Sequence record: OR352938.1
Length of the DNA: 64,000 nt
Reading direction: 5' to 3' (one strand)
Source: Escherichia phage AV108
Shown: positions 1 to 64,000 of the stretch, in pieces
Position numbering within the stretch: the first letter of the stretch is position 1
Layout: each line of letters opens with the position of its first letter
Program-made: the position numbers and the translations under genes
The notes under the pieces: generated by a model
Databases searched by the model: none
What the model was told of the DNA's origin: nothing
Seen by the model: the letters and a program-made list of their open reading frames with translations, nothing else

Positions 1-1937
1 TGTTTACCGAAATTATCAAGGAAGTCAACAAGTTTTTCGGTATCATCGAAACGGTCTTCCCCGCCAACCTTATCAACAACATTGTTAACCAGCACATAAA
101 CGGAGTCAGTATCACAATAACGAACATATGCAAAATCAGTTGTTCCACAAAGCTCGTTTAAGTATTCGTTAATCTTACGCTCAATCCACTGAATTGCAAG
201 CTGACCGAACAGTGTGATCGCACTAGCGTTACGGAGATCATAAAAACGGAATTTAGGATTCCCCAACGCACCATAAAGGGAGTTGATCAAAACTTTTCGA
301 GAAAGCTGGTTTGTATTGCACAAGATCGACTCGTCTTTACATTCTTCCAGCAATTTCTCTAAGGCATCTTTACTTAATGCAGAAAGCATCGATTTAAACG
401 CTTCATCAAAGTCGTGACGCACTTCAACGCTATAGCTAATGGTTCCCCCATAAACATGATTTTCATCGTGTAGAATCGCTTTACATAGTTCAGCATTGCG
501 ATCACATGCCAACATCATGTTTTTGTACTGCTTGCGCTGGTCGAATACCTTTTTAATCTCAATCGGTACGATACCATGAATATCTTTTCGATACATCCAC
601 CCGTTAGGCGAGCAAGAATACTCATCACTCGGACGTGGTGCAGTTTTATTGATATATTCGTGCATCGGTGCAGCATCAAAAGATCCAGCGATTGTTTCAG
701 GCGAAATATTAACCTGTCGAATAATAGATGGGTACAGACTTGTTAAGTCAAAGCTCATCATCCAACGGTAAGCATTCGGCACAGGTTCTTTTACGAATGC
801 GCCCGGATAGGTCTGCTTAGGCTGTATCTTGTTCTCTGGTACTACTTTACCCTCAGCTTTCAGAGATCCGAAGATAATAGCATCCCATACTTTCATCGGG
901 TTATAAACATGGTTAAATTTAATCTTTGCATAGAAACATAGGCTATACACCAGATCAATAAAACCACGCTTTTTATCAATCGCCAGAACACGATCAACGT
1001 CGCCGATGTTATAATCGATGTAAAGTTGATGGTTGTCATCACGCAATTTCTTTAACGGACCATCATAATCAACCTTACCTATTCCGGTCTCATATTCAGC
1101 AACATAATCTAAGGCATATGTTGGTTGAGTCGTAAAGCTAAATTTCTTGTATAAGTCAATGTAATCAAGGCTTTCGATCCCCATGATCGTAAAGGCTTCA
1201 CGCTCGTTGCCAAAATCATCCTGTGAGATTCGGGATTTAATCTTACCGCACGGGCTTAGACGGTTGGCGGTTCTACTTCCGAACTTATTACTGATACGTT
1301 TAATGATATACGGAATATCGAATGTTTCTGTGTTCCAGCCAGTGAAACCAACGGGTCGGTTTTCCTCAAAGAATCGGATGTATTCTAACAGCAATTCATC
1401 TTCTGTGTCATAAACGTTATAAACAACGCGCTCTACAATATCAGGTCGAAGAATAGACTTGCTTGCTTCCCAGATTTCACCGTTTTTTCCTTTCAAATCA
1501 AATACAAAGAAACGATCATGTACGGAATCATAATGCGTAATTGCATCGATAGGATATTTCGCTTCTTCTGGTTTAGGAAATTCCGGTGCAGTGACCTCGA
1601 TATCAACCCATGCTACACGGATTTTATTTCGGTCATATCGAATCTCGCCTTTATATGTATCGGACAGATAGGAGATGATAAAATCATCCATCCCTAGTGC
1701 CTCCTGCCCCATTTCTCCCATCTTTTTACGCCATTTGTTGGCCTCGTTCATAGATGGGAATTTTTTAGCAATGCAAGGCTTGCCATAGATATCTTTATAA
1801 TTCGTAACCATACCAGGCGCGGCATGATGAAATAAAGTTGGCGTATATTCAACGTAACGCTCTTGTTCTTGTCCAGCATCATCAATATAACGCTCGTAGA
1901 TCTTATCACCCACTCGCTCACATGACAGAAAATACAT
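1..1937 (-). CDS. 43: DNA polymerase gp43 (family B), N-terminal ~645 aa; gene continues beyond window start
   Basis: Long minus-strand reading frame from ATG ~1937 (MYFLSCERVGDKIYERYID...) colinear with T4 gp43 N-terminus (remembered sequence); GAAGGAG RBS upstream; runs off the window edge. Confidence 0.9.
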   Translation of the reverse strand, partial: MYFLSCERVGDKIYERYIDDAGQEQERYVEYTPTLFHHAAPGMVTNYKDIYGKPCIAKKFPSMNEANKWRKKMGEMGQEALGMDDFIISYLSDTYKGEIRYDRNKIRVAWVDIEVTAPEFPKPEEAKYPIDAITHYDSVHDRFFVFDLKGKNGEIWEASKSILRPDIVERVVYNVYDTEDELLLEYIRFFEENRPVGFTGWNTETFDIPYIIKRISNKFGSRTANRLSPCGKIKSRISQDDFGNEREAFTIMGIESLDYIDLYKKFSFTTQPTYALDYVAEYETGIGKVDYDGPLKKLRDDNHQLYIDYNIGDVDRVLAIDKKRGFIDLVYSLCFYAKIKFNHVYNPMKVWDAIIFGSLKAEGKVVPENKIQPKQTYPGAFVKEPVPNAYRWMMSFDLTSLYPSIIRQVNISPETIAGSFDAAPMHEYINKTAPRPSDEYSCSPNGWMYRKDIHGIVPIEIKKVFDQRKQYKNMMLACDRNAELCKAILHDENHVYGGTISYSVEVRHDFDEAFKSMLSALSKDALEKLLEECKDESILCNTNQLSRKVLINSLYGALGNPKFRFYDLRNASAITLFGQLAIQWIERKINEYLNELCGTTDFAYVRYCDTDSVYVLVNNVVDKVGGEDRFDDTEKLVDFLDNFGK

Positions 1938-1969
1938 AATATAAACTCCTTCACTTACGAAAGACACTC

Positions 1970-1998
1970 ATTATAGGGGAATCGACTTAGTTTGTCAA
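1970..1998 (-). promoter_or_regulatory. sigma70-type early promoter upstream of gene 43 (TTGACA-N17-TATAAT)
   Basis: Minus-strand reading: TTGACA aactaagtcgattcccc TATAAT, about 40 nt upstream of the gp43 ATG. Confidence 0.5.
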
Positions 1999-2019
1999 TA
2001 CCCCTATCCCATCAGTATC

Positions 2020-2382
2020 TTAGCGTCCGATCTGATATTTCTCGATCAGCGTCCACTCTTCTTTCTGTTTGAAAGACAGTACACGGAAATTATTAACTTC
2101 GGTAGTTTCAAAATCACTATCAATCAGGGTACACAGATTCCACTGCGCAAGAAGTTTTGCAATGTTATTACGGCGCAATTCATCTTCCCACGTCATCTTA
2201 ACACTACGACCATCTAATTTCAACAACTCCTTGAAATGAACGATGTAATAGCGCCCTTTCTTCTGGAGAATATGACAAGACTGATACAGAGTCTTGTCTC
2301 GATTGTTGGCAATGCCGCAGCGGGTTAAAGTCTCCTTAATTTTAAGGAAGTTTTCAGGACTAATCAAATTAATTTCAATCAT
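2020..2382 (-). CDS. regA: Translational repressor RegA
   Basis: 120 aa, MIEINLISPENFLKIKETLTRCGIANN...FRVLSFKQKEEW; near-colinear with T4 RegA; conserved position between 43 and 62. Confidence 0.85.
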   Translation of the reverse strand: MIEINLISPENFLKIKETLTRCGIANNRDKTLYQSCHILQKKGRYYIVHFKELLKLDGRSVKMTWEDELRRNNIAKLLAQWNLCTLIDSDFETTEVNNFRVLSFKQKEEWTLIEKYQIGR

Positions 2383-2383
2383 T

Positions 2384-2962
2384 TTACCACCTTTCTATAA
2401 TCTTTTTAAGTCGTTTCCTTTCTGTCTGATTCTTAGTAACACCCGCCAAAAGTTCATCGGTCGCATACGGTTTAATGTGCTTCAATAACTTGTCCATATA
2501 TCCCTTTTCATTAGCCAAATCGAGATAAAACCTGGCGTCATCCATATTTACACAATATGCTTTCGCCACTGCCATTAAAACCAATTTTTGGTCCAATTCT
2601 TCTGTTAGTTTAGCCCATTTACCGTATCGTTTCCCCTTAGAAATACTCTGTAAGAGATAATCAAAATGCATTTGATCTGGGAGGCCATGACCGATTAAAT
2701 TCATCACATACGAGCTATATAGGCAATCTGCGTGCTGGGAAAGAGCGGTGTTAATCCATCTCTGGTTATATGCAGAATTATTCCCAACATTAACGCGCTG
2801 TTTATCTAAGGTGATATGATCCATCAGAGCAAATAATGCATTGTCGGTTTTCTCGGTGAACGTGTCCGCTAGTTCAGACACTTTTTCCCAATCACGAGAG
2901 CGCCATGCAATTTCATGCTCGTTTAATTGTGTATCATCTTCACCGAAAAATTGACCTAACAT
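2384..2962 (-). CDS. 62: Clamp loader small subunit gp62
   Basis: 192 aa; QLNEHEIAW...YGKWAKL motifs match T4 gp62; synteny 45-44-62-regA-43. Confidence 0.8.
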   Translation of the reverse strand: MLGQFFGEDDTQLNEHEIAWRSRDWEKVSELADTFTEKTDNALFALMDHITLDKQRVNVGNNSAYNQRWINTALSQHADCLYSSYVMNLIGHGLPDQMHFDYLLQSISKGKRYGKWAKLTEELDQKLVLMAVAKAYCVNMDDARFYLDLANEKGYMDKLLKHIKPYATDELLAGVTKNQTERKRLKKIIERW

Positions 2963-3936
2963 TATACGAACTCCAATTCAACCATTAATTGCATTAACAA
3001 AAAGACAATGTGAATCTCTTTATCAGCCGCGTGCGCAAACATCTGATTATTTTCACCGATAATCTCAGTGAGACGAATAATAGAAGCTGGCTTAACTTGA
3101 GTATACAACTCATTATAAAGTTTCTTGACAAATTGAGCGTATGTATTGGTATAGCGTGGCGCGAGTTTACGCACATTAGCAAACTGTTTAGTTTTAAGTG
3201 CTTCCACCACATCGGTTACTTCGGTATTGCTACTTTCGATAACCATGCTCAATACGCCAGCATCAATTTTACCATGTTTAGCGTAGCGGTCCAAAAGTTT
3301 CATTACGCGCCGGAAGTCTGGGAAGTTCTGCTTAACCAGTTCCGCCAATACGCGCATTTCTTCTACTGGCACACCTTCTTTATCAAGAATTGCTTTACAC
3401 CGGACGATCATTTCTTTCATCATGCGAAGCTGATCATCTTTAGTCGGAGATCCAAACGTGATGGGATCAAATCGAGATCGTAACGCCGGGATAATACCTT
3501 CTAGATCGTTTGCTGTGATAATGAATGTTACATTGTTTGAGTATGCCTCAGAGAAACTACGCAAGTGTCTTTGAGCGTCAGCCAACCCCGCTCGGTCATA
3601 CTCATCGATAATAACAACTTTGCCTTTTTCTCGTTTTTCTTCATCGAGTGATACACTCTGCGCAAAGCGTGTAATCTCATCGCGGATAAAATCAATCTTA
3701 CAATCTGCGCCGTTAACAAACAGATAATCAACACCCACATCTTCGCAAAGCGCCTTAGCAACGGTTGTTTTACCAGTACCCGGCGATGGGCTATGCAGAA
3801 TCATTGAAGGGATTCGGCCTTGCTTAACAATCTGCGCGAAGATCTTTTTATCTGCTTCCGGCAGAATACATTCAGAAATTGATTTCGGACGGTATTTCTG
3901 TTCCCACTGAAACTCATTTTCATTAACACTCAGCAT
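2962..3936 (-). CDS. 44: Clamp loader large subunit gp44 (AAA+ ATPase)
   Basis: Walker A SPSPGTGKTT, Walker B VIIDEYD, EQKYRP N-terminus as in T4 gp44; start placed at MLSVNENEF with GAGGTGA RBS (track start 3951 is inside the RBS). Confidence 0.9.
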   Translation of the reverse strand: MLSVNENEFQWEQKYRPKSISECILPEADKKIFAQIVKQGRIPSMILHSPSPGTGKTTVAKALCEDVGVDYLFVNGADCKIDFIRDEITRFAQSVSLDEEKREKGKVVIIDEYDRAGLADAQRHLRSFSEAYSNNVTFIITANDLEGIIPALRSRFDPITFGSPTKDDQLRMMKEMIVRCKAILDKEGVPVEEMRVLAELVKQNFPDFRRVMKLLDRYAKHGKIDAGVLSMVIESSNTEVTDVVEALKTKQFANVRKLAPRYTNTYAQFVKKLYNELYTQVKPASIIRLTEIIGENNQMFAHAADKEIHIVFLLMQLMVELEFV

Positions 3937-3963
3937 ATAATCACCTCTCACAAATTACATCAT

Positions 3964-3989
3964 TAAAAAGGGGAGTATTTACACTCCCC
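3964..3989 (-). terminator. Rho-independent terminator between genes 45 and 44
   Basis: Minus-strand GGGGAGTGTAAATACTCCCC hairpin followed by TTTTT. Confidence 0.55.
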
Positions 3990-4001
3990 ACAAACATTAT
4001 A

Positions 4002-4688
4002 TTAGTCGGTGTAGCTGGAGTCAAGGTCACACGCGATCATATAAGATACGGTTTCACTTGCCAGCCATACAGCCTTACGGCGAGTGAAGCTCAGTTTGTA
4101 ATCGCCGAAGTCAGTAGCAACCAGTTTCATGTTATCTTTACGAATAAAGAAATGGAAGTCTGCGGTTCCGGTATATTCGCCCATATCAAGACAAAACATC
4201 TCATTAGGATTATTTTTGTCAATCTCTTCCCAACCTTTGATCATCAGACGACCATCAATCGGAAGAAATTCAAGGCGATCCACTTTAAGCTGATTGCTCA
4301 TTTTCATAAGCTGTTTCAGATCGTCGTTGCTCAGTTCGTAATCTACATCGCTTGCAGGTGGAGTAACTCGGCCTTTCGGTGATACGATAGCAGCAGCACT
4401 AGCACCTGGATAATTAATTTTCAGACGATCATTAGACACACGAATGTTACCAGTGCGGTCATCAACCGTAATATCTGCTTCATCGCCTACCAGATTCAGA
4501 ATACCCAAGAAAGAGTTAAGATCATAGATCCCAATTTCGTGTTCCAGTTCTTGATTCAGAGTCGCTTCACCATAGACAACGTTTGTCATGTTTTTGGTGA
4601 TCAGGACGTTTCCTTTTTTCAGGATGATACCTGGGTTAATAGCGGAAAAGTTTTTCAGGGTAGCAATGGTTTCTTTAGTCAGTTTCAT
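4002..4688 (-). CDS. 45: Sliding clamp gp45
   Basis: MKLTKETIATLKNF... matches T4 gp45 N-terminus and length (228 aa); ATG at 4688 with GGTGA RBS (track start 4691 is TTG). Confidence 0.85.
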   Translation of the reverse strand: MKLTKETIATLKNFSAINPGIILKKGNVLITKNMTNVVYGEATLNQELEHEIGIYDLNSFLGILNLVGDEADITVDDRTGNIRVSNDRLKINYPGASAAAIVSPKGRVTPPASDVDYELSNDDLKQLMKMSNQLKVDRLEFLPIDGRLMIKGWEEIDKNNPNEMFCLDMGEYTGTADFHFFIRKDNMKLVATDFGDYKLSFTRRKAVWLASETVSYMIACDLDSSYTD

Positions 4689-4718
4689 CAAATCACCTTT
4701 ATCATGTTAATCAATTAA

Positions 4719-5111
4719 TTACGGGTTTACTTCGTGCTCATTTTGAATCTTTAGCATTCTTTCGATAAATTTTTTCTCGGCTTCCTTGTCGGATGAGTGA
4801 GTATACTTCAATCCAATGTAAGCTGTCAAGTATTGTTGCAGAGCATAGACAGTAACAGGATTCTTTGCGGTCTTTTTGCCGTCGAGATATACCAGATCAC
4901 CACGAACATCAAACGCAAGTTTACGACGAATCACATCATCAACAAATTTATCTAGAACAAAATACCACTCAATACACTCTATCCCGTGACGGTAGTTCAT
5001 TACATCATTATCTTTGATATAGTCAAACGGAATATGACATAATTTACTATTTTGTAGGATGAATAGCATTTGTTCTTTTAAGCTCATACGTTTCATTCTA
5101 TCACTTCCCAT
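4719..5111 (-). CDS. RpbA-like RNA polymerase-binding protein (by synteny only)
   Basis: ~130 aa ORF immediately downstream of gene 45 as rpbA in T4; start uncertain (TTG/ATG alternatives). Confidence 0.35.
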   Translation of the reverse strand: MGSDRMKRMSLKEQMLFILQNSKLCHIPFDYIKDNDVMNYRHGIECIEWYFVLDKFVDDVIRRKLAFDVRGDLVYLDGKKTAKNPVTVYALQQYLTAYIGLKYTHSSDKEAEKKFIERMLKIQNEHEVNP

Positions 5112-5478
5112 CAGCAATTGCGATCAGACGAGTTACTACTACGCTAGCGGCTTCAATCAGCAGTTCATCAGTGTCAATCTGATAACCTTTTTCGAGAATA
5201 TCTTTACCTCGAACAGTTTTAGAGCCTTTAGCAATTGAATCATCGTAATACTTGCGCATTGCAGCGATCCATTCTTTTTGCACCATATCATCAATATGCG
5301 CGTACAGTTCAAAGCGTGTTTGCTGCGGGATAACCTTCATTTTAGCTTTCTCGCTTTCCGGCATTTGTAGTACCCACGCTTTACGGATCTTGTTCATTGC
5401 TCGGTCAAATTCGAGGCTGGTTTTCTTGTTCTGAATGTCTGCTACAGTAATTTTAGCCAGGTTTGCGGAAGTAGTCAT
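5101..5478 (-). CDS. Hypothetical protein
   Basis: Track ORF; ATG at 5478 preceded by GGAG RBS. Confidence 0.5.
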   Translation of the reverse strand: MTTSANLAKITVADIQNKKTSLEFDRAMNKIRKAWVLQMPESEKAKMKVIPQQTRFELYAHIDDMVQKEWIAAMRKYYDDSIAKGSKTVRGKDILEKGYQIDTDELLIEAASVVVTRLIAIADGK

Positions 5479-5508
5479 AATATTAATCTCCAAAATAAAA
5501 TCAGTATA

Positions 5509-5739
5509 TCACGTTCTAAAGTTTGTTGCAACCCCAGCATCAGGGTAATCAAGTTTATCAAAGTTGGGGACCAGCATAAACTCATGATGACGACAAGACA
5601 ACATTTTTGTTATGTCTTCATCGCTGTATATGCTGTTTTTCATATCCCCCATACTAACTACATATTCTTCACCGGAATATAGATTGATTAAGGTATACAA
5701 TTCTAACTCCGGCTGCGTTACTCTGTCAAATGTTAACAT
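5509..5739 (-). CDS. Hypothetical protein (76 aa)
   Basis: Track ORF in operon orientation, compact spacing. Confidence 0.45.
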   Translation of the reverse strand: MLTFDRVTQPELELYTLINLYSGEEYVVSMGDMKNSIYSDEDITKMLSCRHHEFMLVPNFDKLDYPDAGVATNFRT

Positions 5740-7408
5740 TCATTTCAGTGAATCGCCCACGTTTAACCATCTTGAGATGACGGCTAAAATCATCAGGGTT
5801 ATGGTCACGATGGCTGATAATATACACGTTATCATCTAACTTGTCAATGATGGAATCAAGTGCTTTTACGCCTTGAACGTCCGTAGCCCCATCATAAATT
5901 TCGTCGAGTACCAACAAAGAAATATTAGTACCAGATACTTTACCAGCAACATCACGCCATGTAAAGAGCATCGCAAGGTCAATACGTGCTTTTTCGCCTT
6001 GACTGAATGATGTATACGAAAACGATTCACGCCCCCGTGATTTGATTGTTTCGTTAAACTCTTCATCTAGCGTAAAGATATAATCCGCTTCCATGATATC
6101 TAGATAATACGCAATCCGATCATTGAAATATGGAATATATTTCTTGACGATAGACGCCTTAACACCGGAATCCTTCAACATTTCTGTTACAAATCCACGA
6201 TGATATTTTTCAAGAACTAGCTTTGATTTTTCATTAGTAATCTCTACCAGTTCGTGTTCCAGTTTAGCAAGTTCTTCGGAATTGTCAACCCTTTCTTTTT
6301 GTAATTCCTGAATTGCTTTCTGGATCTGTTTAGCCCGACCTACAGATGCCGTTAAATTCGCTCTCAGTGACTCTATAGCGCGTTTAATTTCCAAGACCTT
6401 AGTTTGTGCTGTCTGGAAAGAATTGGCTTTCTCTGCGTATTCTACGCGTTTCTCGTCAATCAGAGACAGTTTATGTTCTGCTTGTGCTTTTTGTTCGCGT
6501 ACAGCTTGATCATTACCCTGAATGATCGGTTGTGTGCACGTAGGACAGATCCCGCCTTTCTCGTGCATATGGATAACACGATCAAAGTTCTGGATCTGTG
6601 CACCAATCTGTGCGATAGCCGTATTAATTTTAGCCAATGTCGCGCTAGGATCTTCCGGCATAACAGCAGCCAATAGCTCATCGGTCAAGCGCGTTTCTTC
6701 GGCTTTAAACGCTTTAGCTGATTCTACTTCTTTCTCGTACATATTCTGCAAACGCTGTAGATTCTCGGCACTCGCCTTGCTAGCGTCTTCTATGTACTTT
6801 TTATGAGTGTTGATTTGTTGCTGAACGTGATTAGCTTTCATTTCCTGCATTTGGATATTCTGGGTAATCTCGCGCACATACGCTTTATTCAGTTTATCCA
6901 TTTCGCCTAGCGTAGCAATATCAAGCAAATCCTCGACCAGTTTACGGCGACCCGCTGCCGGAAGACTCATAAACGGAACATAACCAGCAGTGCCTAAAAC
7001 AACGATCTGTTTAAAGCTGGCTAGGTTCATGCCTATGATACCTTCAAAATATTCCTGAAAGTCTTTGGTGCTTGCGCTCTCGTCGATCTTTTGACCGTCG
7101 CGATGCACTTCGAATACTTCCGGTTTTTGACCACGTTTGATATAAAACTCTTTCCCGTCCAGTTCAAACCAGACTTCGACTAACAGTTTCTTTTTGTTGA
7201 CGCTGTTAATCAATTGGCCTTTCTTGATACTACGAAACGGTTTACCGAACAACACAAAGCAAAGCGCCTCAATCATGGTCGATTTACCAGCACCGTTAAC
7301 ACCAGTGATTAGTGTCTTTTTGAATCCGTCTAGCTGAATCTCTACAGGTTCAGCACCCACGCTCATTATATTTTGATAGCGCAAGGTTTTAAAATTTAAC
7401 TTTGCCAT
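5726..7408 (-). CDS. 46: Recombination endonuclease subunit gp46 (Rad50/SbcC-like ATPase)
   Basis: Walker A GVNGAGKST, zinc hook CPTC, ABC signature SQGE, Walker B LLVLDE, C-terminal RGRFTEM; colinear with T4 gp46; start at MAKLNFKTLRYQNIM with GGAG RBS. Confidence 0.85.
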   Translation of the reverse strand: MAKLNFKTLRYQNIMSVGAEPVEIQLDGFKKTLITGVNGAGKSTMIEALCFVLFGKPFRSIKKGQLINSVNKKKLLVEVWFELDGKEFYIKRGQKPEVFEVHRDGQKIDESASTKDFQEYFEGIIGMNLASFKQIVVLGTAGYVPFMSLPAAGRRKLVEDLLDIATLGEMDKLNKAYVREITQNIQMQEMKANHVQQQINTHKKYIEDASKASAENLQRLQNMYEKEVESAKAFKAEETRLTDELLAAVMPEDPSATLAKINTAIAQIGAQIQNFDRVIHMHEKGGICPTCTQPIIQGNDQAVREQKAQAEHKLSLIDEKRVEYAEKANSFQTAQTKVLEIKRAIESLRANLTASVGRAKQIQKAIQELQKERVDNSEELAKLEHELVEITNEKSKLVLEKYHRGFVTEMLKDSGVKASIVKKYIPYFNDRIAYYLDIMEADYIFTLDEEFNETIKSRGRESFSYTSFSQGEKARIDLAMLFTWRDVAGKVSGTNISLLVLDEIYDGATDVQGVKALDSIIDKLDDNVYIISHRDHNPDDFSRHLKMVKRGRFTEMNVNI

Positions 7409-7652
7409 TAATCCACTCCGCAATCACACATTCCATAATATTAAATGCTAACACATCTTCATCAATGTTGTAAACACTTGCCGCCTTCACTTTAACTAAT
7501 GTGTCTCTGCGATCTGGCAGCATGATCACATAATCCAGTGTCGCCGGATCATATGTCATAAAGGGATCAATGTAAATCCCTTTATTCAATGCCAGATATT
7601 CGCGAAGACCTTCTATAACCCTGTGTCTAAGGTAGGTCATCGATAGAATCAT
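7389..7652 (-). CDS. Hypothetical protein (87 aa)
   Basis: Track ORF between 46 and 47; translationally coupled. Confidence 0.45.
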   Translation of the reverse strand: MILSMTYLRHRVIEGLREYLALNKGIYIDPFMTYDPATLDYVIMLPDRRDTLVKVKAASVYNIDEDVLAFNIMECVIAEWINGKVKF

Positions 7653-8239
7653 TTTAGTTTATGTTCCTCTAAAAATTCTTCAATTTCACCTTGCAGGTCT
7701 TCCGCTTGTTGTTCCAGAATATCGCGAAATTCACCTACAGTCAAGCGGTAATCACACTTCACCAGTCGATGCGGGAGAATATACCCTTTATACATTGTCT
7801 CTGACGCTTCCAGGAATACCCCACTATGCATGACAGAGATCCAACCTGTTAACGTCAATGGAGTATTCGGAAAATAATACTTGCTGGATTGTTTCCACTG
7901 GACGAAAGCACCATATACAATAGGATTATATTCACCAACCACACTCTTAATAATGGATTCTACTTTGTCTTTTACAAAGTCGCCAATGTCCATAGTTATC
8001 ATCAACTCTTTTGGATTAATGATTTTAAGGTAACGACGATAGTCATCATCATAATACAGCTTAACTACTGGTTCACCCCACATAGACGAAATATTCGCTT
8101 TCAGATATCCATAAATCGGATTCTTATCATAGGATTGTTTTAGCGTGTAGTTATGCAACAGCGTAATAAAATGTCGCATTACCAGTTTATCTGGATCAAC
8201 CGCGCCCATAGTCGTATTCATAATATGTTCCTTTCTCAA
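7649..8239 (-). CDS. Hypothetical protein (~190 aa)
   Basis: Track ORF between 46 and 47; start uncertain (overlaps upstream ORF). Confidence 0.45.
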   Translation of the reverse strand: MRKEHIMNTTMGAVDPDKLVMRHFITLLHNYTLKQSYDKNPIYGYLKANISSMWGEPVVKLYYDDDYRRYLKIINPKELMITMDIGDFVKDKVESIIKSVVGEYNPIVYGAFVQWKQSSKYYFPNTPLTLTGWISVMHSGVFLEASETMYKGYILPHRLVKCDYRLTVGEFRDILEQQAEDLQGEIEEFLEEHKLK

Positions 8240-8513
8240 TGGCTTCTTGTTTCAGGTCTTCTAACATTTCATCAATAGCTTGTTTCAGCATATGACGCAG
8301 AGTAAAGTAGTAGTGTTCATCAAATTCTATTTCCGCGCGAGGAATAGAGCGAAACTTACACTTAACGGTAGTATCAGTGAGTCGCTTTTCGACCATCATC
8401 CGAACTTCTTCATGCTCTTTGGAATACCATACATCAACGGTGATCCCCTTACGTCGAGCAAACATAGGCAATGCCGCATTAAATTCCATTACCTTTTGTG
8501 CAAGTGTTTTCAT
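8196..8513 (-). CDS. Hypothetical protein (105 aa)
   Basis: Track ORF, overlapping stop/start with neighbours. Confidence 0.45.
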   Translation of the reverse strand: MKTLAQKVMEFNAALPMFARRKGITVDVWYSKEHEEVRMMVEKRLTDTTVKCKFRSIPRAEIEFDEHYYFTLRHMLKQAIDEMLEDLKQEAIEKGTYYEYDYGRG

Positions 8514-8773
8514 CGTACAGACTCCGTAGATCCACGCGCAATAACATTCTGGGTAATATCAGCAACCTTACGGGATACGATGTTTGTAAGCCCCTCTTTG
8601 GTGATATTTTCACGATCAAATGGGATTTCGTCATGAGTCCACAAACCATAGTTAGATCGAAATGATAGCATATACTGACCATCTCGCACAACCTCAAATA
8701 CATGGATCTTAGTGAATTTCGATAAACCTTCGTTGATTTCTTTCAGTGCATTAGTAATCATAACAACCTCCAA
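8510..8773 (-). CDS. Hypothetical protein (87 aa)
   Basis: Track ORF directly downstream of gene 47. Confidence 0.45.
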   Translation of the reverse strand: MEVVMITNALKEINEGLSKFTKIHVFEVVRDGQYMLSFRSNYGLWTHDEIPFDRENITKEGLTNIVSRKVADITQNVIARGSTESVR

Positions 8774-8814
8774 TCAATTTTAGATAGTATAACGGGGATT
8801 TCTCCCCGCGTCAA

Positions 8815-9840
8815 CTAACTTTTTGCGCTATTTACTTCGGCTAAAAGTTCATCAGAAATACGCTTGACCGCCGCAAGTTCTTCCGGTTCTAGGTTTTGTT
8901 CTTCCAGATATTCATAGACCATCTGAATAGTGCTTTTAACTTCAATAACACCTGTTTCCTGTGATGCGCTACTCTCCAGCTTATGGACCACTTTTAGCTT
9001 GTGCACAACGGCCTCTAACGCGCTTTCTAACTTAGTTAACCCATTATCAGCAACCGTTGCGATAAGACGCACACTAAGCCCCTTAAAGCGTTCTACATCG
9101 ATCTTATCATCTGACGGGTAAGTGATACGCACATGATAAGTTTTGTCATTCTGGATAAACTCTTTTTTGTGTGTATCGGTATCGAATACCCAAAACCCAC
9201 GCGGATCGTTTTCGTCACCCGCCGTTAGTGTGTATGGTGTACCAATATACGTTACGTTACCGCCATCGCTGATAGTATGAAAATGACCAGAAAACACTTC
9301 ACGGTATTTCTTGAGAAAGTCCGCGCTATAACCTTCGGATTTTAGCCCTTTATAGAAATAGTAACCGGACAATTCCCAATGGCCTACACAATATTCGCTG
9401 AATGAGTTTTGAATAAACTCTAAAATCTCTGATTTATTGTCATCGCAAAACCACGGAAACAGATCAAATGATACACCATCAAAGGTAACTGTTTCCGGCT
9501 TATCAATAACTTTAATACAATCATATTGGCTTAACACTTCACGCGGTGCGTTAGGCTGGATCTTGTTTCGTTTAAACATATCATGGTTCCCGACCGTGAT
9601 ATAACAAGTAATACCAGCCTCTTCCAGTAGCGGGATGACCTTAGTACGGTTAAATTTCATGGTTTCATGGGTAATTGCTTTTCGGCAATCAAACCAATCC
9701 CCTGTTTGAATCCATGTCTTAATATTATGCTCTTTGGAGTATTCAACCGCCTTCTTGATGGTATCAAGAATATACTCATGCACCCACGGATCATCGCCAC
9801 CGATACCAGTATGCAGATCACCTAAAAGCAAAATTTTCAT
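8815..9840 (-). CDS. 47: Recombination nuclease subunit gp47 (Mre11/SbcD-like phosphoesterase)
   Basis: MKILLLGDLH, GDWFD, GNHD, GHFH calcineurin-like phosphoesterase motifs; length ~T4 gp47. Confidence 0.85.
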   Translation of the reverse strand: MKILLLGDLHTGIGGDDPWVHEYILDTIKKAVEYSKEHNIKTWIQTGDWFDCRKAITHETMKFNRTKVIPLLEEAGITCYITVGNHDMFKRNKIQPNAPREVLSQYDCIKVIDKPETVTFDGVSFDLFPWFCDDNKSEILEFIQNSFSEYCVGHWELSGYYFYKGLKSEGYSADFLKKYREVFSGHFHTISDGGNVTYIGTPYTLTAGDENDPRGFWVFDTDTHKKEFIQNDKTYHVRITYPSDDKIDVERFKGLSVRLIATVADNGLTKLESALEAVVHKLKVVHKLESSASQETGVIEVKSTIQMVYEYLEEQNLEPEELAAVKRISDELLAEVNSAKS

Positions 9841-9930
9841 AGTCTCTTCCTCTCTTCGTTTTCGATGCTCTCACTATATCACAGAAAAATAAAAAGGGAA
9901 ACCCCTTTCAGAGTCTCCCTTATAAAGCCA

Positions 9931-10218
9931 TTACAGCATACTTAATACCGTTTGCCGTGTACTAATCCACATAGCAGAAAGCAGTTCTGGCGTGTGTGGC
10001 TGTTTGTAGATATCACGTAATTTTCCGATAGCGTAGATATACGCATCACGATTATCATCGATGATAGCTTGTTCAGCCCACCGCTTAAGTCGTGCAATCT
10101 CTCGCGAGTTCTTACGCAAGATCTTTTCCGCTTTCTTAGCGGCTTTAGCCTCTAGTTCTGCTTGTACTTTGTCTACTTCATTCACTGCAATCTTGTCATG
10201 CTGTTCATCGTAAGTCAT
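9931..10218 (-). CDS. Hypothetical protein (95 aa)
   Basis: Track ORF; lysine-rich coiled-coil-like. Confidence 0.4.
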   Translation of the reverse strand: MTYDEQHDKIAVNEVDKVQAELEAKAAKKAEKILRKNSREIARLKRWAEQAIIDDNRDAYIYAIGKLRDIYKQPHTPELLSAMWISTRQTVLSML

Positions 10219-10219
10219 G

Positions 10220-10453
10220 TTATTTTACCTCTGGGATATAATCAATTATTAAAGAAAATTCATCTTCTGATACATTATAGCTATGTGAGATTGTACCCGT
10301 CAAGACCTCAAGATCCGGTGATTTGATATTGCACGGATCGATAATCACCGGAACGCCGCAATCTCTCAAAAATAATTTGGCGAAATACGGCACGAGGTCA
10401 GTTTCAAACTCTGCTTCTTCCAGCAAACGGGAAATGTTAATTTTCAATCTCAT
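10220..10453 (-). CDS. Hypothetical protein (77 aa)
   Basis: Track ORF immediately downstream of gene 55. Confidence 0.4.
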
Positions 10454-10970
10454 AAAATTGGTCCAGGCTAGGCAATTCCTCGGTCAATACATCTTCAACC
10501 TTTGGCGCTTTCGGTTTATTGACCGATTCCTCGTAGTTGTTGATTTTATCGTAAATGTCCTGTATGAATGCCTCATCAGCAATCTGGCACATATCAGCGT
10601 CGCGTTCGTCATATACATGATGCACAAAATATTTGTATTTTGCGGCTGTCGCTGTTCTCTCTTTTTTAATGCGCTGTACAAAAGCATTAAAGCACGCTTG
10701 CGTGATGTAAGCATGAGGATTTTTATACTTTGTCTCGTCAAAATTAATCAAACCCTTGACCGCCGCTTCGATTCCGTCGTCGATCATTTCTTCGCGCCAT
10801 GTTTGACTATAACCAGAAAAGTTAAAACGACGTGATAGATTTTTAGAGATTTGCATAATTGCTAGGCCGATTTGATCGCTCATTGGAACTTGCCGACCTT
10901 CTGCTGCAATTTGTTGTTTCCAACGGCAAATTTCTTCGTAAAGCTCTTTATTGTTTACATAATCAGACAC
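10437..10970 (-). CDS. 55: Late-transcription sigma factor gp55
   Basis: YVNNKEL...GLAIM...RFNFSGY...[27 protein letters not shown]...FIQDIYDK colinear with T4 gp55; GTG start with GAGGGTG RBS. Confidence 0.85.
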
Positions 10971-11010
10971 TTCGCACCCTCGCTATTATTTAGGAAATAA
11001 CCCGTTCGGG

Positions 11011-12480
11011 CTATTCCCCATTACCATTATACTTTCTTTGCTTAGTTATCCACACTCTAACCATCTCTACAGATTCGCCGTCAGACGGATCAAGAGTTTT
11101 TCCTTTTTTCTTCATGCGGTACTTAAATCCGTTAAATCTTGCATTCTCTTGCTCGTTAAAGTCGAACATCTTTTTAAATGATTTTCGCCCTTTACGCTCA
11201 CCGCATTCTAGCGGAATCATTCGGTCTGTTATTACATTGGCATTAGGCAGAAACGTTTTTAGATAATCAACCAACGCCCAATCAGGAACATATAGATTAA
11301 CATTCTCCTTGCTCTCGTTGTCTCTCAGGTTACAACGCAAACATAATTGAAATGCTGGTTCCAGATAATCAGACACATGACGCGCTTTCAAAAACTCGTT
11401 TGTCGGGAGATCGCAACTATTAGCAAGACCTTTTAAAATATCAATCTCCCATCGTTGAGGGTTAAAGCTGAACATCACAGCAACATTTTTATGATGAATG
11501 TAAGAGTTAAGACCATAAGATCCGTAAGGTATCCGCTCACCAATACCATTTGTGCACGCTTCACGGTCCCGATTCACGGTATAAATGAAGTCATCACCAC
11601 ATTCATTTTTAACCATATCAACAAGACGTTCAAAGGTATTGTTTGTTTCTGACTGGTGACGCGACCATCGTTCGGAGTCCGTCATAAGGATGATATTAAC
11701 TCTATCTGTATTTTTATACTCTTTGAAATATAGTCTGGATTCTAGCGCACTAGGAACAAAATCGCAATTTGCATAGTATCGTAGATACTTCCCACTATAT
11801 GTATCAAAGAGATTTGCACATGCTATCGTAACCTTTTTAAAGTCTCCCCACGTACCGTGTTTGTTATCGTTCAAGAAAACAATTTTCGACCCATTCTTCC
11901 GGTGTCCTTCGTTATGTTTTACCATAACGTTGATTTTCTTCTCTAATAACGCCTCATAAAGCCCTCTAAGAGAAGAATCGATCATATCAGTACCATCCTT
12001 TGCACTTTCTATCTTTTCTTTGATAGCGGCCTTCTCAGAGTCTTTTAGAACTAAGTTCTGTAGGCATTCCGATTCGTCGGCGATTGGTTCGCAATGCTTC
12101 GTGATAAGTTCAAGATTAGACTTAAACGGATACTCATTAAATTCAACCAGTTGAGGAACTTCATCAATGTAAAGAGCATATTCACCAAACATTTTTGAAC
12201 GTTCCATATTAGATAACGCTGTATGTGTAATGAATATCACATCAGCACCATCTTTAACTGATTGCATTATAGACGCTTGCACTGTCTTAAGGCTTCTTAG
12301 TCTTGTGCTATCAATCAAGACAGCACGACCGCCCATTCTTTTAAACTTATTGTAAGATTGTTCACTTAAAACACGAGATGGCGAAGCAATAACCGCTTTT
12401 TCTTTTGTCTCTAGGACGTGGGAAAGTATAGCATCAGTTTTCCCCGCCGCTGGCAATGCGATTAATGTTTCAATCTTCAT
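11011..12480 (-). CDS. P-loop NTPase of unknown function (489 aa)
   Basis: Walker A ALPAAGKTDA near N-terminus, Walker B-like LYIDEVP; sits where T4 carries alpha-gt/47-55 accessory genes; not similar to T4 alpha-gt as remembered. Confidence 0.5.
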   Translation of the reverse strand: MKIETLIALPAAGKTDAILSHVLETKEKAVIASPSRVLSEQSYNKFKRMGGRAVLIDSTRLRSLKTVQASIMQSVKDGADVIFITHTALSNMERSKMFGEYALYIDEVPQLVEFNEYPFKSNLELITKHCEPIADESECLQNLVLKDSEKAAIKEKIESAKDGTDMIDSSLRGLYEALLEKKINVMVKHNEGHRKNGSKIVFLNDNKHGTWGDFKKVTIACANLFDTYSGKYLRYYANCDFVPSALESRLYFKEYKNTDRVNIILMTDSERWSRHQSETNNTFERLVDMVKNECGDDFIYTVNRDREACTNGIGERIPYGSYGLNSYIHHKNVAVMFSFNPQRWEIDILKGLANSCDLPTNEFLKARHVSDYLEPAFQLCLRCNLRDNESKENVNLYVPDWALVDYLKTFLPNANVITDRMIPLECGERKGRKSFKKMFDFNEQENARFNGFKYRMKKKGKTLDPSDGESVEMVRVWITKQRKYNGNGE

Positions 12481-12785
12481 TAGAAACCCTTACGTCGTGC
12501 TTTCTGGCATTTCTTGATCATTTTATCAGAAATTTCGCGCTTAGGTGCAATCTCTTTCACACCGAAAGCACTAATGCCAAATTCAGAGAGAATATATTCA
12601 ACCAACAATTCACGCACACGCGCTTTACCGATATTCACGCCGTTATTTTTCAGATATGTCTGACCTTCGACTTGCATCAGATCTAAGTCTGCGTCGGTAA
12701 TATTGATTTCTTCCATGCGCCCAAATCGAGAATAAACCATGTGTGCGATTGCATTGTGTACTAACATAATATATTCCTCACTCAA
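12480..12785 (-). CDS. Hypothetical protein (101 aa)
   Basis: Track ORF, ATGA-type coupling to upstream gene. Confidence 0.45.
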   Translation of the reverse strand: MSEEYIMLVHNAIAHMVYSRFGRMEEINITDADLDLMQVEGQTYLKNNGVNIGKARVRELLVEYILSEFGISAFGVKEIAPKREISDKMIKKCQKARRKGF

Positions 12786-12788
12786 GAA

Positions 12789-12947
12789 TTACTTAATGAT
12801 ACTTACTTTACCAGATCCGTGACAATGAGCGCAACACCCATCACCACGCAATCCTGTTCCGTTACAGTGTTTACACTTCTTCAAAGGTAAAGCCATTATA
12901 GCAAATAAAGCAATAATGAATACCGAAACTAAATTCTCAATAATCAT
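12789..12947 (-). CDS. Small membrane-anchored DnaJ-type zinc-finger protein (~52 aa; coordinates approximate)
   Basis: Hand-translated: MIIENLVSVFIIALFAIMALPLKKCKHCNGTGLRGDGCCAHCHGSGKVSIIK; hydrophobic N-terminus plus two CxxCxGxG repeats; below track size cutoff. Confidence 0.4.
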   Translation of the reverse strand: MIIENLVSVFIIALFAIMALPLKKCKHCNGTGLRGDGCCAHCHGSGKVSIIK

Positions 12948-13206
12948 AAATCGCCCTCAGTTCTTTATAGCCTCCAATGTGCTCGTTGTCAATGAATATC
13001 TGGGGGTATACAAACCGGAGGCTCTTTGAGTTCAGCCTCCCCGCCAGTTCTTCAATCATATCACGGTCGGGAATAATGTCAACCCCGACCTGCTTGAATA
13101 CTGGTTTAAGTGTATACGGAATACCCAGATCATCCAGTAGCTTCATTGCACTAATACAACCATAACAATGATAAGCCTCTTTCGGTATGCCGTATATCTC
13201 GATCAT
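12937..13206 (-). CDS. Glutaredoxin/NrdH-like redoxin (thioredoxin fold)
   Basis: 89 aa, CYGC active-site motif near N-terminus and C-terminal GGY motif typical of small redoxins. Confidence 0.6.
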   Translation of the reverse strand: MIEIYGIPKEAYHCYGCISAMKLLDDLGIPYTLKPVFKQVGVDIIPDRDMIEELAGRLNSKSLRFVYPQIFIDNEHIGGYKELRAIYDY

Positions 13207-13679
13207 TTCTCAGCCTTTAATCTTTCTAGTTCTTCTTCCAGTTCCTTGATCCGTTGGTCACGTTCAAAGTCACGCTGCAACTTAGTGGCAAATACTCGTT
13301 TAAACTGTTTGTAATCATCGATTTTAAACACTTCTTCTTCGCCATAGCGACGCACAGAAACTTCGTAGTTATTGAAGAATTGTTGCATCATTGCTTCGGA
13401 TGATAGTTCTGCTGATACCACTTTAAAATATTGATCTTCGGTCGGTGAAAACCAATTACAAGCATAAAGATAAACCTTTTCATTGTCTGGACACTGGTAA
13501 GCCTTACCATCGATTTCAATCACAGAAACATATTCAGGTATAGTCGATGAATCAATAGCTAAGACTTTAAACTGACGGTCCCCGATAAACTCGGAGATCA
13601 CACGATTCGCATCACTGGTTGCAAAGGCTTTACGCGCTTGTTCGCTTTTCCACTGATAGGTCATACCAACAACAAACAT
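13203..13679 (-). CDS. Paralog family protein (member A)
   Basis: Shares TYxWKSEQA-KAF and IEIDGK..(W/Y)F...ER.YF core with 7 other ORFs in window; C-terminal coiled coil; start at internal ATG with GAGG RBS. Confidence 0.55.
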   Translation of the reverse strand: MFVVGMTYQWKSEQARKAFATSDANRVISEFIGDRQFKVLAIDSSTIPEYVSVIEIDGKAYQCPDNEKVYLYACNWFSPTEDQYFKVVSAELSSEAMMQQFFNNYEVSVRRYGEEEVFKIDDYKQFKRVFATKLQRDFERDQRIKELEEELERLKAEK

Positions 13680-13680
13680 A

Positions 13681-14214
13681 TTACCAACCTCGCTCTTTAC
13701 CAATCAAAAATTCAACTTCACGACGTTTAATATCTTCTTGAAGGTCTTTAATCTTCTGTCGATCTTGCATGATTTCATCCATCTTGTCAAGTGCTGCAAT
13801 GAAATCATCGAAACGTTCAAAGGTTTTACCTTCATTTGCTTCGCTAAATTTAACCATAGTCAGACCGTAACGACTACTAAACAGACGTTTCAACTGTCCA
13901 ACGATCTTAGAATCAGTGGTTATAACTTCCAATTCTTCTACTTCTTGAAAGAATTTTCTATCAGAATCAATAAACCAGCTAGTTCCTTTATGGTTGCTAT
14001 CTTCGGTTGCACTCATTAGAGTATGGTCTTTACCATCAATTTCAATTACATCAATTTGCCCACATGGACTAACCTTTTTAACAGTAAAAGGTCTATAATT
14101 TATTGCTCGTGCAATAACATAATTAAGGTTAGATACGTTTTCAGCATAATGGCAGAAGTCGGTCATAGCATTCGCATCTTTCCAGGTGTAAGTTTTACCA
14201 ATTTCCCATTTCAT
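13681..14214 (-). CDS. Paralog family protein (member B)
   Basis: MKWEIGKTYTWKD N-terminus and IEIDGK core shared with neighbours. Confidence 0.55.
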   Translation of the reverse strand: MKWEIGKTYTWKDANAMTDFCHYAENVSNLNYVIARAINYRPFTVKKVSPCGQIDVIEIDGKDHTLMSATEDSNHKGTSWFIDSDRKFFQEVEELEVITTDSKIVGQLKRLFSSRYGLTMVKFSEANEGKTFERFDDFIAALDKMDEIMQDRQKIKDLQEDIKRREVEFLIGKERGW

Positions 14215-14226
14215 AATATATTCCCC

Positions 14227-14691
14227 TTAACCGATTTTATCAAGTTCGTTTAATGCTTTCTCTGCTTCCTGTATAGCTTGCACCCTTTCCGGCATTTTGT
14301 CAAGAAAATCTTTCAACTCTTCAAAACTGGAGATATGACGCAAGGCGTTAGCACCGATAGCCGCATGTGATTTGCATTCAAAGCGGATTTTATAATTATC
14401 CATCGCCAACTTGAGAAGATCAATTAATTTAGATTCTTCTGGAATAATAATTTCTTCAAATCTGCTACGGTCATGATCCAGAAACCAACAAGATAGACCT
14501 ACATCGGTTGAACTCATATAAGTTCCATCATGAAGATAAACAGACCGCACGTATCCTTTTTTCGCATCAACCGACGCAACTTTAAACGGTAATCGCAGAT
14601 ATTTCAAATAATCAACATCATACCATTTAAAAAATTGGTTTGCATCTTTTACATCTTTCCACGCATAGGTCTTACCAGCTTCCCATTTCAT
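14227..14691 (-). CDS. Paralog family protein (member C)
   Basis: MKWEAGKTYAWKD N-terminus (start at internal ATG); same family. Confidence 0.55.
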   Translation of the reverse strand: MKWEAGKTYAWKDVKDANQFFKWYDVDYLKYLRLPFKVASVDAKKGYVRSVYLHDGTYMSSTDVGLSCWFLDHDRSRFEEIIIPEESKLIDLLKLAMDNYKIRFECKSHAAIGANALRHISSFEELKDFLDKMPERVQAIQEAEKALNELDKIG

Positions 14692-14695
14692 AATA

Positions 14696-15223
14696 TCATC
14701 TCTCATTTTTGATACGTGATTCTAATTGGATCATACGGTCGCGCGTTTGTTTGTATTCTCGGATAGCACCGATCCGGCTAGGCATACCATCCAGTACGCT
14801 CTTAATACCTTCTAGGGTAGTAATTTTGGCAATGCTATTATGTAACCCCATCTTATCGATCAACTGAATGTCGTAGGCTTCCATAAGCAGACCCAAGCGT
14901 TCTAAAGTTAGGTCTTCTTCTTTTTCTTCCGAATCTGGAATCTTAGGTTCAATAGTAACTTCGGTAAAGAAACGACGCTCACCCGACCAAAACCACACGC
15001 CGGAACAACCAATAGGGGATTCTTTTAACGTCATAGAGTCGAAATTACTACCAATAATAGTAATTTCTCTAACATCACCATCATCGTCAAGGTCTTCTAC
15101 CCTAAACGGGCGACCAGCCAACAGGTCAACAATACATCTGTTAATAGACGACGAAAATTTAGTCAGTTCGGCTTTCGACGCTTCACATTCAATCTTGTAA
15201 GTTTTACCAACTTCCCATTCCAT
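14696..15223 (-). CDS. Paralog family protein (member D)
   Basis: MEWEVGKTYK N-terminus; same family. Confidence 0.55.
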   Translation of the reverse strand: MEWEVGKTYKIECEASKAELTKFSSSINRCIVDLLAGRPFRVEDLDDDGDVREITIIGSNFDSMTLKESPIGCSGVWFWSGERRFFTEVTIEPKIPDSEEKEEDLTLERLGLLMEAYDIQLIDKMGLHNSIAKITTLEGIKSVLDGMPSRIGAIREYKQTRDRMIQLESRIKNER

Positions 15224-15233
15224 AATAATCACC

Positions 15234-15737
15234 TCAAATAATTTTCACTGGAATACTATTAACAATCTTGTATTGTACTTGATTGTCAGACCCCCGCCAC
15301 GGCTTCTTCGTTGGCATATCTTTAATATAACGCCCATCGATGAACATGTCAACTGATTCTACAATTTTTCTTTGCTCATCATTCAATTGGTCAAGGGTAT
15401 AACCAGACCATAGCCAAATATCTTTATTTGGCATCCATGATTTTACTTCATCGATGATCCGCTGTACACCCTTTAAATTGCGTTTATACAGTGGATCACC
15501 ACCTAAGAATGTTAGCCCCTGAATAAAATCAGGTCTAAGCAGATCCAGAATCAATCCCATTGTATCATCGGTGAATGGTTCCCCGTTCTTAGGATTGAGT
15601 ATACTGGAATTAAAGCAACCATCACATGCGTGTGAACATCCGGTAACGTAAAGGGAGACTCTCACTCCCTCACCGTTAACCATATCACAATCTTTAATAT
15701 CGGCATAGCGTAGTTTGCCGTATGTATCAGAACTCAT
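15234..15737 (-). CDS. nrdG: Anaerobic ribonucleotide reductase activating protein NrdG (radical SAM)
   Basis: CSHACDGCFN radical-SAM cysteine cluster, GGDP motif; size ~T4 NrdG. Confidence 0.85.
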   Translation of the reverse strand: MSSDTYGKLRYADIKDCDMVNGEGVRVSLYVTGCSHACDGCFNSSILNPKNGEPFTDDTMGLILDLLRPDFIQGLTFLGGDPLYKRNLKGVQRIIDEVKSWMPNKDIWLWSGYTLDQLNDEQRKIVESVDMFIDGRYIKDMPTKKPWRGSDNQVQYKIVNSIPVKII

Positions 15738-15954
15738 ATTCAATTACCCCGAACTCGTTTACAATCTGCGCTTTATAGTAACCACCGCGAGATGCTAATA
15801 GATAAGCTGGGCTTAGGTATTCGTATTCACGGATTTCTACTTGTGCGTTTTCAGTTTCCCAAATCAGTAAAGTCCACATATTTGATTCTCCTGTAAAGTT
15901 GTATCTCGTCTTGATGAATATAGTATAGGGGATCTCGCGATCCCCGTCAAGCAT
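15727..15954 (-). CDS. Hypothetical protein (75 aa)
   Basis: Track ORF between nrdG and nrdD. Confidence 0.4.
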   Translation of the reverse strand: MLDGDREIPYTIFIKTRYNFTGESNMWTLLIWETENAQVEIREYEYLSPAYLLASRGGYYKAQIVNEFGVIEYEF

Positions 15955-16482
15955 TTATTTTAAATTTTTTCGAATGTAGTCAGACCATTCCTTCCCTGTC
16001 AGTTCGGTCCCATTCTGGAAACTGAAATATTCATACGGCATCGAGTCAAGATAAAACAGGATCATACATCGCGCCATATAATACCAATCACGATTAAAGT
16101 AAACTACGTTATCACCAGTACCATCAACCCCTTTATCATAACCATCGCGGGTACGGGCAACCCATTGAATAGTATCATTTTTCTCACGGATAGTAACAGG
16201 TTCCCAATATCCAGCACATCCAGCATGACCACACGAACAAGTAAGGAAATATTGTCCTTTTGCTTTGTTGTCATCCCATTCACGATGGATCGGTTTGATT
16301 TCGTGAAACATTGCCAAACAATCATGATTATGCAACACCGGCTTACCATCAATCAATGCATGGAATGTATACAAACGACCCGTAGACAAATAGCTATCCT
16401 CACGCTCAACCAGTTCAATAGCAATCTTTTTAGCTCGTTCTTTGTGTCGTTGTGCTTTACGCTTACGGTTTAATGATTTCAT
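15955..16482 (-). CDS. Hypothetical protein (~175 aa)
   Basis: Track ORF; start at MKSLNRKRK with GAGGTG RBS; Cys/His-containing. Confidence 0.45.
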   Translation of the reverse strand: MKSLNRKRKAQRHKERAKKIAIELVEREDSYLSTGRLYTFHALIDGKPVLHNHDCLAMFHEIKPIHREWDDNKAKGQYFLTCSCGHAGCAGYWEPVTIREKNDTIQWVARTRDGYDKGVDGTGDNVVYFNRDWYYMARCMILFYLDSMPYEYFSFQNGTELTGKEWSDYIRKNLK

Positions 16483-16499
16483 ATTCACCTCACACATTA

Positions 16500-17039
16500 T
16501 CAAAGGTCGCGATATAGTACATTATGAAAATGAGAACTTGCATTACCAATATTGTAGATAATAAATTCTTCATCCGGCGCTTGCGCTACAAATTGAGTAT
16601 GAGCAACCGCCACAACCTTAAAAATACGATCCGTGATCTTGTGTTTAATTTCTGCCCCTACTTCCATAGGAACATATTCATTTGTTTCTGTTTCAGTCGC
16701 AAAACAGCCATCTTCTTCATAAGCACGAACAAATCTGTCGCAATCAGTACGCTTAACAAATTCAAGAGTATATAATTCTCGTGAATTGTCGGTATAGACC
16801 AATACAGAATTATTATGATAGCGAATCACATACAGGTTATTATCATCGTCAATTACGCAAAAGCTACGGATTCCTTCGCCTTGACTCCAGCAGATATTAA
16901 CCACCGTTCCTCTAATAAAAAAACTTTCCTTTAAATTAAAACTAGTCAATGTGCTAGCGTGCATTTTAACAACAACACCATCGCCAATTTCCAGTTTACG
17001 AATTTTAACTTCTTTGCTCAGTACACAAAACATCATCAT
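16500..17039 (-). CDS. Hypothetical protein (179 aa)
   Basis: Track ORF directly after an early promoter cassette. Confidence 0.5.
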   Translation of the reverse strand: MMMFCVLSKEVKIRKLEIGDGVVVKMHASTLTSFNLKESFFIRGTVVNICWSQGEGIRSFCVIDDDNNLYVIRYHNNSVLVYTDNSRELYTLEFVKRTDCDRFVRAYEEDGCFATETETNEYVPMEVGAEIKHKITDRIFKVVAVAHTQFVAQAPDEEFIIYNIGNASSHFHNVLYRDL

Positions 17040-17068
17040 GTTGTCCTCTCGTTGTTTTCGATGTGAGC

Positions 17069-17096
17069 ATTATACATTAGCTAATCATGTTGTCAA
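17069..17096 (-). promoter_or_regulatory. sigma70-type early promoter (TTGACA-N16-TATAAT)
   Basis: Minus-strand TTGACA aacatgattagctaatg TATAAT then leader CATCGAAAACAACGAGAGGA before ATG. Confidence 0.5.
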
Positions 17097-17139
17097 CACC
17101 CCAAAACGAAAAAGCCGACCCTTTCGGATCGGCTAAAAA

Positions 17140-19002
17140 TTACATGTGCTTAACGCGGTTTACCATCTCGGAGTGTTTCCCGTGGTTAAATGGACGCAGA
17201 TCAACAGATCCAAGATATCCACTAACGCGACGGATAACATTCATCTTTTCCAGATTGTCGTTGCCGCAATCAGGACAAACAAAACCAGACTCGGTCGCTC
17301 TCATTTCCTTATTAGACCCGCATACATGACATACATCAGAAGGAGTATTAACACCGAAGTAGTGCAATTTATCCATTGCATAGTCTACTACAGTTTCAAG
17401 ACCTTTCAGGTTGTTTTTCATGTCTGGGAACTCAACATAAGAGATCATGCCACCGGACGCCAGCCAGTGATAATCTTTCTCAAAGTCAATTTTCTCAAAC
17501 GGTGTAACCTTCCGGTCTACGTCAAGGTGGAATGAGTTGGTGTACCAGTCTTTATCGGTAGCACCCTTAACAATACCAAATTGCTCTCTGTCCAGTCGAT
17601 TAAATCGATAGCAAAGGCTCTCGGCTGGCGTACCGTAAAGACTAAACCCAAGTCCGGTTTCGTCCTTCCATTTTTCAGTATAATGACGCAAGATCTTAAG
17701 AATATGTTTACCGTATCGCTGCGCATCTTCCGAATCAAACGGATGAACATCAAACAGGACGCTCAATACCTCATGTAAACCAATATATCCAAGAGAGATA
17801 CTAGCGCGACCATCTTTCAACACTTCCAAAATTTCATCGTTTTGATGAATACGGAAAAATGCACCTTCGGTATATAGTACAGGAGCAACATTGGCTTTAG
17901 CGCCTTTTAAAGCGTCTACGCGACTCATGAGCGCATCAAAACAAATAGGCATACGATTAGCTAGCTCTTGTTCGAATAGCTCAATTCTGCGCATTACAGA
18001 CGCTTTACCAGCACGACGCGCGGCAATAAGAGCAATACGCGGAAGATTCAGAGTCACAACACCCAAGTTATTACGTCCGTCTAATACTTCTTCGCCTTTC
18101 TCATTATGCCATACACCCAGGAAGCTACGACAACCCATCGGGCTAACCGGAACACTAGATCCAGTGATGCTACGGTTATTCTTCGCAGAGATATAATCAG
18201 GGTAAAGACGCTTACTAGAACATTCCAATGCAAGTTGCTTAATGTCGTAGTTCGGATCTTCCGGTTTAAGGTTTAATCCTTCTTCTAAGAACATCACCAG
18301 CTTAGGAAACACCGGAGTTATACCGTCTTTACCTAAACCTTTAGTTCGAACTTTCAGGATCGCTTTCTGAATCAGTTTTTCTTCCCAGCTAGTACCCATA
18401 CCAAAGGTTAAAGTCACAAAAGGCGTTTGACCGTTGGTGGAGAACAAAGTGTTGATTTCATATTCCAACGCTTGATACCCGTCTAGCGTTTCTTTTTCTG
18501 TCTTCTCTTGTGCATAGAGAGTATCAGCTTTGATTCCGTAGGTTTCGGCATCAGCAAGGTGTTTATGATATGTTTTCTCAACGTATGGCGCTAAAACCTG
18601 ATCGATGTTTGCAATTGTGGTCCCGCCATATTGATGACTTGCCACCTGTGCGATAATTTGAGCGGTTACAGCACAAGCAACGCCGATCGATTTCGGACTT
18701 TCGATTTGTGCGCTACCCAATTTAAAACCATTCTCTAACATGTCTTTGAGATTAACAAGACAGCAGTTAGTAAACGGCATAGCGGGTGCATAATCCATAT
18801 CATGATAATGAATATCACCGTCTACATGCGCTTTATAGATGTGCTCAGGTAACACGGTTTTAGCAATCTGTTTAGACACAGCGCCAGCAATCAGATCTCG
18901 ACGTGTCGGGAATGTTCGCGCGTCTTTGTTCGCGTTCTCTTTACTTACTTCGTTTTCTTTACCCGTTGCGATCTCTGTAATGTCTTTGATTAGTTTTTCC
19001 AT
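17140..19002 (-). CDS. nrdD: Anaerobic ribonucleoside-triphosphate reductase NrdD (glycyl radical enzyme)
   Basis: 620 aa; C-terminal zinc ribbon CHVCGS...CPDCG and glycyl radical motif RRVSGYLG; uninterrupted (no intron). Confidence 0.9.
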   Translation of the reverse strand: MEKLIKDITEIATGKENEVSKENANKDARTFPTRRDLIAGAVSKQIAKTVLPEHIYKAHVDGDIHYHDMDYAPAMPFTNCCLVNLKDMLENGFKLGSAQIESPKSIGVACAVTAQIIAQVASHQYGGTTIANIDQVLAPYVEKTYHKHLADAETYGIKADTLYAQEKTEKETLDGYQALEYEINTLFSTNGQTPFVTLTFGMGTSWEEKLIQKAILKVRTKGLGKDGITPVFPKLVMFLEEGLNLKPEDPNYDIKQLALECSSKRLYPDYISAKNNRSITGSSVPVSPMGCRSFLGVWHNEKGEEVLDGRNNLGVVTLNLPRIALIAARRAGKASVMRRIELFEQELANRMPICFDALMSRVDALKGAKANVAPVLYTEGAFFRIHQNDEILEVLKDGRASISLGYIGLHEVLSVLFDVHPFDSEDAQRYGKHILKILRHYTEKWKDETGLGFSLYGTPAESLCYRFNRLDREQFGIVKGATDKDWYTNSFHLDVDRKVTPFEKIDFEKDYHWLASGGMISYVEFPDMKNNLKGLETVVDYAMDKLHYFGVNTPSDVCHVCGSNKEMRATESGFVCPDCGNDNLEKMNVIRRVSGYLGSVDLRPFNHGKHSEMVNRVKHM

Positions 19003-19014
19003 TGTATCACCTAT

Positions 19015-19037
19015 GAAAAAGCGGGATTTTCTCCCGC
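19015..19037 (-). terminator. Hairpin plus U-run immediately upstream of the nrdD RBS
   Basis: Minus-strand GCGGGAGAAAATCCCGC followed by TTTTT, then AGGTGA RBS and nrdD ATG. Confidence 0.45.
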
Positions 19038-19048
19038 TCGTTGATAGT

Positions 19049-19543
19049 TTATTTTACCAGTTCTGCTAATTCTTTTTCTTTAGCTTCTAGTTCAGCTTTA
19101 AGCTGTTTAATCTCTTGTCGCTTCTTATTAGCGGCTTCTTGCTTACTATTTCGGATAACCTGATCTAGATACAACTCCCAATCCTGAATATTTTTGATAA
19201 TGTATCCGTCAACATTAATTGGTCGGAGATTCAGTACAGCTTCCAGTTTAGTCGCAAAAACTTTAATTGCTGGTGTGAAGTATTCATATTCGTTATCTTC
19301 AAACCAATAACCTAGACTTGCATTATCAATACGAAGACGAAGTTCAAGATCAAGGTCTTTATCTTCGGTGTAAAGATCTTTCACCTGACCCAGCGAACTA
19401 ACAACAACTTTAAAACGAATTTTATCTACACCACCAAACACATCAGTAAGTATATCAGCAATTGAGCTATTAGCGCAAGATTGGTCGCTGAATGCGTCAA
19501 GGTTTTCTTTAGTTACAGTATACCAAACATCTTGTACCCACAT
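19049..19543 (-). CDS. Paralog family protein (member E)
   Basis: IRFKVVVSSLG...YWFEDNEYEYF core plus C-terminal coiled coil. Confidence 0.5.
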   Translation of the reverse strand: MWVQDVWYTVTKENLDAFSDQSCANSSIADILTDVFGGVDKIRFKVVVSSLGQVKDLYTEDKDLDLELRLRIDNASLGYWFEDNEYEYFTPAIKVFATKLEAVLNLRPINVDGYIIKNIQDWELYLDQVIRNSKQEAANKKRQEIKQLKAELEAKEKELAELVK

Positions 19544-19573
19544 AATATAATCCTCTCGTTGTTAAGTGGGAGT

Positions 19574-19601
19574 ATTATAGCATACTCCCTTCGCATGTCA
19601 A
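19574..19601 (-). promoter_or_regulatory. sigma70-type early promoter with palindrome around -10
   Basis: TTGACA tgcgaagggagtatgc TATAAT; GGGAGTAT/ATACTCCC inverted repeat flanks the -10. Confidence 0.5.
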
Positions 19602-20776
19602 GCACTAACTTTTTTCTTTACTGCTTTCACCTTCTGGCGAATTGCTCGAATCTCTTCGATCTCTTTTTCAGTATCTTTAACAATTTCTTTGCGATTCTGA
19701 ATATCTTTATCGAGATTATCATCAAGTTTAGGCAGCATGTCAATCAAGAACTTTTTAAGGTCTTTCAGGTTGCGAATAACAGTACCTTCACCCATTACCG
19801 CCACGCCTACACCATCCGGCAGATCACCAAACAGTTTAACCAGTTCAGACAGATGATCATGATCTTCTAGTGCTTCTTCCGGTTCAGATGGCAGTTCAAC
19901 AAAGTAATAACGTTCATCATTGCTGATCAGGTGATACCAGCAAAGCCCAAAAGATTTAGGAGTATATTCTACACCACCAACTTCAACTGCGTCAACACTT
20001 CCGAAAGAATCTACTTTAGTTACCTTAAATCCATGTTCCAGCGTTTTAATAATTTCAATAACATGACTGGATACGGTTTCAGTATTAAACCAATGAGGCA
20101 AATTATGTGGATTTGGCTTGTATCGTTCGCCTACTTTAAATCTCTGACCACGCTCTTGCATACGGACATATTCAACTCGCGTGATTTCCGCGAAGTATTC
20201 AAATTCGCTACCGTCAAACAAGCAATTCCATTGATCACAAAAACGATCCGCCTTGACGGTTTCACCTTTCGCGGTGATCATGGTAGCTGATCCGTGCAAT
20301 TCTTCTTCAACTAAAAAGCCATATTCGACAAAATCAACAAGTTTCATGGCTTCTTTGTGCTCTGGGTCATGCTCTCCCCAGAATCGCTTAAATTCTTGCA
20401 AACCTTCTGGGGTAAACGAATAACATTTACCTTTTTCAAAGTAAGTCGGCATTGCATCCTCTTTCTTGTTCATCGCTTCGTATGCCTCTTTTGAGATACG
20501 TTTAAAGTATTTGCGCTCATTGTGCATAATCATAGTAGACCAATAATAAACGATATCCTCAGCGGAATAAACTACATCTCCAGCTTCAATAGTAATAACA
20601 TGACCGTGGTCATCTTTTTCTAATACTTTAAAGCCCTTTTCTACGATTTCAGCAACCCGAATATGACCACGGCGCGAAGCATCGGTCAGAATAATTGAAT
20701 AGCGAGAAAAGTCTAGAAACTCATCTTTACCGCCTTCACGGAATGCATAGTAATGACCTTCAAAGAATTTAGCCAT
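19598..20776 (-). CDS. Paralog family protein (member F, three tandem core repeats, 392 aa)
   Basis: Three copies of GF(K/L)V...ER.YF core (GFKVLEKDD.., GFLVEEEL.., GFKVTKVD..) plus C-terminal coiled coil. Confidence 0.55.
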   Translation of the reverse strand: MAKFFEGHYYAFREGGKDEFLDFSRYSIILTDASRRGHIRVAEIVEKGFKVLEKDDHGHVITIEAGDVVYSAEDIVYYWSTMIMHNERKYFKRISKEAYEAMNKKEDAMPTYFEKGKCYSFTPEGLQEFKRFWGEHDPEHKEAMKLVDFVEYGFLVEEELHGSATMITAKGETVKADRFCDQWNCLFDGSEFEYFAEITRVEYVRMQERGQRFKVGERYKPNPHNLPHWFNTETVSSHVIEIIKTLEHGFKVTKVDSFGSVDAVEVGGVEYTPKSFGLCWYHLISNDERYYFVELPSEPEEALEDHDHLSELVKLFGDLPDGVGVAVMGEGTVIRNLKDLKKFLIDMLPKLDDNLDKDIQNRKEIVKDTEKEIEEIRAIRQKVKAVKKKVSA

Positions 20777-20807
20777 AATATAATCCTCTCGTTGTTTAGA
20801 TGGGAGT

Positions 20808-20836
20808 ATCTTACTACTCCCGTTTCATCATGTCAA
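20808..20836 (-). promoter_or_regulatory. sigma70-type early promoter
   Basis: TTGACA-N17-TAAGAT embedded in GGGAGTAGTAAGATACTCCC palindrome. Confidence 0.45.
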
Positions 20837-21399
20837 GCGTTAAATGACTTTTGGATCTCTTTCAGTTCAGCTACTTTATCGGCGCTGAATTTAGCGTAGG
20901 TATCATGTCGAATAATTTCACTTTCAAGAAAGGTTTCCAGCCGAGATCTATTTTCAATAAGGAACTCTTTCAGGTCTTCCGCGTTCTTGATAAAGATTTT
21001 ATTGTCAGTAATGTCATCTTCAATCGCAAAGGAGATAGAGCGAACTTTACCAAACAAGTTAATCAGATCTTCCAGAGATTCTTCTTTCTTAACTGGTTTC
21101 ATTTCTTCAAACTGCTTTTTAGTGATGCGTTTAAAGTATTTGCGCTCGCTTGCATCAATCATGATTGATGCACCCTCATAATCATGAGTTTCTACCAAAT
21201 ACACTTTACCCATAACATTAACCGTAAGAACTTTAAAGCCCCTGTGAAGCACACCATACAGGAACTTGTTATGTTGTGGGTAGCGTTTAACAAATTCCTC
21301 TGCGGACTTAGCATTACGGAAAGTGTAATAACGACCTCGTTCAAAAACAGCATCATTTGAAGACTTAGCCGGATACAATTTATACGTTTTCTGTACCAT
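20833..21399 (-). CDS. Paralog family protein (member G)
   Basis: GFKVLTVNVMGKVYLVETHDYEGASIMIDASERKYFKRITK nearly identical motif to member F; start at MVQKTYKLY with GAGGA RBS. Confidence 0.55.
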   Translation of the reverse strand: MVQKTYKLYPAKSSNDAVFERGRYYTFRNAKSAEEFVKRYPQHNKFLYGVLHRGFKVLTVNVMGKVYLVETHDYEGASIMIDASERKYFKRITKKQFEEMKPVKKEESLEDLINLFGKVRSISFAIEDDITDNKIFIKNAEDLKEFLIENRSRLETFLESEIIRHDTYAKFSADKVAELKEIQKSFNA

Positions 21400-21425
21400 A
21401 ATATAATCCTCTATCATTTCACTAA

Positions 21426-21686
21426 TTAAACAGCACGGAACAGAATGCGCTCACACGGAAGCAGCATAAATTCCCAACGCGGGTCAAAGTCTTTAGCGGT
21501 GTATGTTTTCCCATCAACCGCTATTTCACTTACATAACCAACAGGTGACACTTTAAGAACAGTAAACCCGTTCTTGATGACTTCGTAGGTATCTTTCACC
21601 CCTTCGTATTCATCATCTAAGAAGTCTTTATGTGCTTGCTCAGATTTAAAAACATAGGCCACACCGGATTTAAACATCTTACGCAT
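21426..21686 (-). CDS. Paralog family protein (member H, single core domain)
   Basis: AYVFKSEQAHKDF...IAVDGKTY matches member A N-terminus. Confidence 0.5.
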   Translation of the reverse strand: MRKMFKSGVAYVFKSEQAHKDFLDDEYEGVKDTYEVIKNGFTVLKVSPVGYVSEIAVDGKTYTAKDFDPRWEFMLLPCERILFRAV

Positions 21687-21717
21687 TGTTGATTCTCCTT
21701 CTTGATTAGATGGGAAT

Positions 21718-21747
21718 ATTTTACTACTCCCATTTCATGTTTGTCAA
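21718..21747 (-). promoter_or_regulatory. sigma70-type early promoter
   Basis: TTGACA-N18-TAAAAT with GGGAGTA...TATTCCC palindrome. Confidence 0.45.
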
Positions 21748-21750
21748 CTA

Positions 21751-22224
21751 CTATCTTAATCTTTGTATGAATTGTTTCTTATACTTCTTCGTGATTTCTT
21801 CTCGTGTATCAGCGTCGCAGTAATCGAAACCTTCTGCGTCCATAATATCAACCATCTCCGCGCGTGTCAAGCGTGAAAATCGTTTTACTTTATCAACAGC
21901 ATATTGAGGATGTAAATGATTGTTGGTGTAGTCTCCTTTGATGTAATTAACATAGTTTGTAGCCCAAACAACGAAATCAGCACCTAAAGCACCAACACCA
22001 AACCGTTTAAAGTCTCCGGTCAACGATCCTTCTAGGCGGTTGCAACACGAATGAAGCAATCCCCTTACGCGGCCTTGCCCTTTCCCATCTAGATCATGAT
22101 CATGGTCAAGATGGTTTTTGCTCATATCCTCAAAAAGTGGCAATTGACAAAGGGGGCAAATGCCCCCCTGTTTTTCGAATAGTTCTTGTTTGTACTCTTT
22201 AGCACTCTTAGCAGTCAGTAACAT
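21751..22224 (-). CDS. 49: Endonuclease VII (Holliday junction resolvase) gp49
   Basis: 157 aa from MLLTAK; CPLCQ...NHLDHDHDL...GRVRGLL...HPQY...RLTRAEM colinear with T4 endo VII; GGAGG RBS. Confidence 0.85.
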   Translation of the reverse strand: MLLTAKSAKEYKQELFEKQGGICPLCQLPLFEDMSKNHLDHDHDLDGKGQGRVRGLLHSCCNRLEGSLTGDFKRFGVGALGADFVVWATNYVNYIKGDYTNNHLHPQYAVDKVKRFSRLTRAEMVDIMDAEGFDYCDADTREEITKKYKKQFIQRLR

Positions 22225-22248
22225 AAATTCACCCTCCAAAGAAGGTAT

Positions 22249-22530
22249 TTAACCATTAATCTTGTTTTTGACTACAAAGGATCTGAACTCATCAAAACCA
22301 CCTATATAATCACCATTATAGAAAATCTGCGGCATGGTGGCAATAACTTCTACCCCTGCGCGATCCTGAATGTCGGCAATGATAGAATCAATCTTTACCG
22401 GACGACCGTTTTCGTCTACACCATCATTAACCGGAATGTAGATGTAAGGGATCTTACGCGATTCACAAAGGCGCTTTGCATTCTGGCAATACTTACAGTT
22501 GTAACCTTCAAAACCAAAAATTTCTACCAT
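22249..22530 (-). CDS. nrdC: Thioredoxin/glutaredoxin NrdC
   Basis: CKYCQNAKRL active site and MPQIF..GDYIGGFDEF as in T4 NrdC; start at MVEIFGF (ATG, GAGG RBS). Confidence 0.75.
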   Translation of the reverse strand: MVEIFGFEGYNCKYCQNAKRLCESRKIPYIYIPVNDGVDENGRPVKIDSIIADIQDRAGVEVIATMPQIFYNGDYIGGFDEFRSFVVKNKING

Positions 22531-22538
22531 ATTATACC

Positions 22539-23351
22539 TCAATCTACGTTAGTTACATAAACTTCTTGCGTATCAGAAGACTTGCCACCTGAACGATCTA
22601 GGCAATAGGTCTTATTCAACAGGACGCAGTTTAGATCATTCCGCTTGATAAAGTCAAGAAGATGATCATTTACCTTTCCCTTATGATGCGTGACATTACT
22701 GATACCAAACTGAAAACCACGCGCCATAATAGATTCTACCCACTGATAGAATTTAATCTCTTCCTCGTCACTCCAGAACTTATTATATTCCGCAGAAGTG
22801 ATAAGATACGGCGGGTCCAAATAAACGAAATCACCTGGCAAGATCTCGATCTCGTCATATCGTCCAGAAGTAAAAATGATTCGACCGTCTTTGTTTTCTT
22901 CCTTAAAATTCAGGACACGCTCTACCGCGTTTTCGTTAAAAGTCCGGCGACCAAAATTAGCATTAAATTCTCCCTTTCGGTTATGGCGGTTAATGTTGCT
23001 AAAACTGTGCTGAATCAACACAAACAGCGATAGCGGATCTGGATTCTCGTTATACTTCTTACGAAATGTCATGTAAGCGTCTTTATCTTCGCGAGACAAA
23101 TCATTTTCGGCAATAATCCGCTTGATCGTAGAAACCGGATCAGGACACTCGTCAATCGCTTTGTACGCGTCAATTAAGCGGTGATCATAGTCATTAGCCA
23201 GCACATCCCCTTCGACGTACAGAGACACGCTCAAGCCTCCACAAAAGGCATCAACAAAGCGGTTATAGTGCTTAGGGAAATACTTACTAACACCTGGCAA
23301 TAGCTTTTCCTTATTGCCAGTATAGGGAATTAAACCTAATGCTTTCTTCAT
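22539..23351 (-). CDS. dam: DNA adenine methyltransferase (Dam-like, alpha class)
   Basis: YTGNKEKLLP...RFVDAFCGGLSVSL (motif I) and FVYLDPPYLITSAEYNKFWSDEEE (motif IV) colinear with T4 Dam. Confidence 0.85.
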   Translation of the reverse strand: MKKALGLIPYTGNKEKLLPGVSKYFPKHYNRFVDAFCGGLSVSLYVEGDVLANDYDHRLIDAYKAIDECPDPVSTIKRIIAENDLSREDKDAYMTFRKKYNENPDPLSLFVLIQHSFSNINRHNRKGEFNANFGRRTFNENAVERVLNFKEENKDGRIIFTSGRYDEIEILPGDFVYLDPPYLITSAEYNKFWSDEEEIKFYQWVESIMARGFQFGISNVTHHKGKVNDHLLDFIKRNDLNCVLLNKTYCLDRSGGKSSDTQEVYVTNVD

Positions 23352-23782
23352 TATCCCTTCCTCAAATAAGTTCGCTCAATCTCTACCAGTTCGAAAAATT
23401 CCTGCCAATCACACGGAAAATTGCAGTTTCCGAAATGATCCTCTTTGTAAAGTTCTTTACCGGATGGCAGCTTAATATCTGTTACGCTGTAGTATCCGCA
23501 ACAATCGCAATCACCCTCTGTATATTCTGTTTTAGTCGGAATATCCAACATTGCCAGATACAAAGGTACATCGTCTTGCTCAAAGTTCATGTAACCTTCA
23601 TGGTCAAACGAGACAAAGTTATCATCGCCACCGAAAGGGATATAATGGTCATAATCTGTTACAGGTTGACCGTGTAATTCCCATTCTACAATTTTAACAT
23701 TACCGCTAAACTTGATACCCATAATTTCAACAAGAAAATGAGTATCGTCAATGTAAATCTTACTAGGGGTTGGATAAACCAT
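23351..23782 (-). CDS. Hypothetical protein (143 aa)
   Basis: Track ORF; Cys-rich C-terminal half (CDCCGY..CNFPC). Confidence 0.45.
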   Translation of the reverse strand: MVYPTPSKIYIDDTHFLVEIMGIKFSGNVKIVEWELHGQPVTDYDHYIPFGGDDNFVSFDHEGYMNFEQDDVPLYLAMLDIPTKTEYTEGDCDCCGYYSVTDIKLPSGKELYKEDHFGNCNFPCDWQEFFELVEIERTYLRKG

Positions 23783-23792
23783 TATATAATCC

Positions 23793-24089
23793 TCATATCT
23801 CAGAGAATAGAATCTCTGTTAGCTTAACTGACTGCTCTCTGAATGTTAGCGTATACTCGAAAGGAAAGTCAACACCCAACTTCAAAAGAGAATAGCCTAC
23901 AGCCTCTTTATGCTTATCGGTTAGAGCAATCCTAACCAATTCCCGTTGAATCTCTTTAGGCGGTGAATGGATAGTAACACGGGTATCATGCAATGTCCAG
24001 TCACCATTTCGAATTAAGATTAACGGTTTATCATCATTGAAGATCACCGACCCCTTTCCGGTAGGTGAGTGTTTTAGACTAATCATCAA
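23793..24089 (-). CDS. Hypothetical protein (98 aa)
   Basis: Track ORF. Confidence 0.4.
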   Translation of the reverse strand: MMISLKHSPTGKGSVIFNDDKPLILIRNGDWTLHDTRVTIHSPPKEIQRELVRIALTDKHKEAVGYSLLKLGVDFPFEYTLTFREQSVKLTEILFSEI

Positions 24090-24321
24090 ATTCTAAGAAA
24101 TATTCTGGAACGATATACCCGTTAAAGTCATTACACTTATAAAAATGTGGTGCATTCAATGCTGGATGAGCATTAGTAAAGAGTTTACCCTCTAGAAACA
24201 GAATGTAATTAATAGGTCTAATACCGACAGAATCAGGGTCTAAACCTTTTTCTTTCAGTTCAGCCAGCGTTAAAACTCGTCCAGATCGTAACTTAGCCAT
24301 GATTTGCCCCCAATTCATCAA
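24079..24321 (-). CDS. Hypothetical protein (80 aa)
   Basis: Track ORF. Confidence 0.4.
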   Translation of the reverse strand: MMNWGQIMAKLRSGRVLTLAELKEKGLDPDSVGIRPINYILFLEGKLFTNAHPALNAPHFYKCNDFNGYIVPEYFLEFDD

Positions 24322-24586
24322 GATTGTGTCGCAGCATTTCAGAGTATTTTTCTACTTCCTTAATCTTAGTGTGGATATCCACGATCTCATCCACACTATC
24401 AGAAATTTTAATGGCATTCGCGAGCGTGCTTTTACCCGCTTTCACAGTCTCTTTCATTTCAACCAACATGTCCGCGTGTTTCAATAGTAATTCTTCACGT
24501 CGAACATAAGCGGCGGTCAAAGCCTCATCAGCGATTTCTAAAGCATTTTCAGCGACACCAACAACCATTTTACGAGTAGACAGCAT
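24293..24586 (-). CDS. Hypothetical protein (97 aa)
   Basis: Track ORF; helical. Confidence 0.4.
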   Translation of the reverse strand: MLSTRKMVVGVAENALEIADEALTAAYVRREELLLKHADMLVEMKETVKAGKSTLANAIKISDSVDEIVDIHTKIKEVEKYSEMLRHNLDELGANHG

Positions 24587-24600
24587 AAATTCACCTCACA

Positions 24601-24909
24601 TTATTTCACGTTAACGCCGTCATCAATCCAGCCGACGCTATTGGGTTTAACAGTTTTACCATAGGATGCATACTTAATCAAGCATGGTTTAACATCATTA
24701 TCAAATCTTCCTAAACGTACTCCCAAATCAGGAATATCCATGTATGCGGCTTTATATCCCCATGTACCGTATTCAGAATCAATCTCAACCGGACGGCCTT
24801 TAAAAGCATACACTACACCGTGACGGTCAACGATAACATAGCAATAACCAGCCGGAAGATACACAGTTTCGCCGTAAACTTTAACTGGAGTAGCAGAAGA
24901 GATAAACAT
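24601..24909 (-). CDS. Hypothetical protein (~102 aa)
   Basis: Start at MFISSATPVKV directly after promoter cassette and GAGGA RBS. Confidence 0.5.
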   Translation of the reverse strand: MFISSATPVKVYGETVYLPAGYCYVIVDRHGVVYAFKGRPVEIDSEYGTWGYKAAYMDIPDLGVRLGRFDNDVKPCLIKYASYGKTVKPNSVGWIDDGVNVK

Positions 24910-24943
24910 AATATAATCCTCACATCGTTCATTTGATGCGGTC

Positions 24944-24972
24944 ATTATATGATAACCGCATTTTCATGTCAA
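24944..24972 (-). promoter_or_regulatory. sigma70-type early promoter (TTGACA-N17-TATAAT)
   Basis: TTGACA tgaaaatgcggttatca TATAAT. Confidence 0.5.
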
Positions 24973-24979
24973 CAGTTTT

Positions 24980-25288
24980 TTAAAAATCTTCTTCCGGTTT
25001 ATATCGACCGTCATCGACTGGTTTTGGACTGAATCCTTTATGCGTGCGCGGCTTCGCTTCCGGTTTACCAGCAATCATCAAACCAAAACATTTCAGCCCC
25101 TTATAACACATAACAATATCAACCACGGTCCACGTTATAGGCCATACGATTGCAGCAATACAAAATGCTCCTGTATCGACCTCTTTGGTGTCCTTGTCGA
25201 ATCTGGCGTACAAGCAGAATACTAGATACGAGATCATTGCACCAGTAGTCCAGATATAAAGCACATTAACAATATCTTGTGTTGTCAC
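24980..25288 (-). CDS. Small membrane protein (~100 aa)
   Basis: Two hydrophobic helices; probable GTG start right after upstream stop with AAGGAGGA RBS (track start 25402 overlaps upstream gene). Confidence 0.4.
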   Translation of the reverse strand: MTTQDIVNVLYIWTTGAMISYLVFCLYARFDKDTKEVDTGAFCIAAIVWPITWTVVDIVMCYKGLKCFGLMIAGKPEAKPRTHKGFSPKPVDDGRYKPEEDF

Positions 25289-25298
25289 ATTATCCTCC

Positions 25299-25577
25299 TT
25301 ACATGTCTTGCAGTGCATAAAAGCATTTTTCTTCATAGTCATAGAAAATGTCAAAGTATGCCTTTTCCACATACTCGCCATTAATCCAAGCGGCAGTAAC
25401 AATCAGAGTGGTCCAGTTAGATCCGCTCTCAACGGTAAAGGTTTTAATACCCAGCTTCGCTGCCAAGTCGAACGCAAACCGGACGCAACCACGACAGGAA
25501 GTGATATTGGAAGTTTTGATTTTAAAGCCACCGCGAGTTTTAGAAATTTCTACTTTAGCGAAAGACAGGTTGCTCAT
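25299..25577 (-). CDS. Hypothetical protein (~92 aa)
   Basis: Start MSNLSFAKVEI after GGAGAATCAAA RBS and promoter cassette. Confidence 0.5.
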   Translation of the reverse strand: MSNLSFAKVEISKTRGGFKIKTSNITSCRGCVRFAFDLAAKLGIKTFTVESGSNWTTLIVTAAWINGEYVEKAYFDIFYDYEEKCFYALQDM

Positions 25578-25619
25578 TTTGATTCTCCTTAAAAAAGTGT
25601 GTTTCGTTTTGATGTGTGT

Positions 25620-25648
25620 AGTATAGGGGATCACCGATCCCCTGTCAA
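25620..25648 (-). promoter_or_regulatory. sigma70-type early promoter (TTGACA-N17-TATACT)
   Basis: Spacer contains GGGGATCggtGATCCCC palindrome; conserved CATCAAAACGAAACACAC leader. Confidence 0.5.
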
Positions 25649-25656
25649 CAACTTTT

Positions 25657-25986
25657 TTATGATTTTAGTGAATTAACCACTACATCAAAATGATGTACAG
25701 AGCACACCTTACGAAACACATACTCATCATGTTTAGGGGTCGCCCCCAACCTCTCTATTTCGCTCGCCATAACGACAAACTGTTTATCTGGTGCATATGC
25801 CTTGTGTGCTTCAACAACGCACGGAAAACGCGTTTTAGAGAGTTCTGGATAGTTTTCTGAATCCAGAAGGACGATGAATACCCTATTACATTGATTGTAG
25901 AATCCGGTTTTTGATTTCATCAAGTTTTCTTCTCTGTGCAATTCGTGCAATCTTCCTTTCATGATTTCGTTGGTTCCTGTCTTCAT
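25657..25986 (-). CDS. Hypothetical protein (start uncertain)
   Basis: Track ORF; overlaps upstream ORF so true start probably internal. Confidence 0.4.
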   Translation of the reverse strand: MKTGTNEIMKGRLHELHREENLMKSKTGFYNQCNRVFIVLLDSENYPELSKTRFPCVVEAHKAYAPDKQFVVMASEIERLGATPKHDEYVFRKVCSVHHFDVVVNSLKS

Positions 25987-26227
25987 AGTCTACCCACTCA
26001 ACAAGATCTTTACCTAACTCGAAAGCCCATTCTCGATCCTGCTTTACGTTTTGTAGGTATGAGCTTTCCGACACTCGACGAAGTGATGTTGTCGTAACAA
26101 GAATGATCTCAGGAATGGTCGGATGTTCTTTTCCATATACAATAGGACGCGAGTCACTATCAATACCTTGTAAGAAGGTGTATCCTGAATCACTTAGAAT
26201 CATATACTTTTTCATTTCACACATCAC
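25886..26227 (-). CDS. Hypothetical protein (113 aa)
   Basis: Track ORF. Confidence 0.4.
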   Translation of the reverse strand: MMCEMKKYMILSDSGYTFLQGIDSDSRPIVYGKEHPTIPEIILVTTTSLRRVSESSYLQNVKQDREWAFELGKDLVEWVDYEDRNQRNHERKIARIAQRRKLDEIKNRILQSM

Positions 26228-26481
26228 AGTTTCCTCAACCAGTTATTCAAGCGAGTAAACCATGATGCTTTTCGTGCTTCTTTTACTTTATGTGCACGTA
26301 AACCACTGAAACACCATTCATAATCATCACTGAAACATGATTCAACAGGAACACCCGCATTTCGTAGTTCTCTGGTCTTTATCATGAATCCTTGACATAA
26401 GGGGCGACCTTCAACAATGATAGGAAGTTTAACTTTTTCCATGAAAGTATACCCAGCACGGTCAATAATTTCAATTTTCAT
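26224..26481 (-). CDS. Hypothetical protein (85 aa)
   Basis: Track ORF, ATGA coupling. Confidence 0.4.
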   Translation of the reverse strand: MKIEIIDRAGYTFMEKVKLPIIVEGRPLCQGFMIKTRELRNAGVPVESCFSDDYEWCFSGLRAHKVKEARKASWFTRLNNWLRKL

Positions 26482-26725
26482 TTACATTATCTCCATAGAT
26501 CTTTCCAGCAATATCAATTTCACCAGCGCGAACATCTAGGATAAGATGCGGTAGGTGTATGCAGTTTTCCCACCCTACGCGCTTCATTTCTTCTACGGTA
26601 ACGTAAGCCCACCCGTTCGCTGTAATAAAGTCTACTTCAACCTTGAGAGGAAAGCAAGACTTTTCTATGTCTTCGAATCCGACAATATGTTTTGTTGTTG
26701 AATATGGAATATATCCGGTGATCAT
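26471..26725 (-). CDS. Hypothetical protein (84 aa)
   Basis: Track ORF. Confidence 0.4.
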   Translation of the reverse strand: MITGYIPYSTTKHIVGFEDIEKSCFPLKVEVDFITANGWAYVTVEEMKRVGWENCIHLPHLILDVRAGEIDIAGKIYGDNVNEN

Positions 26726-27156
26726 TTTGTGATCTCCTTATACTCAACACACCATAAGCGGGTAGCCCATGATAAACGCTCATAACGCTGGCAGAAATCG
26801 GACCATAGATATTGTGCACCGTTCGGCATAGTTGAAATATGCGTTTTCTCTCCAACTTTCACGAAAGAAGTATTCGATTTTGTGATCTCGACCGGAGTAT
26901 ATCCGAAAGCGGGTTCCAAGCCAACATCTGAACTAAATGCCAATTTAACAGAATTTGTTTTTCTGACCGCTGTCCGGTTTCCTTCTGGGTATAGCACAGC
27001 AGGTTTAGCGCCTAAGCGGATAAACTCAGTATTTTTAATGAACAGAATATCATGATAACCGTCATATTCTGACACTTCCATAGTAACAGGAAAATCGACA
27101 TGTGCTAAACCTGGTAGATCTCGCATATCATGAAAGGTCGCCATCAACTTTTTCAT
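26722..27156 (-). CDS. Hypothetical protein (~144 aa)
   Basis: Start at MKKLMATF with GAGGA RBS. Confidence 0.45.
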   Translation of the reverse strand: MKKLMATFHDMRDLPGLAHVDFPVTMEVSEYDGYHDILFIKNTEFIRLGAKPAVLYPEGNRTAVRKTNSVKLAFSSDVGLEPAFGYTPVEITKSNTSFVKVGEKTHISTMPNGAQYLWSDFCQRYERLSWATRLWCVEYKEITK

Positions 27157-27166
27157 TCTATATTCC

Positions 27167-27364
27167 TCACTCTTCTGTTTCATTTCTTTTATATGGTACG
27201 ATAACAGGATTAATACAGCAAGCACCAATTACGTTATGAGCACCACAATTTAAACATTTATAGTCATGGAACTTATTAAGGAATCGACCAAACTCATAAC
27301 CGACTAGCGCCGCATGTACTTGAGTCTCGATCTCATCCATATCAGCCAATGTTTTAACCTTCAT
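27167..27364 (-). CDS. Small Cys-rich protein (~65 aa)
   Basis: CLNCGAHNVIGACC motif; start MKVKTLADM with GAGGA RBS. Confidence 0.45.
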   Translation of the reverse strand: MKVKTLADMDEIETQVHAALVGYEFGRFLNKFHDYKCLNCGAHNVIGACCINPVIVPYKRNETEE

Positions 27365-27374
27365 AGTATAATCC

Positions 27375-27665
27375 TCAAATGGTAGTTTTGCGAAGATGGT
27401 CATTACATGCTTTTAATGCATCAGTCGCGGTGTCATAGCGAGTATTATCATAGCACCAATAACCATCTGTCAACTGATAAATTAATCCATCCTTTTTAGC
27501 TTCGATGAAAGATAACTCTTTGAAAGTTTCTACTTTCTTTGCTGATACTCCACGGTCACGGCGTTTATAGAGTTTAGCTAAAATGCGTTCAGCTTGTTCC
27601 TCTTTATCACCTGACAGATCCCAGATGATGTTTCGGATATGCTTGATTAATTGTTCAGTGGTCAT
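27375..27665 (-). CDS. Hypothetical protein (96 aa)
   Basis: Directly after promoter cassette with GGAGAATCAAAG RBS. Confidence 0.5.
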   Translation of the reverse strand: MTTEQLIKHIRNIIWDLSGDKEEQAERILAKLYKRRDRGVSAKKVETFKELSFIEAKKDGLIYQLTDGYWCYDNTRYDTATDALKACNDHLRKTTI

Positions 27666-27694
27666 CTTTGATTCTCCTTAGTTGGTATGCGTGC

Positions 27695-27722
27695 ATTATA
27701 GCATTGTGATTATCTTTGTCAA
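27695..27722 (-). promoter_or_regulatory. sigma70-type early promoter (TTGACA-N16-TATAAT)
   Basis: TTGACA aagataatcacaatgc TATAAT. Confidence 0.5.
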
Positions 27723-27727
27723 CACCC

Positions 27728-27760
27728 AAAAACAAAAAAAGGCTACCCCGAAGGATAGCC
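27728..27760 (-). terminator. Rho-independent terminator after the glycine-rich gene
   Basis: Minus-strand GGGCTATCCttcgGGGTAGCC hairpin followed by TTTTTTTGTTTTT. Confidence 0.6.
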
Positions 27761-27768
27761 CATAAAAA

Positions 27769-28545
27769 TTACACGCGAGCACCGTAGATCGTGCCTACTT
27801 TATCCCAGCGAGGGGCATTGCCAGTAACAGCCTTACCAGCCGCTCCGCCATTATACTCTGTACCGTTCCCCTGAGTATTACATCTTCCTCCAGCAGCACC
27901 AACGTTACCGCCCGCACCGCCTGTATATGCACTAAGAGACCCCGAACCAACAGATCCTTTACCCGGAGCGGAAATGGAGCCAGCGGTTGCACCAGAACCC
28001 ATATTAGAGGAAGACCCGGCAGCACCGAATGGGCGACCACCGCCACCACCAAATACTAGTCGACCCCTGTTACCTCCACCGCCGCCACCGCCGCCACCAG
28101 CGATAGCACCGTTATTTGTAATTCGTAGACGTGTACCGATAGCGTTATTGATTGCGTTTCCACCAGCAGCGCCAGCAGCGTTACTACCACCATTACCCCC
28201 ACGTCCGTAGACAGTCACACCGGAGTTAATGATCAATGTTACATATTCGTTTGTTAACGAGCTAGGGAAGTCAAGACAAGGAACGCCAGTAGATTGGGAA
28301 ACAATATCACCCGTGATAGTAATTACTACAGGAGTAGATCCTTGTGCTTTCATCCAGTTAATAAGAGTGTCTTTATTGTAAGAGTTACTAGCACCAATGC
28401 TATAATGAATCTCTTTAGAGCGTCCGACCATTGCCGACATATACGCCGGACGACCTAAGCGTACAGCTTGCATTGCGGCGCTCATCCACCGTTGACCAGT
28501 CTCGGACACAGCAGATGATCCTACCCATCCAGAAGATATTGCCAT
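27769..28545 (-). CDS. Glycine-rich gp38-like tail-fiber adhesin candidate (258 aa)
   Basis: N-terminal ~110 aa MAISSGWVGSSAVSETGQRWMS... followed by glycine-rich motifs (GGNGG, nine consecutive G, GGGGGRPFGAAG, GGAGGNVGAAGG) alternating with short variable segments, the architecture of T2-type gp38 adhesins; assignment from remembered similarity. Confidence 0.5.
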   Translation of the reverse strand: MAISSGWVGSSAVSETGQRWMSAAMQAVRLGRPAYMSAMVGRSKEIHYSIGASNSYNKDTLINWMKAQGSTPVVITITGDIVSQSTGVPCLDFPSSLTNEYVTLIINSGVTVYGRGGNGGSNAAGAAGGNAINNAIGTRLRITNNGAIAGGGGGGGGGNRGRLVFGGGGGRPFGAAGSSSNMGSGATAGSISAPGKGSVGSGSLSAYTGGAGGNVGAAGGRCNTQGNGTEYNGGAAGKAVTGNAPRWDKVGTIYGARV

Positions 28546-28599
28546 AAAATTTCCTCACAAGAAAAGCCCCATTTAAGGTGCATTGATTGATAATATTAC

Positions 28600-28821
28600 T
28601 TAGATGATCTCTGCTTCACCATTCAGGAAGAAAGACCATGTTTTGTTAGGATAGCGAAGCGCCCATGATTCAGCAGTTTTAACACCCGCTTCGAACAATT
28701 GACGGCTGGTTACTTTAGCCATACCATCGAAGATGGCAACGTTTTCAATAATCATCGGGTACTTAGCGCCACGCATGAAACCGAAACCAGCGGAAGATTT
28801 GATAATTTTAACAGTTGCCAT
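28600..28821 (-). CDS. Hypothetical protein (~73 aa)
   Basis: Start MATVKIIK after GGAGAATCAAA RBS. Confidence 0.5.
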   Translation of the reverse strand: MATVKIIKSSAGFGFMRGAKYPMIIENVAIFDGMAKVTSRQLFEAGVKTAESWALRYPNKTWSFFLNGEAEII

Positions 28822-28860
28822 TTTGATTCTCCTAGAAAGTGTATCTCGTTTCGATGGGTG

Positions 28861-28890
28861 TATTATGCAATAACACCGGATCGCTGTCAA
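28861..28890 (-). promoter_or_regulatory. sigma70-type early promoter
   Basis: TTGACA-N18-ATAATA; conserved CATCGAAACGAGATAC leader. Confidence 0.45.
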
Positions 28891-28907
28891 CACTTTCTAA
28901 GAAATTT

Positions 28908-29192
28908 TTAAACTAATCGAATATAACCCAGAATTTCAGCACTTTTAGCCAGATCTAAAACTTCCCATTCAAGGTCTCCATAGTCATAATTTGCAACCAT
29001 CAACTGACCATTTTTCATGCAGCAATCATGAGAGAAAATTTGCCCCGCATAAACTACGATAGTGATAAACTTTCCTGATTCTGGCGGTGTGGAAGACAAA
29101 GCGGCCATATGACCATTCAGCTTAGTCACCAGTGATGGAACAATAAAATTCGGGCTTACCTTAATACCGTTAAATTCGTTTGTGTCTTTCAT
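28908..29192 (-). CDS. Hypothetical protein (94 aa)
   Basis: Track ORF. Confidence 0.4.
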   Translation of the reverse strand: MKDTNEFNGIKVSPNFIVPSLVTKLNGHMAALSSTPPESGKFITIVVYAGQIFSHDCCMKNGQLMVANYDYGDLEWEVLDLAKSAEILGYIRLV

Positions 29193-29539
29193 GCCAGACC
29201 TCGCAAAACACTAATAGCATAATCATGCTGGTTATTCATAATATCAATTGCATTGTGATAACGAGCTAAACCATCAAGGATAAATTCTTGTTTATCTTGT
29301 TTCAGTTTGGTATCACGCGCAGCCATAAGAGCATCAAGAACAGGTCCAAAGTGATTATCTAATTCATCTTCGGTTGCAATGTTTCCTATTGCCTCGTCGA
29401 TCCGTGATTCTAATGCTTGCTTTTCGTTGATCACTTGCTGGGTATATTCCAACACATCAAGAATATCGCGGGTAACATCGCCATGATAAGGTATTCCCGC
29501 ATGAAGATGATCAATTAGTCGTTGAATGTCAATGTTCAT
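29189..29539 (-). CDS. Hypothetical protein (116 aa)
   Basis: Track ORF, ATGA coupling. Confidence 0.4.
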   Translation of the reverse strand: MNIDIQRLIDHLHAGIPYHGDVTRDILDVLEYTQQVINEKQALESRIDEAIGNIATEDELDNHFGPVLDALMAARDTKLKQDKQEFILDGLARYHNAIDIMNNQHDYAISVLRGLA

Positions 29540-29874
29540 TTGTAACCCTCCTCTGAAAGCACATCCCAGATCGTTGAGTCAAGGTGCATTAAATTCCACA
29601 TAATAGAGTCATAACTACCGAAGCCAGAAGTAAAAATTACATCACACTGGCGATAGGTCTTATGAAAATCGGTGGCTGTCTCTGCATCAATAGGCATATC
29701 GTCACCGGAAAGCACCAGACATTTAAGAATCATAACTCTGTTAGCCGTTGGCGCTTGCTTAGTCTTTTCAGCATATTTTTCGATGATCCGTTTTGCCTTT
29801 TCTTCTTTGATACGTCCAGACCAAATCCGGTTTCGGTATTGATTCATAATAATTTCAATCACATCATTTTGCAT
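29536..29874 (-). CDS. Hypothetical protein (112 aa)
   Basis: Track ORF. Confidence 0.4.
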   Translation of the reverse strand: MQNDVIEIIMNQYRNRIWSGRIKEEKAKRIIEKYAEKTKQAPTANRVMILKCLVLSGDDMPIDAETATDFHKTYRQCDVIFTSGFGSYDSIMWNLMHLDSTIWDVLSEEGYK

Positions 29875-30073
29875 TCTTCACGGTCTCCATAATTGTTTTG
29901 TAAGCCAGTTTAAGATGATCACCGAAAAACTTTGCGGTGTTACCCTTCGGATCGCGGAGCATGGTTTCTACGATCTCATCGGCAGTAACAATTTCTCCTT
30001 TCTTTGCTGCATGTTCTACCATATACTTCAAAGTTTCTTCGGAAGCAAGTGCTGCCGCTACTGGATTAATCAT
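29864..30073 (-). CDS. Hypothetical protein (69 aa)
   Basis: Directly after promoter cassette and GGAGAATCAAAA RBS. Confidence 0.5.
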   Translation of the reverse strand: MINPVAAALASEETLKYMVEHAAKKGEIVTADEIVETMLRDPKGNTAKFFGDHLKLAYKTIMETVKNAK

Positions 30074-30103
30074 TTTTGATTCTCCTTTGTTGTCGATATG
30101 TGC

Positions 30104-30132
30104 ATTATGCTATACCCTATTCCGGTTGTCAA
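30104..30132 (-). promoter_or_regulatory. sigma70-type early promoter (TTGACA-N17-CATAAT)
   Basis: TTGACA aaccggaatagggtatag CATAAT. Confidence 0.5.
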
Positions 30133-30142
30133 CACCTAAAAA

Positions 30143-30173
30143 CGAAAAAGCCACCCTTTCGGATGGCTTTTTG
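30143..30173. terminator. Rho-independent terminator (stem with GAAA tetraloop), palindromic/bidirectional
   Basis: AGCCATCC-GAAA-GGGTGGCT flanked by A-run and T-run. Confidence 0.6.
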
Positions 30174-30402
30174 ATTATATTTTATTCACGTCCATTTGTA
30201 TAGTAGTGTTTGAATCGACCTTTGCTAAACTAGTTAAACATAGTAACCAATTCACCATCCCTTTCCAATGATAACCCTTCCTCATCTTAGACGGGTCTTC
30301 CGATTCGGTAGTAATTGAACACGCGAAAGTATGAGGAAGCCAAATAGTTGTGTTAATGCTAGTATTCTTTTACTTCTGGTATGCATCCCACAGTGACTAA
30401 CA

Positions 30403-30801
30403 TTAATCCAGTCGAGTGAGTTTATAAATTGTTTTAAAGCATAGAGCTTTGATATCGTCTAAAACGCTCTGTAACGAGCTATCAACATCATTATAAATCT
30501 CACTAGCCATTTGCGTTAACTCTTGCAAATAGGCAATTTCGCTAATCTCCTTGCGGACGACCAACTTTGGCTGATAACGACCAGTGATCCCAATATTGGT
30601 TTCAGTGAAATTATCAACCAATTCTTGCATTTCAAGATAGAACTCTTCTAGAGCCTTATGTTTTGCATAAGATCCAGGACCAGTTACCCCAAAATGCGCA
30701 GAATGCATATAAGTAACACTCATCAGACATTCACCGATAAAGCGGTCAACTTTATTAGCCTTTCCCTCTTCGGACGTCTTTAGAAAATCACTGAATTTCA
30801 T
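30403..30801 (-). CDS. Hypothetical protein (~133 aa)
   Basis: Start MKFSDFLK; followed by a 220-nt untranslated tail. Confidence 0.45.
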   Translation of the reverse strand: MKFSDFLKTSEEGKANKVDRFIGECLMSVTYMHSAHFGVTGPGSYAKHKALEEFYLEMQELVDNFTETNIGITGRYQPKLVVRKEISEIAYLQELTQMASEIYNDVDSSLQSVLDDIKALCFKTIYKLTRLD

Positions 30802-31090
30802 GTTCTCGATTCTCCATATTATGCAACAGAACAAATTGTTGTGCGGCATATCCCCCCATAATAAAACACTGCCTAGAATCCATACATTTACTACGAGCAT
30901 ACATCTTCATAATATGGGCATGAAATTTCTGGCTGGTTTCAATGGAAGGAGATATTTTGTTTACATATACTATCATTGCGCCGTCGAAATAATCAGTAAA
31001 GTCACCAGTTGGATCATATTGATCAGCACTGACACTTCCGACCGCAGTCAAGCATATTGCCGCTGTTAGAGTTTTACGAATAAATGACAT
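30788..31090 (-). CDS. RI-like antiholin candidate (secreted/periplasmic, 100 aa)
   Basis: N-terminal signal sequence MSFIRKTLTAAICLTAVGSVSA, Cys pair in periplasmic domain, adjacent to tk as rI is in T4; similar size to T4 RI (97 aa). Confidence 0.4.
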   Translation of the reverse strand: MSFIRKTLTAAICLTAVGSVSADQYDPTGDFTDYFDGAMIVYVNKISPSIETSQKFHAHIMKMYARSKCMDSRQCFIMGGYAAQQFVLLHNMENREHEIQ

Positions 31091-31158
31091 AAGTCATTCC
31101 CCCAGATTGAAAATATTCAGTTATATTTATAATCCGGGGCTTTATTTATGATTAACTC

Positions 31159-31755
31159 TTATTTGGTAGTACCATCAATAAAATGTTTACGACACACAGA
31201 AACATATTTATCCTCTGCACCAACTTCTATTTGAGCACCATCGCGAATAACATTACCATCTTTATCTACGCGAAGGACCATAGTCGCTTTCTTGCCACAA
31301 TGACAAATACCCTTCATTTCGACCAGTTTATCAGCAAATGCCATTAATGCCGCAGATCCTTCAAATAGATTGCCCTGAAAGTCAGTGCGAAGGCCATAGC
31401 ACAGTACAGGGATATTAGCATCATCAACAAGCGCACACAAGCCTAAAACATGCTCTTTAGTCATAAATTGGGCTTCATCTACAAATACAGCATCAGGACG
31501 CCAGCGATCCGTTCTACGCTTACCTAGTGATTCACGATAAACCAAGTCGAAAAGATCATCCGATTTAGTGAAGGTGATCGCTGGAGCACTTAGACCAATT
31601 CGGGAAACGACTTCACTTTCTGAATCTCGATTATCAATCGCTGGTTTAAGAATTAATACTCGCATATCACGTTCGGTATAGTTATAAGCACTTTGTAACA
31701 GAGAAGTTGATTTGCCAGCGTTCATAGATGCATAGTAGAAATATAATTGCGCCAT
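31159..31755 (-). CDS. tk: Thymidine kinase
   Basis: P-loop MNAGKST, Walker B FVDEAQF, C-terminal zinc motif CHCG...C..H; length ~T4 Tk. Confidence 0.9.
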   Translation of the reverse strand: MAQLYFYYASMNAGKSTSLLQSAYNYTERDMRVLILKPAIDNRDSESEVVSRIGLSAPAITFTKSDDLFDLVYRESLGKRRTDRWRPDAVFVDEAQFMTKEHVLGLCALVDDANIPVLCYGLRTDFQGNLFEGSAALMAFADKLVEMKGICHCGKKATMVLRVDKDGNVIRDGAQIEVGAEDKYVSVCRKHFIDGTTK

Positions 31756-32048
31756 TAATTAATCTCCAAAAATCCAACAAGACCTAAACCGATATAAGTC
31801 CAGATACAAAGGAAAAAGAAGCAAACACCCATAGCAAAGATAAATCCGCGTAGTGTCTTTGGATAACCTACCCAATATTCCCGACCATCTTCTAACCGGA
31901 TCAACTTATTGCCTTGCGAGTCCATATCAACTACAACATGTTTATTTCGAGATTGCAATAGATATTGTTTTACAATCTCTACACCCGCCATAATAACAAT
32001 AACGAAAATAAAAGTCCACACAACAAGATTAATGATAGTCTCAAGCAT
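31755..32048 (-). CDS. Small membrane protein (97 aa)
   Basis: Two predicted TM helices (N- and C-terminal). Confidence 0.45.
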   Translation of the reverse strand: MLETIINLVVWTFIFVIVIMAGVEIVKQYLLQSRNKHVVVDMDSQGNKLIRLEDGREYWVGYPKTLRGFIFAMGVCFFFLCIWTYIGLGLVGFLEIN

Positions 32049-32283
32049 TTTCTATCACCTCCACCCAATCAGGTGTTTCCTGAAAGACTCCTTCACCTTC
32101 ATGATGGTCGCAACCTTTATTGCTGCAATACATCCACCAATCCCACATTCCCCACGGTAAACGCTGCATATCGTCGTTACAGCAAGTGAAGATAATAGGC
32201 CAACCACATCTAACACATCGGCAGTTTTCCTTCATGTGTGCGGTATTAGGCTTCTTCATAGATGACTCCAATATAATCGACAT
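32041..32283 (-). CDS. Cys-rich small protein (80 aa)
   Basis: CRCVRCGW...CCNDD...CSNKGCDHH metal-binding-like pattern. Confidence 0.45.
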   Translation of the reverse strand: MSIILESSMKKPNTAHMKENCRCVRCGWPIIFTCCNDDMQRLPWGMWDWWMYCSNKGCDHHEGEGVFQETPDWVEVIENA

Positions 32284-32486
32284 TTACATTTAGGGCAATG
32301 CGGTTCTTTAATATAATACCCGTCTGTCTTTGGAACACTAACAGGAGCGGTTTTTATATTGTATTCAGTGAAACAACGAAAACAAGTTACGTTTTCTACA
32401 GACTGACGTTTCACCCAATCACCGGAATATAGATCATTTTTATTTGTCATATTCAACCACCACAATGTTAATGTCTGGAGTAGCAA
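32256..32486 (-). CDS. Zinc-ribbon small protein (76 aa)
   Basis: CFRCF...CPKCKC pattern. Confidence 0.45.
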   Translation of the reverse strand: MLLQTLTLWWLNMTNKNDLYSGDWVKRQSVENVTCFRCFTEYNIKTAPVSVPKTDGYYIKEPHCPKCKCRLYWSHL

Positions 32487-32895
32487 TATTAATAATCTCT
32501 TCTACACACTCCCACTCAAGGCCACCGATACCGCAACCGATTTTAGGAATATAGAAAGGCTGTATAGCACCCTCAAAAACATCATTGAGAGACTCAAATC
32601 CTTTCAGGATAGCACCATATTCAGCATTTGGACCCGGTCGGAATTGGGTATAGAGATTCACCCCGCACCAGTTATAACCATTAACTTGATGCGTCCAGAT
32701 ACTAAACCCACCCAGCTTTTCTACCTTACCGCGAGAAGTTTGCTTGTCAATCTCTAACGCTTGCGGGAACTCTTTCGCGATCTTTGCAGCAATACCAGCA
32801 CCCATAGTATGAAAACAATTACAACCATGAATTAAATGACCGTTTCCTTGTTTAAACAGGGCGATGAGATCGCCCTTTACAGTATCAATAATCAT
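32440..32895 (-). CDS. Macrodomain protein, TARG1/OARD1/DarG-like
   Basis: 151 aa; VKGDLIALF, HGCNCFHTMGAGIAAKIAKEFP and IPKIGCGIGGLEWECVEEII motifs align with TARG1-type macrodomains as remembered. Confidence 0.65.
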   Translation of the reverse strand: MIIDTVKGDLIALFKQGNGHLIHGCNCFHTMGAGIAAKIAKEFPQALEIDKQTSRGKVEKLGGFSIWTHQVNGYNWCGVNLYTQFRPGPNAEYGAILKGFESLNDVFEGAIQPFYIPKIGCGIGGLEWECVEEIINIATPDINIVVVEYDK

Positions 32896-32910
32896 AATAT
32901 AAACCTCTCA

Positions 32911-33270
32911 TTAGTCACGGGAAGACAACCCAGCCATAAAACGGCTTAACAGTGTGTCGCGATAAGCAAAGCATAATTGCTTATCAGGGGCAGTATCACA
33001 AAGGTTGCGTTTTGTTTTAGCAAAGCTGGCAATACTCAGATCCCACGCTCGATTTTTTCGTTTTTCGTCTCGACCTTGTTTGTATGCTTCGTCGAGTTCA
33101 AGTGCGATAAAATCACTACACATGTTATCATCATCACAGAAAGTTTTAATGATCTTTTTGTTGATCTCAAATCCTTTGTATTCGAACTTTGGATAAGGGC
33201 GCTCATTACTAGCAAGCGCACCAGCCGAGAACATCATAGCAATCATAGCAATTATTGTCAACTTTTTCAT
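32911..33270 (-). CDS. Secreted protein (signal peptide, 119 aa)
   Basis: MKKLTIIAMIAMMFSAGALASN signal peptide; Cys-containing mature domain. Confidence 0.45.
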   Translation of the reverse strand: MKKLTIIAMIAMMFSAGALASNERPYPKFEYKGFEINKKIIKTFCDDDNMCSDFIALELDEAYKQGRDEKRKNRAWDLSIASFAKTKRNLCDTAPDKQLCFAYRDTLLSRFMAGLSSRD

Positions 33271-33277
33271 ATATTCC

Positions 33278-33868
33278 TCAATAGCGTTTAGTCTTAAGAA
33301 TGCCTTTACTCTTTAGATGGTTAGCCTTTTTTAGTACGTCATCAGCATAACCTAATCCGGCTTTATAGTTCCATCCAGCATTGTAAGAAGCTAGCGCGAG
33401 TCGGATATTACCGTTTCGAACATCCAGCCAGTATGCTAACTCATCCATCGCGTAGAATGCAGAAACCTCGCGATTCATGATAAAGTTGATAGTCTGGCGA
33501 TCACTCATTTTAACACCGCGCTTTGCATTTTTCGCTTTCACCGTTTTAAGGTAATTTTGAAATAATCCATAAGCATGATGATTTTTCTTTGGTGCTAAGT
33601 TTGCACCCGCGCTTGATTCTTGCCATGCGATACCCGCCAGGATGTGACCTAAACCCTTTCCGTTATAGCGAATATTCGGATGGTACTTTTTCAACTTACC
33701 GCTTTTCTCGAATTGCTCGCCGTATTGATAGGCGAAATGTAAATTATCTAGTTGGTGTGCTGTAAAGTTGTCTATCGGCGCTTTTTTGATCGGTGCGCTA
33801 GTCGATGCGTGTGTAGCACCAACGGCTAGTGACAGACTCAATACTATCGCTTTTAGAACTTTTAACAT
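33278..33868 (-). CDS. Secreted lytic transglycosylase (SLT domain)
   Basis: Signal peptide MLKVLKAIVLSLSLAVGATHAS; catalytic motifs AWQESSAG...AYGLFQ and ASYNAGWN (ES...GLMQ...AYNxG pattern). Confidence 0.6.
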   Translation of the reverse strand: MLKVLKAIVLSLSLAVGATHASTSAPIKKAPIDNFTAHQLDNLHFAYQYGEQFEKSGKLKKYHPNIRYNGKGLGHILAGIAWQESSAGANLAPKKNHHAYGLFQNYLKTVKAKNAKRGVKMSDRQTINFIMNREVSAFYAMDELAYWLDVRNGNIRLALASYNAGWNYKAGLGYADDVLKKANHLKSKGILKTKRY

Positions 33869-33953
33869 TAATTTCTCCTGTTTGGCTTAACTTTCTGATT
33901 CCATAATATAGCCCTATCACCAGAAAGTCAAGCATTATTTTAACCAATTTCCA

Positions 33954-34376
33954 TTATTGGTCTACCTTCAAAACAACCGCCGACATTTTACCCGCCAGTC
34001 GTTTTGGATTCTCTATAATCATTCGGCAGCATAGACCGTGATACGGCTTACCATCTTCGATTAGATCTACTGTCATCCCGATCCACATGTTACCGTCAGT
34101 AATTTCTAATCGATTCGGTCGGTCTTCCATTTTCAGGAAGTCGAAGATCTCCGGCAAACGAGTTTCTATCTTATTGAATAGTTCCATTGTCTTATGTTCA
34201 TCGATATGACGATCGGTTAGACGGTCGATCATATGCGGACTAAATCGAATGAAAATATACTCACCGTAACCATCATTCAAGCACTTTTCTTTGATCTGCG
34301 CATTGGTTTTGCGCATTTCGGTTTCGAAGAATCTACGCAGCTTACTACGGCGAACATGTACGTTAATTGTTTCCAT
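33954..34376 (-). CDS. Hypothetical protein (~140 aa)
   Basis: Start METINVHV (internal ATG); track start overlaps upstream ORF. Confidence 0.4.
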   Translation of the reverse strand: METINVHVRRSKLRRFFETEMRKTNAQIKEKCLNDGYGEYIFIRFSPHMIDRLTDRHIDEHKTMELFNKIETRLPEIFDFLKMEDRPNRLEITDGNMWIGMTVDLIEDGKPYHGLCCRMIIENPKRLAGKMSAVVLKVDQ

Positions 34377-34380
34377 TTTA

Positions 34381-34716
34381 TTATCCTTTCTTAAACAAAT
34401 TGCGAAGCCAGTATACAAACGGGATTTCTTTAAACTTGAATTTCTCAATAGTTAATTCTTTAGTAGCAAGATGAATACCATAAGCATCATGTGTAACTAT
34501 ATGCCATTTTCTATAGTCCAAATGTGAACAACCGTCTGGATCTAGGTTAATAAGAGTTTCTCGCTCACTAGGATTATTTTTCCACAATTTTGTAATAGGA
34601 TCGCACATAATTCGACCTAGCGTACCATGAATAATCTCACAACGGTAAAGTTTTCCAGCAGTGAGATAGGCGCACCCGTCATAGTCGGTATAAACAAACA
34701 CTTCTTTAACACTCAT
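34381..34716 (-). CDS. CSHL-motif small protein (paralog 1 of 3)
   Basis: DPDGCSHLDYRKWHIV motif shared with two downstream ORFs; after promoter cassette. Confidence 0.5.
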   Translation of the reverse strand: MSVKEVFVYTDYDGCAYLTAGKLYRCEIIHGTLGRIMCDPITKLWKNNPSERETLINLDPDGCSHLDYRKWHIVTHDAYGIHLATKELTIEKFKFKEIPFVYWLRNLFKKG

Positions 34717-34745
34717 TTTAATACTCCTTTGTTGTTTCGATGGGG

Positions 34746-34775
34746 GTATATTACTACCCCCCGATCATGTGTGTC
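34746..34775 (-). promoter_or_regulatory. sigma70-type early promoter
   Basis: TTGACA-N18-TAATAT embedded in GGGGGTAGTAATATACCCCC palindrome. Confidence 0.45.
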
Positions 34776-34777
34776 AA

Positions 34778-35038
34778 CTACTTTTTCAAGATTTTTTTGA
34801 TTGCATTCCAAAGACCTTTATTCCCAGGTTGTTTTGGTTCTTCGATCAGTGTCCATGTTCGACCGTCTAAGTGTGCACAATTTTTAAGACAAATAAAAAT
34901 CTGGTGTCCCTTATCATCACGGATATAACCACTATTCGCAAATCTTTCATGTGGTGTATATTCATACAGTGTATTTGGTGTAATATACTTGCGGTTACTA
35001 TAAGGTGTCATCACATACATCATGGTACTAACTCCCAA
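34778..35038 (-). CDS. CSHL-motif small protein (paralog 2)
   Basis: NCAHLDGRTWTLIEE motif. Confidence 0.45.
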   Translation of the reverse strand: MGVSTMMYVMTPYSNRKYITPNTLYEYTPHERFANSGYIRDDKGHQIFICLKNCAHLDGRTWTLIEEPKQPGNKGLWNAIKKILKK

Positions 35039-35214
35039 CGATCACCGCGAAGATGAGAACATCCACCATCAAGAAGTATCGTAATACGATAACCTATATC
35101 ATCTTTGATGTAACCGATTGTCGGTGGATTTTCGTCGTCTCGTGCCGGGGTAAAATCATACATCTTTCCAGGCGTAATATCTTGTCCTTTATTGCTATTG
35201 GTATAAACTTGCAT
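35020..35214 (-). CDS. CSHL-motif small protein (paralog 3)
   Basis: GGCSHLRGDRWELV motif. Confidence 0.45.
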   Translation of the reverse strand: MQVYTNSNKGQDITPGKMYDFTPARDDENPPTIGYIKDDIGYRITILLDGGCSHLRGDRWELVP

Positions 35215-35235
35215 TTTCTTAATCTCCTATATTAA

Positions 35236-43185: not shown

Positions 43186-43214
43186 ATCTTACTACCCCCG
43201 TTTCATGTTGTCAA
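43186..43214 (-). promoter_or_regulatory. sigma70-type early promoter
   Basis: TTGACA-N17-TAAGAT inside GGGGGTAGTAAGATACCCCC palindrome. Confidence 0.45.
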
Positions 43215-43220
43215 CTGTTT

Positions 43221-43595
43221 TTAAGAAAATTTTACTTCGTCTACAATGTCTTTCATGACATTGATTTCCATTCCGGTCAGAACACGTTGGAACATGTGCT
43301 GCACATACGCTTTCAGGTATTCATTTGATGGCTTACTATCGAAAGTCTTTTTAGTGTAGTAGTCATCACCGAAAGCTACTGTAATTACATTTTCGTCGTC
43401 GTTCCAAGCGATATAAGCAAATTTGCCGTTATCCCAGAAGCGAGCACTAATTGCTACTTTTGTTGAATCGAATCCTACTTCGCTGTGAGATTCAAGAACT
43501 ACTTGCGTGCCAGTTTCTTTATGAATGTAGTAGCGGGATACTAAGTCAAAGTTACGGGTGTAGTGACATTCGAATTTATCTTTAAACATCATCAT
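43221..43595 (-). CDS. Hypothetical protein (~124 aa)
   Basis: Start MMMFKDKFECHY after GGAGAATCAAA RBS. Confidence 0.5.
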   Translation of the reverse strand: MMMFKDKFECHYTRNFDLVSRYYIHKETGTQVVLESHSEVGFDSTKVAISARFWDNGKFAYIAWNDDENVITVAFGDDYYTKKTFDSKPSNEYLKAYVQHMFQRVLTGMEINVMKDIVDEVKFS

Positions 43596-43632
43596 TTTGA
43601 TTCTCCTAAGTGTGTTTCGTTTCGATATGTGC

Positions 43633-43661
43633 ATTATGCTATAGTCGTTTATGGTTGTCAA
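43633..43661 (-). promoter_or_regulatory. sigma70-type early promoter (TTGACA-N17-CATAAT)
   Basis: Conserved cassette. Confidence 0.5.
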
Positions 43662-43671
43662 CACCTAAAAA

Positions 43672-43697
43672 CAAAAAACCCCGAAAATTTTTCGGGG
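43672..43697 (-). terminator. Rho-independent terminator after 57B
   Basis: CCCCGAAAAtTTTTCGGGG perfect palindrome followed by U-run on minus strand. Confidence 0.6.
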
Positions 43698-43704
43698 TAT
43701 AAAA

Positions 43705-44169
43705 TTACAGTTTGGTCGTCCACTCCAGGTCTAGATCTTCGACATACTCATGAGATCGGACAATCTCTAAATCGAACTCTAGGTCAGTGCCAAATTTACG
43801 CGCACCAACATCATAAGAAAGCGTGATATGCGGTACATATTCAGGATAATCCCACGTCGCACCTAAAGCAGTGCCGATATCGTGTCTGAATTGCATGTAG
43901 TCGCTTTCAAATGCCAACACAAGTGCATTAGTACCGGATTGAGTTTCAAACACTTTCAGATGACACAGAGAGCCTAAGAACTTCTCCCCTTCTTCTGGGA
44001 TAAACGGAACATAGACACGAGAATATAAGATAGTGCTATGCAGTTTATCACGAGGAACGGCATTAGGCAGATCGTAGAACTCCTGCAATTTTTCAATGCG
44101 GTCTAGTGTATCCTCAGTGAATTTAACCGCCGCATATGTACCTTTAACGGATTCTCTAAACGGGGTCAT
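43705..44169 (-). CDS. 57B: gp57B-like protein (by position and size)
   Basis: ~154 aa ORF downstream of 57A as in T4; GGAGG RBS; no motif check possible. Confidence 0.45.
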   Translation of the reverse strand: MTPFRESVKGTYAAVKFTEDTLDRIEKLQEFYDLPNAVPRDKLHSTILYSRVYVPFIPEEGEKFLGSLCHLKVFETQSGTNALVLAFESDYMQFRHDIGTALGATWDYPEYVPHITLSYDVGARKFGTDLEFDLEIVRSHEYVEDLDLEWTTKL

Positions 44170-44171
44170 AA

Positions 44172-44432
44172 TCAAGCCTCCGTGATCAGTTCTACTTCCT
44201 CTTCTGCGTCTTCCGCTGCTTCGTCTTTAGGGAGAAGTGCTTTCACTTCTTCGACAATAGCATCAAGGGAAACAGTCCCGTTTTCGTCTGGCTGAATACC
44301 CAGAATGCGTACCAGTTCCATCAATACACGCTCACGATCTTTCAGTTGGCCTTCTAAGAATGCGGCCTTTTCTTGAGTGTCAAACAGACGTACTTTCAGG
44401 ACATTAATCATTTGTTCATGCTGATTGGACAT
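44172..44432 (-). CDS. 57A: Tail fiber assembly chaperone gp57A
   Basis: ~86 aa coiled-coil protein with acidic C-terminus, similar in pattern to T4 gp57A; AGGAG RBS. Confidence 0.6.
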   Translation of the reverse strand: MSNQHEQMINVLKVRLFDTQEKAAFLEGQLKDRERVLMELVRILGIQPDENGTVSLDAIVEEVKALLPKDEAAEDAEEEVELITEA

Positions 44433-44464
44433 ATTCACATCTCCTATTTGTTGATAACTTTTTA

Positions 44465-45121
44465 TTAAATGTTCGCGAGAATCGCGCTTTCAAATTCTTC
44501 TAATGTACCATTATTTATGATAATGGTTTCACCGTCAATAGGCAAAATTCCTTTTTCGGTGGAGTGAGTCGATACAATACCAGTATCACGCTGAATATGC
44601 AACACCTTAGCACCCATAGCACGCATGAGAGCAATTTCAATAGGCTGACGCACATCAACCACTACAAAATAACCTTCTTCATTTTTGCGCTTCATAAACT
44701 CATTCACGAAGAGATTACACCAATAAAGCGGATTGATCAAGTTAACCATTATATCAGTACCGAGAGTGGTTAACATGAGACGAATAGACCAGACGTTATT
44801 ATGTTTTTCGCCGATCTCATTAACGACCTTGTAAATCTCAGCCAGACAATCACAAGTAAAGGAACTACCGCCATACTTCGAATCTAGCATAAGCAGACAC
44901 TGAATAAACCACTTATGCGCGGTATAGGTATCAATACCTAGATCGGCTTCTCTGTCACGCCCTAACCCGTCAAAGTCAAGATAAGTCAGACCTAAGTCTG
45001 GTTGGCATTCGCACAATATTTCTTTGATCGGTGCTGCCAGTTGATAACTATGTCCATCAATGATTAACGCGGCAGTGTCTTTTCCTACTCGCTTTTTACC
45101 ACAAAGTGCAATCAATTTCAT
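44465..45121 (-). CDS. 1: Deoxynucleoside monophosphate kinase gp1
   Basis: MKLIALCGKKRVGKDT P-loop and YQLAAPIKE as in T4 gp1. Confidence 0.8.
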   Translation of the reverse strand: MKLIALCGKKRVGKDTAALIIDGHSYQLAAPIKEILCECQPDLGLTYLDFDGLGRDREADLGIDTYTAHKWFIQCLLMLDSKYGGSSFTCDCLAEIYKVVNEIGEKHNNVWSIRLMLTTLGTDIMVNLINPLYWCNLFVNEFMKRKNEEGYFVVVDVRQPIEIALMRAMGAKVLHIQRDTGIVSTHSTEKGILPIDGETIIINNGTLEEFESAILANI

Positions 45122-45136
45122 TATATAAGCCTCTTA

Positions 45137-45727
45137 TTACTTTCTAAAAGCAGGGTGCATAGCTTTAATACCTTCCACCCTCTGACGATCCGCCGCCTGA
45201 ATTGCTGGGCGAGGAACGATCAGTTGACCATCACGTTCAATGCTCATTGTTTTAAAGGGAAGAATTGCAGTACACACCAGAGATTCATGCATATCATCGG
45301 TGTATGTTAACTCAAGTTCCCCCAATTGTGAACACCAACAACCATAAAAGTTAAAAGTGCACACAATGTTACGTCGTTCGTTGTCCATCATGTGAACTTG
45401 AACGGCTTCCGGCATTGAATCCTTCCACGCTGTGGAGTTACCGTTATTGTAGTCTACTATAGAAAGCATCCATGTGTAAAGGTTTAGATAGCTTTCCAAA
45501 TGCTCATCAACGATAAACCGGACTACCAACGGGTCAAACTCCACATGACTAGACGGATAATCAGCGACCGCCAAACCATATTGACCAGCAACTTGCTTAG
45601 TCGGTGGAATGGTTATAGCCGGAAGTGTAACACCTTGACAGTTTAAAGTAAAGCCTTTTGTTAGTTGACCATCTGGAATGGCAATCTGCCAGTTGCTAGG
45701 GTTAGCATAGTTAAAGAGATTGGACAT
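45137..45727 (-). CDS. 3: Tail completion/sheath stabiliser gp3 (by synteny)
   Basis: 196 aa ORF immediately downstream of gene 1 as in T4; no motif confirmation. Confidence 0.4.
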   Translation of the reverse strand: MSNLFNYANPSNWQIAIPDGQLTKGFTLNCQGVTLPAITIPPTKQVAGQYGLAVADYPSSHVEFDPLVVRFIVDEHLESYLNLYTWMLSIVDYNNGNSTAWKDSMPEAVQVHMMDNERRNIVCTFNFYGCWCSQLGELELTYTDDMHESLVCTAILPFKTMSIERDGQLIVPRPAIQAADRQRVEGIKAMHPAFRK

Positions 45728-45757
45728 TACGATTCCTTAAATGAAAATATTTATCAA

Positions 45758-46291
45758 CTAAAAATTTAAACTAGCATAATCTCCAAAATGTTCCTTTGCT
45801 GCTTCGTCATAAGCCTTTGCAGCATCAACTTCGTCAAGAAAGACGCCCAAATGGACCTTTCTACGATTGATTGATATCTGAGCACACCATTTGTTATTCT
45901 GTGTTCTAATCACTCCTTTATACTTACTCTTACAACCATCAAGTTTTCCGCGATTGAACGCATTTTCCTGAGAAGTGGATTCTCTCAAGTTATCCGGTGC
46001 ATTATTTTCTCGGTTTCTATCTACATGGTCGATCATTTTAACTTGCGTACCATGTTCAAGATACCAAACAACCCTATGAACTTTAATGACCAAAGAATAG
46101 CCATCACTGCGCCAAAACTTAAAACATAGATAACCTCGACTATTTTTATAAACTTTAACCGGGTCTCCTGCCTTATACCATCGACCATTCTTTCCACTAT
46201 CTTTCAAATGATACAATATACCATTAACGTGTTTATACTTATCTCTAATTTCTTTTTGTGTAAAATCATCCCACATCTTAAAACCAGACAT
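45758..46291 (-). CDS. Free-standing HNH endonuclease with AP2 DNA-binding domain
   Basis: IDHVDRNRENNAPDNLR (HNH) and KYKGVIRTQNNKWCAQISINRRKVHLGVFLDEVDAAKAYDEAAKEHFG (AP2-like); own promoter upstream. Confidence 0.7.
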   Translation of the reverse strand: MSGFKMWDDFTQKEIRDKYKHVNGILYHLKDSGKNGRWYKAGDPVKVYKNSRGYLCFKFWRSDGYSLVIKVHRVVWYLEHGTQVKMIDHVDRNRENNAPDNLRESTSQENAFNRGKLDGCKSKYKGVIRTQNNKWCAQISINRRKVHLGVFLDEVDAAKAYDEAAKEHFGDYASLNF

Positions 46292-46324
46292 ACATTTTCT
46301 CCTGATATTATTAATAACAACATC

Positions 46325-46353
46325 AATCTAACACATCCAGTATATAATGTCAA
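46325..46353 (-). promoter_or_regulatory. sigma70-type promoter for HNH-AP2 gene
   Basis: TTGACA-N17-TAGATT upstream of GGAG RBS. Confidence 0.4.
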
Positions 46354-46508
46354 TTGTCGCTTTGCGACGTGCCGTAGGCACTGACTACTTTTTAACCGAA
46401 ACAAATTTTTATTATTCTAAAGATCTTTCTTCGTTTTGGTTATGTTTTAACCAATAACTATATTTTTATACAGTAATAAATAAAACTGGTACTATACGAG
46501 GACTTCTT

Positions 46509-46763
46509 ATGACAGAAGACATTTTGTTAAAACTCTATGATCGTTTGGATAACGAATTAGCAACATTGCGGGGTGAAGTTCTCTATTTGTCTAAATGCAA
46601 TACAGATCTGCTTAAGCAGATTGCAGAAAGGGATGATCAAATAAAATCCCTTTCAGGTGCATTACGTGATCGCGACAAGGCATTAGAGATTTTACAGCGT
46701 GTTACCAATAAGGAAGAATTAAAAGACTTCTTACATGGTTATGCTCATGCTATCGATCTATAA
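46509..46763 (+). CDS. Hypothetical coiled-coil protein (84 aa), plus strand
   Basis: GAGGA RBS 7 nt upstream of ATG; followed by hairpin terminator; AT-rich upstream region. Confidence 0.5.
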   Translation: MTEDILLKLYDRLDNELATLRGEVLYLSKCNTDLLKQIAERDDQIKSLSGALRDRDKALEILQRVTNKEELKDFLHGYAHAIDL

Positions 46764-46790
46764 TAAAAAAAGCCCGTCATTGACGGGCTT
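46764..46790. terminator. Palindromic hairpin terminator shared by convergent genes
   Basis: AGCCCGTCAttgACGGGCT flanked by A-run. Confidence 0.55.
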
Positions 46791-46794
46791 AATC

Positions 46795-47937
46795 TTAACT
46801 ATTGATCATATCAATGACGTTTTGTAGCTCTGATATGGATAGCGTTTCTGTATATCCATCGGGCATATCTTCTTTACTAACATAGAAACCTTTATACTTT
46901 TTCTTTATTGCACATTCCATAGAAAGAGCATCATCACCGTTATCGTATTTTTTATAAAATGTCAACTCATGACGAAATATAGATTTTGAAGATTGGTTTT
47001 GTATTCTTTTTATTAATCTGTTGTTGGTTATACCAAATTTTATAGCAACCGCAACATCTTCTTTGTATAAAGTTTGTACATAAATGTATGCAGGTTTATT
47101 CCTCTTAAATCCATGATTGCTACACATAGGGCAACCGCTATTTTTTGATACGTAGTCTCCTAAGTTTGGCGTAAATTCATGTCCGCTACTACAACGCATT
47201 ACCAATTTTGTTTTTAGCATTCCTCTATACTCACCGCCAACAAAATCAACAAATGTATCACCTTTATCAATCGCCTTATCTGTTATTTCCTTTACTACTT
47301 GCTCAGTTGACTTCTTGTTTTTACCTGAACATAGTTTACATCTAGATCCATTAACTAAAAACGAGTGACCGGATGCAGTATATTCATGTCCATTAGGGCA
47401 TTTAACTAAGATATTTCTTTCATAAAAATCTTTATAATCAGACACATAGCCAATGACTTCGTGGTCTTTTTGGTTATTCCTCATCTCTGTTAGCAACTCT
47501 TCGCTATTCCAGCGTTTACCCTTAACGCAGAGACAACCATGACCTTGATAAAGATATATAAATTTCTTAGTAAAGTTTTTGTTGCAATCAGGACAATGCA
47601 TTAGTAATTCTGTCATTTGACCTGTATATCCTTTAGGAATATCGATCAATGTGTATTTTCCGCATATTGTCTTTAATGCATCATCTATTCTTTCTTTGGT
47701 CCAGCGTAAGCGACCAGTGCATTCATGACATTTTACACCCAGTCTAAGAGTATCTAAACTAAATATAGTTGACGTATGTCCTTTATCACATTTTAACTTA
47801 AATCTAGTATCCTTTGCGTTGGTGTATTCTCCGACTAGACCATACCATTCATAACCACATGGGATATGTTCTTTTACCTTCTCTAGATATACACCGAACG
47901 GTCTAGGAACTGAATTAGGTTTTCTTTCTTTAGTCAT
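46795..47937 (-). CDS. Zinc-ribbon repeat protein with C-terminal GIY-YIG/T5orf172-like domain (homing-endonuclease-like)
   Basis: Four repeats of C-x2-GH...C-x2-C followed by AYIYV...AIKFGIT..R motif. Confidence 0.45.
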   Translation of the reverse strand: MTKERKPNSVPRPFGVYLEKVKEHIPCGYEWYGLVGEYTNAKDTRFKLKCDKGHTSTIFSLDTLRLGVKCHECTGRLRWTKERIDDALKTICGKYTLIDIPKGYTGQMTELLMHCPDCNKNFTKKFIYLYQGHGCLCVKGKRWNSEELLTEMRNNQKDHEVIGYVSDYKDFYERNILVKCPNGHEYTASGHSFLVNGSRCKLCSGKNKKSTEQVVKEITDKAIDKGDTFVDFVGGEYRGMLKTKLVMRCSSGHEFTPNLGDYVSKNSGCPMCSNHGFKRNKPAYIYVQTLYKEDVAVAIKFGITNNRLIKRIQNQSSKSIFRHELTFYKKYDNGDDALSMECAIKKKYKGFYVSKEDMPDGYTETLSISELQNVIDMINS

Positions 47938-47949
47938 ATTTTTATATCC

Positions 47950-47986
47950 TGTAAATTAAAGCGCCGTCACCAGCGGCGCTATTTTT
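47950..47986. terminator. Hairpin terminator after gp2
   Basis: GCGCCGtcaccaGCGGCGC with flanking A/T-rich runs. Confidence 0.4.
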
Positions 47987-47993
47987 ATAATCA

Positions 47994-48815
47994 TTAAAAC
48001 AATTTCCACACCTTACGAGCATCATATTTCTTGTCTTTGCTCATAAACTGGTAGGTCGGAAGATACACAACCGTGCCCCAATCTTTTGGTGCGATCTCAA
48101 TCAGTTTTGTTTGGATGTGTCCAGGCAAATATGCTTTGATCATGTGGTCTGCGCCTCTCATACCTTTAACATCACTCCATTTAATTTTTAAACGAGTTTT
48201 ATTACTAAGAGTAGGTGTACTCGCGTATTGTCGCAACAACGCTTCTAAGAACTGCTGGCGAGCTTTAGGTGGCGCATAGTGCAAGTTCAAACCTAGCATA
48301 ATCTCGTTTCCCGCTTTAGATGTACCAAATCCTAGACAGATAATCAAGGGGTATCGGTCAAAGAATGGCAAAGAATCCCGATATTTTGGGTTATACGCAT
48401 AAGTATAGATCCGTCCCACTTGTGGTTTTACTACCTGATGACCTTTTACACCATCCTTGATGGTCTTCATAAACCACTCCTGTGATTTTTCTTTAGGACG
48501 ACTCTTTGATACAGCACGCATAGACGCACGAAAATCATTAATCATCATCATTGCGCGTTGCTGCTTATTGAGACCCTTTGCACTTTTCCCTTTTAGTTTT
48601 TCAACTTCTATTGCTGTTTTAATTTCGCTGGCATAACGAGACATACTTTTAGTGAAAGTCGCATAAGCAATACCCTTAGAATCTGCAAATGCTTTAGCTG
48701 TCATGCCTTTGGCTTTTGCTTTCGCAAATTCTACACCCAATTCGACCCACTGTTTAGACTTTCGTTTTTGGGGAGACGGCTTTTCGTCTTCGGTGATTAT
48801 TTCAAATACGCTCAT
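47994..48815 (-). CDS. 2: DNA end protector protein gp2 (by synteny/size)
   Basis: 273 aa basic protein between gp4 and gp3 region as in T4 (274 aa). Confidence 0.5.
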   Translation of the reverse strand: MSVFEIITEDEKPSPQKRKSKQWVELGVEFAKAKAKGMTAKAFADSKGIAYATFTKSMSRYASEIKTAIEVEKLKGKSAKGLNKQQRAMMMINDFRASMRAVSKSRPKEKSQEWFMKTIKDGVKGHQVVKPQVGRIYTYAYNPKYRDSLPFFDRYPLIICLGFGTSKAGNEIMLGLNLHYAPPKARQQFLEALLRQYASTPTLSNKTRLKIKWSDVKGMRGADHMIKAYLPGHIQTKLIEIAPKDWGTVVYLPTYQFMSKDKKYDARKVWKLF

Positions 48816-48826
48816 AATATTATCCT

Positions 48827-49300
48827 CTATTTGTTAAGCCCTTTAAAGCCAAACACTTTCTTTAATGCATGTTCGGTTATGATCTTAAACTCCATGTTAT
48901 GCTTTTGGCATAATTTCACGGCAGCTAACCATTTTTCAGTATTTTTTGTGTATGTCCATACTTCATGCATATATCGTTGCTTTGTCTTCGCGGTCATTCT
49001 TTTTGGCTTTTCCGGTGGCCTTGTCTCTTTAGCTGGTTTAACTTCCCATAAATGCTCCTTGCCATCATCAAACTTAACGTAAAAATCCATAAAGTATCTG
49101 TGTCTTTTTCCGTCTGTTGATGACTCATAAGGAATTACTACGGTCTCAGATCCCCATTTTGCAACTCTAGGATTGCGGTCTAGCCACTGCATGATCCATC
49201 TTTCCCAGCTTGAACGGTATGTGATCTTACGTATATCCCCTTTATACTTTTCCTTATTCTCAGGAACATACTTGCCCTTATAAGTGTTAGATCCTCCCAT
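48827..49300 (-). CDS. 4: Head completion protein gp4
   Basis: 157 aa; KGKYVPENKEKYKG...ITYRSSWE N-terminus resembles T4 gp4; divergent from gp53 as in T4. Confidence 0.6.
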   Translation of the reverse strand: MGGSNTYKGKYVPENKEKYKGDIRKITYRSSWERWIMQWLDRNPRVAKWGSETVVIPYESSTDGKRHRYFMDFYVKFDDGKEHLWEVKPAKETRPPEKPKRMTAKTKQRYMHEVWTYTKNTEKWLAAVKLCQKHNMEFKIITEHALKKVFGFKGLNK

Positions 49301-49315
49301 TTTAGCACCCTTTAT

Positions 49316-49323
49316 TATAAATA
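49316..49323 (+). promoter_or_regulatory. T4-type late promoter TATAAATA upstream of gene 53
   Basis: Exact TATAAATA ~33 nt upstream of gp53 ATG in divergent intergenic region. Confidence 0.55.
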
Positions 49324-49355
49324 CATAATACTATTTATCAATTGAGGGTGATAAA

Positions 49356-49910
49356 ATGCTCTTTTCTTTCTTCCCTGCCATTGAATACAACGGCAAGATG
49401 ATTACTGACATTGTGCGCAATTACCGCGCATATTTCAACGCAATAATTTCTGATTATAACATACAAACATATTACATTCAAGGTAGTCCACGACCGGAAC
49501 AAGTTGCATATGAAGTATACGGAAACCAACAACTTTATTGGATCTTGCTGATGCTTAATGACGTATACGATCCGTTCCATGACTGGATCACCGATCAAGA
49601 GACAGCATATGAATCAGCCGAACAGCGATATGCAAGTGTAGGAGGAAATCAAGTATTATACCACGTTGATATTGACGGAAACAAGTATTGGAATCTTACC
49701 GAATATCCGAAAGGATCAAGCAATTGGTATGATAAAGGGGATATTCATCATCGTCATTTGCAGTTTCAAGGTGCACTATCGGCAGTAGACACACTGGAAG
49801 ATGCGATCCTCCGTAATGAGGAACGACGCAAGATCAAGATCATAGATCCTACACAAATTAAACAATTTATTAACGCATTCATTCGAGAAATGGAAAAGGC
49901 TGATGTGTAA
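49356..49910 (+). CDS. 53: Baseplate wedge protein gp53
   Basis: 184 aa immediately upstream of gp5, GAGGGTGA RBS; T4 order 53-5. Confidence 0.6.
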   Translation: MLFSFFPAIEYNGKMITDIVRNYRAYFNAIISDYNIQTYYIQGSPRPEQVAYEVYGNQQLYWILLMLNDVYDPFHDWITDQETAYESAEQRYASVGGNQVLYHVDIDGNKYWNLTEYPKGSSNWYDKGDIHHRHLQFQGALSAVDTLEDAILRNEERRKIKIIDPTQIKQFINAFIREMEKADV

Positions 49911-49921
49911 GGTGATTAATT

Positions 49922-51721
49922 ATGCTAATGTTTAATAACTCCGTTAAATGGTTTACCGGAATTGTAGAAAACAGGGAAGACCCATTAATGCTGGGGCGTG
50001 TTCAGGTTAGGATTCATGGTATACATCCCTCGCTATCCGCACACGGTGACATTCAAGGTCTCCCAACCGAAGATCTATTATGGATTACGCCAGTACAAGA
50101 TATTACAAGCGCGGCGATCTCCGGTATAGGTCAAAGCCCTACTGGTATTGTTGAAGGTTCAATGGTATTTGGTTTGGCTTTAGATGAACGTTATTTAAAC
50201 TGCGTTATTCTGGGTACTATTGCCGGACAATATACAGAGAAACCACTCACTACAGAGGGTTTTTGTGACCCTTCTGGTGCATATCCTCGTTATATTGGTA
50301 ATGATGTTAATATTCTTGCTCGTGGCGGTATTAACCCAGAAACCGGACAAACAACAAAACCTGATAGTGTCTATATTCGAGATGAAAATACTGGAGTTGC
50401 AGTAAATCCAGACGACGAGCCATTAGACCAAATTCCGGTTGATGATAATCCTGATTTTACAATAGAAAAAATGCTGCGTGGAGATGAGGGGTATCGCGAG
50501 AAATGGTATCTTGATTCAGAAGGATATCCGACAATAGGCATCGGGCATTTGATCATTTATAAGAAAACCAGTGATCTTGGTATTATCAATAATGAACTTT
50601 CTAAGCTGGTAGGGCGTGAAGTTACAAACGGAAGACTTACCTCCGAAGAAGTTAGTAAAGTATTTGCTGACGATATAGAAAAGACTCGTCGTGATATGCG
50701 CAAACATCCACGAATTGCACCTGTCTATAATAAATGTAATGCCTCACGTCGTATGGCATTAGAAAATATGGCGTTTCAAATGGGTGTTGGAGGATTGGGT
50801 AAATTTAAGAATAGTCTTGCTGCGATGTTAGCGGAAGAATGGAAACAAGCCTATGATGGATTACGTCAATCGGTATGGGCTAACCAAACTCCAGGACGCT
50901 CCAGCCGTGTTTCTAAAATTATTTTAACTGGTAACTTAGAATCATATGGCGTAATTGCTCCAAAGAAAGAGGAATCAATTTCGGATGATCCGCGAGCACG
51001 TTTGAGAAATGCCCGTATTGCTGCCTATAAGACGCAGAGAGCAGAAGAAGACCCAGAAGCACCGTTTACCCCACAAGACACACGAATCATGTTTAAAGAG
51101 CCTAAGAGTTCGTATTCTGCAAGGTATCCATATAACCATGTGTACGAGTCAGAGAGCGGTCATATTATCGAGATTGATGATACTCCTTCTCATGAGCGAT
51201 ATCATCGTAAACATCCTTCTGGTACATTTGAAGAAACCAGACCGGATGGAACGAGGGTAGAAAAGATTGAAGGCGATGATTATCTGATCGTTAAACAAGG
51301 CCGGAAAGTAAACGTCAAGGGTAATTTGCAAGTTGTTGTTGAAGGTGACGCGCAAGTTTATTATATGGGTAATGTGATGCAAACCGTTGATGGTAACGTC
51401 ACTGAATTTATTCGTGGCAATGTTAATCAGACCGTTGAAGGTACTGCTAACATGCATGTTGTTGGTGATGTTATCGCACAGCTTGACGCTAATTTGACGG
51501 CTAACGTCAAGGGTAATGCTGAATTAATGATCGATGGTAACACTACCGAAACAATTAAAGGTAACTATGATTTAACCGTTGAGGGTAATTTTAATATGAC
51601 AGTCAATGGCACTAAATCAGATCAGGTTAATGGTGACTGGTCCCGTAATTGTGGTGCAAGCGTTAAAGATATTGCAACTGGTACAGTTAAAATTGATGGT
51701 AGCCGTATTGATCTTGGGTGA
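49922..51721 (+). CDS. 5: Baseplate hub/tail lysozyme gp5
   Basis: N-terminal OB-fold region MLMFNNSVKWFTGIVEN, central T4-lysozyme-like domain (YLDSEGYPTIGIGHLI), C-terminal VxGxxxxxV beta-helix repeats. Confidence 0.85.
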   Translation: MLMFNNSVKWFTGIVENREDPLMLGRVQVRIHGIHPSLSAHGDIQGLPTEDLLWITPVQDITSAAISGIGQSPTGIVEGSMVFGLALDERYLNCVILGTIAGQYTEKPLTTEGFCDPSGAYPRYIGNDVNILARGGINPETGQTTKPDSVYIRDENTGVAVNPDDEPLDQIPVDDNPDFTIEKMLRGDEGYREKWYLDSEGYPTIGIGHLIIYKKTSDLGIINNELSKLVGREVTNGRLTSEEVSKVFADDIEKTRRDMRKHPRIAPVYNKCNASRRMALENMAFQMGVGGLGKFKNSLAAMLAEEWKQAYDGLRQSVWANQTPGRSSRVSKIILTGNLESYGVIAPKKEESISDDPRARLRNARIAAYKTQRAEEDPEAPFTPQDTRIMFKEPKSSYSARYPYNHVYESESGHIIEIDDTPSHERYHRKHPSGTFEETRPDGTRVEKIEGDDYLIVKQGRKVNVKGNLQVVVEGDAQVYYMGNVMQTVDGNVTEFIRGNVNQTVEGTANMHVVGDVIAQLDANLTANVKGNAELMIDGNTTETIKGNYDLTVEGNFNMTVNGTKSDQVNGDWSRNCGASVKDIATGTVKIDGSRIDLG

Positions 51722-51729
51722 GGTAACTA

Positions 51730-52296
51730 ATGGTTGAAATTCTTCCGATGAGTTCAAAATTGGAGGATATCAGCGAGCGAGAAATCTTTGAGGTGGTGTT
51801 CTCTTATAAAGCAACGCCACCGGATGCAAATACCACATACACGATTAAAGAGTTTAAGATCAGCGAGTATCGCCCTAATAAGGGCGTTACCGTTGAAGAA
51901 ACTAAAATATCTGGTGAGTATCGGGATAGTTTTTCGCTTGGCGCGGATTCTCTTAAATATATAACGAAAGATAGAATTAAAAAATCTGCCGGAAGTTTTG
52001 ATGATTTACCAGATCCAACTACCGCAGATCTATATTATTTTAACGCTCCTACACGTCTACAGGAGGTTTATACTTATAAAGTAACCCTAACCTATATCCA
52101 ATCTGTTTCAGAGTCTTCTGGTGGTTCTGATGAAGGAAATAGTGGTGGTTCCAATAGCCGAGAGGGTGCTGGTGAAACTAATCCGCCTCCGGTAGTAACC
52201 GAGCACACAATAGAGAAAGTTTATACTCAAACCGTTTTTGGAAATTGGGATGTGTGGGCGCAGCAACTAAGAGATTATGTACATAGGGGTGTTTAA
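51730..52296 (+). CDS. Hypothetical baseplate-region protein (gp5.1 position)
   Basis: 188 aa ORF between gp5 and gp5.4. Confidence 0.45.
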
Positions 52297-52589
52297 TGGC
52301 TGGATTATCCTACGATAAAGCTAAAACTACAGGGCACGGAAACTACCCACCTACGGTAATTAATGCAACTCAATCTAAGGTATTTGTTGAGGGTATCCCT
52401 GTATTAGTCGAAGGAGACCCAATTACACCACATACAAAAACAACAAAGCCTTATGATACACACGGGGGAACTACGGTCGCCAGTACCCCGAAAGTATTTG
52501 TTACCGGAAAGAAAGCAATTCAAATGGCAGATCGTATTAGCTGTGGCGATACCGTCGCTATGGCATCACCGAAGGTATTCATAAAATGA
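52296..52589 (+). CDS. 5.4: PAAR-repeat spike tip protein gp5.4
   Basis: 97 aa, same length as T4 gp5.4; repeated short beta-strand motifs ([29 protein letters not shown]). Confidence 0.65.
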
Positions 52590-54490
52590 CAAAGCAAAAG
52601 ATTACACAAATTCCTGATATTTTTAATGCTGCTACGTTTGATGAAATTAAAAGCGCATTAACAGACTGGATGAGAAACCAGGAAGAATTTAAAGATTTTG
52701 ATTTTAATGGTGCTGGCATTAACGTATTGATGGACTTGCTCGCATATAACACTCTGTATATTCAGCAATTCGCTAACGCCGCGCTATATGAATCTTTTAT
52801 CAGAACGGCAATTAAGCGTAGTTCAGTTGTTCAAGCCGCGCAAGATTTAGGATATTTGCCAGCAAGTAAAACTAGTGCATCGACCACAATTATGTTGCAC
52901 GTATCACATCCGCGAAATCCGGCAAGTATTCGAATCCCACGAGGAACTAAATTTATTGCAAGTGTGGATCGCCAGACTTCTTACCCGTTTGTGACTACAG
53001 AAGACGTTGTGAGCGTTTTAGGTTCAAATGGTTTATATACGCCTATGCTTAAAGTCGCACAAGGTCGTATTGTTCGTACAGAAATGTTATTTGATCCGAA
53101 GAAACAAATTCTGATCCGTGATCCTGATATTGACCGCGCTCAGGTTAAGTTGTGGGTAGATGGTGCTGAATGGAAAGACTGGACACGAGAAAGCATTGTT
53201 AACGCAACTGGCGCTAGTAATATTTTCTATATGCGTGAAACCGTAGACGGTCATACAGAAATCTTCTTTGGTGAAGGTGAATCAACTTTATCTGCTGCTG
53301 GCGGGGCGCTGGAAGCAAATTATATTGGTGGACTTAAGCCGTCAACTGGTGCTAATATTGTTATCGAATATATTAGCACTAAAGGCGCGGAAGCAAACGG
53401 TTCAGTTAATTTTACATATGCGGATACCCTTGCATCTATCTCTATTGTTAAAATTATTGAGAATCCGACAAATGATCGTGATTATGTCGGTGCAGATGGT
53501 GGTGGTGATCCTGAATCAATCGAACGTATCCGTGAACTTGCTCCGGTAATGCGTGAATCTCAGCGTCGTTGTGTTACTGCTTCTGACTATGAGGCTTTTG
53601 TATCTAGCCGTTTTGGTAGTATTGTTCAGGCGGTACAATGTTTCACCGACCGAGAAAAACCGGGTTATGCTTTTGTTGCGGTTAAGCCTAAATCTGGCTT
53701 GCGCTTGACAACTGTTCAAAAAGAAGATATGAGGGATTATCTGGCAAAATATAATCTTGCCCCTATCACGCCGAGCATCATTGACCCTAACTATCTGTAT
53801 ATTAAACAGAATATTAAAGTTTCCTATTCAATCAATGACTTGTCAGAATCAGAGCAGTGGTTGCGAGGTGCGGTTATTGATCAGATAGATGCATATTATA
53901 CCGACGAAGTGGAAATTTTTAACCAGACCTTTAGTAAGTCTAAAATGCTTGCTCGTATTGACAAAGCTGACGTGTCTGTGATAGGTTCTAGTGCAGAAAT
54001 CGAGATGGTGCGAGAGATCGACAACTTCTATAAAGCACCTATGGCTGGAATCAAGTTTTTAAACCAGTATAAGAGCGGAATCAAGTCTAGTTCGTTCAAC
54101 TTCGAAAAGGACGACAAGCAATATCCGATCCATTATGTAAGTACAGAAATGAACAAAGAATCAGGTTTAGCTAAATTGTTGGTTGGACCTTTCCCTGTTG
54201 ATTCTACAATCGCTTTACCGCACTATTCCGGCACTGATTTTGATAAAGAGGTTATTGACGGGGCGGACCTATACTTTGAGGTTGGAGAAGTTCAGCATTA
54301 TGACGACCTTATTTCATGGGATCTGGGTAAACTGAATATCAATAGCGATCGCTTTACTGGTTCATATATTGAGTTGACAGCTAAACCGATTGCTGATAAC
54401 ATCTTTACTAAAGACGGTTCTTTGATCGTGTTTGAAAACGATCTCCGTCCTCAGTACACAACTATTAGTCTGGAGGCAATTGCTCAATGA
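52586..54490 (+). CDS. 6: Baseplate wedge protein gp6
   Basis: 634 aa (T4 660); position 5.4-6-7. Confidence 0.7.
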
Positions 54491-57400
54491 TTAAAGCGCC
54501 TAGTGTAACTAGCTTGACAATAGAAAAATTGTCTGCTAATCAGGCGTATATCACATGGGATGACGTAGGCGAAAACTTCTTTTATTTTGTGGAGTTAGCC
54601 GAAACCAGAACACGAGACGGGGAGATCATCCCCGTCGATGAGTTAAGCTGGGTAAACCTGGGATATACTGCCGACCAAAACTGGTTTGAGGATAAAAACC
54701 TTTTTCCAGAATATTATTACAAATTTCGTGTAGCAGTAGCCGCAGAAGGATTTGAACAAAGTAAATGGATTGAAACCGAAGAGTTTCAGACATTTAAAAC
54801 AAACGCATATAATTTTTCTATGATGCGAGAGTTCAACCTTGCAAACGAATTTGTTAAGCAAAAGTTTACATATGATAATCGTGATTATATTAAATTCAAT
54901 ACTGATTTAATTCAAGCATCATTGATGCAGGAAGATTTTGTCTTTAGTCCTGAATATGCAAACATCACAAATATTTCTAACAAAATTATTGTTGATGAAA
55001 ACTTTCATGAAATACAGGATCACATAGAAAAAGTTTGTACTGATATAAACCGCACTATGTTAGCGGAAATGAACGGTGTTTTGTACCTTTTCGAACGGTT
55101 CCAGCCGATCGTGAAAGTGTCAAATGATAAAGGTCAATCATGGAAAGCATACAAGGCTTTTAATGATCGTGTAGGCAATCCGGTTTCCCGCACATGCGTT
55201 TATCAGTCTAAAACCACTACTTACGTTTTAGGATATGACCGAATCTTTTACGGACGACAAGCGAGCGATACTCGATGGAGCGCGGACGATGTTCGATTTA
55301 GTGATGATACGATCACTTTTGCAAAGGTTGGTGACGAGAACGATTTAGGCTTTGACGTTGAGGTCTTTGGTGTATTTTCCAGATTAACAGGGGACACCAC
55401 AAAATACGCCGAAGCTATGGCGTGCAGTGATGACTATTTGTGGGTTGGTGCTAAAGATGTTATTCGCCGGATTCGTCTTAAGAATACTCCAGTTGATACC
55501 GTACAGGGTTCGCCTACGTTTGGCGAAAAAATATTCGATCCTGATGTTATCCGAGTAACAGGAAATGATAAAGCTGTCATTCAGAAAATGGATGTGATCG
55601 ACGGTAAATTGCTTGTATTTGTTACTGGTGAAGTTAAACAGCGTTATCAAGATCCAACCAAACCAGAAAACGTTGTTCCGTCAGATGATGCGGGTGTATA
55701 CTTAATAGGGAGTGATGGTCTGTCTTTTCAGAGAGTATTTGGCAACACTCCGCAGGAAAGGGAATATATTCAGCATGGGTTCAGTAATATGTCAACCAAT
55801 GGTGATGAGGTGTTTATAAGCCATTATAATCATCACTTCGAAAGCATTTTACCTGATCCAGAAACTGCCGCGAAATATGAATTGGGCGAAGCTGTAAAAT
55901 ATTCTCAGGAGCCAACTTATCTAACTGATAAGAAAATACATCAAACTACTTTCAGAGCAAGTTATGATGATTTGCGTATTTGGGAGTTAGGACCGCAAGC
56001 GTATTATAATGAGGCCGACTATACATGGATGCGTCGAAACGGTGTTCGTGTATGGATCACAAATGATAATCGCCCGTTGGTTGTTTATCCAGAAGTTGTC
56101 TATACGCAGGAAGTTGATACTTCCGGCATTCTTGATAAAAACAGAATTAACCGTGAAGTTTATGATAAAGGGACCGTGACCTGTTATCTTAACAATGTTA
56201 AATTTGAAGGATTCAAACAATATGCATCCGGTGTAATGTTCCATAAAAACACGGGAGAGATCATTGGATTCTATCAATTTAATTATCGTGTTCGTGACCA
56301 AGTTGGTGTATATTGGAAACCTACAAATGTAGCATTTGTTGCTGAATTGCAAAATCAGGTTCGAGAGGTTCCCTGGGTTCCGGTTCACTACGATCGAGAG
56401 CAAGATCCAGATTTGCGACCTTTACTGAATAAGATGACACCTGATAGCTTTTTACTTGAGAACGAAAATTTCAGAAAATTCTCTGAATATTATCTGCAAT
56501 TCTTAAGTGATGGTTCAGGAACATATTATAATAAACTAAAAAATCTGATTAAAAACAAATATCCACGCGAGCAAGATGCATATGAGTATCTTTGGTCAGA
56601 GATGAACAAACGAAACATCTATGCAGATAAAAACAAGCGAGATGCGGTCGTAAGATTCTTTGAATCCCGCAAATCAGATTTTTATTCCACTAAGGGCGTG
56701 GAGGCTTCTTATAAGTTCTTGTTTAAGTTACTTTATAATGAAGATGTGGAAATTGAGGTTGAATCACAAGCCGGACTAGAGTATGATATTGTTGTTAGTT
56801 CAACGAACATTGACGAGGATATCGTAGGTCGCACGATTTATACCCCGACCGGACGGGCTAACGTGACTTATCTTGAAAGGGAATATGAAGGTGGACGTCT
56901 ACGCTGGCGAGTAACCATTCATAACCTGATCGGGCGGTTCGAAGAAGGTCAAGTGATCAAATCAGAGAAAACAGCGTTTGAAGGGATGATCCTTGTTGGT
57001 GTGCGTGGTAAAGAGTTGTTGAGTAGTTCAATCGACTATATCAACCGCTCACGAAGCCAATACACCATGAAGATTAAAAGTGCATTGCCAGTTTCGCGCT
57101 ATGCAAATGATGTAATGCGATTCGTTCATCCTGTCGGCTTTGGGTTTATCGGTGTTACCCTGCTTACGATGTTCATTAACAGCGGGTTGAGCATGAAGCA
57201 CACCGAGACGATAATTCAATCTCTGAAAAATTATAAGTTTGACAGCGGATTGCCTAGCGTGTATCCTGATCGGGTGGCAGACCTTGACGTTGACGGAAAC
57301 ATTAAGAAAGACCCACTAACAGGGAAACCATTATACTTAACGTCACCGACAATGGGCGAAGAGTTCCCCGTTCCTCCTGAATATGATCAGGAGAACAGCG

Positions 57401-57573
57401 AATTGTTCCACGGACTTAAAGCAAGCGAACGAAGATTTGCAATGAGTCCACTGTTTGACCAGTCGGCGGTAACATTCTCTATGTTCCGTGAACTTGTAGA
57501 TAAACGGTTGAAGGATAATATAGGGAGTCCACGCGATCCGAAGAATCCGACACAGAGGAAAATTAATGGCTAA
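54487..57573 (+). CDS. 7: Baseplate wedge initiator gp7
   Basis: 1028 aa (T4 1032); ATGA coupling to gp6. Confidence 0.75.
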   Translation: MIKAPSVTSLTIEKLSANQAYITWDDVGENFFYFVELAETRTRDGEIIPVDELSWVNLGYTADQNWFEDKNLFPEYYYKFRVAVAAEGFEQSKWIETEEFQTFKTNAYNFSMMREFNLANEFVKQKFTYDNRDYIKFNTDLIQASLMQEDFVFSPEYANITNISNKIIVDENFHEIQDHIEKVCTDINRTMLAEMNGVLYLFERFQPIVKVSNDKGQSWKAYKAFNDRVGNPVSRTCVYQSKTTTYVLGYDRIFYGRQASDTRWSADDVRFSDDTITFAKVGDENDLGFDVEVFGVFSRLTGDTTKYAEAMACSDDYLWVGAKDVIRRIRLKNTPVDTVQGSPTFGEKIFDPDVIRVTGNDKAVIQKMDVIDGKLLVFVTGEVKQRYQDPTKPENVVPSDDAGVYLIGSDGLSFQRVFGNTPQEREYIQHGFSNMSTNGDEVFISHYNHHFESILPDPETAAKYELGEAVKYSQEPTYLTDKKIHQTTFRASYDDLRIWELGPQAYYNEADYTWMRRNGVRVWITNDNRPLVVYPEVVYTQEVDTSGILDKNRINREVYDKGTVTCYLNNVKFEGFKQYASGVMFHKNTGEIIGFYQFNYRVRDQVGVYWKPTNVAFVAELQNQVREVPWVPVHYDREQDPDLRPLLNKMTPDSFLLENENFRKFSEYYLQFLSDGSGTYYNKLKNLIKNKYPREQDAYEYLWSEMNKRNIYADKNKRDAVVRFFESRKSDFYSTKGVEASYKFLFKLLYNEDVEIEVESQAGLEYDIVVSSTNIDEDIVGRTIYTPTGRANVTYLEREYEGGRLRWRVTIHNLIGRFEEGQVIKSEKTAFEGMILVGVRGKELLSSSIDYINRSRSQYTMKIKSALPVSRYANDVMRFVHPVGFGFIGVTLLTMFINSGLSMKHTETIIQSLKNYKFDSGLPSVYPDRVADLDVDGNIKKDPLTGKPLYLTSPTMGEEFPVPPEYDQENSELFHGLKASERRFAMSPLFDQSAVTFSMFRELVDKRLKDNIGSPRDPKNPTQRKING

Positions 57574-58561
57574 TGAAAATAGTGTGATCTATCGCTCAAT
57601 CATTACTAGTAAATTCAGAACGGAAAAACTTCTGAATTTCTATAATTCTGTAGGCGATGAGGCAAATCAAATTACAATTTATGGAACGTTTGGACGTTCG
57701 GAGCCGTGGTCAGAAAACGAAAAAGAGGTGGGCTTTGCCCCACCTTATCCGACCGATTCAACAGCTGGTGTTGTTGACATGTGGACCCATATGATGGGGG
57801 CGGTTAAGATTAACAAATCACTTCTTGATGCGGTTATCCCTCGTAAAGATTGGGGTGATACCGGACAGGATAACCCGCGCACATTCTTTATCAATGACAT
57901 TGTTGTTGTCAACTCAGCACCATATAACCGAACTGATGTTGGTAGCGGCTGGATGGTGTATCGCGTAACCGATGTTCCTGATCGCGGTTACTGCTCGATT
58001 TCAAGCATTGACGCTAAAGTAGAGTGTTTGAAGTTGGGCGGAAAGTGGACACCCACTCATGAATCAATTGCGCCACCTGTAGGAAAGGGCGATTCTATTG
58101 ATATGGGTGATGGGTATCGTTGGGAATATCTGTACACAATTCCACCTGATGCGGCGATCAACCGTTGCACCAATGAACATATTGTTGTACCGTTCCCCGA
58201 TGAACTGCGACAAGATCCGGCGCGTTGGGGCTATGACAATGCGATCACATGGTATAATGACTATAATCTTCTTTATCGGCTGAAAGTAGTAACTTTGCGT
58301 TTTCAGGCTTATATGGACTCTGCGCAATTCCCAACTACCGCGTTAGTGGGTAATACTGGTTTCCGTCAGTTAAGCATTATCCTTAACCCATTGGAAAAGA
58401 AAGCACGCCCTAGCGATCCAGACGTTAAAGCGGTCAAAGATAAGTACCGACCGCAAGACTTAGAGCCACACTCAGGCGAAATGATCTACATGGAAAACCG
58501 ACAACCTATCGTTCGGTCATTAGATCAAACAGAACTTGTTTCTGTATTGTTTGAGTTCTAA
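57566..58561 (+). CDS. 8: Baseplate wedge protein gp8
   Basis: 331 aa (T4 334); position after gp7. Confidence 0.7.
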   Translation: MANENSVIYRSIITSKFRTEKLLNFYNSVGDEANQITIYGTFGRSEPWSENEKEVGFAPPYPTDSTAGVVDMWTHMMGAVKINKSLLDAVIPRKDWGDTGQDNPRTFFINDIVVVNSAPYNRTDVGSGWMVYRVTDVPDRGYCSISSIDAKVECLKLGGKWTPTHESIAPPVGKGDSIDMGDGYRWEYLYTIPPDAAINRCTNEHIVVPFPDELRQDPARWGYDNAITWYNDYNLLYRLKVVTLRFQAYMDSAQFPTTALVGNTGFRQLSIILNPLEKKARPSDPDVKAVKDKYRPQDLEPHSGEMIYMENRQPIVRSLDQTELVSVLFEF

Positions 58562-58577
58562 GTGTATGATTTTAAAA

Positions 58578-58602
58578 GCCAATTCGAGAGAGTTGGCTTT
58601 TT
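58578..58602 (+). terminator. Rho-independent terminator after gp8
   Basis: GCCAAttcgagagagTTGGC followed by TTTTT. Confidence 0.6.
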
Positions 58603-58614
58603 CTATTTTGAGTG

Positions 58615-58642
58615 TTGACAATCTTATTTGGTAAGGTATAAT
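58615..58642 (+). promoter_or_regulatory. sigma70-type promoter (TTGACA-N16-TATAAT) inside late baseplate cluster
   Basis: gTTGACAatcttatttggtaaggTATAATacac followed by GGAGGATAAATT-ATG. Confidence 0.6.
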
Positions 58643-58671
58643 ACACACATCTAAACAACGGAGGATAAATT

Positions 58672-58929
58672 ATGGCACGTCGTAAATTTACAGATAATTG
58701 TGAAGCAATTCAGGTATCCCCTTGCGGTTGGGATGTGATCGCGAACGGTGAAAAGATCGGAGAGATCATCGATCATACTCATTCATCATTAGCCGATTAC
58801 ACCGATGAACTGTGGGAGGGTATCAACTTCATGAATGACACTAAACGATTCAAGACTATCGACGAAGCTATCTATTTTGTGTATAATCCAACTTTCGGTA
58901 TGTGGGGAACTAGAAAATGGCACGCGTAA
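58672..58929 (+). CDS. Hypothetical protein (85 aa), first gene of inserted cassette
   Basis: Strong GGAGGA RBS. Confidence 0.5.
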   Translation: MARRKFTDNCEAIQVSPCGWDVIANGEKIGEIIDHTHSSLADYTDELWEGINFMNDTKRFKTIDEAIYFVYNPTFGMWGTRKWHA

Positions 58930-59249
58930 ATATTAAATTGCATTACACAATGAATAAAGCTAAGTTCCCAATGCAAAAGCATTACTATGGTCTACGTGCA
59001 CAAGATCCTAAACTCTATGGTACTCATTGGTTTTGTAAACATGATAACCAATGGCACACATACGAAGAAATGCACGAGATGATGAAACAGGGTATTGAAT
59101 TTAGTTATTCTAATTATGACCATCGTATAACTTGCATTCGAAAATTGAAACGATGGATTCGTAAGAATCCGCAATTTAAAAACTTTGTGTTCTTTATGTC
59201 TCATGTTTATTTGGGACATAGCGTTACCGTCACAGCAAAGGTTAAATAA
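58917..59249 (+). CDS. Hypothetical Cys/His-rich protein (110 aa)
   Basis: Overlapping stop/start coupling; HWFCKHDNQWH...C pattern. Confidence 0.5.
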   Translation: MARVNIKLHYTMNKAKFPMQKHYYGLRAQDPKLYGTHWFCKHDNQWHTYEEMHEMMKQGIEFSYSNYDHRITCIRKLKRWIRKNPQFKNFVFFMSHVYLGHSVTVTAKVK

Positions 59250-60088
59250 TGGCACGACTTTCTAAACAAGAACAAAAATTACACGATCGGGTGATGGAGT
59301 TGATTAATTCAGATCGCCCATTGACATATGAAGAAAAAGAATTTTGCTATAATAACTATCATGGCGATGGTCTAGGCGGTTCAGGTGCATTCTTTACCCC
59401 AGAAGGGCTTGCATGGGATTTTACCATCGATGCACATTGCACAGGAAAAGTATTAGATCTTTGTGCTGGGATCGGTCGCTTATCTTTTTGTATGTTACAT
59501 CGTTGTAAGCCAGAAAAGATCGTATGCGTCGAACTCAATCCAGAATTTGCGCGTATTGGCAAGCGACTATTACCGGAGGCAGAATGGATCACCAGCGATG
59601 TATTCGAATTTGAGTCAAACGAAAAATTCGATGTTGTAATTAGCAATCCACCTTTCGGGAAAATCAACACAACCAACACAAAGGATGTATTTGAATATAC
59701 TGGCGGTGAGTTTGAATTTAAGGTTATGACATTAGGCCAGAAGTTTGCCGATGTAGGTTATTTTATTGTTCCTTCTGGTTCCGCTGGTTTTGCTTATTCC
59801 GGCAGACCTTATTATGACGGGACCATGAAGTCCAATAAATATCTAAAATGGAGCAAACAAACTGGTTTGGTGACTTATGCCGGATGTGGGATCGATACAT
59901 CAATCTATCGCGATGAATGGCACAGTACCAACGTTTTAACAGAAGTGGTTGAGGTTCGGTATTACGAGAAAGAAGCCGTAGAAGCGCCTAAATCACGCCC
60001 TAACGAACAAATAGAAGAAAGTAAGGAGATTACCTTACCGAAACAGGAAAGCGAGTCTGGGACGCTCTCAGATTTGTTTGACATTTAA
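59249..60088 (+). CDS. N6-adenine DNA methyltransferase (gamma-class amino-MTase)
   Basis: Motif order FFTP (X) - VLDLCAGIGRLS (I) - VISNPPFGK (IV) typical of gamma-class N6A MTases. Confidence 0.7.
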   Translation: MARLSKQEQKLHDRVMELINSDRPLTYEEKEFCYNNYHGDGLGGSGAFFTPEGLAWDFTIDAHCTGKVLDLCAGIGRLSFCMLHRCKPEKIVCVELNPEFARIGKRLLPEAEWITSDVFEFESNEKFDVVISNPPFGKINTTNTKDVFEYTGGEFEFKVMTLGQKFADVGYFIVPSGSAGFAYSGRPYYDGTMKSNKYLKWSKQTGLVTYAGCGIDTSIYRDEWHSTNVLTEVVEVRYYEKEAVEAPKSRPNEQIEESKEITLPKQESESGTLSDLFDI

Positions 60089-60093
60089 TTATA

Positions 60094-60119
60094 AGCCGTC
60101 CTCGTGGGCGGCTTTTTTG
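60094..60119 (+). terminator. Rho-independent terminator after methyltransferase cassette
   Basis: AGCCGTCCtcgtGGGCGGCT followed by TTTTTT. Confidence 0.6.
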
Positions 60120-60128
60120 TATGTATTT

Positions 60129-60136
60129 TATAAATA
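60129..60136 (+). promoter_or_regulatory. T4-type late promoter TATAAATA upstream of gene 9
   Basis: Exact TATAAATA ~28 nt upstream of gp9 ATG, GAGGAA RBS. Confidence 0.55.
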
Positions 60137-60163
60137 ATACATCATAACATGAGGAATTAAACA

Positions 60164-61018
60164 ATGGCACAAGTTCCAAAGAAAAGAATAGACACAGGTA
60201 CTGTCGGCAATCCATCGACTGGCGATATCTTATATGATGGCGGTAATAAAATTAACGATAACTTTGATTCAATATATGACGCATTTGCTGATCAGCGGTT
60301 TAAAGACGTAGACCACGGCGTGGGAAGAATGGTTATTCATGCAACCGGATACTATCAGAAGCATCCACGTCAAAGCTACGCTGGTTCCGCTGTTGAGATT
60401 GGGAGTCTACACGATATCGATACAACTCAAGGCGCACTTATTGCTATTCTACCTAAAGCAAAGGTCGGTGAGGGTGTTGTATTCATAAATAGTAACGGTA
60501 GCCTTTCAACGACGACACCGCTCAATATTCGAACTCAAGCAGGTGATTCTATTAGCGGTTATTCCGGTGATGCTACAATAACACAACCATTTTCAAAAGT
60601 CACTGTTTGGTGTACTGCCGTTGAAGGTAGTCGCGTAACATGGCGATTGGGTATCGAAAGTATGTTTACCGATACAACAACGCCATTAGATAAAACAGTT
60701 AACGTAACTGGAGTAGCAACAAACGTTGCTATTGCCGCAAAAACAGAATACGTTTCCATCAAATTATTAACTACCGCTAGCAATACATCCGGTTCAAAAA
60801 TGCGTTCAAGTGAAACGCTACTGATGATTGATTCTAAAGCCGGAAAAGTTTATGCGACGGAATATGCAGTTTTGCAGAAGACAGAAGATGAACTATACAC
60901 GGTTCATTATTTCATCGGTTCCGGCGATAAAGTATATGCAGAGTATAAGGCTACTGGCGAAAATATTCGTTTAGCAGTTAAAGCCGTAGACACTATTAAA
61001 ATCGGGGTTGCTACATGA
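60164..61018 (+). CDS. 9: Baseplate wedge/long-tail-fiber connector gp9
   Basis: PKKRIDTGTVGNPSTGDILYDGGNKINDNFDSIYDAF...IHATGYYQKH...FINSNGS colinear with T4 gp9. Confidence 0.85.
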   Translation: MAQVPKKRIDTGTVGNPSTGDILYDGGNKINDNFDSIYDAFADQRFKDVDHGVGRMVIHATGYYQKHPRQSYAGSAVEIGSLHDIDTTQGALIAILPKAKVGEGVVFINSNGSLSTTTPLNIRTQAGDSISGYSGDATITQPFSKVTVWCTAVEGSRVTWRLGIESMFTDTTTPLDKTVNVTGVATNVAIAAKTEYVSIKLLTTASNTSGSKMRSSETLLMIDSKAGKVYATEYAVLQKTEDELYTVHYFIGSGDKVYAEYKATGENIRLAVKAVDTIKIGVAT

Positions 61019-62817
61019 AACAATTAATTAATATCGGTAACGTTGTTGATGACGGTACAGGTGATTATCTAAGAAAAGGCGGTCAAAAGATTAATGACAA
61101 CTTTTCTGAACTTTATACTAAGCTGGGGGATGGTGATATCCCTCATGCATCCGGCGCGTGGAAAACTCACACACAACCAGTATTAAAACCAAATTTTGGT
61201 GATGCATGGGCGATTAATACAACGAACAACGCTGTTTCTGTTGAATTGCCTAAAGGAAGCGCGAGTGATTATAATAAAACAATTAAACTTCGTGATGTTT
61301 GGCGCTCATGGGCTGCACATAACGTAACGTTGAAGCCAGCGCAAGGTGATACCATTAAGGGATCTCCAATCGACCGTGAGTTGTATAAAGATTTCATGGA
61401 TGTTGAATTGGTTTATTGTGCGCCCGGACGTTGGGAATATGTCGAAAATAAACGAGTAGATACTATCACCACTTCCGATTTAAGCACAGTCGCTAAGGAA
61501 GTTTATATTGCAACCGAAGGACAAACAGACTTCCCTAATGTGTTTGGTTCCAATACTTACAATATTCGAAATGTTGAAGTGTATTATCGCGGTAACTTGC
61601 TTTATTATGGCAAGGATTTAACCGATGATTCTAACTATGGTTCAATCGGTGAAAACGGTGATATTGTTCCTCTGGACGGTAAAAGCATTAAATTACGCTT
61701 CCCTTGTTCGGCGGGTGATACCATTCAAATCATCACTTATATGGACGGTATCGCATCCTTCCGGTCAAGCTATATTACTCATACAATCCGCGTTTATGAA
61801 ACAGGAATGACCACTTTGGAATCCATCCCTGGTGAAGTTTGGGTCGGTGAACTTGCTAATAAGAAAGAGTTTACTAATGCTGAATTAGGCGTAAGTAAGC
61901 GAGATCTTATTAATCCAAATTCATTTGAATTGCTGATCAACGGCACACAAATGATTAAAGCGGGTGATGCGGATTTACCTTCCTTTATTTGTGAAGGTGC
62001 TGACGGTGAAACGGAAGAAACCTGCGTACTTGCTGGCGGTCAATGGGTGGAATCTGGTGAAGATTATTCATTAATGTTTGACGAAAACAGCGTGGTGACT
62101 GGTATTAAATTATCTAAAGCACTAGATAACAGAGACACTATCACAATTCGCTGGTTTAATAATGATATCGGAACATTAATGGAATGGGATGGTGTAGGCG
62201 GTATTAAAGAAAAAGCAGATAAAATCTATCTTAATAACGAAGATGAAGTTACTCTGACAAATCGAATTGAATATACCGATTTCCAGAATCCAAGCCAAGC
62301 AACTAAACGCCCAATGGAAGATTATACAGGTCGTGTGATGGATATCTATTCCATCTTTGATATTTTCCATCCTATAGGCACAATTTATGAAAACGCGCAT
62401 AACCCAGCTAACCCGGCGACATATATGGGAATTGGTACATGGGTACGTTATGCGGAAGGAGAATTTCTGGCTGGTTGGTCTTCTGACGCAAGCGATCAAA
62501 ACTTCGCACTAAACAACAACGATCTTGATACACATGGTCAACCTACACACACCGCAGGTGGTAACGGTGGTGATGTTGCATACCAGATCAAGAAAAATAT
62601 GATTCCTGAATTACAGAGCAACGATCGAGTTCTTGTAAAAGATGATAACGGAAATATTATTATCGGTGGTTGTCAGGTAGACCCTGATGCAGTAGGTCCA
62701 GCGTTTACCAAATATCGAGAAGATAATGTTAAAGTTAATCAGGGAAATACCGATCCATCAATGATGGGTATTCTTCCTCCATACAGAACTGTCTATCGTT
62801 GGCTAAGGGTAGGTTAA
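61015..62817 (+). CDS. 10: Baseplate wedge/tail pin gp10
   Basis: 600 aa (T4 602); ATGA coupling to gp9. Confidence 0.7.
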   Translation: MKQLINIGNVVDDGTGDYLRKGGQKINDNFSELYTKLGDGDIPHASGAWKTHTQPVLKPNFGDAWAINTTNNAVSVELPKGSASDYNKTIKLRDVWRSWAAHNVTLKPAQGDTIKGSPIDRELYKDFMDVELVYCAPGRWEYVENKRVDTITTSDLSTVAKEVYIATEGQTDFPNVFGSNTYNIRNVEVYYRGNLLYYGKDLTDDSNYGSIGENGDIVPLDGKSIKLRFPCSAGDTIQIITYMDGIASFRSSYITHTIRVYETGMTTLESIPGEVWVGELANKKEFTNAELGVSKRDLINPNSFELLINGTQMIKAGDADLPSFICEGADGETEETCVLAGGQWVESGEDYSLMFDENSVVTGIKLSKALDNRDTITIRWFNNDIGTLMEWDGVGGIKEKADKIYLNNEDEVTLTNRIEYTDFQNPSQATKRPMEDYTGRVMDIYSIFDIFHPIGTIYENAHNPANPATYMGIGTWVRYAEGEFLAGWSSDASDQNFALNNNDLDTHGQPTHTAGGNGGDVAYQIKKNMIPELQSNDRVLVKDDNGNIIIGGCQVDPDAVGPAFTKYREDNVKVNQGNTDPSMMGILPPYRTVYRWLRVG

Positions 62818-62818
62818 T

Positions 62819-63463
62819 ATGATTTCTAAAACACGTTCAAAAGCTAGTGTATTTTCCAGCGATGCGGCGTTTATTTCATACGATCCAGGATCGAAAGATC
62901 CTGTTATCGGTGGTTCTCGTCCAATTGGTGGCGTTAATGTCGATCAATCAAGAAAAGGTTCCTATGTAAACAACGTTCAATCTGCAATTGATGACCTTTA
63001 TTCATTGTCAATGATCCGAATTGGTGATGTGTTGGTTACAACCAACTCAACTCCACCACAAGCCGCAGGACAGATTGAAACTCTGTCATTTTCTGGTTCT
63101 GTTAACAATCAGCATAATCCAGACACAAACAAAGTATTAATTGATGTTTTGGGTTATCCATTTATTGTTGATGTTGGGTCTTCCGGCGTTTCTCTATGTG
63201 AGAAAGTAACGGAAAAATTTACCGAACTAATGAATAAAAACATTATGTTCAAAGAAGTAAAAAGAAAAGGAAGTAGCAACGACCAATTAGAAATTCATTA
63301 TATCGATTCTCTTGAACACCCACCAACCGATATTAACAAGTACGGAATTACAATCACAGGAAATGTTGATTCTCCTGCTCGTGTTGGTTATGGTTCATGG
63401 TCTCGAATGGGTACAGAAGAGAAATTTGGAACTACCCTATATTATTTCAAACGTATTGCATAA
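62819..63463 (+). CDS. 11: Baseplate wedge/tail pin gp11
   Basis: 214 aa (T4 219); position 10-11-12. Confidence 0.7.
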   Translation: MISKTRSKASVFSSDAAFISYDPGSKDPVIGGSRPIGGVNVDQSRKGSYVNNVQSAIDDLYSLSMIRIGDVLVTTNSTPPQAAGQIETLSFSGSVNNQHNPDTNKVLIDVLGYPFIVDVGSSGVSLCEKVTEKFTELMNKNIMFKEVKRKGSSNDQLEIHYIDSLEHPPTDINKYGITITGNVDSPARVGYGSWSRMGTEEKFGTTLYYFKRIA

Positions 63464-63474
63464 GGTGATGTATA

Positions 63475-64000
63475 ATGGCAAACAATACTATTAACCATGT
63501 AAAAGACGATGCTCAATACGTCAAGTTTAACCCTGTAAATGATTGGCCTCAAAGCATTACCAACGTACAAGCGGCTTTAGCCGCTATTAATGGCTTTGCC
63601 GTAAATGGATTACCGGACGCTACGGAAGATACAGCCGGGATCGCTGCAATCGCAACTCAGGAAGAAGTAAACGACGGCACTGTAGACAATAAGATCGTGA
63701 CTCCAAAAACACTAGCTGTTAAAATGTCACGTCCAGATGCTACAAAAGAAGTAAAAGGCATTACCCGATTTGCCACGATGGAAGAATCGCTGCAAGAGAG
63801 CAACGAGAACATGGCAATCGGTCCAGACACACTAAACCATTACTTCACCACTAAAAAGGCGTCAGAGAGCGTTCAGGGGACTATTAAGATATGTTCTCTT
63901 GAGGCGGCAAAGATTGGCAGCGATGACACAATGGCAGTAACACCGAAAAAGATGCACACTGCCATTGCACAGATTGTGCCGGGATTAATTCCAGATCAAA
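63475..64000 (+). CDS. 12: Short tail fiber gp12, N-terminal part (continues beyond window end)
   Basis: MANNTINHVKDDAQYVKFNPV...ITNVQAALAAI...GLPDATEDTAGIAAIATQEEV colinear with T4 gp12 N-terminus. Confidence 0.8.
   Translation, partial: MANNTINHVKDDAQYVKFNPVNDWPQSITNVQAALAAINGFAVNGLPDATEDTAGIAAIATQEEVNDGTVDNKIVTPKTLAVKMSRPDATKEVKGITRFATMEESLQESNENMAIGPDTLNHYFTTKKASESVQGTIKICSLEAAKIGSDDTMAVTPKKMHTAIAQIVPGLIPDQ

Follow-up and report, generated by a model that had tools for sequence, protein, structure and literature searches.

The 258-aa open reading frame on the minus strand at positions 27769..28545 raises the question of why a gene resembling a tail-fibre adhesin lies among small early genes, and whether it encodes the working adhesin of its phage. 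The window is the whole stretch of DNA analysed, 64 kb (64,000 nucleotides) from Escherichia phage AV108 (OR352938.1). An earlier note, made from the sequence alone, described the frame as a glycine-rich, gp38-like adhesin gene detached from the late tail-fibre module. It offered three explanations: a spare or alternative adhesin, a superinfection-exclusion factor or module shuffling. The frame, its quoted N-terminus and all of the quoted glycine motifs are present as described. Overall, the note named the right family and recognised a real detachment, and its functional speculation is wrong.

Family and relatives of the gp38 protein

The translated frame begins MAISSGWVGSSAVSETGQRWMS and consists of two parts that differ in composition, with 33% glycine in aa 111-258 versus 9% in aa 1-110. 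The glycine motifs are GGNGG (aa 116-120), a run of nine G (aa 150-158), GGGGGRPFGAAG (aa 166-177) and GGAGGNVGAAGG (aa 209-220). The features at and around the gene, g38, are listed in Table 1.

Profile and structure matches agree with the gp38-like architecture proposed in the earlier note, which had allowed that the likeness might be confined to low-complexity glycine repeats. The homology is strong. The Pfam family GP38 (PF05268) matches aa 45-258 over 218/218 profile positions (E 4.4e-72), and Gp38_N (PF21721) matches aa 1-40 over 40/40 profile positions (E 3.9e-18). The protein also matches PHROG 2056, "tail fiber protein; host specificity" (E 2.3e-98). Among solved structures, gp38 of Salmonella phage S16 (PDB 6F45_D) matches with its residues 1-247 against aa 1-256 (E 1.4e-49), and a MAFFT alignment of the two proteins has 49% identity with all glycine blocks kept. 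The glycine blocks also align with those of a GFP-gp38 fusion structure (9V85, chain A; E 2e-35). Judged by these matches, the frame is a T2/S16-type gp38 adhesin; chance low complexity is excluded by the profile and structure matches, and family membership is settled because the sequence matches a solved structure. From the full-length 49% identity to S16 gp38 we infer a polyglycine-II sandwich fold. The single-sequence AlphaFold2 model has a pLDDT of 35.6, which is too low for use; AlphaFold models of RB49 gp38 have been reported (PMC9569957).

The S16 protein aligns from end to end, with the N-domain and every glycine-rich block conserved, whereas its variable loops have other sequences and lengths. 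S16-type g38 lies beside g37 according to the literature, while the Krischvirus gene is about 55 kb away. The T2/T6/K3/Ox2-type proteins (e.g. those of Pu-Krd-SF4 and T6) share the two-domain design of glycine motifs and hypervariable segments. The T-even adhesin gene, however, is on the late strand in the order g36-g37-g38-t, and g38 of the window is on the early strand in the hyperplastic region. T4 gp38 has the gene name, and often the product name, in common with the window gene, but it is a chaperone for an adhesin-bearing gp37. It is set apart by the description of Trojet 2011 (PMC3157838), in which T4 gp38 is a chaperone and the T2/T6-type gp38 proteins are adhesins.

The 2.6 kb around g38 are 92-98% identical to more than 40 Krischvirus (RB49-like) genomes, and over 25 kb the identity to pEJ01, PTE-Eco09, Cognac, RB49 and ECD7 is 96.6-97.2%. 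By this measure the window belongs to a new isolate of the well-known Krischvirus (RB49-like) coliphages. RB49, Phi1, JSE and GEC-3S have a homologous gene at the identical locus, annotated "38". In the relatives, this locus lies between the 49/nrdC/dam block and rI/tk, amid small ORFs without assigned function on one strand. The dam/nrdC and rI/tk neighbourhood in the window was identified through synteny with Phi1, whose genome is annotated; it bears out the position between the nrdC/dam block and tk given in the earlier note. The flanking ORFs, promoters and terminators are common to the window and to RB49, Phi1, JSE, GEC-3S and ELT3; the window differs in two weakening base changes in the hairpin 5' of g38.

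The window protein is 99.2% identical to the "receptor recognizing protein" of ELT3 and 98.1% identical to gp38 of both RB49 and Phi1. Five substitutions separate it from the RB49 protein (RB49 residue first): K4S, A5S, N80D, G176A and E201S. Allelic variation in Krischvirus gp38 is mostly in the C-domain. For example, the GEC-3S/E26 allele is 80% identical to the RB49 type in the C-domain and 98-99% identical in the N-domain.

Naming of the gene is inconsistent. RB49, JSE and GEC-3S give the product as "distal long tail fiber assembly catalyst". KFS-EC (MH560358), Whisky and Cognac have no adhesin name at the match, every feature there being a "hypothetical protein". The ELT3 coding sequence is annotated from an internal Met and is 72 nt short.

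Table 1. Features at and around g38, with positions in the window
Feature	Position	Strand	Basis or remark
g38, long-tail-fibre tip adhesin (receptor-recognising protein), 258 aa	27769..28545 (including stop codon)	(-)	ORF listing, ATG start
gp38 N-terminal domain, aa 1-110, putative gp37-tip attachment	28216..28545	(-)	Gp38_N = aa 1-40
gp38 C-terminal domain, aa 111-258, predicted receptor binding; glycine-rich motifs and variable loops alternate	27772..28215	(-)	Mapped glycine runs
Codons E230-Y231, sites of published RB49 host-range mutations	27853..27858	(-)	aa 228-233 = GTEYNG
Shine-Dalgarno GAGG, 7 nt before ATG	28553..28556	(-)	Read from sequence; invariant in five Krischvirus genomes
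Small hairpin and T-tract (stem-loop 28581-28566), weak terminator or attenuator, mutated here	28559..28581	(-)	Between upstream ORF and g38
Upstream 73-aa ORF (RB49 ORF080c homologue), function not assigned	28600..28821	(-)	PHROG 7345, E 3.4e-33
Sigma-70-type early promoter TTGACA-17-CATAAT, nearest upstream of g38	28862..28890	(-)	Promoter scan, 11/12 matches
Strong intrinsic terminator directly after g38, PeSL stem-loop half	27740..27761	(-)	9-bp stem, 5 GC pairs, T-run
Perfect sigma-70 early promoter for the small ORFs that follow, TTGACA-16-TATAAT with TG	27695..27722	(-)	12/12 matches
T4-type late promoter motif closest to g38 (TATAAATA), 2.6 kb upstream, ahead of rI	31124..31131	(-)	Exact-match scan

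Position, copy number and origin of g38

In RB49, g38 is at 45367-46143 and g37 is at 151717-154656, at the end of the tail-fibre order g34-g35-g36-g37. On the circular map, g38 is 54.7 kb downstream of g37, which is the detachment from the late module that the earlier note suspected; the note's counter-case, a gene lying next to gp37 in the complete genome, is not what RB49 has. The placement directly downstream of g37 in the late operon, which is typical of the family and not defining for it, is absent for g38. No gp37 is present in the 64-kb window, as the note had observed of the surroundings; a baseplate wedge subunit is encoded by the largest ORF (54487-57573, 1028 aa).

Downstream of RB49 g37 come the 79-aa ORF251w/dc5 (16700-16939 of the RB49 segment) and then the holin gene t. 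This ORF occupies the slot that is normally that of g38. It belongs to PHROG 402 (function not assigned) and has no Pfam match and no similarity to gp38, and Trojet 2011 leaves the function of the ORF after g37 open (PMC3157838). A tblastn search with the window gp38 finds one place per complete Krischvirus genome among the matches listed. For AV108, whose own gp37 lies outside the window, the single copy of g38 is an extrapolation from relatives with about 97% identity.

The displacement in RB49 is already published, in Trojet 2011 (PMC3157838), where Desplats 2002 is cited for it. For five Krischvirus phages, a 2026 preprint (bioRxiv 10.64898/2026.04.02.716166) puts gp38 "approximately 55 kb downstream of gp37". 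The position is a known hallmark, or exception, of Krischvirus, and the finding is correct but ordinary. Module shuffling, the third suggestion of the earlier note, is a fair description of the locus, but as displacement of g38 it had been reported before (PMC3157838; bioRxiv 10.64898/2026.04.02.716166).

The move of g38 into the early hyperplastic region, with dam/nrdC on one side and rI/tk on the other, would date from an ancestor of the genus. The third-position GC content (GC3) of g38, calculated for the Phi1 copy, is 0.32 and that of its neighbours is 0.22-0.50. A recent acquisition was rejected on these values: GC3 is typical of the neighbours, so there is no sign of recent import, in agreement with a move that took place in the genus ancestor. 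The overall GC content of g38 (0.50) is raised by glycine codons. A co-translocated neighbour was also rejected, since the 73-aa ORF upstream is restricted to Krischvirus and DNA homology ends at the borders of the g38 ORF.

Similarity at the DNA level to a canonical g38, that of the T-even phage Pu-Krd-SF4, is 72% and is confined to 28532..27766 of the window. The two proteins are 80% identical; aa 46-103 are identical and aa 1-45 diverge. The pattern resembles a mosaic, as if displaced and canonical g38 genes had exchanged segments, and it fits modular exchange within a common gp38 gene pool. The Pu-Krd-SF4 gene (4480-5265 of the compared segment, in the order g37-g38-t) has a C-domain like that of the GEC-3S/E26 allele.

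In the promoter-early stem-loop (PeSL) units of RB49 and phi1, a near-consensus early promoter comes directly after a terminator (PMC4122927); these units have been proposed to mediate shuffling in the two phages (Arbiol 2010; Comeau 2014). Such a border is present 3' of g38 (27761-27740 and 27722-27695). There, a stem-loop and a near-perfect TTGACA-N16/17-TATAAT follow the gene directly (27761-27695), as in the PeSL cassettes of RB49 and phi1. The 5' side differs: its promoter (28890-28862) lacks a stem-loop, and the weak hairpin there (28581-28566) stands apart. We infer that g38 moved by means of PeSL units. The gene is not named among PeSL-moved genes in the PeSL papers examined, and Arbiol 2010 does not mention gene 38.

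Between two PeSL-type units, at 27695-27761 and 30104-30172 on the minus strand, lies a block of six ORFs, g38 among them. Consensus early promoters are also found at 28890-28862 and 25648-25620.

Transcription and translation signals

The strong terminator that the earlier note saw directly after the ORF is present (27761-27740; dG -14.7 kcal/mol, z -4.6). It corresponds to the RB49 TransTerm terminator at 45339-45360, which has a confidence of 100 (Nolan 2006 supplement). The promoter that follows it is Pe:45336 of RB49 and forms the promoter half of the PeSL unit.

Upstream of g38, the 73-aa ORF has no Pfam match; its homologues, in 57 records, are all from Krischvirus and at least 90% identical. 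Together with g38 it apparently forms one transcription unit. The early promoter ahead of this ORF is conserved in five genomes and is the predicted RB49 early promoter Pe:46502. Within the ORF, the codon at 28729-28731 (-) is TTC (Phe) versus GAA (Glu) in four relatives, and the rest is nearly invariant.

The hairpin between the 73-aa ORF and g38, with a GC stem of 5 bp, is annotated as a terminator in GEC-3S, and in RB49 a TransTerm terminator is given at 46164-46179, "38<--RB49ORF080c" (Nolan 2006 supplement). In GEC-3S, Phi1, ELT3 and E26 it reads GCCCC-TTAATT-GGGGC (dG -11.2 kcal/mol). In the window it reads GCACC-TTAAAT-GGGGC TTTTCTT (dG -4.7 kcal/mol), with isolate-specific changes in the stem (C to A at 28579) and the loop (T to A at 28572). 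The weakened hairpin could allow more read-through into g38 in this isolate, if the calculated stabilities are a guide.

The late promoter motif nearest to g38 is the predicted RB49 promoter Pl:48756. The published RB49 late-promoter predictions include none nearer to the gene, and terminators are predicted on both of its sides. In the tail-fibre module of RB49, TATAAATA is found 36 and 41 nt before g34 and g36, respectively, and TCTAAATA before g37, with a range of 36-47 nt. On the minus strand at 28546-29232, about 690 nt upstream of g38, no TATAAATA with one mismatch or fewer is found. A virion protein without a late promoter is unusual. The two best late-promoter candidates near g38, CTTAAATG and TAATATTA, were rejected because each has three mismatches to the consensus. 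Escape of g38 from RegB through a Shine-Dalgarno sequence without GGAG was also rejected, since only 19/39 genes in the Phi1 region have an upstream GGAG.

Over the window (1-64000), matches to TATAAATA with one mismatch or fewer are depleted: 92 are observed versus 140 +/- 11 expected, and 100/100 shuffles have 92 or more. This depletion suggests selection against spurious late promoters.

From the arrangement of these signals, g38 is probably expressed, at a modest level, by read-through of the hairpin from the early promoter at 28890-28862, a reading held with moderate confidence. A modest output would suit one gp38 monomer per long tail fibre; little of the protein is needed because a single monomer is present on each of the six fibres (PMC9569957). 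Alternatively, expression may come from a non-consensus late promoter or, by read-through, from the late promoter of rI, which is 2.6 kb upstream. A second role for an early-made pool of gp38, raised in this isolate by the mutation at 28579, is very unlikely; such a pool, made from the start of infection, might for example pre-load or chaperone the gp37 tip or interfere with secondary infection.

Role of gp38 and alternative explanations

Spontaneous host-range mutants of RB49 that gained growth on E. coli F17 have E230K, or E230K and Y231S, in gp38 as their sole changes (Efimov et al. 2022, PMC9569957). Because these host-range mutations map to g38, the gene is a working long-tail-fibre adhesin in RB49. 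The same study describes gp38 as the long-tail-fibre receptor-binding protein for O antigens and OmpA, and its account of the S16 gp37-gp38 structure is the basis for attachment of the N-domain to gp37 (PMC9569957). Genome-wide screens assign RB49 to OmpA, and an AlphaFold3 model of the pair was made (bioRxiv 10.64898/2026.04.02.716166). Both E230 and Y231 are present in the window protein, and by analogy with RB49 it would recognise the receptor and set host range.

Tested as a relative, RB49 has a gp37 of 979 aa with a Peptidase_S74 domain at aa 871-930 (E 1.4e-11). Fibres with a separate gp38 as their cap are expected to have such an S74 intramolecular chaperone. In the proposed mechanism, gp37 would trimerise by means of its own C-terminal S74 chaperone, which would later be cleaved off, as shown for close homologues. 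The conserved N-domain of gp38 (aa 1 to about 110) would then dock on the exposed gp37 tip, as close homologues indicate. The glycine-rich C-domain (aa 111-258) would offer its variable loops to the receptor, which in RB49 is OmpA and certain O antigens. With high confidence, g38 is the only, functional long-tail-fibre tip adhesin of an RB49-like coliphage, relocated in an ancestor and most likely expressed from an early promoter.

The earlier note's suggestion of a spare or alternative host-range determinant would make g38 a second adhesin gene beside a canonical copy. Its site amid small accessory ORFs, flanked by promoter-terminator cassettes associated with shuffling, is what such a gene might be expected to have. 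However, each Krischvirus genome among the matches listed has one gp38-like place, the slot after RB49 g37 holds the 79-aa ORF without gp38 similarity (PHROG 402, no Pfam match) and then t, and it is to this very gene that the RB49 host-range mutations map (PMC9569957). For the relatives of AV108 this explanation is effectively refuted, and for the window gene it is scarcely credible. The superinfection-exclusion factor that the note proposed would be an early soluble protein that masks the receptor instead of, or in addition to, acting at the fibre tip. The early strand, the sigma-70 promoter upstream, the want of a recognisable late promoter and the hairpin weakened in this isolate all agree with early synthesis, but the protein is a full-length adhesin with its gp37-docking N-domain intact and without a signal peptide or export feature. 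OmpA and O antigen would be out of reach for a cytoplasmic protein inside the cell. The RB49 mutants, whose E230K and Y231S changes lie in this gene, already explain the adhesin role (PMC9569957), and no exclusion phenotype for gp38 is found in this analysis or in the literature examined; an exclusion factor is highly improbable.

The GenBank product names in RB49, JSE and GEC-3S point to a different protein, a non-structural assembly chaperone of the T4 type ("distal long tail fiber assembly catalyst"). This reading deserves almost no credence. The C-domain aligns with the S16 and GFP-gp38 adhesin structures through all glycine-rich blocks, and the host-range mutations are in this domain (PMC9569957). 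The T2/T6-type proteins are adhesins in the account of Trojet 2011 (PMC3157838), and RB49 gp37 has an S74 chaperone domain of its own.

Beyond correct annotation, the fibre-tip adhesin encoded by g38 is of little significance. The gene determines the host range of RB49-like phages, and these serve in phage-therapy cocktails. Spotting it despite its odd position and misleading names is useful for receptor prediction and engineering.

What the first reader, a model, noticed from the sequence alone, without database searches (positions are those of the whole stretch)
32440..32895. Phage-encoded TARG1/DarG-like macrodomain (candidate ADP-ribose eraser)
The 151-aa ORF carries VKGDLIALF, HGCNCFHTMGAGIAAKIAKEFP and IPKIGCGIGGLEWECVEEII motifs that line up with the TARG1/OARD1 macrodomain family, the same fold used by the DarG antitoxin to remove ADP-ribose from DNA. 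In a lytic phage it could reverse host ADP-ribosylation defences such as DarT-type DNA ADP-ribosylation, or tune the phage's own Alt/Mod-type ADP-ribosyltransferases. It is co-transcribed with two small Cys-rich zinc-ribbon ORFs (32041-32486).
Basis: partly seen in the sequence, partly recalled or inferred. Interest (0 to 1): 0.7.

Follow-up and report, generated by a model that had tools for sequence, protein, structure and literature searches.

The report
Phage tk.4 (AdfM-type) macrodomain gene

Summary

The window is a Krischvirus, an RB49/JSE-like T-even phage. The gene is the positional ortholog of T4 tk.4, at 44% identity and in the same regB-vs.1-vs-tk.4-...-tk slot.

A 2025 preprint showed that T4 needs tk.4 to resist DarTG2 and renamed it AdfM. 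A 2026 paper showed that PhiKZ AdfM removes DarT2-made ADP-ribose from DNA.

One refinement. The catalytic lysine of DarG and TARG1 is replaced here by a near-invariant glutamine (Q84). T4 Tk.4 has the same change, and so does SCO6735, where that glutamine is essential for removing ADP-ribose from thymidine in DNA. PhiKZ AdfM keeps the lysine.

The two zinc-ribbon ORFs are real and tightly packed downstream, but they do not travel with the macrodomain in other phages.

No biochemistry exists for this protein or for T4 Tk.4. Interest is low.

The parts
32440..32895 (-). tk.4 / adfM-type macrodomain gene, 151 aa (stop codon included)
32788..32820 (-). Codons 26-36 (NCFHTMGAGIA): first ADP-ribose-binding loop, including invariant Asn26
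   Evidence: N26, M31 and G34 are invariant in 62 family members. N26 aligns with SCO6735 Asn27 and the conserved DarG Asn. The N23A mutant of PhiKZ AdfM (construct listed) had reduced activity.
32644..32646 (-). Codon 84 (CAA, Gln), at the position of the DarG Lys80 / TARG1 Lys84 catalytic lysine
   Evidence: The HMMER profile alignment puts the family's Q opposite SCO6735 Gln85, the BT1257 Gln, and the Lys of Mtb DarG and TARG1. MAFFT agrees for DarG, TARG1 and PhiKZ gp104. Gln occurs in 61 of 62 aligned members and 113 of 120 hits. The codon was read.
32521..32547 (-). Codons 117-125 (PKIGCGIGG): second, diphosphate-binding glycine-rich loop. Gly124 sits where TARG1 has Asp125.
   Evidence: P117, I119, G120 and G122 are invariant and G125 nearly so. 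Aligned to PRIGCGLD(125)R of TARG1 and PRIGCGLAGG of SCO6735.
32904..32909 (-). Shine-Dalgarno-like GAGAGG upstream of the tk.4 ATG, in the 15-nt gap after the vs stop codon
   Evidence: Junction sequence printed. Its function is inferred.
32256..32450 (-). Downstream small ORF zn2 (64 aa from its ATG). Its ATG overlaps the end of tk.4 by 11 nt. A neighbour, not a conserved partner.
   Evidence: Pfam Phage_zn_bind_2, E 1.8e-23. JSE annotation. Overlap ATGACAAATAA. Found near the macrodomain only in MiataMamis, and elsewhere in TNG87.
32041..32259 (-). Downstream small ORF zn1 (72 aa from its ATG), with an ATGA overlap to zn2. A neighbour, not a conserved partner.
   Evidence: Pfam Phage_zn_bind, E 5.6e-34. 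JSE annotation. No homolog was found in the seven loci compared (T4, MiataMamis, TNG87 and four more distant phages).
31755..32048 (-). 97-aa predicted membrane ORF between zn1 and tk. It overlaps zn1 by 8 nt and abuts tk (TAATG).
   Evidence: ORF. PHROG 16027, unknown function. Junctions.
33903..33931 (-). Candidate sigma-70-like promoter (TTGACT-17-TATTAT) in the regB/vs.1 gap. It could drive vs.1-vs-tk.4-...-tk.
   Evidence: 10 of 12 consensus match. The number of such matches in the region is not above shuffled expectation, so this is only a candidate.

Best explanation
The ORF encodes a stand-alone, single-domain macrodomain ADP-ribosyl hydrolase. It is the Krischvirus ortholog of T4 Tk.4 (AdfM).

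Most likely mechanism. When the phage infects E. coli carrying a DarTG2 toxin-antitoxin defence, the DarT2 toxin attaches ADP-ribose to thymidines in single-stranded phage DNA and blocks replication. The phage macrodomain is made from the vs.1-vs-tk.4-tk gene block. It binds the ADP-ribose through its two glycine-rich loops and cleaves the thymidine-ribose bond. This restores normal DNA, so the protein acts as an orphan antitoxin.

The catalytic position holds Gln84, kept in place by Asn26, rather than the Lys of DarG and TARG1. The chemistry is therefore probably the lysine-independent, water-mediated mechanism described for SCO6735.

Shown here: the fold, the class, the orthology and the active-site residues. 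Shown in the literature for relatives: anti-DarTG2 genetics (T4 Tk.4), enzymology (PhiKZ AdfM, SCO6735). Inferred: the activity and the biological role of this particular protein.
For: - Macrodomain family: Pfam Macro above threshold. The only PADLOC and NCBIfam hit is DarG, on its macrodomain half (E 1.4e-14 and 3.5e-13).
- Orthology to T4 tk.4: 44% identity over the full length, E 4e-45, in the same regB-vs.1-vs-tk.4-...-tk-rI position.
- T4 genetics: tk.4 was the single hit in a DarTG2 transposon screen, and the knockout is DarTG2-sensitive.
- Enzymology in relatives: PhiKZ AdfM removes DarT2-made ADP-ribose from a DNA oligonucleotide and rescues DarT2 toxicity. SCO6735 hydrolyses thymidine-linked ADP-ribose on DNA and needs Gln85 and Asn27.
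- Active site: Gln84 and Asn26 align with those SCO6735 residues and are (near-)invariant in the phage family.
- Genome context: the near-identical phage JSE also carries gp30.3, the homolog of the anti-DarTG1 NADAR AdfN. The T4 pair of anti-DarT genes is therefore present in this group too.
Against: - No experiment exists on this protein. Even for T4 Tk.4 only genetics has been published, not enzymology.
- Identity to T4 Tk.4 is only 44%. Identity to DarG, SCO6735 and TARG1 is 23-30%.
- The canonical catalytic Lys is absent.
- The DarG models are matched far below the equivalog cut-off (49.5 against 250 bits), and the DarT-binding C-terminal half is missing.
- Some distant homologs sit beside NAD-salvage-like genes, which hints at a metabolite substrate.
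Confidence: 0.72

Rival explanations
1. It is a Poa1p-like hydrolase of soluble ADP-ribose derivatives, such as ADP-ribose-1''-phosphate or O-acetyl-ADP-ribose. On this view it serves nucleotide, NAD or RNA-repair metabolism rather than DNA repair. This is the historical 'A1pp phosphatase' or 'phosphatase' annotation.
For: - The T4 record notes 'contains A1pp phosphatase motif'. PHROG 335 is labelled phosphatase.
- Homologs in Pakpunavirus K5 lie directly after PRPP-synthetase-like and nicotinate-phosphoribosyltransferase-like genes.
- Vibrio phages Cody and Pontus have a ribose-phosphate pyrophosphokinase next to theirs.
- The gene lies in a nucleotide-metabolism neighbourhood (tk).
Against: - The T4 ortholog has a specific DarTG2-dependent phenotype and was the only gene with one.
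- Macrodomains of this class often show several in vitro activities, so a phosphatase activity would not exclude the DNA role.
- No NAD-salvage genes flank the gene in this window.
Confidence: 0.12
2. It neutralises DarT2 mainly without catalysis, by binding the toxin or the modified DNA. The macrodomain has lost the catalytic lysine and acts as a stoichiometric inhibitor.
For: - The Lys of DarG and TARG1 is replaced by Gln.
- Catalytically dead SCO6735 Q85A, DarG K80A and TARG1 K84A still inhibit DarT in vitro, and SCO6735 does so most strongly.
Against: - The residues needed for SCO6735 catalysis (Gln, Asn, both Gly loops) are (near-)invariant across the phage family. That argues for a conserved active site.
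- The protein lacks the C-terminal DarT-binding domain of DarG.
Confidence: 0.06
3. It reverses or tunes protein ADP-ribosylation, either by the phage's own Alt and ModB enzymes or by host enzymes.
For: - The near-identical phage JSE encodes alt and modB elsewhere in its genome.
- TARG1 and SCO6735 also act on protein-linked ADP-ribose.
Against: - Alt and Mod enzymes modify arginine (established knowledge). The TARG1 class is known for Glu/Asp-ester and nucleic-acid linkages, not arginine.
- tk.4 is not linked to alt or modB in the genome.
- In the T4 screen tk.4 mattered specifically in the presence of DarTG2.
Confidence: 0.05
4. It removes ADP-ribose from RNA, countering RNA-targeting ADP-ribosyltransferase defences of the CmdTAC type or processing ADP-ribose-capped RNA ends.
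For: - RNA ADP-ribosylating defences exist and target T-even phages (PMC11618068 abstract).
- The authors of the AdfN paper speculate that such counter-defences may also act on other DNA or RNA ADP-ribosylating systems.
Against: - CmdTAC gives robust defence against T-even phages, which all carry tk.4 homologs. The gene evidently does not neutralise it.
- There is no direct evidence.
Confidence: 0.05

Closest known systems
T4 Tk.4 = AdfM (anti-DarT factor macrodomain), bioRxiv 10.1101/2025.11.20.689424
   Same: Positional ortholog: same slot between vs and tk, same length, 44% identity. It shares the same NLYTQF...PGPN and HGCNCFHTMG motifs, including Gln at the catalytic position.
   Different: The sequences have diverged by 56%. 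The downstream small genes differ: T4 has tk.3, tk.2 and tk.1, while the window has two zinc-ribbon ORFs and a membrane ORF. The anti-DarTG2 phenotype has been shown only for T4.
SCO6735 of Streptomyces coelicolor (PDB 5e3b), and its structural-genomics relative BT1257 (2fg1/2afc)
   Same: A stand-alone ALC1-like macrodomain with no DarT-binding domain. Gln replaces the catalytic Lys, and the Asn that positions it is conserved. SCO6735 hydrolyses thymidine-linked ADP-ribose on DNA and protects against DarT.
   Different: About 24% identity. SCO6735 has a longer mobile loop with Lys89, and Lys34 in loop 1 where the window has Ala33. It is a bacterial housekeeping or protective gene rather than a phage counter-defence gene.
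DarG antitoxin of DarTG2 (M. tuberculosis 5m3i, T. aquaticus 5m31, Thermosipho 7omu)
   Same: Same macrodomain class. It is the best defence-system model hit and is among the top sequence and fold hits. It presumably acts on the same substrate.
   Different: DarG has catalytic Lys80, a C-terminal DarT-binding domain (about 330-400 aa in total), and is encoded next to darT. The window protein has Gln84, is 151 aa long, and has no darT neighbour.
PhiKZ gp104 AdfM (Cell Rep 2026, PMC13309987)
   Same: A phage-encoded orphan macrodomain that counters DarTG2. Its enzymatic removal of DarT2-made ADP-ribose from DNA has been shown.
   Different: It is a different lineage. It keeps the DarG-type FPTK lysine, scores 133-138 bits on DarG models against 50-52 bits for the window protein, and is about 23% identical to the window protein. 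It is imported into the phage nucleus.
Human TARG1/OARD1 (4j5r, 2lgr) and yeast Poa1p (6lfq)
   Different: TARG1 uses a Lys84/Asp125 dyad, whereas the window has Gln84/Gly124. Poa1p is an ADP-ribose-1''-phosphate phosphatase.

Membership tests
Macrodomain superfamily (Pfam PF01661) | Profile match above the curated gathering score | tested here: met
   29.9 bits against a cut-off of 22, E 6e-7, covering residues 22-135 and the whole 118-position model.
Macrodomain superfamily (Pfam PF01661) | Three-layer alpha/beta macro fold with two glycine-rich ADP-ribose-binding loops | tested here: met
ALC1-like / TARG1 class of macrodomains | Closest sequence and structural relatives are TARG1, DarG, SCO6735/BT1257 and Poa1p rather than MacroD, viral or PARG types | tested here: met
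T4 Tk.4 / AdfM orthologous group | Full-length homology to T4 Tk.4 | tested here: met
   44% identity over 150 of 151 residues, E 4e-45. PHROG 335, E 1.5e-62.
T4 Tk.4 / AdfM orthologous group | Conserved genome position between vs/vs.1/regB and tk | tested here: met
   The order is the same in the window, JSE, T4, Klebsiella phage TNG87 and Aeromonas phage phiAS4.
T4 Tk.4 / AdfM orthologous group | Protects the phage against DarTG2 | not testable with these tools
   Shown only for T4 by transposon screen and knockout. It needs plaque assays with a Krischvirus deletion mutant.
DarG antitoxin (NCBIfam NF048014 equivalog; PADLOC DarG) | Score above the equivalog cut-off over the full-length model | tested here: not met
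   49.5 bits against a cut-off of 250. Only model positions 2-141 of 338 are matched. PADLOC positions 3-141 of 329.
DarG antitoxin (NCBIfam NF048014 equivalog; PADLOC DarG) | C-terminal DarT-binding domain | tested here: not met
   The protein is 151 aa, and 142 of them align to the macrodomain alone.
DarG antitoxin (NCBIfam NF048014 equivalog; PADLOC DarG) | Catalytic lysine (Lys80) | tested here: not met
   Gln84 occupies that column.
DarG antitoxin (NCBIfam NF048014 equivalog; PADLOC DarG) | Encoded in an operon with darT | tested here: not met
   The neighbours are vs, vs.1 and regB upstream and small ORFs and tk downstream. No ADP-ribosyltransferase is adjacent.
TARG1/OARD1 | Lys84/Asp125 catalytic dyad | tested here: not met
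   The window has Gln84 and Gly124 at the aligned positions. The dyad is described in PMC9411070.
SCO6735-type (glutamine) ALC1-like macrodomains | Gln at the Lys80/Lys84 position, and the Asn that positions it | tested here: met
   The profile alignment places Q84 opposite SCO6735 Gln85 and N26 opposite Asn27. I verified the numbering from chain positions with an offset of 20. Q is present in 61 of 62 and N in 62 of 62 family members.
SCO6735-type (glutamine) ALC1-like macrodomains | DNA-contacting lysines Lys34 and Lys89 and the extended mobile loop | tested here: not met
   Ala33 aligns with Lys34. The loop after Q84 is five residues shorter than in SCO6735.
SCO6735-type (glutamine) ALC1-like macrodomains | Hydrolysis of thymidine-linked ADP-ribose on ssDNA | not testable with these tools
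   It needs an in vitro assay with DarT2-modified oligonucleotide.
Poa1p-type ADP-ribose-1''-phosphate phosphatase | Phosphatase activity on ADP-ribose-1''-phosphate, and Poa1p-specific catalytic residues | not tested

The most novel reading that the evidence does not exclude
The T-even Tk.4/AdfM macrodomains, including this one, may not be captured DarG domains. They may form a separate glutamine-type branch of the ALC1-like class that works by the lysine-independent, SCO6735-like mechanism. If so, phages recruited two mechanistically different macrodomain lineages independently against the same DarT2 lesion: the Lys-type PhiKZ AdfM and the Gln-type T-even AdfM. Neither AdfM paper, in the passages I read, comments on this difference.
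Probability: 0.5. Interest if true: 0.35.

Novelty: already known. Interest (0 to 1): 0.2.

Why it matters
DarTG2 is a common bacterial defence that blocks phage replication by ADP-ribosylating DNA. Phage-encoded erasers determine which phages can infect DarTG2-carrying strains, and that bears on host-range prediction and on choosing phages for therapy.

This gene adds the Krischvirus group to the phages that probably carry both an anti-DarTG1 factor (gp30.3/AdfN, seen in the reference phage JSE) and an anti-DarTG2 factor (Tk.4/AdfM). The concept, the T4 ortholog's phenotype and the enzymology of related macrodomains are already published.

The only small new point is mechanistic: Gln replaces the catalytic Lys.

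Tried and rejected
- **Small MAFFT alignment.** It pushed the SCO6735/BT1257 'NMIGQHG' segment into an insertion, so Gln85 did not line up. I relied instead on the HMMER profile alignment. I checked its numbering against the published residue numbers (His24, Lys34, Gln85, Gly87 and Lys89 at chain offset 20).
- **Promoter and terminator scan.** It found 20 promoter-like sites against 15.4 +/- 3.9 expected, and 4 terminator-like sites against 2.9 +/- 1.7. That is not informative, so co-transcription rests on gene packing only.
- **Zinc-ribbon ORFs as conserved partners of the macrodomain.** Rejected. They are not homologous to T4 tk.1-tk.3. They are absent near the macrodomain in T4, phiAS4, Vibrio phage 1.188.A, fjerdesal and K5.
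- **Bacterial relatives paired with DarT.** The one Pelagimonas homolog I examined is a stand-alone gene among housekeeping genes. A single case settles nothing.
- **Literature searches.** The search for Poa1p catalytic residues gave nothing usable. The search for NARP1 plus macrodomain returned no papers. Two find calls failed because a search term was too short.
- **Model coordinates.** I could not inspect them to check the Gln84-Asn26 geometry.

Full report
**1. The observation**

The ORF listing shows an ATG-initiated ORF at 32440..32895 on the minus strand, 151 aa long. A GAGAGG Shine-Dalgarno-like element at 32904-32909 sits upstream of the ATG, in the 15-nt gap after the stop codon of the preceding gene.

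The two Cys-rich ORFs downstream are also real. They match Pfam Phage_zn_bind_2 (E 1.8e-23) and Phage_zn_bind (E 5.6e-34). With the ATG starts used in the phage JSE annotation they occupy 32256..32450 and 32041..32259.

**2. What the protein is**

- It passes Pfam's curated Macro threshold: 29.9 bits against 22, E 6e-7, spanning the whole model.
- It matches PHROG 335 at E 1.5e-62.
- Searched by sequence against solved structures, its best hits are the M. tuberculosis DarG macrodomain (5m3i), BT1257, TARG1/OARD1 and SCO6735.
- A profile built from 62 homologs raises these hits to E 7e-15 to 3e-13, while coronavirus Mac1 scores only 6e-3.
- An AlphaFold2 model from that alignment is very confident (pLDDT 96.9, pTM 0.91).
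- In PADLOC and NCBIfam the only model hit is DarG, matched on its macrodomain half.

**3. Where it comes from**

The region is 98% identical to Escherichia phage JSE and other Krischvirus (RB49-like) T-even phages. The protein is 100% identical to that of phage Cognac. In JSE the gene is already named tk.4.

The gene order in the window is regB, vs.1, vs, tk.4, three small ORFs, tk, rI. This is the same as in T4, Klebsiella phage TNG87 and Aeromonas phage phiAS4. The protein is 44% identical to T4 Tk.4 over its full length (E 4e-45). It is therefore the positional ortholog of T4 tk.4.

Homologs occur in 2735 phage records. A 2022 survey already reported macrodomains in 41% of myoviruses. The T4 GT7 record notes that Tk.4 'contains A1pp phosphatase motif'.

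**4. What is known about the family**

A November 2025 preprint used a transposon library of T4 on a DarTG2-expressing host. It found tk.4 as the single significant hit, and a clean knockout sensitised T4 to DarTG2. The authors renamed the gene adfM and proposed enzymatic removal of ADP-ribose from DNA, but they did not test the enzyme.

A 2026 Cell Reports paper independently named PhiKZ gp104 AdfM. It showed that the purified protein removes DarT2-made ADP-ribose from a DNA oligonucleotide and rescues DarT2 toxicity.

The anti-DarTG1 factor of T4 is the NADAR protein AdfN (gp30.3). JSE carries a gp30.3 homolog as well as alt and modB, all outside this window.

**5. Active site: the one refinement**

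The catalytic lysine of DarG (Lys80) and TARG1 (Lys84), found in the motif (P/I)TK, aligns with Gln84 in the window protein (motif YTQ). T4 Tk.4 has the same YTQ. The glutamine is present in 61 of 62 aligned family members and in 113 of 120 database hits. TARG1's second catalytic residue, Asp125, corresponds to Gly124.

The profile alignment places Gln84 opposite Gln85 of SCO6735 and the equivalent Gln of BT1257. I checked this numbering against the published positions of His24, Lys34, Gly87 and Lys89.

SCO6735 is a stand-alone bacterial macrodomain that hydrolyses thymidine-linked ADP-ribose on DNA and protects against DarT. Q85A abolishes its activity, and Asn27, which positions Gln85, is also required. 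The authors propose a water-mediated, lysine-independent mechanism. The matching Asn26 is invariant in the phage family.

PhiKZ AdfM differs. It keeps the DarG-type FPTK lysine and scores 133-138 bits on DarG models, against 50-52 bits for the window protein.

So the window protein works like DarG but fails four defining features of DarG:
- the equivalog score,
- the C-terminal DarT-binding domain,
- the catalytic Lys,
- a darT neighbour.

Its active site is of the SCO6735 type. It lacks SCO6735's Lys34 and its extended loop.

**6. Mechanism proposed**

*Shown here:* the fold, the class, orthology to T4 tk.4, and conserved ADP-ribose-binding loops and Gln/Asn active-site residues.

*Shown in the literature for relatives:* tk.4 is needed against DarTG2 (T4); macrodomain removal of DarT2 lesions (PhiKZ AdfM, DarG, SCO6735, TARG1).

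*Inferred:* during infection of DarTG2 hosts this protein strips ADP-ribose from thymidines in phage ssDNA, restoring replication as an orphan antitoxin. The chemistry is probably Gln-dependent. I put this at 0.72.

**7. Rivals**

- *Poa1p-like hydrolase of soluble ADP-ribose derivatives (0.12).* This is the historical annotation. It is supported by equal fold similarity to Poa1p. It is also supported by distant homologs lying beside PRPP-synthetase-like and nicotinate-phosphoribosyltransferase-like genes in Pakpunavirus K5 and some Vibrio phages. The specific T4 phenotype argues against it as the main role.
- *Non-catalytic DarT inhibition (0.06).* Dead mutants of SCO6735, DarG and TARG1 still inhibit DarT. 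The near-invariant active site argues against it.
- *Tuning of the phage's own Alt/ModB enzymes (0.05).* JSE has these genes, but they modify arginine, they are not linked to tk.4, and the T4 phenotype is DarTG2-specific.
- *Reversal of RNA ADP-ribosylation (0.05).* CmdTAC still defends robustly against T-even phages that carry tk.4 homologs.

**8. The zinc-ribbon neighbours**

From tk.4 to tk, every junction either overlaps or abuts: 11 nt, ATGA, 8 nt and TAATG. No convincing terminator intervenes. One transcription unit with translational coupling is therefore plausible, but it has not been shown, and the promoter scan is not above chance.

The zinc-ribbon ORFs are not homologs of T4 tk.1-tk.3. 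They are missing beside the macrodomain in T4, phiAS4, a Vibrio schitovirus, a Felixounavirus and a Pakpunavirus. zn2 recurs only in MiataMamis (78% identity, one ORF away from the macrodomain) and in TNG87 (45%, on the other side of tk). They look like interchangeable small early genes, not functional partners.

**9. Verdict**

It is not new. The gene has long been annotated as tk.4, a macro-domain or 'phosphatase' gene. Its T4 ortholog was published as the anti-DarTG2 factor AdfM, and the enzymology of related phage and bacterial macrodomains is established.

The residual novelty is modest. The T-even AdfM lineage carries Gln instead of the DarG Lys, like SCO6735, and so probably represents a recruitment separate from the Lys-type PhiKZ AdfM. 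Interest is 0.2.

Noticed in passing
window 34381-35214 (minus strand): Three consecutive small ORFs (111, about 82 and 64 aa) between regB and nrdC.11 look like tandem paralogs. They share a G-x-(L/M)-Y ... C-(S/A)-H-L ... W motif. The second and third are 40% identical (pairwise E 7e-13); the first is weaker (E 2e-4). None has a Pfam hit.
   Followed up: partly
window 35236-35934 (minus strand): The NrdC.11 homolog (232 aa) matches Pfam RlaP, the 'RNA repair pathway DNA polymerase beta family' nucleotidyltransferase (E 3.4e-14). It lies a few genes upstream of the RNA endonuclease regB.
   Followed up: no
L010 (Pseudomonas phage K5) 1-3480; also rows H75 and H77 (Vibrio phages Cody and Pontus): In these unrelated phages the macrodomain homolog (32-35% identity) lies directly next to genes annotated as PRPP synthetase (ribose-phosphate pyrophosphokinase). 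In K5 a nicotinate phosphoribosyltransferase gene is adjacent as well. That resembles a phage NAD-reconstitution module. It hints that some members of this macrodomain family are tied to ADP-ribose/NAD metabolism rather than, or as well as, DNA repair.
   Followed up: partly
L009 (Escherichia phage fjerdesal) 2995-3780: In this Felixounavirus the macrodomain homolog is annotated as a 261-aa 'putative phosphatase'. That is about 105 residues longer at the C-terminus than the 151-aa T-even form, which suggests a fused extra domain.
   Followed up: no
window 33233-33261 (minus strand), inside the 5' end of vs: This is the best sigma-70-like match in the region: TTGACA-17-TATGAT, 11 of 12, with an extended -10 TG. 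It lies just inside the vs coding sequence. If active, it would give a transcript starting within vs and reading into tk.4. The number of promoter-like sites in the region is not above chance.
   Followed up: no
window 32256-32450 (zn2); L007 3711-3902; L011 4533-4652: The small zinc-binding ORF zn2 has a 78%-identical copy in the unclassified Escherichia phage MiataMamis, whose macrodomain is only 68% identical. It also has a 45%-identical partial copy in a different position, after tk, in Klebsiella phage TNG87. This suggests that these small ORFs move independently of their neighbours.
   Followed up: partly
window 30403-30801 (minus strand): The rI.-1 homolog next to rI matches Pfam DUF5856 (E 9.8e-21). 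In another phage record the equivalent gene is labelled 'starvation-inducible transcriptional regulator'.
   Followed up: no
L003 (phage JSE) 17062-20204 and 35715-38337, corresponding roughly to window 1-900 and 16400-19000: In the JSE reference annotation the DNA polymerase gene is split into two CDSs. nrdD is likewise split in two, with a homing endonuclease gene between the halves. I did not check whether the window has the same arrangement.
   Followed up: no

Follow-up and report, generated by a model that had tools for sequence, protein, structure and literature searches.

We compared the interval between gp3 and gp2 in the phage whose 64-kb stretch of DNA was analysed here (the window) with the same interval in about 55 relatives. 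The phage belongs to Krischvirus, the RB49/JSE group of T4-type phages. Both flanking genes lie on the minus strand: gp3, the tail completion or sheath stabilizer protein (45137-45727; gene 3 in RB49/JSE homologs, with Phage_T4_gp19 and phrog_45 matches), and gp2, the DNA end protector (47994-48815; phrog_429, as in the RB49 and JSE annotation). Between them are a 177-aa open reading frame (ORF) on the minus strand (45758-46291), an 84-aa ORF on the plus strand (46509-46763) and a 380-aa ORF on the minus strand (46795-47937), all of them at the coordinates originally predicted. The interval is interrupted, as had been proposed: it measures 2266 bp here vs ~474-475 bp in RB49. It consists of a 475-bp resident core and two independent insertions, and only ~1.8 kb of the 2.27 kb is inserted, rather than the ~2.2 kb first taken to be insertion. 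The two insertion sites are 447 bp apart and their carriers differ, phiS having the HNH cassette alone and JSE the 380-aa gene alone; no other catalogued genome has both. The cassettes are therefore separate events and not the stacked insertions of the original prediction.

The cassette at site 1 is a 592-bp insertion on the minus strand (45759-46350), which we delimited by pairwise BLAST and junction alignment; its junctions are sharp to the nucleotide, with an ambiguity of 1 nt. It adjoins the gp3 leader, 31 nt upstream of gp3. The left junction coincides with the exact end of the TAG stop codon of the 177-aa ORF, and the right junction falls within the -35 hexamer of a σ70-like promoter (TTGACA-17-TG-n-TAGATT; 46353-46325, minus strand). 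An AGGAG Shine-Dalgarno sequence can be read at 46299-46303 on the same strand. The σ70-like element is the top match of our promoter scan in the region (10/12 positions plus the extended TG) and probably drives the HNH gene. The suggestion that this gene has its own promoter thus holds as far as the element itself is concerned, although promoter-like sites are no more numerous in the region than chance would give.

The 177-aa protein matches HNH_3 in Pfam at 49.7 bits (cut-off 24.8, E 2.8e-13), AP2 at 20.1 bits, under the 33.3-bit cut-off (E 8e-4), and phrog_99, annotated as "HNH endonuclease", at 5.9e-46. Its match among PDB sequences is I-HmuI (1u3e, E 4.5e-4), the structural reference for the HNH module, and residues 120-177 match solved plant AP2/ERF domains (phmmer, E 3e-7). 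The motif DH89VDRN..N101L..N110 is intact, with H89, N101 and N110 present, and the nearest non-orthologous homologs, at 50-57% identity, carry PF13392 and PF00847. With HNH_3 above its curated threshold, the H..N..N residues in place and AP2 at the C-terminus, the protein has the make-up of the HNH-AP2 family, in agreement with the identity first assigned to it.

The HNH cassette is absent from RB49, JSE, Phi1, FL37 and ECD7. It is present in phiS and in a third carrier, the IMG/VR contig L006, which is one of three loci found in a scan of IMG/VR anchored on the 84-aa ORF. A DNA search of 50,697 phage records recovered the full cassette in phiS only (98.8%), and site 1 is filled in phiS only among ~53 distinct Krischvirus genomes, to which the metagenomic contig is added. 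A substitution tract at 45680-45758, covering the 5' end of gp3 and its leader, is linked to the cassette. Seven fixed differences separate genomes with and without it (45680-45683, 45722, 45738 and 45755), all of them within 80 nt left of the junction and none in the other ~1,660 aligned nt. The 4-nt block at 45680-45683 turns ATC AAT into ATT GCC, which is the gp3 substitution N16A. Cassette and tract occur together on three gp3 haplotypes: JSE-like, phiS's own and Phi1-like.

The resident core, found in every relative, comprises twin hairpins, a late-promoter-like element, the 84-aa ORF and a bidirectional terminator. The 217-bp intergenic region at 46292-46508 is AT-rich (GC ~0.28) and has two hairpins, as described originally. 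That description counted the region, its hairpins and the 84-aa ORF as part of the insertion, whereas the 84-aa ORF, most of the AT-rich region and both hairpins are 99% identical in all RB49-like phages with empty sites. We do not regard this conservation as unusual in itself, because the genome-wide background vs RB49 is 97-99%. The twin hairpins (GTCGC-TTT-GCGAC and GTGCC-GTA-GGCAC; 46356-46381), identified by folding and comparison, lie 5 nt from the HNH insertion point and are also present in empty-site genomes. They fold at -15.3 and -15.6 kcal/mol (z-scores -2.0 and -2.9) and are kept through compensatory changes in two divergent relatives, L008 and L014. Beyond them lies a resident intergenic motif of ~60 nt (46392-46454), found by local BLAST and alignment, of which RB49 has two diverged copies in the intergenic gap at 97,555-97,762. 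A database comparison had given a second matching place in most relatives besides the gp3–gp2 locus; when positions 1-122,000 of the 164,018 bp of RB49 were searched for it, this motif near 97.6 kb was the only match. The motif is unconnected with the cassettes, and local megablast did not recover it, so that it is no more than a candidate for the second place.

Upstream of the 84-aa ORF we located a late-promoter-like element, AATAAATA (46475-46482, plus strand), and a GAGGA Shine-Dalgarno sequence (46498-46502, plus strand). At the place equivalent to AATAAATA, L008 and L014 carry the exact T4 late consensus TATAAATA, and, judged by that known consensus, AATAAATA would be the late promoter of the 84-aa ORF. 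This ORF is RB49 ORF130 (phrog_17832), is present in all Krischvirus records and keeps its position and strand even in relatives at 67% protein identity. It differs from its L008 counterpart at 17 synonymous vs 4 non-synonymous sites with a third-position bias, a coding signature, and its AF2 model is helical, with a long helix over residues 2-65 and a short helix (pLDDT 89). According to the RB49 annotation, ORF130 is the sole plus-strand gene from genome position 1 to gene 4, which bears out the statement that it is the only such gene in the early half. The 84-aa ORF belongs to neither insertion. The core ends in a bidirectional terminator hairpin (46770-46790), recognised by a terminator scan and by junction alignment with RB49, phiS and JK32; genomes with an empty site use it as the gp2 terminator, and in this phage it lies 3' of the 380-aa gene.

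The cassette at site 2, defined by BLAST and junction alignment, spans 1206 bp on the minus strand (46798-48003), and its junctions, too, can be placed to the nucleotide. The insertion takes the place of 7 nt of RB49-type sequence, so that gp2 ends in codons for LF instead of DA, and the stop codon of the 380-aa ORF takes the position of the former gp2 stop. In the stretch that separates the 380-aa gene from the new gp2 stop, the cassette carries a hairpin of its own (47960-47980, from the terminator scan), which junction alignment shows to be absent from empty-site genomes and which serves as a replacement gp2 terminator or as an attenuator. We sought the canonical late promoter for the 380-aa gene and found only an imperfect TATAAAAATA upstream of the hairpin; a scan of the region gave no clear promoter for this gene. 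Among other genomes, a DNA search placed the cassette only in JSE, G37-3 and PTE-Eco09, at 99.8-100%.

The 380-aa protein joins a zinc-finger array to a nuclease domain. Four CapR-type zinc-finger repeats occupy aa 26-277 (47107-47862, minus strand): Pfam matches CapR (PF21817) in four stretches at 49.1 bits (cut-off 24.2) and a DUF4379 treble-clef zinc finger at 34.2 bits, and there are four C-x2-(G)H/C ... C-x(1,2)-C sets, as expected of CapR zinc fingers. The C-terminal domain, aa 278-380 (46798-47106, minus strand), matches T5orf172 (PF10544) weakly, at 17.2 bits vs a 20-bit cut-off, and the whole protein matches phrog_681 "endonuclease" at 2e-81. Among 25 homologs, CapR was detected in 25, T5orf172 in 3 and MUG113 in 3. 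A PDB sequence search with the family profile returned spurious weak matches only, and the assignment of the nuclease domain needed a fold comparison instead. By its fold and by a conserved Tyr, Arg, His and Glu this domain is a member of the GIY-YIG superfamily, and it retains all nuclease catalytic residues, which are invariant under conservation. Neither canonical GIY-YIG (PF01541) nor NUMOD was matched in Pfam at E <= 0.1, and we rejected membership of the T4 Seg family on these grounds. The four zinc-finger repeats and the GIY-YIG/T5orf172-like C-terminus that had been proposed are therefore both present, the latter by fold and motifs but below the Pfam T5orf172 threshold.

Sliding identity defines a tract of ~480 nt at the 3' end of gp2 (gene nt 340-822; 47994-48476, minus strand) with 60-80% identity to other Krischvirus alleles and 100% to JSE. 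It is matched at >=99% only by records that carry the homing endonuclease gene (HEG), JK32 reaching 77.5% and the rest ~70.7%. Its codons differ at 67 synonymous vs 35 non-synonymous sites, and this allele is foreign but functional. The JSE-type cassette is completely linked to the 480-nt tract, and 99% identity resumes ~800 bp away. A divergent flank alone is no proof of nuclease-driven conversion, because such mosaicism also occurs without an HEG, as in JK32, where gp2-gp4 is replaced up to site 2 and the HEG is absent.

Across the ~53 distinct Krischvirus genomes, site 2 is empty in ~38, JSE-type in 3 and Phi1- or FL37-type in ~9. These three allele classes belong to one nuclease family, and their occurrence at one site in different phages upholds the notion of an insertion hotspot. 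The JSE-type is 30% identical to the Phi1- and FL37-types, which are 81% identical to each other, with an identical nuclease domain and differing zinc-finger arrays. Each class has a private gp2 tail, and that of the FL37-type is identical in 5/5 genomes examined. Inserts of the Phi1- and FL37-types have at both ends a hairpin followed by a TTAATnTTA repeat. Paralogs occupy classic HEG niches: in JEP8 one lies directly 3' of gene 32, and in a related contig another precedes gene 47.

Searches for other kinds of element were negative. The 64-kb window holds no paralogs of the three proteins and no further repeats of the gp3–gp2 region (tblastn, blastn). No terminal repeats, target duplications, or direct or inverted repeats lie on the flanks of either cassette, and Pfam and phrog revealed no transposase domain among the proteins of the locus. 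Rfam gave no family near the gathering score in the region, and ARAGORN found no tRNA genes flanking either cassette. Because these Rfam, ARAGORN and flanking-repeat searches came back empty, we dropped both a transposon or IS origin (no terminal inverted repeats, target-site duplication or transposase) and a structured-RNA explanation. A search of NCBIfam was uninformative. In PADLOC, the 84-aa and 380-aa proteins had no match and the HNH protein matched only a generic "homing endonuclease" model; no protein of the locus matches a defence-system component.

Genes with CapR repeats plus T5orf172, and HNH-AP2 genes, have been described as putative phage HEG classes at boundaries of genetic exchange (PMC10448857), homing of the T5orf172 type being putative and without experimental verification according to Barth et al. 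(PMC10448857). Like the ICP1 and T5-like members of the former class, the 380-aa protein has N-terminal zinc fingers arranged as "beads on a string" (CapR/DUF4379/DUF723-type) and a C-terminal GIY-YIG-superfamily nuclease (PMC10448857, PMC8096241). Its gene is likewise freestanding, beside an essential gene, variable among close relatives and at an exchange boundary, and its alleles vary chiefly in the DNA-binding repeats, the nuclease domain being common to them (Phi1 vs FL37 type). It differs from the genes surveyed in sitting in a T4-type host lineage, in a nuclease domain that forms a divergent branch below the Pfam T5orf172 cut-off, and in forming an allelic series at the gp2 3' end, each allele with a private gp2 tail. 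The 2023 survey by Barth, Dunham and Seed records T4 itself as without this class and does not mention Krischvirus (PMC10448857).

The 177-aa gene resembles the HNH-AP2 HEGs of RB16, RB43, RB49 and JSE (PMC2993671) in its N-terminal HNH_3, C-terminal AP2 and length of ~180 aa, as well as in a predicted early-type promoter of its own, an intergenic place beside an essential gene and a patchy distribution. Its site upstream of gene 3, which is empty in RB49, JSE and Phi1, sets it apart from the tabulated genes, and its direct detection by Pfam HNH_3 from the IPA-HNH class of Barth et al. 2023. Like the T4 Seg enzymes (SegF at genes 56/69, SegG at gene 32; PMC2993671), the 380-aa protein is encoded by a freestanding GIY-YIG-superfamily gene beside an essential gene, and its predicted cut in the neighbouring gene of an HEG-less phage, with the co-converted flank left as a localised foreign tract, parallels Seg intronless homing. 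Unlike Seg, its DNA-binding part is an array of CapR zinc fingers without NUMOD-type modules. For JSE and phi1, Petrov et al. 2010 (Table 5) gave a single "seg-like GIY-YIG" HEG apiece, and for RB49 zero (PMC2993671); since canonical GIY-YIG matches and NUMOD modules are missing, that label is only loosely correct.

We consider it probable (about 0.8) that two unrelated, independently acquired freestanding HEG cassettes flank a resident late gene, RB49 ORF130. Both endonuclease-like genes are insertions relative to most relatives, as first proposed; most relatives lack them and the 380-aa protein does not belong to the structural proteins, these being the two points on which that proposal had been staked. 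Presence and absence are polymorphic in close relatives around precise empty sites with exact junctions. Each protein combines a nuclease domain with intact catalytic residues and a DNA-binding module, and at each site a flanking tract suggestive of co-conversion or target immunity is linked to the cassette, on different backbones.

From the sequence we infer how cleavage, target positions, expression timing and homing might fit together for both cassettes. Cassette 1, set between the gp3 leader and the twin hairpin, has the HNH-AP2 nuclease gene behind a predicted early σ70-type promoter and a strong Shine-Dalgarno sequence; cassette 2, set between the gp2 end and the original gp2 terminator, comprises a hairpin, a Shine-Dalgarno sequence and the 380-aa protein. 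The four CapR-type repeats would read a long DNA target, and the C-terminal domain would cut it. Upon co-infection with a cassette-free relative, each nuclease would cut or nick the empty allele near its own insertion point, the predicted targets being the 5' end of gp3 with its leader for the HNH enzyme and, for the 380-aa enzyme, the final ~60-100 nt of gp2. T4-type recombination-dependent repair would then copy the cassette and an adjacent stretch of the donor into the cut genome, and the cassette-linked substitutions would render the carrier's own allele uncuttable. For the JSE-type cassette, the present distribution could be vertical, because it is confined to four very similar JSE-like genomes, this phage included; the case for its mobility therefore rests on the foreign gp2 tract.

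We also considered that the cassettes were shuffled as modules by ordinary T4-type homologous or microhomology recombination between short conserved PeSL-type elements, stem-loops with promoters, with the nucleases as passengers or inactive. Such shuffling has been demonstrated in RB49 and phi1 (Arbiol et al. 2010, PMC2839356), and the PeSL cassettes share with those of the gp3–gp2 interval the phage group, small size, stem-loops with σ70 promoters and variation between near-identical genomes. Stem-loops lie at or beside every junction (the twin hairpin and those at 46770-46790 and 47960-47980), the paired hairpin and TTAATnTTA ends of the Phi1/FL37-type inserts fit such a process, and so does the halt of the JK32 replacement at site 2. 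We nevertheless find it improbable. PeSL cassettes carry ORFan cargo in hyperplastic regions between homologous PeSLs, whereas the gp3–gp2 cargo is a nuclease, its surroundings are conserved core virion genes, and a pair of homologous PeSLs (σ70 promoter, AT-rich tract, GGGG/CCCC stem-loop) brackets neither cassette. Stem-loops and promoter at site 1 stand on one side only, and the hairpins around the 380-aa gene lack extended homology. The cassettes are, moreover, essentially pure nuclease gene with invariant catalytic residues, and their one-sided substitution tracts abut the junction, as co-conversion or target immunity predicts. Nuclease homing and modular shuffling are, however, not mutually exclusive.

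Two further explanations concern the history of the genes. One or both proteins might be domesticated, no longer homing and retained for a benefit to the phage; they might act as a nuclease against rival Krischvirus genomes, by degradation or exclusion (marker exclusion), or, in the case of the protein with CapR repeats, as a CapR-like sequence-specific DNA-binding regulator. In the Vibrio PLE satellite, CapR is a T5orf172-family protein domesticated as a repressor (PMC8096241, PMC10448857), T4 HEGs partially exclude T2 (PMC2993671), and the 380-aa gene is 99.8-100% conserved in its four carriers. Domestication is nonetheless unlikely here: all nuclease catalytic residues are kept, unlike in a pure DNA-binding derivative, and the genes are few and scattered, where a need common to a clade would have led to fixation in it. 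Besides, exclusion by cutting the allele of a competitor takes the same first step as homing, and the two accounts differ more in selective rationale than in mechanism. Still further from what we observe, and very improbable, is that the genes are ancestral to the genus and were repeatedly lost, the empty sites being deletions. HEGs are known to decay and disappear, and the carriers of the JSE-type gene are mostly close relatives. Yet at empty sites an intact gp2 end is directly followed by the terminator, whether in RB49-like phages, the divergent JK32 or relatives with 67% ORF84 identity; three non-orthologous allele classes occupy site 2; the HNH cassette stands on three different backbones; and the gp2 tract that goes with the JSE-type gene is alien to the backbone carrying it.

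In summary, both genes are of known freestanding HEG kinds, and the locus represents clear but ordinary phage HEG mobility rather than a novel type of system. In a T4-type group used for phage therapy, it provides a clean natural case with well-defined bounds and the signatures of intronless homing: the junctions are exact, the conversion tracts lie on one side, and one and the same cassette occurs on different backbones. The locus carries the CapR-repeat/T5orf172-like class, defined only recently, into Straboviridae, offers testable target predictions at the 5' end and leader of gp3 and near the end of gp2, and for annotation marks the 84-aa ORF and the regulatory region as resident. Within Krischvirus, gp2 alleles are chimeric because of the neighbouring HEG. 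A more tentative reading, which we think possible but rather doubtful, is an arms race between target and nuclease at the gp2 3' end, in which at least three diverged CapR-array/GIY-YIG nucleases would contend for a single insertion site, each with a private, cleavage-immune gp2 tail. Under it the immune tails would comprise the last 30-160 codons, and zinc-finger differences would track gp2-tail differences. If true, selfish nucleases would directly drive an essential virion protein of T4-type phages to diversify in amino-acid sequence, and the gp2 3' locus would offer a natural series from which the DNA-recognition code of CapR-type zinc-finger arrays could be read.

The window comes from a T4-type coliphage of the genus Krischvirus (RB49/JSE group), and its 4.8-kb gp1-to-gp4 stretch is 99.1% identical to JSE and ~94% to RB49-like phages. 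ORF calling placed gp1 dNMP kinase (44465-45121), gp3 (45137-45727), a 177-aa protein (45758-46291), a 380-aa protein (46795-47937), gp2 (47994-48815) and gp4 (48827-49300) on the minus strand and an 84-aa ORF (46509-46763) on the plus strand, exactly confirming the coordinates originally predicted for the gp3-gp2 interval. The 84-aa ORF had also been singled out as the only plus-strand gene of the early half, in agreement with the RB49 annotation, where its counterpart, ORF130, stands alone on the plus strand from position 1 to gene 4. We refer to the gp3/84-aa ORF junction as site 1 and to the 84-aa ORF/gp2 junction as site 2. In the head completion protein gp4, the domain scan detected Pfam's N-terminal domain of TnsA-like endonucleases (PF08722, 4e-21).

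Across the annotated intervals of relatives, the region is polymorphic in a modular fashion. Both sites are empty in RB49, where ORF130 lies alone in a 474-bp gap; phiS carries the HNH gene at site 1 and nothing at site 2, and an IMG/VR contig (L006) likewise has the HNH gene only. With site 1 empty, site 2 holds the 380-aa gene in JSE, a 343-aa 'endonuclease' in Phi1 and ECD7, and an annotated 350-aa ORF in FL37, which becomes 342 aa with the start codon chosen for G2248, ELT3, Cognac and Skers. The window has the HNH gene at site 1 and the 380-aa gene at site 2. Counting occupancy from the gp3-to-gp2 span length in ~53 distinct Krischvirus genomes, we found site 2 empty in ~38, of JSE type in 3 and of Phi1 or FL37 type in ~9, and no record combining both cassettes. 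In DNA searches of 50,697 phage records, the full HNH cassette matched phiS alone (98.8%); the 380-aa cassette matched only JSE, G37-3 and PTE-Eco09 among phage records (99.8-100%). The GenBank records of Skers, pEJ01 and kvi start at the equivalent of window position 46473, shortly before the 84-aa ORF, and the Sf20 match on the gp3 side stops one base short of the record end; such record ends probably reflect a linearisation convention, not biology.

Insertion boundaries were set by pairwise BLAST and junction alignments. The original prediction took some 2.2 kb as inserted; both nuclease genes are indeed polymorphic, but the 447 bp between the sites (46351-46797) are resident, because every RB49-like phage has them at 99% identity. 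The two small hairpins assigned to the insertion (46356-46381) exist but are resident too, conserved with compensatory changes. The 84-aa ORF in this core is a real gene. Its sole domain match is phrog_17832 (unknown function), only Krischvirus-type phages have homologs of the ORF, and a homolog at 67% identity keeps the gp3-gp2 position on the opposite strand with no homing endonuclease genes (HEGs) nearby. Changes relative to a divergent relative (L008) are biased to synonymous and third positions (17 synonymous, 4 non-synonymous), and the predicted structure of the protein consists of one long and one short helix. Upstream, divergent relatives have the exact T4 late-promoter consensus TATAAATA, whose window counterpart is AATAAATA at 46475-46482, plus a GAGGA Shine-Dalgarno sequence. 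Also upstream lies an intergenic motif of ~60 nt (46392-46454; …CGAAACAAATTTTTATTATTCTAAAGATCTTTCTTCGTTTTG…), of which RB49 has two diverged tandem-like copies (NC_005066.1 97,555-97,612 and 97,699-97,762; 17556-17763 of our RB49 stretch, L021) in the gap between RB49p164 and RB49p165.

The HNH cassette measures 592 bp (45759-46350), is separated from the downstream gp3 start codon by 31 nt and is inserted between the RB49 sequences ...TTATTAAC and AATTGTCGC..., with the stop codon of its gene ending precisely at the left junction. The HNH and AP2 domains guessed for the 177-aa product were borne out by the domain scan (HNH_3, 49.7 bits, plus AP2). The HNH_3 motif is intact (H89, N101, N110), the protein has matches to I-HmuI, an HNH homing endonuclease of solved structure, and to plant AP2/ERF domains, and relatives at 50-57% identity have the same HNH_3+AP2 architecture. 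The best σ70-like promoter match in the region, a putative HNH promoter at 46353-46325 (TTGACA-17-TAGATT, TG upstream), has the right junction within its -35 hexamer and an AGGAG Shine-Dalgarno sequence downstream. Seven positions (45680-45683, 45722, 45738 and 45755), all no more than 80 nt left of the junction, carry bases common to the three HNH carriers and absent from every non-carrier; elsewhere in ~1.7 kb of aligned flank there is no carrier-only base except at one position beside site 2. The 4-nt block falls in gp3 codons 15-16 (ATC AAT to ATT GCC) and results in N16A. Farther left, the gp3 haplotype of the window is JSE-like and that of L006 Phi1-like, and phiS has one of its own; the carriers therefore present one cassette and short tract on three backbones. 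Read from the alignments, this is direct evidence for lateral movement of the HNH cassette with a short, presumably co-converted or immunity tract. Another HNH-type endonuclease ORF (35953-36546, minus strand; 197 aa, NUMOD4 + HNH_3) lies between nrdC.11-like and vs.6-like genes, and RB49, JSE, phiS and Phi1 contain no match to its DNA. That junction holds a different 'homing endonuclease' in JSE and phiS and none in RB49 or Phi1, and appears to be a second HEG hotspot whose occupant varies.

At site 2, the 380-aa cassette comprises 1206 bp (46798-48003) and replaces 7 nt of RB49, so that gp2 ends in ...KVWKLF, compared with ...KVWKDA in RB49. The 380-aa gene has its stop codon at the place of the former gp2 stop and has therefore inherited gp2's bidirectional terminator (46770-46790); downstream of the new gp2 stop is a new, cassette-borne hairpin (47960-47980). 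The predicted domain content of the 380-aa protein held in part. Four CapR-homology zinc-finger stretches are present, each with a metal site C-x2-(G)H/C ... C-x(1,2)-C, together with a DUF4379 treble-clef zinc finger and a match to phrog_681 'endonuclease' (2e-81), but the T5orf172 Pfam match is weak (17.2 bits against a 20-bit cut-off; 3 of 25 homologs match). Because this match is marginal, we call the nuclease domain GIY-YIG/T5orf172-like. Invariant among the 25 homologs (~30% identity) are the cysteine pairs, Y286, K300-F-G-I-T-N305, R311, H323, E341 and G361-Y-T-E364-T.

The most informative feature of the 380-aa cassette is its flank. Over the last 480 nt of gp2 (gene nt 340-822; 47994-48476), identity is 100% to JSE and 60-80% to RB49, phiS, Phi1 and FL37; it is back at 99% by ~800 bp from the cassette, and the left flank is 99% identical to all comparators. 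Across the entire collection of phages, only HEG carriers have this gp2 allele; the next-closest match is JK32 (77.5%), with other Krischvirus all near 70.7%. Since 67 of the 102 codons (out of 160) that differ from RB49 do so synonymously, the tract is a functional foreign allele, not the product of decay.

The 380-aa protein has relatives of the same family in the Phi1-type (343 aa) and FL37-type (342 aa) proteins, which are ~30% identical to it and share its CapR repeats and invariant nuclease motifs. Between these two, identity is 81%, with most of the differences in the repeat region. Each class is completely linked to its own private version of the last ~100 nt of gp2, and with the empty state there are four gp2 tails: YMPTYQFMSKGKK, YLPTYQFMSKDKK, FMPTFRFLSKGKN and YLNTYKFVSKGKN. 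The tail reads ...YMPTYQFMSKGKKYDARKVWKDA where site 2 is empty, ...YLPTYQFMSKDKKYDARKVWKLF in the JSE type, ...FMPTFRFLSKGKNYDARKVWKDA in the Phi1 type and ...YLNTYKFVSKGKNYDARKVWKDA in the FL37 type (identical in 5/5: FL37, G2248, ELT3, Cognac, Skers). The HEGs of the Phi1 and FL37 classes have their start codon within gp2's final codons (gATGc.TAA, 8-nt overlap; L004 3262-3269, L022 2188-2195 and L025 1343-1350 in the compared loci), which suggests translational coupling. The HEGs of these two types encode a hairpin in their first 12 codons, and the inserts have a hairpin followed by TTAATnTTA at each end. Site 2 is also a general boundary of exchange, because an HEG-free replacement ends exactly there: in Shigella phage JK32, empty at both sites, the whole gp2 + gp4 block (L013 3462-4816) is ~77% identical to RB49 between flanks of 98-99.6%, with its left edge exactly at site 2 and its right edge at the gp4/gp53 divergent region. 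The gp4 of phiS is likewise divergent (83.5% identity to the window). Farther away, the stretch of a 131-aa membrane-like ORF (39723-40118; 39600-40000 patch) is found in RB49 and Phi1 with no match in JSE or phiS, and sliding comparison gave ~86% identity to all comparators but Phi1 at 40800-41200 and 80%, with RB49 only, at 58800-59200.

The simplest account is that two independent freestanding homing-endonuclease cassettes occupy the interval; cleavage, target positions and homing we infer from sequence comparison. During co-infection, each enzyme would be expected to cleave the allele that lacks its cassette, close to its own insertion point, recombinational repair would then copy the cassette with adjacent donor sequence, and the linked substitutions would protect the carrier's own allele. 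The cassette pattern agrees with the behaviour that PMC2993671 summarises for T4 SegF and SegG, and it resembles CapR/T5orf172 and HNH-AP2 HEGs in the genomic signatures that Barth et al. (PMC10448857) relied on. In related phages, the two families have paralogs in classic HEG niches: one follows gene 32 directly in JEP8, and another precedes gene 47 in a related contig.

Other explanations are less well supported. Recombination without nuclease action, of the type described for the promoter/stem-loop (PeSL) cassettes of RB49 and phi1 (Arbiol et al. 2010), would fit the stem-loops at the junctions and the JK32 replacement, yet no paired homologous PeSLs are present, and what the cassettes carry is a conserved nuclease. 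Either protein may instead have been domesticated, as an exclusion nuclease or a regulator, but this would share its first biochemical step with homing. Ancestral presence with repeated loss is contradicted by empty sites that are intact in divergent lineages and by occupants that are non-orthologous. A transposon origin is excluded by the lack of terminal repeats or target duplications.

Both gene types are of already known kinds, and the JSE and phiS copies carry an existing endonuclease annotation. Table 5 of Petrov et al. 2010 gives JSE and phi1 one 'seg-like GIY-YIG' HEG apiece and RB49 none (PMC2993671); the domain content does not back a strict Seg label for these genes. In the literature searched, we found no description of both cassettes combined in one genome, of the nucleotide-level junctions and linked tracts, or of the three-allele series with private gp2 tails. 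Taken as a whole, the gp3-gp2 double cassette is a solid, ordinary case.

Follow-up and report, generated by a model that had tools for sequence, protein, structure and literature searches.

Between the late baseplate genes 8 and 9 of Escherichia phage AV108 (sequence record OR352938.1), a 1.5-kb unit encodes a methyltransferase (MTase) whose last residues nearly copy the C-terminus of the phage polymerase gp43. This polymerase-like clamp tail on a MTase is the new point of the present analysis, and it was missed by the sequence-only reading made earlier on the same DNA. We favour a mechanism in which an early-expressed orphan DNA MTase is tethered to gp45 by its tail, so that methylation would be coupled to replication; we think this rather likely, and the binding, DNA as the substrate, the target site, the early timing and the protective role are what we infer in it. 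The window, meaning the whole stretch of 64,000 nucleotides that was analysed, belongs to a Krischvirus (RB49/Phi1/JSE group).

All the features that the sequence-only reading had listed for the 1.5-kb unit between gp8 and gp9 were found where it had placed them (Table 1). The 8-9 order is indeed interrupted, the unit being absent at this site from T4, Aeromonas phage Aes012 and RB16, in which the gp8-gp9 junction is continuous. The description of a self-contained unit, insulated by terminators within a late baseplate operon, was also borne out, with both hairpins, the sigma70 promoter and the TATAAATA element located, and Dam, on the minus strand and of the Pfam D12 class, was confirmed as the second MTase of the window. 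The first hairpin has a folding energy of -15.8 kcal/mol (z -4.5) and the second one of -15.9 kcal/mol (z -4.0). In the diverged relatives L020 and L022, equivalents of the first hairpin were found, and the second hairpin and the sigma70 promoter are both kept. The promoter had been called perfect and proved to be so at every consensus position; six perfect TTGACA-N16-TATAAT sites occur in the window against a chance expectation of 0.08. The late promoter assigned to gp9, TATAAATA, is present as claimed, but the motif alone is not enriched in the window (4 found versus 6.6 expected). It is credible as a late promoter because of where it lies and because it is conserved at the corresponding place of L020 and L022.

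Table 1. Features of the unit between genes 8 and 9, its borders, and two further genes of the window
Feature	Position	Strand	Details
Gene 8 (late), encoding a baseplate wedge subunit; borders the unit upstream	57566..58561	+	Pfam PF09215 Phage-Gp8, E 4.6e-144
First intrinsic-terminator-like hairpin and T-run	58574..58611	+	12-bp stem, 4-nt loop; hairpin 58574-58601
Consensus sigma70 (phage early) promoter TTGACA-N16-TATAAT	58615..58642	+	12/12 positions
ORF1, 85 aa, phrog_16603	58672..58929	+	
ORF2, 110 aa, His-rich, phrog_12630	58917..59249	+	
MTase ORF, 279 aa	59249-60088	+	
MTase catalytic body, residues 1-238	59249..59962	+	N-terminal helices and class-I Rossmann fold
Predicted disordered acidic MTase linker, residues 239-271	59963..60061	+	9 Glu in 33 residues
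MTase C-terminal tail TLSDLFDI and stop codon, predicted gp45-binding motif	60062..60088	+	
Second intrinsic-terminator-like hairpin and T-run	60093..60120	+	9-bp stem, 6 GC pairs; hairpin 60093-60114
Core of a T4-type late promoter, TATAAATA, for gene 9	60129..60136	+	
Gene 9, encoding the tail-fibre connector of the baseplate wedge; borders the unit downstream	60164..61018	+	Pfam T4_gp9_10_N, E 1.4e-40
Gene 45, encoding the sliding clamp on which the MTase tail is proposed to dock	4002..4691	-	ORF near-identical to annotated JSE gp45
dam, D12-class N6-adenine DNA methyltransferase	22539..23351	-	Pfam PF02086, E 1.6e-30

The published PeSL (promoter-early stem-loop) class combines an early promoter of sigma70 consensus and a stem-loop next to it, both preceding an accessory ORF (PMC2839356). 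In the unit we observed an intergenic early promoter, an adjacent stable stem-loop, and a Shine-Dalgarno sequence with an accessory ORF directly downstream. Hairpin and promoter match this published class of regulatory cassette, and they fit its subclass in which the stem-loop lies upstream of the -35 box (PMC2839356). The first hairpin would end late gp6-8 transcription while also being the stem-loop half of the PeSL, and the second would end the early unit. In the GEC-3S record the promoter-plus-hairpin architecture is already annotated, with the hairpin as a terminator.

At least 57 Krischvirus records have the unit between gp8 and gp9, and it was also found at the same site in metagenomic relatives (gp8 81-88% and gp9 56-77% identical). 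Its base composition carries no foreign signature indicating recent transfer. A recent acquisition of the cassette does not agree with a unit resident in so many records and in diverged metagenomic relatives. Conservation at this position in all relatives had been named as a result that would count against the earlier reading; such conservation extends through the clade and beyond it, but not to T4, Aes012 and RB16. Judged by this distribution, the unit is a long-standing resident between genes 8 and 9 of the Krischvirus clade and no fresh acquisition. Relatives of the MTase itself occur in T4-like and jumbo phages and at the edges of prophages of enterobacteria: the RB43 homologue lies within the replication module, that of JA29 is clustered with genes annotated as DNA methyltransferases, and the prophage homologues stand alone at prophage edges.

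The idea of a single three-gene cassette had to be abandoned. Homologues of ORF1, 69-70% identical, adjoin an ORF2 homologue in the rV5-like phages FV3 and HMD-6, and the rV5-like phages with this pair have no methyltransferase. Conversely, L020 and L022 keep the MTase while ORF1-ORF2 is missing there or has been replaced, and no homologues of the small ORFs were found beside the MTase in RB43 or in prophages. Depending on the clade member, 0, 1 or 2 small ORFs stand behind the promoter. Within Krischvirus, ORF2 exists as two allele classes. Its AF2 model, derived from an alignment of four sequences only, is of low confidence (pLDDT 62), and its description as Cys/His-rich holds for histidine (9 His) but not for cysteine (only 2 Cys). 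A role of the two small ORFs in the specificity or regulation of the MTase had been considered; the separate history of the pair argues against it, and this candidate was rejected. The unit is, from these distributions, composite, with ORF1-ORF2 as a separately mobile pair; the best reading is that ORF1 and ORF2 are unrelated passengers and that the MTase is the constant cargo. An apparent three-gene cassette thereby resolves into two independent pieces.

The MTase carries motif X (FFTP, residues 48-51), VLDLCAGIGRLS at residues 68-79 (motif I, LDLCAGIG, 70-77) and motif IV (NPPFG, 133-137), and FFTP, VLDLCAGIGRLS and NPPFG are invariant in a family alignment of 27 sequences. In the AF2 model, most of residues 1-240 have a pLDDT above 90 and form one compact domain. 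The gamma-class label given earlier fits the X-I-IV motif order, but the separate target-recognition domain is lacking from the model. Foldseek gave low-rmsd matches to M.TaqI and CamA, the alignment to M.TaqI being limited to the catalytic domain of the latter. The top curated profile is PADLOC mad2, with E 4.7e-17 versus about 1e-9 for PrmC/MTS models, and several Type II MTase models begin matching at the FFTP motif. Pfam Eco57I (PF07669) reaches 29.3, its cut-off being 25.3, in a partial match over residues 117-197, and Pfam N6_Mtase (PF02384) stays at 17.5, under its cut-off of 20.4. Neither a cognate endonuclease nor a specificity gene adjoins the MTase, whose neighbours are gp8, gp9, ORF1 and ORF2. 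These characters suggest that the MTase is most probably an orphan DNA amino-methyltransferase of the NPPF type and that its target is most probably the N6 of adenine in DNA.

A substrate other than DNA, either RNA (rRNA m2G or m6A, like RsmC/METTL5) or a protein glutamine (PrmC/HemK), is a reading to which we give little credence. It can call on the generic Pfam MTS model, which is the top Pfam match of the MTase and lies above cut-off, on PrmC, RsmC and PrmB as top NCBIfam matches, and on PH1948 and RsmC as the best PDB sequence matches (near E 1e-3, and including putative RNA MTases). GenBank records such as kaaroe, ECD7, kvi and E26 moreover name the protein release-factor glutamine methyltransferase. 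However, the NCBIfam matches are all far under their curated cut-offs and are confined to the generic Rossmann core, starting at residue 59-64. The family profile likewise gave only generic Rossmann-core matches among PDB sequences, near E 1e-3. The PrmC equivalog TIGR03534 covers residues 64-137 only and reaches 37.4 bits versus a cut-off of 199.1, a score on which PrmC/HemK identity was rejected; a recurrent database annotation is hereby corrected. DNA-MTase models score higher and include FFTP, homologues sit among the replication genes of RB43 and the annotated DNA methyltransferase genes of JA29, and a polymerase-type clamp tail would be sensible only for an enzyme of duplex DNA. A profile search placing the motifs in an RNA or protein methyltransferase family had been named as the result that would count against the DNA assignment: the PrmC, RsmC and MTS matches obtained are weaker than that to the DNA-MTase mad2, although no curated model is firm. 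A non-DNA substrate would also agree with a report on the Krischvirus TB34, a carrier of the unit, in which HPLC/MS revealed no detectable modified DNA (PMC13390438); adenine and deoxyadenosine are not mentioned in its text. Heavy adenine methylation in TB34 looks unlikely, and this counts against the mechanism that we favour as well. No Krischvirus methylome was found in the literature searched.

The evidence for the DNA MTase being tethered to the clamp comes from its C-terminus. In T4, the C-terminal tails of gp43, gp33 and gp55 and a loop of the ligase bind gp45, the tails being interchangeable, and a gp43-type C-terminal tail binds the gp45 clamp in both T4 and RB69 (PMC2988020, PMC6212786). 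The MTase ends in GTLSDLFDI and the JSE gp43 polymerase in ASLTDLFDI, and the polymerase of Providencia phage PSTCR6 ends exactly in LSDLFDI. When 954 JSE ORFs were scanned with BLOSUM scores, gp43 (39) and the MTase (32) came first, the third ORF reaching 19. A profile built from 71 polymerase tails gave the same order over these ORFs, with 18.7 bits for gp43, 15.8 for the MTase and 8.8 for the third, against a background of -13.8 +/- 6.6. Only gp43 and the MTase have this tail among the 954 ORFs. In the JSE ligase, the segment aligned to the verified gp45-binding loop of T4 is GTLSWIFEE; GLDDLFAV from the same protein was discarded as a clamp motif, as it does not align with that loop.

The tail is separated from the catalytic body by a linker that is predicted to be disordered, with a pLDDT of ~44 over residues 241-272, and the AF2 model shows a short helix at residues 273-276. 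Identity of the MTase to P0002 is 74% in the core, 33% in the linker and 88% in the tail, a pattern that reads as the signature of a short linear motif. At the DNA level, the MTase and gp43 tails match at 20 of 27 nucleotides, the differences are synonymous and nothing similar follows downstream. On these grounds we rejected an origin of the tail by recent copying of the gene 43 3' end, and since the codons differ at synonymous sites, the identity is maintained at the protein level.

A freely diffusing orphan anti-restriction DNA MTase, whose extension serves some other purpose, such as stability or contact with a different partner, or none, seems to us unlikely, although the family evidently works without a tail: linker and tail are both absent from the homologues of prophages, GAP32, AS-sw and phiM12. 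No tail motif was found either at the C-terminus of T4 Dam or of JSE (Krischvirus) Dam, and the tail of the RB43-type MTase, NLFTFTIE, is a poor fit to the polymerase-tail profile. In the only other lineage that could be paired, the MTase tail SLSMFDI and the polymerase tail SLSDLFDF are similar but non-identical. Co-variation of MTase and polymerase tails is partial: the two agree almost exactly in Krischvirus, resemble each other in the ERZ27260015 phage and correspond loosely in RB43. The tail is not universal among T4-like carriers of the family. What speaks against a free enzyme is that the tail matches the polymerase at 7 of 8 residues and is unique among the 954 ORFs, that it is more conserved than both catalytic core and linker, and that the synonymous codon differences imply selection maintaining the peptide. 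Moreover, such tails are sufficient as well as interchangeable for gp45 binding in T4.

The same interchangeable tails, together with the few partner sites on gp45, could instead give the MTase a chiefly competitive or regulatory function at the clamp, acting on the access of polymerase, ligase or gp33/gp55 and hence on replication or late transcription, with methylation secondary. The position of the unit within a late operon dependent on gp45-activated transcription would suit such a function. We nevertheless consider it very improbable: nothing points to a regulatory role, the family-wide invariance of the catalytic motifs indicates that enzyme activity is under selection, and the tail-less relatives indicate that the ancestral function was catalytic.

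In the mechanism that we prefer, that of a clamp-tethered DNA MTase, the PeSL-type terminator hairpin and sigma70 promoter would let the host RNA polymerase transcribe the unit from the onset of infection. The downstream terminator would block read-through into gene 9, whose own late promoter would start transcription anew. The MTase of the Krischvirus lineage would have gained an acidic linker of ~33 residues, predicted to be disordered, and a tail of 8 residues copying that of the polymerase, and this tail would dock the enzyme on gp45 clamps at and behind the replication forks. From the likeness between the MTase tail and the polymerase clamp tail, we suggest that nascent phage DNA would be methylated during its synthesis. 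To our knowledge, Krischvirus genomes have no known genes for hydroxymethylcytosine synthesis and glucosylation; clamp-coupled methylation could therefore keep their fast-replicating DNA protected from restriction. It might also shield the DNA from the phage's own nucleases, e.g. DenA/EndoII, which these T4-like phages retain (PMC8056088).

Orphan phage methyltransferases are usually regarded as free enzymes, and no report of a clamp-bound phage methyltransferase, or of a MTase as a gp45 partner, was found in the literature searched. We tentatively suggest, with somewhat less than even confidence, that this is the first viral or prokaryotic case of clamp-tethered, replication-coupled DNA methylation; it may have evolved in T4-like phages without the known hydroxymethylcytosine and glucosylation genes, as a way to mark nascent DNA quickly enough to evade host restriction. 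If true, a polymerase-mimicking clamp tail would be a concrete and easily tested way for a very fast-replicating phage to stay methylated, would add a new client class to the T4 gp45 tool-belt and would provide a bacterial-virus parallel to eukaryotic maintenance methylation. RB49-like phages are in use for phage therapy, and it is for this reason that the determinants of their sensitivity to restriction matter.

Several known systems resemble parts of this one. With the PeSL cassettes of RB49/Phi1 (Arbiol et al. 2010, PMC2839356; Comeau et al. 2014, PMC4122927), the unit shares a near-perfect sigma70 promoter, a stem-loop next to it in AT-rich DNA upstream, a Shine-Dalgarno sequence and, directly after these, an accessory ORF. 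A few of these cassettes sit within the virion module beside genes of unknown function, and neither paper mentions the methyltransferase. Recombination between PeSLs that yields mini-circles, or a gene content differing among close relatives, is a further trait of the class. PeSLs vary between close relatives, whereas the 8-9 unit is fixed at one site, genus-wide and beyond, its variable part being the small-ORF content only.

As for the enzyme, T4 Dam and other phage orphan adenine MTases likewise lack a cognate endonuclease and presumably act against restriction, but Dam belongs to the D12 family (PF02086) and has no clamp tail, while the 8-9 MTase matches MTS, Eco57I and mad2-like models. 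MAD2 of the MADS defence system (PADLOC PDLC04134) is the best-scoring curated profile and spans motifs X to IV, and the gamma-class N6A MTases of the M.TaqI/Eco57I type share the motif order, M.TaqI superposing on the catalytic domain. In contrast to MAD2 and M.TaqI, the 8-9 MTase aligns over ~105 residues only, is devoid of a target-recognition domain and has neither defence-system neighbours nor an endonuclease.

The tails of gp43, gp33 and gp55 are, like that of the MTase, short hydrophobic/acidic motifs that form the very end of the protein and follow a linker that is flexible and variable (PMC2988020, PMC6212786). The MTase tail is near-identical to that of the cognate polymerase, but its carrier differs, being a methyltransferase for which gp45 binding is predicted only. 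In eukaryotes, as cited in PMC9690074, DNMT1 binds PCNA through a PIP box in maintenance methylation, and the likeness is conceptual: a DNA MTase is brought to new DNA by a clamp-binding peptide. DNMT1 is an unrelated C5-cytosine enzyme, with another motif, in another position and for another clamp, and a tether between the phage MTase and gp45 would be convergent with DNMT1-PCNA.

Between the late baseplate genes gp8 and gp9, every element of the layout proposed in the sequence-only reading was found in place: gp8, a hairpin, a promoter, three ORFs, a second hairpin and TATAAATA ahead of gp9 (see the table). The genes flanking the unit were identified by Pfam as gp7, gp8, gp9 and gp10; gp44, gp45, gp55 and dam are also present in the window, and the position and adenine methylase identity proposed for Dam were confirmed. 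Perfect TTGACA-TATAAT promoters occur six times in the window against 0.08 expected by chance. The five outside the unit are all on the minus strand, which carries almost every gene upstream of the baseplate cluster. TATAAATA occurs four times against 6.6 expected, and is thus not enriched by itself, and the base composition of the unit is unremarkable. The hairpin-plus-promoter element corresponds to the published definition of a PeSL (PMC2839356), the cassette class of RB49 and Phi1 that combines an early promoter, a stem-loop and an accessory ORF. Within the virion module, a small number of PeSLs neighbour genes of unknown function, and PeSL stem-loops keep early transcription out of the late virion genes (PMC2839356; PMC4122927). 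Since, in addition, the promoter and both terminators are already annotated in the GEC-3S record, the transcriptional architecture is of a known kind. PeSLs also flank gene 43 on both sides (Arbiol et al.). In JSE, the annotated Krischvirus used here for comparison, the annotation divides gene 43 into two CDSs of 403 and 468 aa, about 530 bp apart (L010 3063-6205; JSE record 17062-20204), and the window start falls within this locus. In the metagenomic relative L027, too, the polymerase is in two halves, between which a small ORF is placed.

Features of the gp8-gp9 unit and related elements (window coordinates unless stated)
Feature	Position	Strand	Remarks
gp8	ends 58561	+	Pfam
First hairpin with T-run	58574-58601		12-bp stem; -15.8 kcal/mol, z -4.5
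Sigma70 promoter TTGACA-N16-TATAAT	58615-58642	+	12/12 positions match
ORF1 (85 aa), ORF2 (110 aa), 279-aa MTase ORF	3' of promoter		starts overlapping or abutting
ORF1-ORF2 pair	58672-59249		counterpart in Escherichia phage HMD-6: L026 2756-3330
ORF2	58917-59249
MTase	59249-60088
Second hairpin	60093-60114		-15.9 kcal/mol, z -4.0
TATAAATA, late promoter core	60129-60136		5' of gp9
gp9	start 60164
Dam	22539-23351	-
Five other perfect promoters, TTGACA-N15-18-TATAAT	1970-1998, 17069-17096, 19574-19601, 24944-24972, 27695-27722	-

The gp8-to-gp9 stretch matched 65 phage records, with 57 of the matches spanning 80% or more of the stretch, at identities mostly of 95-99%, and the closest matches were all Krischvirus (RB49, Phi1, JSE, GEC-3S, ECD7, kaaroe and others). 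The site is also occupied in metagenomic relatives (gp8 88%/81%, gp9 77%/56% and MTase 64% identical), which keep the same regulatory order, namely hairpin and T-run, TTGACA-N17-TATAAT or GATACT, coding region, hairpin and T-run, TATAAATA and gp9, the intergenic sequence around these elements having drifted. The proposed acquisition by cassette insertion agrees with the uninterrupted junctions of T4, Aeromonas phage Aes012 and RB16 (spacings of 63, 9 and 10 nt), but at least 57 Krischvirus genomes, and diverged relatives besides, carry the unit at the same site. Set against other T4-like genera, the unit is an acquired cassette, yet its insertion is old and stable. The notion of an insulated early MTase module in a late operon stands, but the module is ancient, composite and of an architectural class already known.

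That the two small ORFs are specificity or regulatory partners of the enzyme was not borne out. In the metagenomic loci L020 and L021, the MTase directly follows the promoter without a small ORF, in L022 one unrelated 154-aa ORF stands between them, and the MTase of RB43 and of prophages has no counterparts of ORF1 or ORF2 next to it. Homologues 58-70% identical were found in unrelated rV5-like (Vequintavirus) coliphages such as HMD-6 and FV3, adjacent to each other in the same order and with the same short overlap as in Krischvirus, and with no methyltransferase 3' of them. Since they vary or are absent beside the MTase and are paired elsewhere without it, they are independent passengers. The pair looks like a small two-gene unit moving between phage families. 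ORF2 had been described as Cys/His-rich; it is rich in His (nine residues) but has only two Cys. It falls into two allele classes in Krischvirus, 38 records being at least 95% identical and 24 about 72%, in a genus otherwise 96-99% identical. The divergence falls mainly within residues 13-57, the C-terminal half being nearly invariant, and may stem from diversifying selection or from the replacement of alleles. Neither ORF matched Pfam, NCBIfam or PADLOC, and the ORF2 structure model was of low confidence.

The MTase belongs to PHROG 3820, and its family was detected by tblastn in 289 phage records: Krischvirus, the RB43, KP15, KP27 and GAP161-type T4-like phages of Enterobacteria, Aeromonas and Vibrio T4-likes, Sinorhizobium phiM12, and the jumbo phages GAP32 and fHe-Yen9-04. 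Studies of KP15 and KP27 overlooked it. In RB43, the gene (L011 18258-18992) lies inside the replication cluster, in the order primase 61, 61.1, MTase, helicase 41, uvsX and 43. Outside the clade, the nearest relatives (54-61% identical) lie on enterobacterial chromosomes, as the last gene at the edge of prophages of differing types, with no endonuclease nearby. Classification of the family is not clean. The motifs FFTP, VLDLCAGIGRLS and NPPFG, already noted from the sequence, are present and invariant across the family. MTS, Methyltransf_25 and Eco57I of Pfam scored above their cut-offs and N6_Mtase below its own; PDB sequence and profile matches were weak. The best curated match was the PADLOC DNA-MTase model mad2 (E 4.7e-17), which, like several Type II MTase models, starts at the FFTP motif. 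The AF2 model (pLDDT 83.6) forms one compact domain (residues 1-240) with no separate recognition domain; at low rmsd it matches the catalytic domains of M.TaqI and CamA. We consider it likely that the protein is an orphan amino-methyltransferase with gamma-class motif order, acting on DNA. The best NCBIfam matches, PrmC, RsmC and PrmB, were five- to ten-fold under their cut-offs and covered the Rossmann core only. A release-factor glutamine methyltransferase (prmC), the label carried by MN850574, KY683735, MN850615, MN655998 and MT478991, was rejected, the equivalog model scoring 37 bits against a cut-off of 199; in these Krischvirus records the label looks like a propagated annotation error. 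In the jumbo Dickeya phage JA29, a family member (L016 1501-2670) continues into a fused C-terminal segment. Judged by eye, this segment looks like the SAM-binding portion of a beta-class N4/N6 DNA MTase, and the gene itself is placed within a run of annotated methyltransferase genes.

The family alignment indicated that prophage MTases stop at about residue 238, while those of T4-like phages extend into a segment that is acidic or rich in Pro and Glu, and end in a conserved hydrophobic C-terminus. The window MTase ends in ...KQESESGTLSDLFDI and the JSE polymerase gp43 in ...YEKVASLTDLFDI. In T4 and RB69, the sliding clamp gp45 is bound by the C-terminal tails of gp43, gp33 and gp55 and by a DNA ligase loop, the tails being hydrophobic and acidic, interchangeable and placed behind variable flexible linkers (PMC2988020, PMC6212786). 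With all JSE ORFs of at least 40 aa as controls (n=954), BLOSUM tail scores were 39 for gp43, 32 for the MTase and 19 for the next best; a profile based on 71 different polymerase tails of the T4 family gave 18.7, 15.8 and 8.8 bits, respectively, over a background of -13.8 +/- 6.6. LSDLFDI is found exactly at the end of one polymerase, that of Providencia phage PSTCR6, and GTLSWIFEE is the JSE ligase segment aligned to the verified gp45-binding loop of T4. Synonymous differences separate the codons of the MTase and gp43 tails, and the DNA 3' of them is unrelated, so that the identity is maintained at the peptide level and does not stem from a recent copy. Residues 241-272 are modelled at pLDDT of about 44, followed by a short helix at 273-276, and identity to the homologue P0002 is 74% in the core, 33% in the linker and 88% in the tail, as is typical of a short linear motif on a tether. 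No comparable tail was found on the other JSE methyltransferases, Dam and a third ORF so annotated. The latter (223 aa; JSE record 120467-121138, L019 1467-2138) lies outside the window and matches no Pfam family at E 0.001 or better.

The tail is not general to the family. It is absent from the GAP32, AS-sw and phiM12 versions, and the Vibrio version has a different C-terminal extension. The RB43-type tail (NLFTFTIE/ELFTFRIE) is conserved across several genera yet misfits the polymerase-tail profile, as do the known gp45 binders gp55 and the T4 ligase loop. In RB43, NLFTFTIE sits behind an EPEP linker. In ERZ27260015, the one further lineage whose MTase and polymerase could be paired by sample, the respective tails SLSMFDI and SLSDLFDF are of the same class but not identical.

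We infer early timing, a DNA substrate, gp45 binding and a benefit for the MTase, which could combine as follows. Host sigma70 RNA polymerase would start at the unit's promoter early after infection and its transcript would end at the second hairpin; late transcripts from genes 6-8 would stop at the first hairpin and gene 9 would restart from TATAAATA. Made alongside the replication proteins, the MTase would use its tail to dock on gp45 clamps, either those at forks or those remaining on newly made DNA, and methylate nascent phage DNA, so that methylation could keep pace with restriction during rapid replication. This would help Krischvirus, since known hydroxymethylcytosine-synthesis and glucosylation genes are absent from its genomes. 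The DNA of Krischvirus TB34, which carries the unit, had no modification detectable by HPLC/MS (PMC13390438); methylation, if occurring, is probably sparse. For the isolates SAP and TB34, which share 99.96% identity, entirely different cytosine modification is reported, glucosylated hydroxymethyl-type in SAP and none in TB34, with no known pathway genes accounting for the difference (PMC13390438).

The point of interest is the polymerase-type clamp tail on a methyltransferase, of which we found no earlier description and which is directly testable. Our literature search returned neither a Krischvirus methylome nor a description of any phage or bacterial methyltransferase bound to a clamp; in a review of sliding clamps, DNMT1-PCNA is the sole methyltransferase-clamp case listed.
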